Of a DNA stretch of 20,000 nt, positions 1 to 20,000 are shown in pieces. Under the pieces are notes generated by a model. That model was given only the letters and a program-made list of their open reading frames with translations. It did not search any database and was not told the origin of the DNA. Both the position numbers and the translations under genes were made by a program. Position 1 is the stretch's first letter. The number at the start of each line of letters is the position of its first letter. This DNA is from Catajapyx aquilonaris (lineage: Eukaryota): contig JYFJ02001992.1 in the NCBI GenBank assembly GCA_000934665.2, forward strand, positions 45,330-65,329, in the 5' to 3' direction.

Positions 1-790
1 CCTCCCTATAAGAAGCGAACTGCCTAACCAATTAAGAATCTCGTTATGAAGTTATGGTTCTGAAGAAGAAGAATAAAAAAAAAAGTTTGAAAGAATTTCG
101 AGCTGAAGGTCGTTTAAGGATAGGATTTCTTATTCTTTAAAATAAAAAATGTAGGGTAAGAAAATAGATTTTAAAGAAGTGGTTGAGAACACCTCTTGCG
201 AATGTGGTGAAATCAACAGCTAACCTCGGGTGTCTTTCAGGGGTGTTTAATTGCCTCCAAAGTAAATAGGCAATAAAATTTGCATTCACCAGACTCTGGG
301 CCATCAACTCAACAACCCGTGTCCTTCTAATCGGCTTTCTCGCATTAGCAAATCCTCCCCCGCCACCAGCCATTTGAATATTGGCACTAACTCCCCAGCC
401 ATGGACACCAGCCTCTACACGTTTTTGAAACCTCCCAGGAGGAATTTTAGTCTCGATGGAAATGTACCTAGGTATATGATAAATAAAATATGAGGCAAAA
501 ACATGCATGGGTTTTTTTTTTCTGGCGGATCACTCAGGGTATGTGACAGTTGAATGACGTGAATGGGTTATGAGCGTAACTTTAGGGAGATGAAAGACTT
601 GGCTAAACAACTGTTATGTACTCGTACTTGATCAAAACAGTGACCTTGATTGGAGGGGACAAAAACAGGTCATATCCGTTTGTATCGGATGTAATCATCT
701 TCGATGCCTTTTGCTATGTGAATAGAGTATATGGGAATACAAGAAGGGCTGTGACATCATGTGGTTTAGCTTGCACCAATACGTCATTAC

Positions 791-844
791 TTGGCCTCGT
801 CGATGTTGACACAAATAAATTTGTAACTGAAAACATCTGTTCCT
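791..844 (-). CDS. Candidate 54-nt symmetric (phase 2-2) cassette exon xGTDVFSYKFICVNIDEA(K)
   Basis: Acceptor cctttctttttaaatag| (AG at 846-845), a stop-free reading frame when entered in phase 2, and donor AA|GTAATG (790-785). Length is a multiple of 3. Confidence 0.25.
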
Positions 845-1459
845 CTATTTAAAAAGAAAGGATTTGATTCCTTATCATTTTAGTACATAGCGTACGTTCA
901 CTGGTCTTTCTACAACGTTATTTGTAGATAAATTAACTGCTCTTTTAACTGTGATCCATGCTATACATTGATGTGATATCAAGCAGCACATTTTAGGGAC
1001 AGAAAAGAAACATTTCTGGAGCGATATCTATTGCAAGAGTTTGTCAACTACGCAATACTGCGTTACTGTATATGTATCATTTCAAGCATGGTGTTGCCTA
1101 CTTTATATTCATGAAAATTACAGAATAATATTAATTAAGCACGTTCAGACGAGTTTGAATGGGATGACAGATGGTATGCAACAGTAAGTACGTTATTTAC
1201 AAAAGCAAGGCCATTCTGATTGCGGCATACTAAATTAGCAAATGTCAGCCCGAAATACCATAGGCCCGATAATATTAGCTTTCTGCATCTCCCACACAGA
1301 CAACTCCTGTCCAAGTACCATGGAATATATTCTACTTAATCAGTATGCCATTATAGTAGCGCCTCTCTGCTGCAGCCTTATATCAAAATCAGCACGTGCT
1401 ACATCACTATTACTATTCCAGGCATAACTTTGCCCTATCGGTACACCCTGTACCTGTAA

Positions 1460-1556
1460 TGTCTGGACCAAAGTGTCCTAGGTCCCAGACAGCCTCGGTT
1501 ACTAACCCTGAGCATTTTCGGAACAAGACCAAAAAAAAAATCCGGAGGTCCAGACA
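1460..1556. mobile_element. Small HINE-like relic
   Basis: 10-bp IR tgtctggacc (1460-1469) / ggtccagaca (1547-1556), an internal near-IR ggtcccagaca (1481-1491) and a ctaaccct unit. Confidence 0.4.
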
Positions 1557-2173
1557 CCGCAGACCACCTAGTGTCACGACAACAATTCGCCTCGTGGCCT
1601 CATAGCCAAAAAGTCTACTATAATCACATAATCCGTGCCGTCACATTTTTTTTTGTACCGGAACAGTCCGGTTATTGTGCAGTATCATTTGTCACACCTC
1701 AGCGCGATTTTCGGCCCCATTTTTCACTCCAGAATGTGACAAGGAAAAGCTCCGCACAATCGCTTGTCAAAAACGTCGCCCAAAAAAATATAAAAATGTT
1801 CTTAAAAAAAAAAAGAAGTCAGGAACCAGAACTCATCTGGTCTATTTCGGTGTCCTTCCTACTCGCGGTGATCCAAAAATAAAACTTTTTTCGCGCCTTC
1901 TAATCGCGTCCCGGTTTCTACTCCTGGCGAAGACTAAGCCACCGAGAAAAAAAATACAAGACTTCTATACAAAGGTCAATATGTGGATAAAAACATTTAT
2001 GATATTAATACATATATTTTGACCCCAAAAATGGTGCGAGATATCGATCCTAAATTATAGATTTCCAATTATTGAAAATTCTAGGCGCATAGAACCACAT
2101 TTTGAGGATTGGCCTTCTGTCGGATGCAGAAAATAGATTCCTTAGAGCCCCAGAATATCCGTTTTGAGACTAA

Positions 2174-2298
2174 GGGCCGGTTTCACCGAGCTTGGTATAT
2201 GATAAAACCAGGTTTCTTTAGGAAAGTCCATACAAATAGATAGGGATTTTGAGAAATACCCTGGTTTTATCATATACTGAGCTCGGTGAAACCGGCTC
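2174..2298. mobile_element. Tourist-like MITE (PIF/Harbinger superfamily), 125 bp
   Basis: 39-bp TIRs matching 36/39 (gggccggtttcaccgagc...aaaaccagg / cctggtttt...gctcggtgaaaccggctc), flanked by TAA at 2171-2173 and 2299-2301. GGGCC termini with a TAA TSD are typical of PIF/Harbinger. Confidence 0.88.
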
Positions 2299-2793
2299 TA
2301 ATTGACGCTATGGGAAATGCGCGTCAAACGTTATGCTTATAAGGTACCATCCCCTAGAGTATTGACTTCTGGGAGTCAAGTGGCAGCGACAAATCTTCCT
2401 TCCCCCATTTATCCCTCCAAAACTAATCTTAATCACGATCATCCGGAACACAGGAGATAAGTGGAGAATTTCTCCTAACTCCATTTTTATAGATTAAGAT
2501 CCAGCCGCCTGCTCCTCTGAAAATTTTCTGAAAAGGCATCAAAAGCCAAGTTCGTTCTAGAGATTCAAAAGCTGCTAAATGGAACAGGATATATGCCTCA
2601 ACGAATCGAAAAGTTGGGGGGGGGGGGGGGNGCTCAAAGGATCATTATGACCTATTCTTTAGGGGTTCTGAGATCGTTACCGGTACACAATTAATCTTAG
2701 CACCAACGTTAGATCATTTGACCTCTAAGGAACCACACTTATGGACCAGGTGTACGGTGTATATGGATAGAGTCAGATGACCTCCAGCTTTAC

Positions 2794-2879
2794 TTTTCGA
2801 TCATGTCACTTCTCTTCCGTGTCAGGTAGAAAGCACGCGACGGAAGCAATTTCCCGCCCAGCTTTTCAGCGTCAGCCAT
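2794..2879 (-). CDS. Weak candidate alternative first exon MADAEKLGGKLLPSRAFYLTRKRSDMIE(K); the frame is open back to an ATG at 2963
   Basis: aaaATGG context; 28 codons + AA|GTAAAG (weak donor), phase 2. CCAAT and GC-box-like motifs lie immediately upstream (~2975-3030). Confidence 0.2.
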
Positions 2880-3946
2880 TTTGGACAGCAGGCTTGGGGA
2901 TGACCACTCGCACATGACGCCCCGTAGTGGAAACTTCTTGCAATTAGTGAGATCGCCGTTCATTTCGACCCCCTAGACCAATCCTCCGCCCCAACCATCC
3001 TTTCTCGCCCGTCGCGTGAGCACCAATCATCACTTTGGGTCATTTCCTACGGGGATACTTGTCAGCTGAGAAGATTTAGCAGTATCGCTATAGGAATGAA
3101 TTGTGCCAGAGGGGGAAAAAAACCTTATAGTATTGTGTTTATAGCCATTTAGTATGACCAGGCTGTAATATACTGTGTGAATGAGGAAGCTGCACGTTAA
3201 GTGCAAATTGAATGCTCAATTGGGGCTCAATTTTGGATCAGTTGGTTAATGCATGTGCATAAACGTTATTACTTCCAAGATATTCGCAAAAAGTACTGGT
3301 ATTGAAATTGCTAACGTCATAATAACGCAACCAAACCATTGTAATTTACGGTGGCGACTTGGTACCGTATCATCGCGTAATCCATATTTATTTACTGCCA
3401 GAGAGGAAGTCGGTAATACATATGGGGTAGGCTATTCTTAAAAGTTGTCACCTTGTCGTTATTAACAGTTTTAACGTGAACCGTAACAAAAATCAGAAAG
3501 TATTACGGAGCACGACTGATTTTTTGATTCTCAATTAATATTCATCACTTCAATGCTTTGGACCCAAGAGGTTGATAATTGACATTGGTGTAATAGCGTA
3601 TATTACAAGGCGTGTGCATTGTAAACATTAGCCGAGCCTTAGTGCTCTTTCAGGCCCTCATTCCACATTTTATCAGCACATCTTTATTTCTCCGGCCGTA
3701 AACAAACTGGAGGAGAAACAAATATGACAGCACTTAATAATGACAACGCGTTGTTACTGTTGTAAAAGAACTTGCACAGCTATTTCCTTCCCGATCTATT
3801 AAATTTATCTCACCTATCCGCTGTCGCTAGGCCACACAATAAAATTGAAGAAAAAAAAGACAAAAATTCCAGAGATATGTAACCAACATGTTTCACATTC
3901 CACATTGCATCGCACGCAATGACATTCCCGGTCACTATGCGCTTAC

Positions 3947-4038
3947 ATATTATCATATCCTCCGATCTGCCTGGAGACGGACTTGAACGACCGCATCCCA
4001 TCGTCTCCCATGCCGTATATACTGGCCACAGCCGCCAT
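3947..4038 (-). CDS. Sh: Shaker (Kv1) alternative first coding exon, ShB-like inactivation ball MAAVASIYGMGDDGMRSFKSVSRQIGGYDN(M)
   Basis: Strong start context caagATGG, with an in-frame TGA upstream at 4140-4138 and no intervening ATG. 30 codons + AT, then donor GTAAGC (3946-3941), phase 2. The first 13 aa are 9/13 identical to the ShB ball MAAVAGLYGLGED; the differences are G/S, L/I, L/M, E/D. The exon ends GGYDN versus ShB DGYG. Same strand and phase as the ShC-type exon. Confidence 0.88.
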
Positions 4039-4272
4039 CTTGACACCGTCTTGACTTGTATCCTCAAGTTCCAAGGTCACGTCATCCTCCTTGTGTCCAC
4101 TCCGAACCGGACCTTCCGCATTGGGGGGGACCCCATTTCACGGAGCGTCCATCCCCACCATAACCACAACACAACTGTTTCGTGTGGGGCGCATGCACTG
4201 CCCTGCCTACATGTCAGCCATGCCACGTCGCTTCTGGGAAAAATTAACGGGGGAGTAGGGGGCTGTGGGTCA

Positions 4273-4320
4273 CTAGGGGTCACAAGCAACCTGGACACTA
4301 CCCTGGAGGCAATCCTCCAT
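4273..4320 (-). promoter_or_regulatory. Candidate uORF (MEDCLQGSVQVACDP*) upstream of the ShB-like start
   Basis: Perfect Kozak gccgccATGG at 4326-4317 and stop TAG at 4275-4273, ~280 nt upstream of the ShB-like ATG. Confidence 0.35.
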
Positions 4321-4349
4321 GGCGGCCCGACACATGACCAGAGTAGGCC

Positions 4350-4430
4350 TAGCACGCGTCAAATGTGACGCCATGACACCTCTCCCCGCCCCCTCCTCCC
4401 CACCCTTCCCTCTCTGACTGCTGGATCGCG
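4350..4430 (-). promoter_or_regulatory. GC-rich putative promoter/leader for the ShB-like exon
   Basis: GC box (ccccgcccc, ~4384-4392), a pyrimidine/purine tract and a TGACG half-site directly upstream of the exon. Confidence 0.3.
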
Positions 4431-5900
4431 GTGGTTTGAGACCGGAAGGCCAGGTAGTTCTGTGGGCCAGGTAGTCAGAGCGACAGTTCGCACGGGTATA
4501 GTCCCCTTCATTGATCCGGCGGGGAATAAATGTTTCATGCATGCCGCGGAAATAATTGATGAGGGGGGGCCTTATACAATCTTCTTTCCGTGGGCCCTCC
4601 GCATTTGGTAGGTTTACGAGCCTTCACTCCTCACTCTCCTACACACACTCAAATTGTTTTCTTTCTTATTTTTCACTCTGGTTCTACCGACCTATTCGTT
4701 AAGACCTTATACCGGATTGTTAGCGACAATTGGACTCAAATGGCGTGCTGGTGCAATATGCATAAGAACCTGTCCAAAGCAAGTGTAACTCAATAGCAGC
4801 TGGTCCGTCCCATGAGGCGGGTACTACAGAATTGATTTCAGGACATAAAGGAGTAGGACCAATAAACATAGCTAATGGGGAGTTCCGTCCCCCCTTTGTC
4901 CGATAGATACCCGATGTGATTTTGTAGCGAACCGGAACATATACATAGGCCACAAAAACCTGGTTTGATAATCACTTCACCGGTCTCTGTGATTGGATAA
5001 GGCGTAGTTAATAATGAAGACAAAACGAGTCCTTTTTTCCTTCCTGTAGTTTCCTACCACTGCTGAATATTTGACCGCCGTACCGCTGTCCGTAAATATT
5101 CTTCCGGCATTGAGCTCCACCGCTTCTTCGTGAGTAATTCATTGACCTCACTTCATCCGCACAAAAGTCCATCCCGGTTCCAAACTTGGGGCGGTCCATT
5201 CAAAATTTAATCCGGTTTTCACAAAACAACCCCGGAGCAGTCAAGTCCCGCCCAAAATATGCCCATGTTTCTGGTAGAACTTGGCCTGAAGGGGTCACTG
5301 CAAATTGTGTTTTCCATCTCAGGGCTTGGATTTCTCTGAAAGTGCTGCCACTGGTGGTAGACTTCCCAACCCAGAATTTGCTAACTATTTTTAAATTACA
5401 TCTAAAAATCTAACTGTAGAAGTGTCTTATTATATAGGGTGAAGGAAAACTCGCAGACAATCGCCAGGTAGACTGATACTACTCGTAAAACTAATATATA
5501 GGTATGTACAATTAGTTTTGGGCTACTCCGTTGAATAGTTAATGCGTACGGCGCCGTCAAAGTTTCGTGACGTCACGTCCGTTCCGCCAGCTTCAAAGAA
5601 GCAAAAGTCAGTTCGAGTGCCTCCGGTCCTTTGCCTTGGTCCCCTAACACATCGTTCATGTGCAATAGGTGATCAAATCCCGTCAGAGTCAGAATCCGGG
5701 TACGACACCCGTGCACTTTTGTCGTTTTTGCCTCATATTTTATCAACCGGGCCACTACACTTTAAAGGTGCCGTACGCATTAACTACGCAACAGAGCCAA
5801 AAACGAATTGCACATCTCTATATTAGTTTTGCGAGTTTACCTGCCGATTGTACGCGAGTTTCCCTTCACCCTGTATACAGGACATCAGGCATCTCTGAGC

Positions 5901-6172
5901 GGCTAAGCTTTCGTATCGGGGGACCATGCACTTTTACCTATTCTCCTATAGGCGTGTACCTGCTGAAGGATACTGTGTACCTGCTGAACGATACTGTGAA
6001 CCAGCTGAAGGATACTGTGAACCTACTGAAGGATACTGTGAACCTGCTGAAGGATACTGTGAACCTGCTGATGAAGGATAAGCGTGTATCCGCCCGGAAG
6101 GAAGGTTAGGTCATGGGGTAGGTTGGTGCAACGTGCCCCTACTGCCACATTCGGTCTCCCATTACGAAAGTC
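5901..6172. mobile_element. Non-autonomous element with subterminal IRs and an internal minisatellite (HINE/Helentron-like), copy A
   Basis: Homologous at both ends to 12019-12528. SubTIRs ctttcgtatcgggggacc (5908-5925) and ggtctcccattacgaaag (6153-6170); internal 21-bp tandem array. Family assignment is by architecture only. Confidence 0.75.
5954..6079 (+). repeat. 21-bp minisatellite, ~6 copies of gtgWacctgctgaaggatact
   Basis: Units start at 5954, 5975, 5996, 6017, 6038 and 6059. Explains the LKDTVNL repeats in ORF 5669-6109. Confidence 0.95.
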
Positions 6173-7429
6173 CTTCCTCTCAGGGTTAATTCTGACTGTC
6201 AACCTGCAGATTAGAAAGCAGGCATGAAAGGAATCAATGGCAGTCATTCCTTCCAATCTGATAAGGCTGTCACCTCCCGAATGACTGATGTGACCCGGCA
6301 TGAAAAGAAGGCCGAAACTTCCTCCCTAATGAGTCGATGATTGAGACAGTCTCCGAATAGCTCCTCCCCCCAAAAACACTAGCAATTGACGTCATAAAAT
6401 CCTAGAAAATGTCGCATTGTCTGTCCATTATTTTTGTTGACCGAGTGCCCACATTCCTCTTCAGATAGAATATGCGTGTGTACACTGCAGAGTATGATGC
6501 GCCCCAGAGCCTTTGCGTGTGGCCTGAGACTCAGGGTCAAGCTTCCATTGAGTGTCCGAAGTGGGCGTTCGGGTGGGGGCCATTTTGGAAAGGGGGGGAA
6601 AGGGGGTTTCGGTTAGAGGGGAGTATGGATGAGCGAAACTGACCGCACTCTCCCATTTCGCTCTATTTCATAATCGATTCCGCAGGAAAGGCCTGATCTA
6701 GTTTTGCTACTCGCTCGATACGTAAGCGTGTGTGACACCTGAGCGATATGGTTTCGAGAAAAATGTATAGATCCCCCCCAAAAAAATTGGGGGAAAAAAT
6801 AGAAATTGTGGACATGCCATAGTCAAACAATAAGGTATTGAGGGACACATTTTTGTCATGCATGGTTGTGTAATATGTAGTTGAAAAGATGTAATAATGC
6901 GTGTCATGAGTGGGCTTTAAAATCGTATCTTTTATCAAATTTTTAGGGGGCGTGATGGTGTGCAGTCTGATTACTTTGTGTGCGATTACGCAAGTGCACG
7001 GAATGTTGCATCGTAACAGTGTAAGGGGGGGTTATTTATAATATATCTCTAATTGCCACCACTGGTTGAAGTGAGACACACAAATGTTATGCACCCGGAG
7101 TTTATGTGACATGTCATGCCACAATGCACACTCACACTATGTCGTGGGTATACTAAGTCCAATTTTGGCGGTTGAGTTATTTACACCACTTAGTAATTTT
7201 CTGCAATGTCGCCTGGTGATATCCATTTTGTTATGAAGATAATGAGCCAGAAATTCAGGATTTTATGTCCTCACTAGCAAACAAGTCTTTGCTGTGAATT
7301 AACTCGAAACTGGGTTTTGTGTACTTGGTGGATTTCTTCTATTATGCGCATTTTTAAAGCTGATATTCTGAAACTGGGTAGCATCTGAGCCAATCAGCAT
7401 GCATAAATTCCCTAAATCCCGTGGCTCAC

Positions 7430-7500
7430 CGGATATTTGCCAAAATGCAGCTAACACTACTTTGTTTATTAAAAGCTGCAGTTCCCCAGGGTGTTAACAT
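7430..7500 (-). CDS. Candidate additional alternative first exon MLTPWGTAAFNKQSSVSCILANI(R)
   Basis: First ATG after an in-frame TGA; 23 codons + CG|GTGAGC (7429-7424), phase 2. Start context moderate (gctATGT). No homolog recognised. Confidence 0.33.
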
Positions 7501-10500
7501 AGCAGCTTCCCATCAAGTGCCATAAAAATAGCAATGATTACGGACAAGTGTCTGCTCCCCACTTCAATTTGCAGGCAAGCAAATTAAAAGCCGTTTTGAC
7601 GACCCCCCCCCCCCTTTCAATTCCGCCTCATAATTAAATGAACCCTACAATTATTTGCAATATCTGCATGCCTCCAAAAAATAAAAGGGCAACACTGCGC
7701 AATTTGCATGACAACACTAGCAGACTGAATGCAGTCGTGCGTAAAAAGGGGGGGGGGGGCAGCACTTGCAACAACAATACCCCCCCCCCCCCAACGGACG
7801 CTAATAAAAGCGATATTGCAAAATCCTTCAAATAGAAAGTGTTGGTACAGGCCTCCCAGGACGAACAAAACCGAAGGCTTTTACAAGTCCGGAAATGGCC
7901 TAGGAGACGTACCGATTTGGCAGCCGCAACCGGCGCCATCAGCAACACAAGGAACAAATGGATGGCCTCATTTTTTTTTTTTTTTTTTGAATTTTCTACC
8001 CGTTTATTCGTTTCCCCCTAAGCCATAGAACTTCTAGAATTTTATTTTTCTGTTTTACCCCCATCGAATTCGATTTCCGAGTTAGGAATTTTTCCCTTCA
8101 ACAATGCTGGGTGATTCTAAGATCACAAAAGGCTAACAACTCATTTCAAGCTGGAGTATAGAATCGGTTTTATTTGGCTCCTGAGGCCACTTTTGATACT
8201 TATATCCCGACACGAACAGAAGTTTGCAAAAAAAAAAATGATGATATTTACTGCTTCAAAGACGCTGCATAAACCTACGTGAGCTTCTAATAAACGGAGA
8301 AGGACATTAAAAGGATTGTTCTTAAACGACCTCGTTTAATCGACGCAATTTATTCCGACAAAAATTATAGCAGAGTGGTAAAACGAGTCGTTTACAAGTT
8401 CAGGCCTTTAGAAAATGAGGGTTTGGATCCAAATTGTTAGCATTAGAGGTAGGTATCTCTATCAGAAATTATTGGTTATCTCGTTCGTTTTCACGTTGAA
8501 TCAGATCGATTCGTTTGAACTGGGTATTTCAGTTTCAAATTCTGCTTTTCCACTCCTTTAGCCTTAGGGGGAAGTCTCTTGATGTTTTCATGTACGATGG
8601 ACTGGATTTATGAAAGTCTGGGGAAATTTTCATGTCGCCAGAGTACGGTTTTCTGAAACATTTTTTTTGACACATAGTGCACTTTAAAGTGAATAAATAT
8701 CAAAAATCCGGAGATGAACAATTTATCAGTTGGTATCAAGTTACACGACACTTACAAACTCACATAGGTTTTCGTTAAATAGTCCGAGATAGGTTTCTAT
8801 ATAGGATGTCCTATCTCTATGCACTTTTGAATGACGGCGACCAAAAGCAGAGGGCACTAAATACCAGTTCAAATAGAGGAAATACCGTATTTAAATTTCT
8901 AACGCCACGGAATTCGTAAACACTGACGCTACTATTTCATTCAGTCTGTTTGCTTCTGTTAATTAATTACAAGTACACAAGCATGTGTGTAATCCTACAC
9001 TGTGCAAATCCTTTGAACCTGCCCCTTCCAGCCAATGTTGACTGCACGACATAATCCTATATTCGGTTTGAAATTCGTGAGTCCGGTAGTAACAAGCGTA
9101 AATATACACTCTACAGAGGCCGATAATGGAAACTAGTTTTGCGACAAAAACCGCCCCATCAACTCTTCACATATCCTTTTTTTTTTTTTACAAAAAAAAA
9201 TCAAACATCATGCTGAACTCATGGAAGCTCAAATAATGCATCTGAAATACTGTACAAATTGATGTCGAAAATTCGAAGGGAAGTGCTTGTGCTTACATTT
9301 ACAACTGATTTGAGTGCATTTACTGTGCTTGAAAAGAGCGTTGGTGGAAGCAACAAAGGTAAATCAGGCCCTTTTCAAAAATAAAAAATGTGTTGGAATA
9401 TAGCGTGGTCTAGAGGGCACTCAAGGTCTCATACTTTTTGAGTACGTAGGTTCAAATCCCGATAGGTCATCCATATGGGACAGATTGGATTAAAAGCTCA
9501 TGTGAAAATGCACCTGCCAACAATCATCATTTTTTTTAAAACCACTCATCAACATTACGGAATGGCAGCAGCTTTAACTCATTGGCGACAGTTTGAGCTC
9601 CGATTTGGCCTCACCCTTTACATAATTTTTCATTAACCAAAGTTTAATTCACTCTCCCCCAGGTTAAAACATGCAGCGATATCTTAATGATCTCCATACA
9701 CCTGGCAACTCTGCTTGAAACACCGACCCTGTCAGCCACATTATGACATCACTTTGGGTGTGGTTAACTCTAAGAGGTTAGCCGATCTTCCACATATATG
9801 TCCCTCAAAACCTTTTTAAATTATTGAAACAATGAATGGGAAATCACTTTTTTTTGGAGGGGGGGGGGGGAATAAGAAATAACAAGACTGCATGTCAATT
9901 CACACGAGAGTGATTCGATAAGACTTTTTCTCATTAATAGCTACTGCGGGNGTCATTCCCAAAGCTCAGTGGGGGTTACAGATGTCAAATCCGCAAAACA
10001 CCCCCAACTTCTTTTGTTCTCCTGAAGCCTTTACTAGGGGGCAGGGTGGTCGAAGCGGCAAGATGGATTTCCCTGCTGGTTTCGAAGCGTCATTGACAAA
10101 TTCCTCTTGAATGCAAGCCCAATGTTCCGGAAGAGATTGAACTGACAATCTAAGACGGGGGAGGAGGGGGGGGAGTGGTTGGGAGGAGAAATAAAATGTA
10201 TTTTTGCTGGCCTCCTGAGCAAGGTCAACAGTGAAAGATCTGCGGAATTCGGGTCAAGATCGGAATACGATTCACCTTTTCTTTTCCCCCAAATGTTCAC
10301 TCGTGGGAAATGGAGCAGACCAGTATTTGGACCCTGTCGGGTATGCTCCTCGGCAAAACAAACGGGGCTTTTGCCAATACCATGGTTTTTCGCCTGCCAT
10401 ATATAGCAGATTCTGGTCCTATCAAATGCATTTTCTAGACACATGGATTCTAGGAATGAAGAACGTTTGAACGTGTTTTTTTTTGTTGAAAATAGGGTGA

Positions 10501-11343
10501 GGTCAATGCAGGTACAGCAGATAGAATAACATTTGGAAGTGTCTTTTGCTTGCCACACAATGTAAATCTCTTGTCAACTTGTTACAGATTTCTCATGAAA
10601 TATATAATAATTGTACCAATTTGAAACAATTTGCTTAAGTTACGTAATTACTTCAGTTAATTTATGTGACAAAAACAAAGACGTATTCTGAAAATTCTGC
10701 ATGCCATGAATATGCAGAACCACTTTAAAGGTACGGTCCTGCCATAAAAATGTATTACACCAATATCGTTCCGAGATGAGTCATTAACGCATTTTATCTC
10801 AAAATATTTACGGCCCTGTAAATATATCGTAATAACGATTTCATGTCATTAGCTGCCATAGCGGCCAAACACAACATGATTATTACCTCACACAAACAAA
10901 GCAAAATTTACCCCTCCCCCCCTCTAAAAATTGCATGAATATAATATATTTGCCGGGTTATGCGCACTATTGCGTCTCCCTAACAACGCACCTCATTATT
11001 TTAACTGTCCACACGAGCCTTCAATTATTATTCCCAGCCACGTTAGCTCTAATTAAACTTTGTGAGCAATAACACGCAACTCCTGCGCAACCCACTAGGT
11101 CTAATCAATATGACGAATCCAATCGTTTTCCTGTAGTCATCAAACAAACATCAAACTCCAATCCGGAAGGTACCGGTACGGAAAAATATATTTAAAAAAA
11201 ATATACGTCGATCTAGAGCATACTAGTAGGAATAAACTAGTTTTTTTTCTCTCTCTCTCTCTTTTTTCCAGTACAGCTCCCCCATGCTGTGTATTTTTCA
11301 ACCGTCTGAATAATTCAATATGGCGTTCCCCGCATATGCTTAC

Positions 11344-11390
11344 ATTGATCGTGCAAAGCTCGCGTGTACTGTAGGTGTGTGCACCGCCAT
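11344..11390 (-). CDS. Candidate additional alternative first exon MAVHTPTVHASFARS(M)
   Basis: gagATGG context, in-frame TAG upstream, 15 codons + AT|GTAAGC (11343-11338). Same phase 2 and same AT|GTAAGC junction as the ShB-like exon. No homolog recognised. Confidence 0.4.
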
Positions 11391-12109
11391 CTCCAGAAAA
11401 TGAGCGCTTGCATAAGGGCCCAATTGCAGTGTTTTTAACCCCTAACTCAACCTGTCCGGGGGTCCGACTTAACCACTCACATTGTAAAACCAGCATCATA
11501 AAATCCGATTATAAACTCAGGACTAGGCGGTAAAAAAAAAAATAGCATGGAAGATAAATAACTGAGGCAGGTTCTCATGGGGTAATTTTGTTCCGGGTTT
11601 GTAAAAATGTTATCAGTCACATGAGTGTCACGATATGTTTCATGGAGGAAAGTGCAATGTTCCGGGCCTAGCTTTTATTCGACCCCACAGTATAGGGTAG
11701 GAATTAGGATACAAGTACCGATAGAATTATGCTATTACAATTGGGTAGTAAAATCTTTGTATTTAAACCTGATTTTATGGTGAGCCGCCATTTTTGGAAT
11801 GTAGATAGAGTATTGGTGCTAATTATCCTGCCGGTACAAGTTACAGATGTTATGGCGTAGTGTGTAGTGCAGGTAACTTTCCATAGGTGGTAGATGGGTG
11901 TCTGATAATGGGCTCGTAAATTAAACATCACTTTTCCAAAGTAATAGGGAAATGGAGGCGTAAGGTAAAAAGTATGTCAAAAAAACATATTTTTTCCCTT
12001 CTGAGGCTTGCATTAATTGGCTAAGCTTTCATATCGGGATACCCAGCACTTTTACCTACTTTCCTATAGGCTTGTACGTATCTACTACTGAAAGATACGT
12101 GTGTACCTG

Positions 12110-12407
12110 TCTTCAATAAGCTGTGAGACTGGAAGTAGTTGTTTTTACTGTAACTGTGGGGACTTTCACTCATCTGTGGGGACAATTTTCCCACTTGCGG
12201 GGACGTTTAAGGTCCCCACAAGAAAATTGCGGGTTTGCAGTAGTGGGGACAAGTTCCCACTATTTCCAGTTGCAGGGTTTTAGAAAAGTCCATTTTTCTC
12301 ACCCTAGGTTACGTAGGTTAGGGTAGGTTAGGTTAGGTTAGGTTAGGTTAGTTTACATTAGCTTTGAAAAGTGGTCTTTTTCACGTCCCCACACCTAATC
12401 GGCCGCA
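12110..12407. mobile_element. Nested ~300-bp element with gtggggac/gtccccac inverted motifs and a (TTAGG)n tract
   Basis: Absent from copy A. Contains repeated gtggggac motifs (~12156, ~12176, ~12243), complementary gtccccac motifs (~12212, ~12385) and a taggt array. Boundaries are approximate. Confidence 0.6.
12305..12351 (+). repeat. (TTAGG)n pentamer tract
   Basis: taggttaggttaggttaggttaggttag at 12324-12351, with degenerate units from 12305. Confidence 0.9.
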
Positions 12408-14310
12408 GGGATAGGTGTATCTGCTGAAGGATAGGTGTGTATCCGCCGGGAAGGAAATTTAGGTCATGGGGTAGGTTGGTACAGCGTGCCCCTACCCCTG
12501 TCACATTCGGTCTCCCGATATGAAAGTCACTGACATAATACAAGCATATAAATACTGTACATATGAAGGCAATCTATAAAAAAATGCCACACTAAAATAT
12601 GGGCTGGGGGTATTTGGCCCCTATGCAATCACCATCCTAAAGAGCAGTTAATTATATTCGAATAATGAAAAATTTCACTTTGTTTTATCATTCTCATATA
12701 ATAATAAAGAGTTGGTGTTGGCAAAAATGGCGTTACTAAAACAAATGTGCGTCACCCATTGTCATGTGCGGGTTTCTATGTGATTACGTGTTCACTTTTG
12801 AGCTACCGATAGTTGAATTATGGAATTTAGGTGGGGCGAAAATGTTCCCGAGTTCAAAGGTGAAATAGGTGAAGATGAGCTCATATTAAAATTAAGTTTA
12901 CAGCATACATGGAATATAAAATAAAAACATTATGACAGTTGTGAATAAATGGCAAAATATGATTTTGCTTTTAATTTTTTTTTGACAAACATAGTAAACT
13001 ATACGCCTTTAGAGAAGCTATACCAAAATGGTCTGCCTCAACTCATCACATGTCATAATACAGGGTGTCCATAAATGCATGAAGATTTGAGTGGGTGCCT
13101 AGATCAAGCTGATAGATGGCTCCTGTCAGTTAAATAAGGGTTGCCTTTATCCATCCACCAAAGATGTGCAGAACCAGTTTGCCAGGGTGGGCAGGGGATA
13201 AAACGCAGCCTTACCTGACTGACACAAGTAATCTATCACCTTGATCCAAGCGTCTATTCAAACTTGTTGCTGGACATCCTGTATTTATCACTATCTTCCT
13301 ATAGTACACATCCACATTAGCAACCAGAGAGAATGGTCCAGGTTCCTCAAACCCTCGATCCTATCTAGTCAAGTATCTATTGTCACCCACACTTCTATTC
13401 CAAGCCATCAAAGTCCCAAAAAAGACTTCTGGGACACCGGAAAACTCTCTGGGACACAAATAGCCGACCTTCCGTTCAGTTAAAAGCAGCCTTTTCCAAT
13501 TAGCAGCTTTGCGAGTCAGCACATAAAATTGCCCCATTTGAGCTATCTTAAAACTACGATTTACTATGATTATTTTTCAGCAATGACAATTCATTTACAC
13601 ACCCCCATCTATTCGATGCAATAAAATATGAAGTACCCCTTCTGGAAGTGATGGCGTGGCAAAAACCTCCCTTGGACACGGCAATAAATGACAAATTCAA
13701 TTGGTCCAGGTGAGTGTCACGATCTAACCATCCGCCATAAATCGCTCCTAATGGTCCTAGCGACATGCAAAATCCTCCCTACCCAACTTTAATCAATCAC
13801 TCGACACATATAGGTGAAAGGCCGCCATACTTTCTAGGGTATTGTCTTTTGGGTCAGGATACTGGTCAAAGACATTGACCACATTTTTTTGAAAAAAAAA
13901 AAAAAACAGGTGATAAACGTTTGTTTTGGTATTTGGCGCAGTCCCTTTCCGCTCTAGAAGCCTGGCTAAGTATTGATTAGACAATGAGATGCTAATCCAG
14001 GATTACTGTCGGAATAAACGCAGGCCCGCTCCCCAGGAATGTAGGTCACCAATCAGCAGCTTCCGTTTTCGCTAACGGCACCGGCGTACTTTTGCTTAAT
14101 AGAATTCATGTCGGAATGTGAGACTTTTAGTGTCCCGTCGAGCGGGAAACGACCTGGCACCGTCGCATCGTTACTGGTGTTGGAGGAGGGAAATGACCTT
14201 GAAATCACGGGCCGCCATATTGGGAAAAAAAAATCTGGTCAACATTTTACGAGTTATGTTTTATTTATTATTACAGAGAAAAAATAATAGTCATAAGGAA
14301 TTTTTAAATG

Positions 14311-14476
14311 TGACTCGTATAGGAAAATATCGTATAGGAAAATAATGACAATCGTATATAGGAAAATAATATGACAATCGTATAGGAAAATATCGTATAG
14401 GGAATATGACTCTCGTATAGGAAAATATCGTACAGGAAATATGACTATCGTATAGGAAAATATCGTATAGTAAAAT
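14311..14476 (+). repeat. Minisatellite, ~9 units built on cgtataggaaaatat
   Basis: 15-bp units mostly alternate with 20-26-bp units carrying an extra gac-containing insert. Confidence 0.9.
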
Positions 14477-14726
14477 GTGTTTTTGCCTGCAAAAATAATA
14501 ATTATCTCACAACACATAATGTTCACACCAACACCCTGCCCAGGTTCCCACGATTGTACCAGAAAAAAAATCCCATGCCTTATTTTCTCATTCCGAATTT
14601 TCTCACGTACTGTAATTAGCGCAATCCCTCAAATTGTGCAGAAACTGGGTTAATTACGCAAACAATTTGTCAATCCGGGGTAGGCCGCTTACCTTACGAC
14701 CCAAAAGATTCTGAATGGTGCTTGAA

Positions 14727-16383
14727 TGACGTCACGAGCGGGTCGAGATGGTGGTTCCTTGGACCCAACCCATTTAGAAATGAATGGCCTTCTACTTGTG
14801 GCACTGCATGAACTACGAACTAATTGGATAGACGATCACGTGCCGGGATCCCAATGAGCTTTCAAAAAAAAAAAAAAAGGCCCAAGACTATTTTTAAGAT
14901 GGGTGCTGCTTGTTTGCAAACCGAAGCGTCTGAAATAGAATGGTGTTGTGAGGTAAGTACTGTATGGGGGGGGGGGGGGTTAGGTTAAAGAGGCTACACT
15001 GATGGAACATATTTTATGAGTCCAATTTGGGTGAGAATCATTAAGGTTGGAGGAGAGATAAAATTAGATGGTACTTTTTTTGTTTGCGACGTTTTTCTTT
15101 TATGTTCCTTGAGGATGCTGAATTTTTTGTAGGGAGGATCGAGTACAGCATGTGGTCACTGGATGCGGGTTTTGCGTCATGGTGAAACACGGCAGGGATC
15201 GATATAGCAGCAGAGATGTTTTTTTTTTGGGGGGGGGGGGGAGAAGTAACAGTTGCGATTGTTGTCAGTTTCAAAATTTGCTGTCCAAAGGAGAAACACT
15301 CTATCTGCGAAACTAGTAAGGGTGAATGTCGCATGCATTCTGCCCTGCACTAATACCCCCTGACTCAGGGGTCATGCATGCGACTTTCACCCTTACTAGT
15401 TTTGCAGATAGGGTCTTTCTCATTGGGACGGCAGAAATGTACTATAGAGGTGAATATACTTTTCCCAAAGCTCATTTTGCTGCTGCACCTCTTCCACTGT
15501 AAATGTGGCCATATTTCTAGCTCATGGCTCCTACAGGCAGCATAATATAGAGTTAGTGTGGGTATGGGCCAGCAGGGGATGATGATGACGACGGCAACCG
15601 TGATGTTGCCAGCAAACGCGCTAAAATCCGGGCTCGATACATATTAAATAATCATGTGGCCTCTCCATCCCGTCTGTGCCGCTGTTTTGTTTGCCTCCGT
15701 ATAAATTCATACATGCTATTGAGCTCCGGGCTTTTTGGTTTTAGGCTAGGTTTTGACAGGTGGGAATATTAATCTCGCTGACGTCATTCTTGCAAAAAAA
15801 AATTGGCCTATGAGTACCTTGGGGTATAAATAGCGCAACTTTCTATTACCTTGTCACAAAAAATAGAACCGTGGTTATATATATAATGCAGGATATTAAT
15901 GTGATATACATTGTTCCGCACTGTACCTAGCAATTAATAATTTAGTGTCCTGCACACTATTCCTTTGATCTCGCACTGCTAAACAATAACCAGCAGTTGG
16001 ACCCAATGTAGGGTCATTTTTTATTGATATATAATTAATAATGAAACACGGGCCATTTGCGTCGAACACCACACGTTGATTATGACCGCTCTGCAATCAC
16101 GGGAATACAATCCACATTAGCAACTTTGAATAGGGTGATTTAAAATATTTCATCTTCCATTGCTACATTTATAGTTTAATATTCCAACACGCTATATGAC
16201 CCTAGTCCTTGTTCCACTGCATTGCATATCCGTAACCAAATAGTGCGTTGCAGGCTTGGAAACCTTGGACTTAATTTGGACCTCCCAGGTCGGACTTGAT
16301 CTCGGTTCTAGTATAGCAGCCCGAACCTGTCCACTGCTATTCTGGTTTATAGGTAACTTCTGCAATATTCGGGAATGACGTCA
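14727..16383. promoter_or_regulatory. Cluster of CRE palindromes TGACGTCA (14727, 15779, 16376; further copies at 5568 and 6387)
   Basis: Exact 8-mer matches read from the sequence; function is inferred. Confidence 0.35.
15279..15433. mobile_element. Fold-back element / degenerate MITE with 60-bp inverted arms
   Basis: Arms 15279-15338 and 15374-15433 are reverse complements with ~7 mismatches. The spacer contains the palindrome cccctgactcagggg. No clear TSD. Confidence 0.7.
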
Positions 16384-17299
16384 AAAGTAAGGCGGGAGGT
16401 CCTCTGTAATTGCGCCCAGGAGTGAATATTGACTGAGTTTGAAAAGTTCATGCACGAACCTCGTTAGCGGGTCTATAAAGAGGTTGTTCTGACATCACTG
16501 GTTGCACTCTTGGAAGACGAAAATTTGGGTCATGTAATACACCACAACTACCAGGTGAAGCTCCGGCGATAATTACAAAGAGAGGTCGTGGTGAGGACCA
16601 TGGGGTTTGGAGGTATAATATACCGGTACGTTAAATATTCCGGGGGGCCAAAAGCCATAAGCTTCATTAGGCGTGCACCTGTACAAAAGACGCCATGTTT
16701 CATCGGAGGATGGAAACAATGCCACAAAGCCAAAGAGCTGCGGTTATTGTGTGCATCCCCCCAGCCCTTGTCCCTGCCAGTCCCTCCTCTCCCTGATCTC
16801 CCTCCCCCCCAAAAACAACGCAGCCCGCAGGACACTTCTACCCTGTTTTATCCTCCCGGTTTCCAACTGCCTGCTGTTAGGCTCTGAATAGACCTCTTTT
16901 CGTATCATGACCAATGTATTATTTTGAAAGGGATTCTGTAAGGGCATTTTGCTGACCCCTAAATGAAGAGTACGGTTCCNCCCCCCGTTAAACAAAAGGA
17001 AAAGGGCTGTCAATGTATCGGAGGGAAAAGTGAGGCCATGTGGTTAGTAGGGAAAGGCTATAACTATCGGAAAATGCGATTAGGTACTTCGAACGATGAG
17101 CAGGAAATGGCCTTAATAATGTGAAGCAAAAAAGAACATTCTGCGAGAATTCAAACAGAGATTGGTTCGATATCCACTGGAGCAAAGTGCTTACCAGTGG
17201 TAAAATTCCTCCACTGGCCACTATCTACACCATATGAACAGAAAAAGCACATTTTGCAAGGGCCTAGCAACTCCCTAGAACCGGTGTACACACTGGCCA

Positions 17300-17348
17300 A
17301 GGAACCAGGTGGAACCGGCTTGGAATCGGGTGGAACCGGGTGGAACCT
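17300..17348 (+). repeat. Short ~10-bp tandem repeat (ggtggaaccg-like, ~5 units)
   Basis: ggaaccaggtggaaccggcttggaatcgggtggaaccgggtggaacc, flanked by ggtgtacac on both sides. Confidence 0.7.
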
Positions 17349-17517
17349 CCCGGTTCCAGGATCTGGTGTACACTTTTTTTGGGGAGTTGCTAACCCCTTC
17401 GCATTTTGGCACATATCTTGGACATTTCTTATGAATGTCACTATCGGCAGAAGGGAAGCTGAGCTAACCGTATTGCTGCTTAGAGAGTCTTACTATTCTA
17501 GTGCACACGGGACTTAC

Positions 17518-17543
17518 CCCCCAGCCACCAAAATCATCTGCAT
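17518..17543 (-). CDS. Sh: Shaker (Kv1) alternative first coding exon, ShC-type N-terminus MQMILVAG(G)
   Basis: Minus strand reads acgATG CAG ATG ATT TTG GTG GCT GGG GG|GTAAGT. The peptide MQMILVAG+G is identical to the Drosophila ShC N-terminus as I recall it (MQMILVAGG-SLPKLSS). A perfect GTAAGT donor (17517-17512) falls exactly where the ShC-specific sequence ends; phase 2. Confidence 0.92.
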
Positions 17544-19086
17544 CGTATCCGGCGGTTGAGAGTCGAACCCTAGTCCATCATGATGCTGGTTGTGCGTACA
17601 TTCCTGGCATTGGTAGCCATTCCTATTAGCCGTATATTCCCTAGTATCCAGGGTGGCGGCCCGCACAGCACCACAATTCCTCGCGATGGCCAATCACCGC
17701 CCTCGCCATCACACTCACCATCACTCCGCACAATCCATCCCCACATAGCTCATCTACTGCTACACGTACCAACCATTCGACAGATTCAATCGCGATTAGT
17801 GTCGGTTGGATCATCAGCTGACGGATTTTTACCCACAGCTTTTGTTGTTCCCTGAAGCCGGGATGGGAAGTGGTACATTAACTCGCACATAATTCTCAAT
17901 TTATAAAAGTTGCCAAACTTGTAGTCTAGAAACAGTTAAAAATAACCCATATCTATTAAAGACACAATTTTTAAATAAATTAAACTCAATAAATTAGTCA
18001 ATTCCAACTTATGGACTTATGGCATACCCCTGCGGTATAAAACCTGTGGCATTGGGAGGCAAAACATATCCACAAGCTCGTACGCTGAAAGCTGACTTGC
18101 ACAAATAAATGCCGGAAATATATGTGCAAAACGCCAATATTTGCTCGACCTGATATCGCCATCAGAGATAACATTGTAGCTCACAATCAATAACATACTC
18201 CCGCACCCATTTTTCATCTACTTAAGTGGGGGTGAAAAGTCGCTACACGCTAATCATGTAGAGAACATTTGACAATAAGTGAACTTAGAGAAAAAAAAAA
18301 CATTAATGTCGACCCGAATAATAGCAGTAGGAAGCGGGCTCTATTCCTATAAAAAACAGTAGAAAAGAATGGCTTCGACAGGCACAAGCTCAGGCAATCG
18401 GCGCCAGAAATTGATGGGATGTTATCCACAGCTGCTGAAGCAAAGCATGGGGGTGGGTCTCACCCTTCCCATAAATCCTATCGACCACCAATTTACACCA
18501 GCCATCGACTCAGCAACACCCCCAGTCGGAAAAAGGAGAGAGAGAGAGTTGGGCTACAATTCTAACGAGTTACGAGGAGAAGCCCCGTGATTTGGAACCA
18601 GAATCTGTGAATTAGTGTCAGGACGTATTCGCGCAAAAATGATTGAGCTGGCCAGATTTGAAACAGGTGGTTTCGCCATTTTGGTGGTGGAAAGACTTTG
18701 GCACTTTTTTTTGCGATGGCCAACTGCAGCCCCCACACAAGTTCAGAGGATGCAGCCAACTGGACTCAAATGCGACCCATCGTGATCACCTTGTTATGGT
18801 AGCGTTTCATTACGTTCCCCTGCTATGCCTCACATCTCACCGACGCGTGGCCAGGAATTTTAATGTTGGTTGCACACAGTGGCGGTTAGTTCGAAAAATC
18901 GATTTCCCATACAGTTAGGATCAAATCGGGTGGCGATTTTCCAGCAGGAAATGAAGATTCTCGAAAGGAGCACAAACTATAGGTGTGAACAGACCTTTTA
19001 TTATATGTGAAGTTGCTGGATTACACATATGCAATGTGTAAACAGTTTCAGCGCCTTCTACTGGCCGGCTCTGCAAATCACTCAGT

Positions 19087-19183
19087 AAACCGTTGGAAAA
19101 AAAAACCGTTGAAACGACCGTTGGGGAAAAAAACCGTTGAAAAAAGCCGTTGGAAAAGCGGCGAGAACACAATTCGGTCTCCC
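19087..19183 (+). repeat. Degenerate ccgttg(g)aaaa tandem array followed by a HINE-like terminal motif
   Basis: Five ccgttg cores (19090, 19106, 19118, 19134, 19147), then attcggtctccc (19172-19183), identical to 6149-6160 and 12505-12516. Confidence 0.6.
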
Positions 19184-20000
19184 AGGAGGAACTAACAGTT
19201 TGGCCTTCTATTACACTCTCTAGGCCGGGTAATGAGAGTAGAAGTCAGATGATAACGAGAATCGGATCCAAATGCTAGATATACGCTTACTGAGCACGGA
19301 ACACAAAGAGAGAAAAAGAAGGGTAGGGGGGGGGGCGGAAAGAAAGGATGAACATTCATTCCAGCTTTTGACCTCAAGCCGAAAAATCTCTCTTCAAGTG
19401 TGGGTCTCAACTATCGGAAAACAATTATTCTATTCCTGCAGGCCTTGAACTTCAGTCGAGGTCTTATCGCCAGGTTCGGAAGGAAATTTTGGAGCCTTCT
19501 AAATTTCATAGCGTGATGAGCTTGGCTCTGGTATTTAAAACCGAAACAACAATGTGCACTTAGGAATTCAACTGCCTAGGGGGGTGGAGGAGGAAAAGGT
19601 TGGTTGGTTTCTAAGGGGGGAGGGGGGGTGTTGGATGAACAAAAGAGCTTTTTCAAGATTTTTTTTAAAGAGAGAACACTCCCGAAATGTAATCCGGAGA
19701 ACTAAAAGGATACACTTAGTGGATGAGGAAGAAGACAAACACTTATCCCAGGTGACCTAGTTTTCCGTCCCCTGCCCTACCCCAAAAGTGTCAAAAGTCA
19801 TAGCTCCTAACCTGCTAGAAGGTTTAAGATATAGGCTATACACGCGAACTGGAGTTAAAATTTGAATAAACACGAGCTAAGGACGTGTTTCCAAGATGAT
19901 GGCTGACAGATAGTATCGATTAAACAAAGTGCATTATTATGGCCGATGGCCATTAAGGACTATTCTGATAAAATTTCTACCGGAGTTTAGTTGGCAATTA

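Follow-up and report, generated by a model that had tools for sequence, protein, structure and literature searches.

Alternative first coding exons of a putative Shaker (Kv1) orthologue in the dipluran Catajapyx aquilonaris

Introduction

The Shaker (Kv1) channel of Drosophila is made with alternative N-termini, including ShB, ShC and ShD (PMC2229190, PMC12460158). PMC2229190 describes five fly N-termini without mutual similarity and with low binding specificity, three of which block at 2-15 micromolar. The question raised here is whether this modular design is also encoded in the genome of C. aquilonaris. The window analysed is a stretch of 20,000 nucleotides on contig C913, with window base 1 at C913:45330, in which the initial annotation recognized two very short exons resembling the ShC and ShB starts.

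Results

Two mini-exons with phase-2 donors

The two exons read as first described: both lie on the minus strand, 13.5 kb apart, and run from an ATG to a GTAAG donor in phase 2 (Table 1). The ShC-type exon codes for M-Q-M-I-L-V-A-G and ends in GG before GTAAGT; joined to the G of the acceptor, this GG gives Gly9. The ShB-type exon has 30 codons, the first ones MAAVASIYGMGDD, followed by AT and GTAAGC, and its AT gives Met31 with the acceptor G. We take the labels ShB, ShC and ShD to belong to these peptide types. The ball residues of the ShB-type start are A2, A3, V4, A5, S6, I7 and Y8, and it shows the hallmarks of a ball, namely Met-Ala, non-polar residues 2-8, a hydrophobic residue 7 and Tyr8.

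ATG-to-GT(A/G)AG mini-exons are common by chance, and the window contains 41 of them on both strands and in all phases, as would be expected if the two peptides were chance look-alikes. We scored peptides against the N-termini of named insect Shakers in 100 six-base block shuffles. The ShB-type exon scored 56 (shuffle maximum 30, runner-up real site 26) and the ShC-type exon 43 (shuffle maximum 26, runner-up real site 18); in neither case did any of the 100 shuffles equal the real exon. As sequence features the two mini-exons are confirmed, and their conservation suggests that they are used in splicing. RNA from four runs with word shares of 0.16-0.47 covers repeats alone in the window and neither mini-exon (0/4), and is neutral on splicing.

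A micro upstream ORF before the ShC ATG is a possible candidate for translational control of this start; a Met-Met-stop lies 50 nt upstream of the ShC motif in 11 of 17 metagenome loci, near-identical loci representing one lineage. A glycine-rich candidate near the window's first base scored 43 against a shuffle maximum of 36, and its phase-2 donors are all non-consensus; as a further first exon it is unproven.

Table 1. Features of the 5' region and of first exons on other contigs (window positions unless a contig is given).
Feature	Position	Strand	Details
ShC-type alternative first coding exon, coding part	17543-17518	minus	26 nt; donor GG/GTAAGT, phase 2
Micro upstream ORF	17570..17581	minus	three codons and stop; 38 nt before ShC ATG
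ShB-type alternative first coding exon, coding part	4038-3947	minus	92 nt; donor AT/GTAAGC, phase 2
Probable 5' untranslated part of ShB-type exon	4039..4233	minus	acceptor-like site 195 nt upstream of ATG
5' part of long intron	1..3946	minus	leaves window toward common exon at C913:24507
Weak candidate further first exon, MAGGGGGF...	225..373	minus	resembles a lepidopteran N-terminus over 13 residues
ShD-type first exon	C3895:16853-17004		phase-2 donor; E 6.8e-10
MFAMTEY-type first exon	C2372:27271-27311		phase-2 donor
KWGLTPVL-type first exon	donor at C913:29726		phase-2 donor

A common acceptor exon and a complete channel core

The initial annotation had predicted a minus-strand phase-2 acceptor of the form G/TCN, and the same strand carries it as G/TCG at C913:24507 (cag/G TCG CTC CCG AAG), coding for SLPKL. 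This exon is located beyond the window together with a complete Shaker core, at C913:24507-9533, 25-38 kb downstream of the mini-exons, with introns to the common exon of ~24.8 kb from the ShB donor and ~38.3 kb from the ShC donor. The core follows the order SLPKL exon, T1, S1-S5, one of two pore exons, S6 and ETDV tail. PF02214 (T1, BTB_2) and PF00520 (six-helix ion-transport) match consecutive exons, and the T1 match is on the contig and strand of the mini-exons, where a Kv1 core had been foreseen. Both pore exons, A and B, contain the filter TTVGYG, and the S6 exon contains the PVP gate. All core exon ends are canonical AG/GT and the joined frames are open with either pore exon, giving 512 aa with the ShC start, in which MQMILVAGG directly precedes the common linker in silico, and 534 aa with the ShB start. 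The proposal of a Shaker/Kv1 locus with ShC-type and ShB-type alternative first exons therefore stands, as both are in frame with the common SLPKL exon. The exons, splice signals, phases, open frames and homology are direct observations.

The top PDB matches are Shaker, with E ~1e-115 versus 1e-82 for Kv1.2. The S1-S5 exon is 87-89% identical to insect Shakers, and two other Kv loci in the genome show 44% identity over S1-S5, so the gene is nearer to Shaker than to other Kv families or to vertebrate Kv1. The C-terminal exon is nearest to those of decapods and krill (84-88%). In a Shaker tree, which leaves two intronless paralogues unplaced because of their long branches, the gene is not part of the insect clade (95/95) and its placement is an open fork. 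COII, a single mitochondrial gene on another contig, points to a japygid dipluran, a wingless, soil-dwelling hexapod that is not an insect in the strict sense; a tRNA scan of the mitochondrial loci under a bacterial model yielded no genes. The COII result is in keeping with the early view that the genome is not that of Drosophila melanogaster.

That this lineage marker sits on a different contig from C913 would allow C913 to be contamination from a true insect. However, no insect listed exceeds 89% identity in the S1-S5 exon, the tree places the gene apart from insects, and the gene's S3-S4 linker is common to the two intronless paralogues, which are on other contigs of the genome. Contamination and chance resemblance, the latter also opposed by the shuffles and by a core lying downstream in the right orientation, are already largely refuted, and we give them hardly any weight.

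We also observed a third pore exon in the gene, which has a long turret, is out of frame through a frameshift and resembles an intronless paralogue.

Further first exons

There are at least five conserved first exons, and the initial annotation covered two of them. The three others, of ShD, MFAMTEY and KWGLTPVL type, also have phase-2 donors, and the resulting cassette consists of five exons, all phase 2, with one phase-2 acceptor giving SLPK. Two of the five are on unjoined contigs; comparison of C3895 and C2372 with C913 gave internal repeat matches only and no end overlap. We infer the linkage of the ShD- and MFAMTEY-type exons, because their contigs share no sequence overlap with C913. Several decapod start types were sought on the three contigs and not found, with the exception of a four-residue MARK match at C3895:3182 that has no consensus phase-2 donor.

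Conservation of the starts across arthropods

Among the best 120 homologues, 14 have a ShB-type start and three have the ShC peptide directly before SLPKL. The ShC nonapeptide here is that of six insect proteins retrieved. It was absent from the 71 non-insect proteins, a thin sample, and from the 41 malacostracan proteins listed; its exact form outside insects may be new here. The ShB-type start occurs in 4 of these 41 malacostracan proteins and is already in public annotation, joined to SLPK in Macrobrachium, Panulirus and Penaeus, and ShD-like and MFAxTEY-like starts are annotated in a centipede, spiders and a copepod. A linker-exon search of 50% representatives gave 102 matches, 97 of them new, with two ShB starts and no ShC peptide; these matches are mostly single-exon read-through, with Arg before the linker in 77 of 86, as AG/G gives.

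The initial annotation had suggested a much earlier date for the system if the species proved phylogenetically distant. The species nevertheless belongs to the hexapods, and most of the dating claim does not hold, because ShB-type starts in decapods and ShD-like and MFAxTEY-like starts in centipede and spiders were already annotated. Splice variants in Panulirus were reportedly described by Kim et al. in 1998. A literature search, with most subscription papers outside its scope, found no paper that deals with Shaker in diplurans or with how old the first-exon cassette is. The accessible part of a crab gene-architecture preprint gives no first-exon detail, and Figures S1 and S2 of PMC3634772, which according to its text compare ecdysozoan N-termini, may already show part of this pattern.

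In metagenomes, the ShC motif is followed by GT(A/G)AGT in all 17 loci, which form about six independent groups. Their 3-kb flanks contain no further Shaker exon, and L026 and L028 alone resemble a wasp upstream sequence. The ShC codons here differ from all eight distinct metagenome versions, while the nine residues and the consensus donor are kept. At ShB position 6 the gene has Ser, versus Gly in 29/29 retrieved MAAVAxxYG proteins; therefore, the ShB-type ball may behave differently.

This Ser at an otherwise invariant Gly, together with the 8-11 upstream ATGs within 250 nt of each mini-exon start and the out-of-frame pore exon, itself maybe a relic, could indicate that one or both mini-exons are inherited relics whose transcription or splicing has ceased in this lineage. 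We regard this as very improbable: the ShC peptide and donor have been kept despite the differing codons, and the ShB exon still has an open frame and ends, in the correct phase, at a GTAAG donor.

Discussion

We conclude with high confidence that the window lies in the 5' region of a japygid dipluran Shaker (Kv1) orthologue with alternative phase-2 first exons onto one SLPKL exon. We infer that the splices occur and that fast N-type inactivation is conferred by each of the starts. One first coding exon at a time would be spliced onto the common acceptor exon. The ShB-type start is predicted to lose Met1 and to block the open pore with its non-polar segment A2-Y8, by analogy with the fly structure, whose reported contacts are A2-I470, V4/A5-V474/P475, L7-P475/V478 and Y8-N482/H486 (PMC12460158). 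The S6 residues that contact the ball in that structure are all present here. Residues 1-20 of the ShB-type start have a net charge of zero, as in decapods, versus +2 in a fly, and a slower onset is therefore predicted. The ball of the ShC-type start would be non-polar and its tether very short. The cassette would have been inherited from early arthropods and would not be a dipluran novelty.

The exons might instead be used but conserved for a role other than pore block, such as translation control, trafficking or binding of a partner, e.g. a beta subunit, with some starts being non-inactivating. The dissimilarity and low specificity of the fly N-termini (PMC2229190), which leave an unchanged nonapeptide unexplained, favour such a role, as does the micro upstream ORF that is maybe shared. 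Nevertheless, the kept ShB-type positions (A2, V4, A5, hydrophobic 7 and Y8) are those in contact with the pore in the structure of the fly channel (PMC12460158), and the two roles can both hold. We consider a non-block role unlikely, though worth keeping in view, and prefer pore block.

Like Drosophila Shaker, the gene combines a choice of first coding exons with a shared SLPKL exon and an ETDV end, and it keeps the ShB-type plug residues and their S6 contacts. In contrast to Drosophila ShB, the start has Ser6, Ile7 and Met10, is short at 31 residues and is uncharged over residues 1-20; the gene also has a third, broken long-turret pore exon, and the genome two intronless paralogues. RefSeq decapod isoforms (Macrobrachium P0298/P0307, Panulirus ornatus P0314 and Penaeus indicus P0322) likewise join a ShB-type start to SLPK, and decapod isoforms share the MFAMTEY-type start and a choice between two pore exons, which end in GDMR or GDMT. 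Where the gene here has the exact ShC peptide, Macrobrachium carries the looser MQNLIVAG within a longer start. In Aplysia Kv1 and vertebrate Kv1.4 the Kv1 ancestral inactivation domain (Kv1AnID) likewise plugs the pore from the N-terminus, as predicted here; according to PMC3634772, this domain requires an acidic residue at both position 2 and position 9 and is often encoded by a single-exon gene. The mini-exons are not Kv1AnIDs, having A2/G9 (ShB-type) and Q2/G9 (ShC-type) in place of acidic residues.

Taken together, these observations permit a broader reading, which we offer tentatively and hold to be possible rather than probable: a repertoire of N-termini fixed since the Cambrian, with start-specific partners or control, and a third pore exon exported by retroposition and then decayed. 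The ShB-, ShD- and MFAxTEY-types would come from the arthropod or pancrustacean ancestor, and the ShC nonapeptide would be unchanged since the dipluran-insect split. Such freezing goes beyond the need of a low-specificity plug; therefore, every start would rely on a conserved partner or translational control of its own. In the case of ShC this control would act via the shared micro upstream ORF, and the KWGLTPVL exon perhaps uses a non-AUG start. The third long-turret pore exon would have arisen in this lineage and been retroposed into the intronless paralogues before its decay in the parent gene.

The alternative inactivation-ball exons described here are a new example of a known arthropod design, which was first recognized in fruit flies and is annotated in many insects and partly in shrimps and lobsters, and they leave the understanding of N-type inactivation unchanged. 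For a textbook channel, they settle the gene model in a hexapod of an early-branching lineage, whose Shaker gene very probably includes exons as small as 26-92 nt that ORF tracks miss. The natural variants, Ser6 and a neutral tether, can be compared with the 2025 structure of the inactivated channel. Within the present sample, the exact ShC start is moved outside the true insects and, with the public annotations, the alternative balls appear as an old arthropod repertoire.

A Shaker core lies downstream of the two first exons

In the window, which is the final 20 kb of contig JYFJ02001992.1 (C913; contig coordinate = window coordinate + 45329), we found both minus-strand mini-exons that the initial annotation had assigned to a hidden Shaker/Kv1 gene. 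Because the window holds 41 ATG-to-donor stretches, the exon layout by itself is weak evidence; the encoded peptides are not weak, with N-terminus scores against named insect Shakers of 56 for the ShB-type and 43 for the ShC-type peptide, above the best of 100 shuffles (30 and 26, respectively). The continuation predicted at that time, a minus-strand phase-2 acceptor exon beginning G TCN and encoding a PKL-type sequence, followed by T1 exons, is present on C913, where the core exons all lie outside the window and every inner exon end is AG/GT. The T1 domain (C913:20555-20818) is on the same strand as the first exons, and S1-S5, pore and S6 exons and an ETDV end follow. Joined in silico with either pore exon, the exons stay open for 512 residues from the ShC start and for 534 from the ShB start, and skipping the pore exon broke the joined frame. 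Over the S1-S5 exon, identity to insect Shakers is 87-89%, and the match to the solved Shaker is far better than that to Kv1.2. Both first exons are a correctly read part of a real Shaker gene, a new example of a known design. Splicing from the ShC and ShB donors, as suggested by conservation and frame, would span introns of about 38.3 and 24.8 kb, respectively.

Locations of the Shaker exons, related loci and ratchet-like sites
Feature	Location	Strand	Details
ShC-type first coding exon	window 17543-17518	minus	M-Q-M-I-L-V-A-G + two bases, then GTAAGT
ShB-type first coding exon	window 4038-3947	minus	30 residues from MAAVASIYGMGDD + two bases, then GTAAGC
KWGLTPVL-type exon	C913:29922-29726	minus	E 2.7e-14; phase-2 GT[AG]AG donor
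ShD-type first exon	C3895:16853-17004		E 6.8e-10; phase-2 GT[AG]AG donor
MFAMTEY-type first exon	C2372:27271-27311		one pattern match, 0 for reversed control; phase-2 GT[AG]AG donor
Common exon (phase-2 acceptor)	C913:24507-24384	minus	begins G TCG CTC CCG AAG
T1 exon	C913:20812-20547	minus
S1-S5 exon	C913:18217-17571	minus
Third pore exon (L014)	C913:14182-14004	minus	longer turret, GFG filter, AG/GT flanks
Pore exon A	C913:13950-13821	minus
Pore exon B	C913:13786-13657	minus
S6 exon	C913:10289-10099	minus
Last exon	C913:9687-9533	minus	ends ETDV
Intronless paralogue L005	C602, about 64560-66200		TTVGYG kept
Intronless paralogue L004	C77, about 67650-69260		TTVGYG lost
Ratchet-like acceptor-donor site	C913:44492	minus	gene's sense strand
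Ratchet-like acceptor-donor sites	C2372:4701, 5336	plus	gene's sense strand

Additional first exons and neighboring elements

The two first exons of the initial annotation stand, and the set was incomplete, as three more conserved types were found. The names ShB, ShC and ShD follow that annotation and, presumably, accepted usage. The ShC and ShD peptide strings appear in PMC2229190 and the ShB start peptide in PMC12460158. The ShD- and MFAMTEY-type exons lie on contigs C3895 and C2372, which do not overlap C913, and we infer their linkage to the gene. The KWGLTPVL-type exon, which lacks an in-frame ATG, is a candidate for a non-AUG start, an internal exon or an indel. Its conserved region has an ATT at the edge, preceded by a Kozak-like GCCGCC stretch, and four homologues, three of them from named insects, disagree in what is annotated upstream. 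A glycine-rich stretch at window 373 scored 43 against a best shuffle of 36 (100 shuffles) and has non-consensus donors only; as a first exon it is unproven.

A micro upstream ORF (window 17581-17570, minus) lies 5' of the ShC ATG and resembles one in 11 near-identical metagenome loci. At window 2173-2299, 5481-5836 and 15279-15433 lie short elements whose inverted arms measure 26-60 nt; they are covered by diverged contigs of sequencing run X2 and are probably MITE-like repeats. The window also carries two copies of a dispersed repeat, at 5901-6172 (with a 21-nt tandem array, 5954-6071) and 12019-12528 (with a 5-nt array, 12305-12355), and small tandem arrays of period 10-35 nt at 14305-14476, 17301-17347 and 19087-19157.

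A third pore exon and two intronless paralogues

Immediately 5' of pore exons A and B is a third, diverged pore exon of 179 nt, frameshifted and so out of frame in the assembly, which is a candidate pseudo-exon, poison exon or assembly error. Its peptide scored 104 against the turret and pore of the C602 paralogue versus 54 against its own gene's pore. The genome's only other close Shaker matches are two intronless paralogues (68% and 57%), both with long, cysteine-containing turrets and an S3-S4 linker in common with the Shaker gene. Their core identities to this Shaker are 73.4% (others at most 70.8%) and 58.8% (others at most 55.9%). Private residues, shared in 3 and 4 out of 13 columns against at most 2 out of 5 for the controls, lend this closeness weak support. 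The paralogues were likely retroposed from a transcript using the third pore exon.

Proposed use of the alternative starts

From the observed exons, phases, frames and homology, we infer the choice of starts and their function as follows. Each transcript would pick one first exon, with alternative promoters or 5' untranslated exons as the probable means; for the ShB start, there is an acceptor-like site 195 nt 5' of the ATG. The long intron may be excised stepwise at the ratchet-like site on C913. C2372 carries two further sites of this kind, against 0 on the three antisense strands; a fourth match in sense orientation is the T1 acceptor.

According to PMC12460158, the fly structure has Met1 removed and acetyl-Ala2 touches I470, V4 and A5 touch V474 and P475, L7 touches P475 and V478, and Y8 touches N482 and H486. 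Compared with fly ShB, the dipluran retains A2, V4, A5, Y8 and the S6 contact residues, whereas position 7 is Ile. The dipluran ShB-type peptide has Ser6, in contrast to Gly in 29/29 retrieved proteins. Its residues 1-20 carry a net charge of 0, as in decapods, versus +2 in Stomoxys. Since positive charge at residues 12-20 speeds binding (PMC2229190), the neutral dipluran start is predicted to have a slower onset of inactivation than the fly ShB type.

Lineage and age of the first-exon cassette

The assembly's COII protein shares 92% identity with Japyx solifugus, against 85% for Occasjapyx and 79% for Parajapyx, with all other named matches at most 77% among the 120 listed. It points to Japygidae, class Diplura, a hexapod lineage near, yet outside, the true insects (PMC4228403), in line with the initial annotation's view that the genome is not that of Drosophila melanogaster. 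A 25-row tree keeps the Shaker gene apart from the insects (support 95/95) and leaves it with crustaceans and other arthropods in an open fork, so that the placement is based on one mitochondrial marker and an openly forked nuclear tree. At a separate locus, L019 (C5905:1-3017), several frameshifts interrupt mitochondrial-like ND2 and COI sequences, which are probably a nuclear copy or an assembly error.

Among the 120 top homologues, ShB-type starts occur in 14 and the ShC peptide in 3. We tallied 71 non-insect proteins, gathered by a last-exon search and from listed cluster members (no more than 15 for each cluster, e.g. 15 of 48 in one cluster); a recognizable linker, the peptide of the common exon, is missing in 12/71. 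Among the members listed, malacostracans (n = 41) have the ShB core start in 4, an MFAxTEY start in 3 and a loose ShC-like stretch in 3; spiders (n = 16) have one ShD-like, one MFAxTEY and two MAA..IWSQ starts; copepods (n = 12) have one ShB-like and one ShD-like start; the centipede protein (n = 1) starts ShD-like, and the mite protein (n = 1) could not be assigned to a type. These tallies make the cassette at least as old as the common ancestor of decapods and hexapods, a node for which a Cambrian fossil serves as calibration (bioRxiv 10.1101/044859). The suggestion that this genome might date the system much earlier mostly fails, as public annotations already show ShB-, ShD- and MFAxTEY-type starts in non-insects.

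The Macrobrachium Shaker isoforms P0244, P0299 and P0310 contain MQNLIVAG within a longer start, possibly a diverged decapod ShC homologue. In metagenomes the ShC motif was found at 17 loci, which fall into about six groups when their upstream sequences are compared, and GT[AG]AGT follows it in 17/17; only the donor is independent evidence, because the search pattern fixed the peptide, and most of these loci are without a lineage assignment. The exact ShC nonapeptide occurs in 0/71 of the listed non-insect proteins, a thin sample, since the named proteins retrieved include no Shaker from branchiopods, springtails, proturans or remipedes, and the carriers retrieved are insects in 6/6 cases. By this comparison of sequences, what the dipluran genome adds may be the exact ShC nonapeptide outside the insects.
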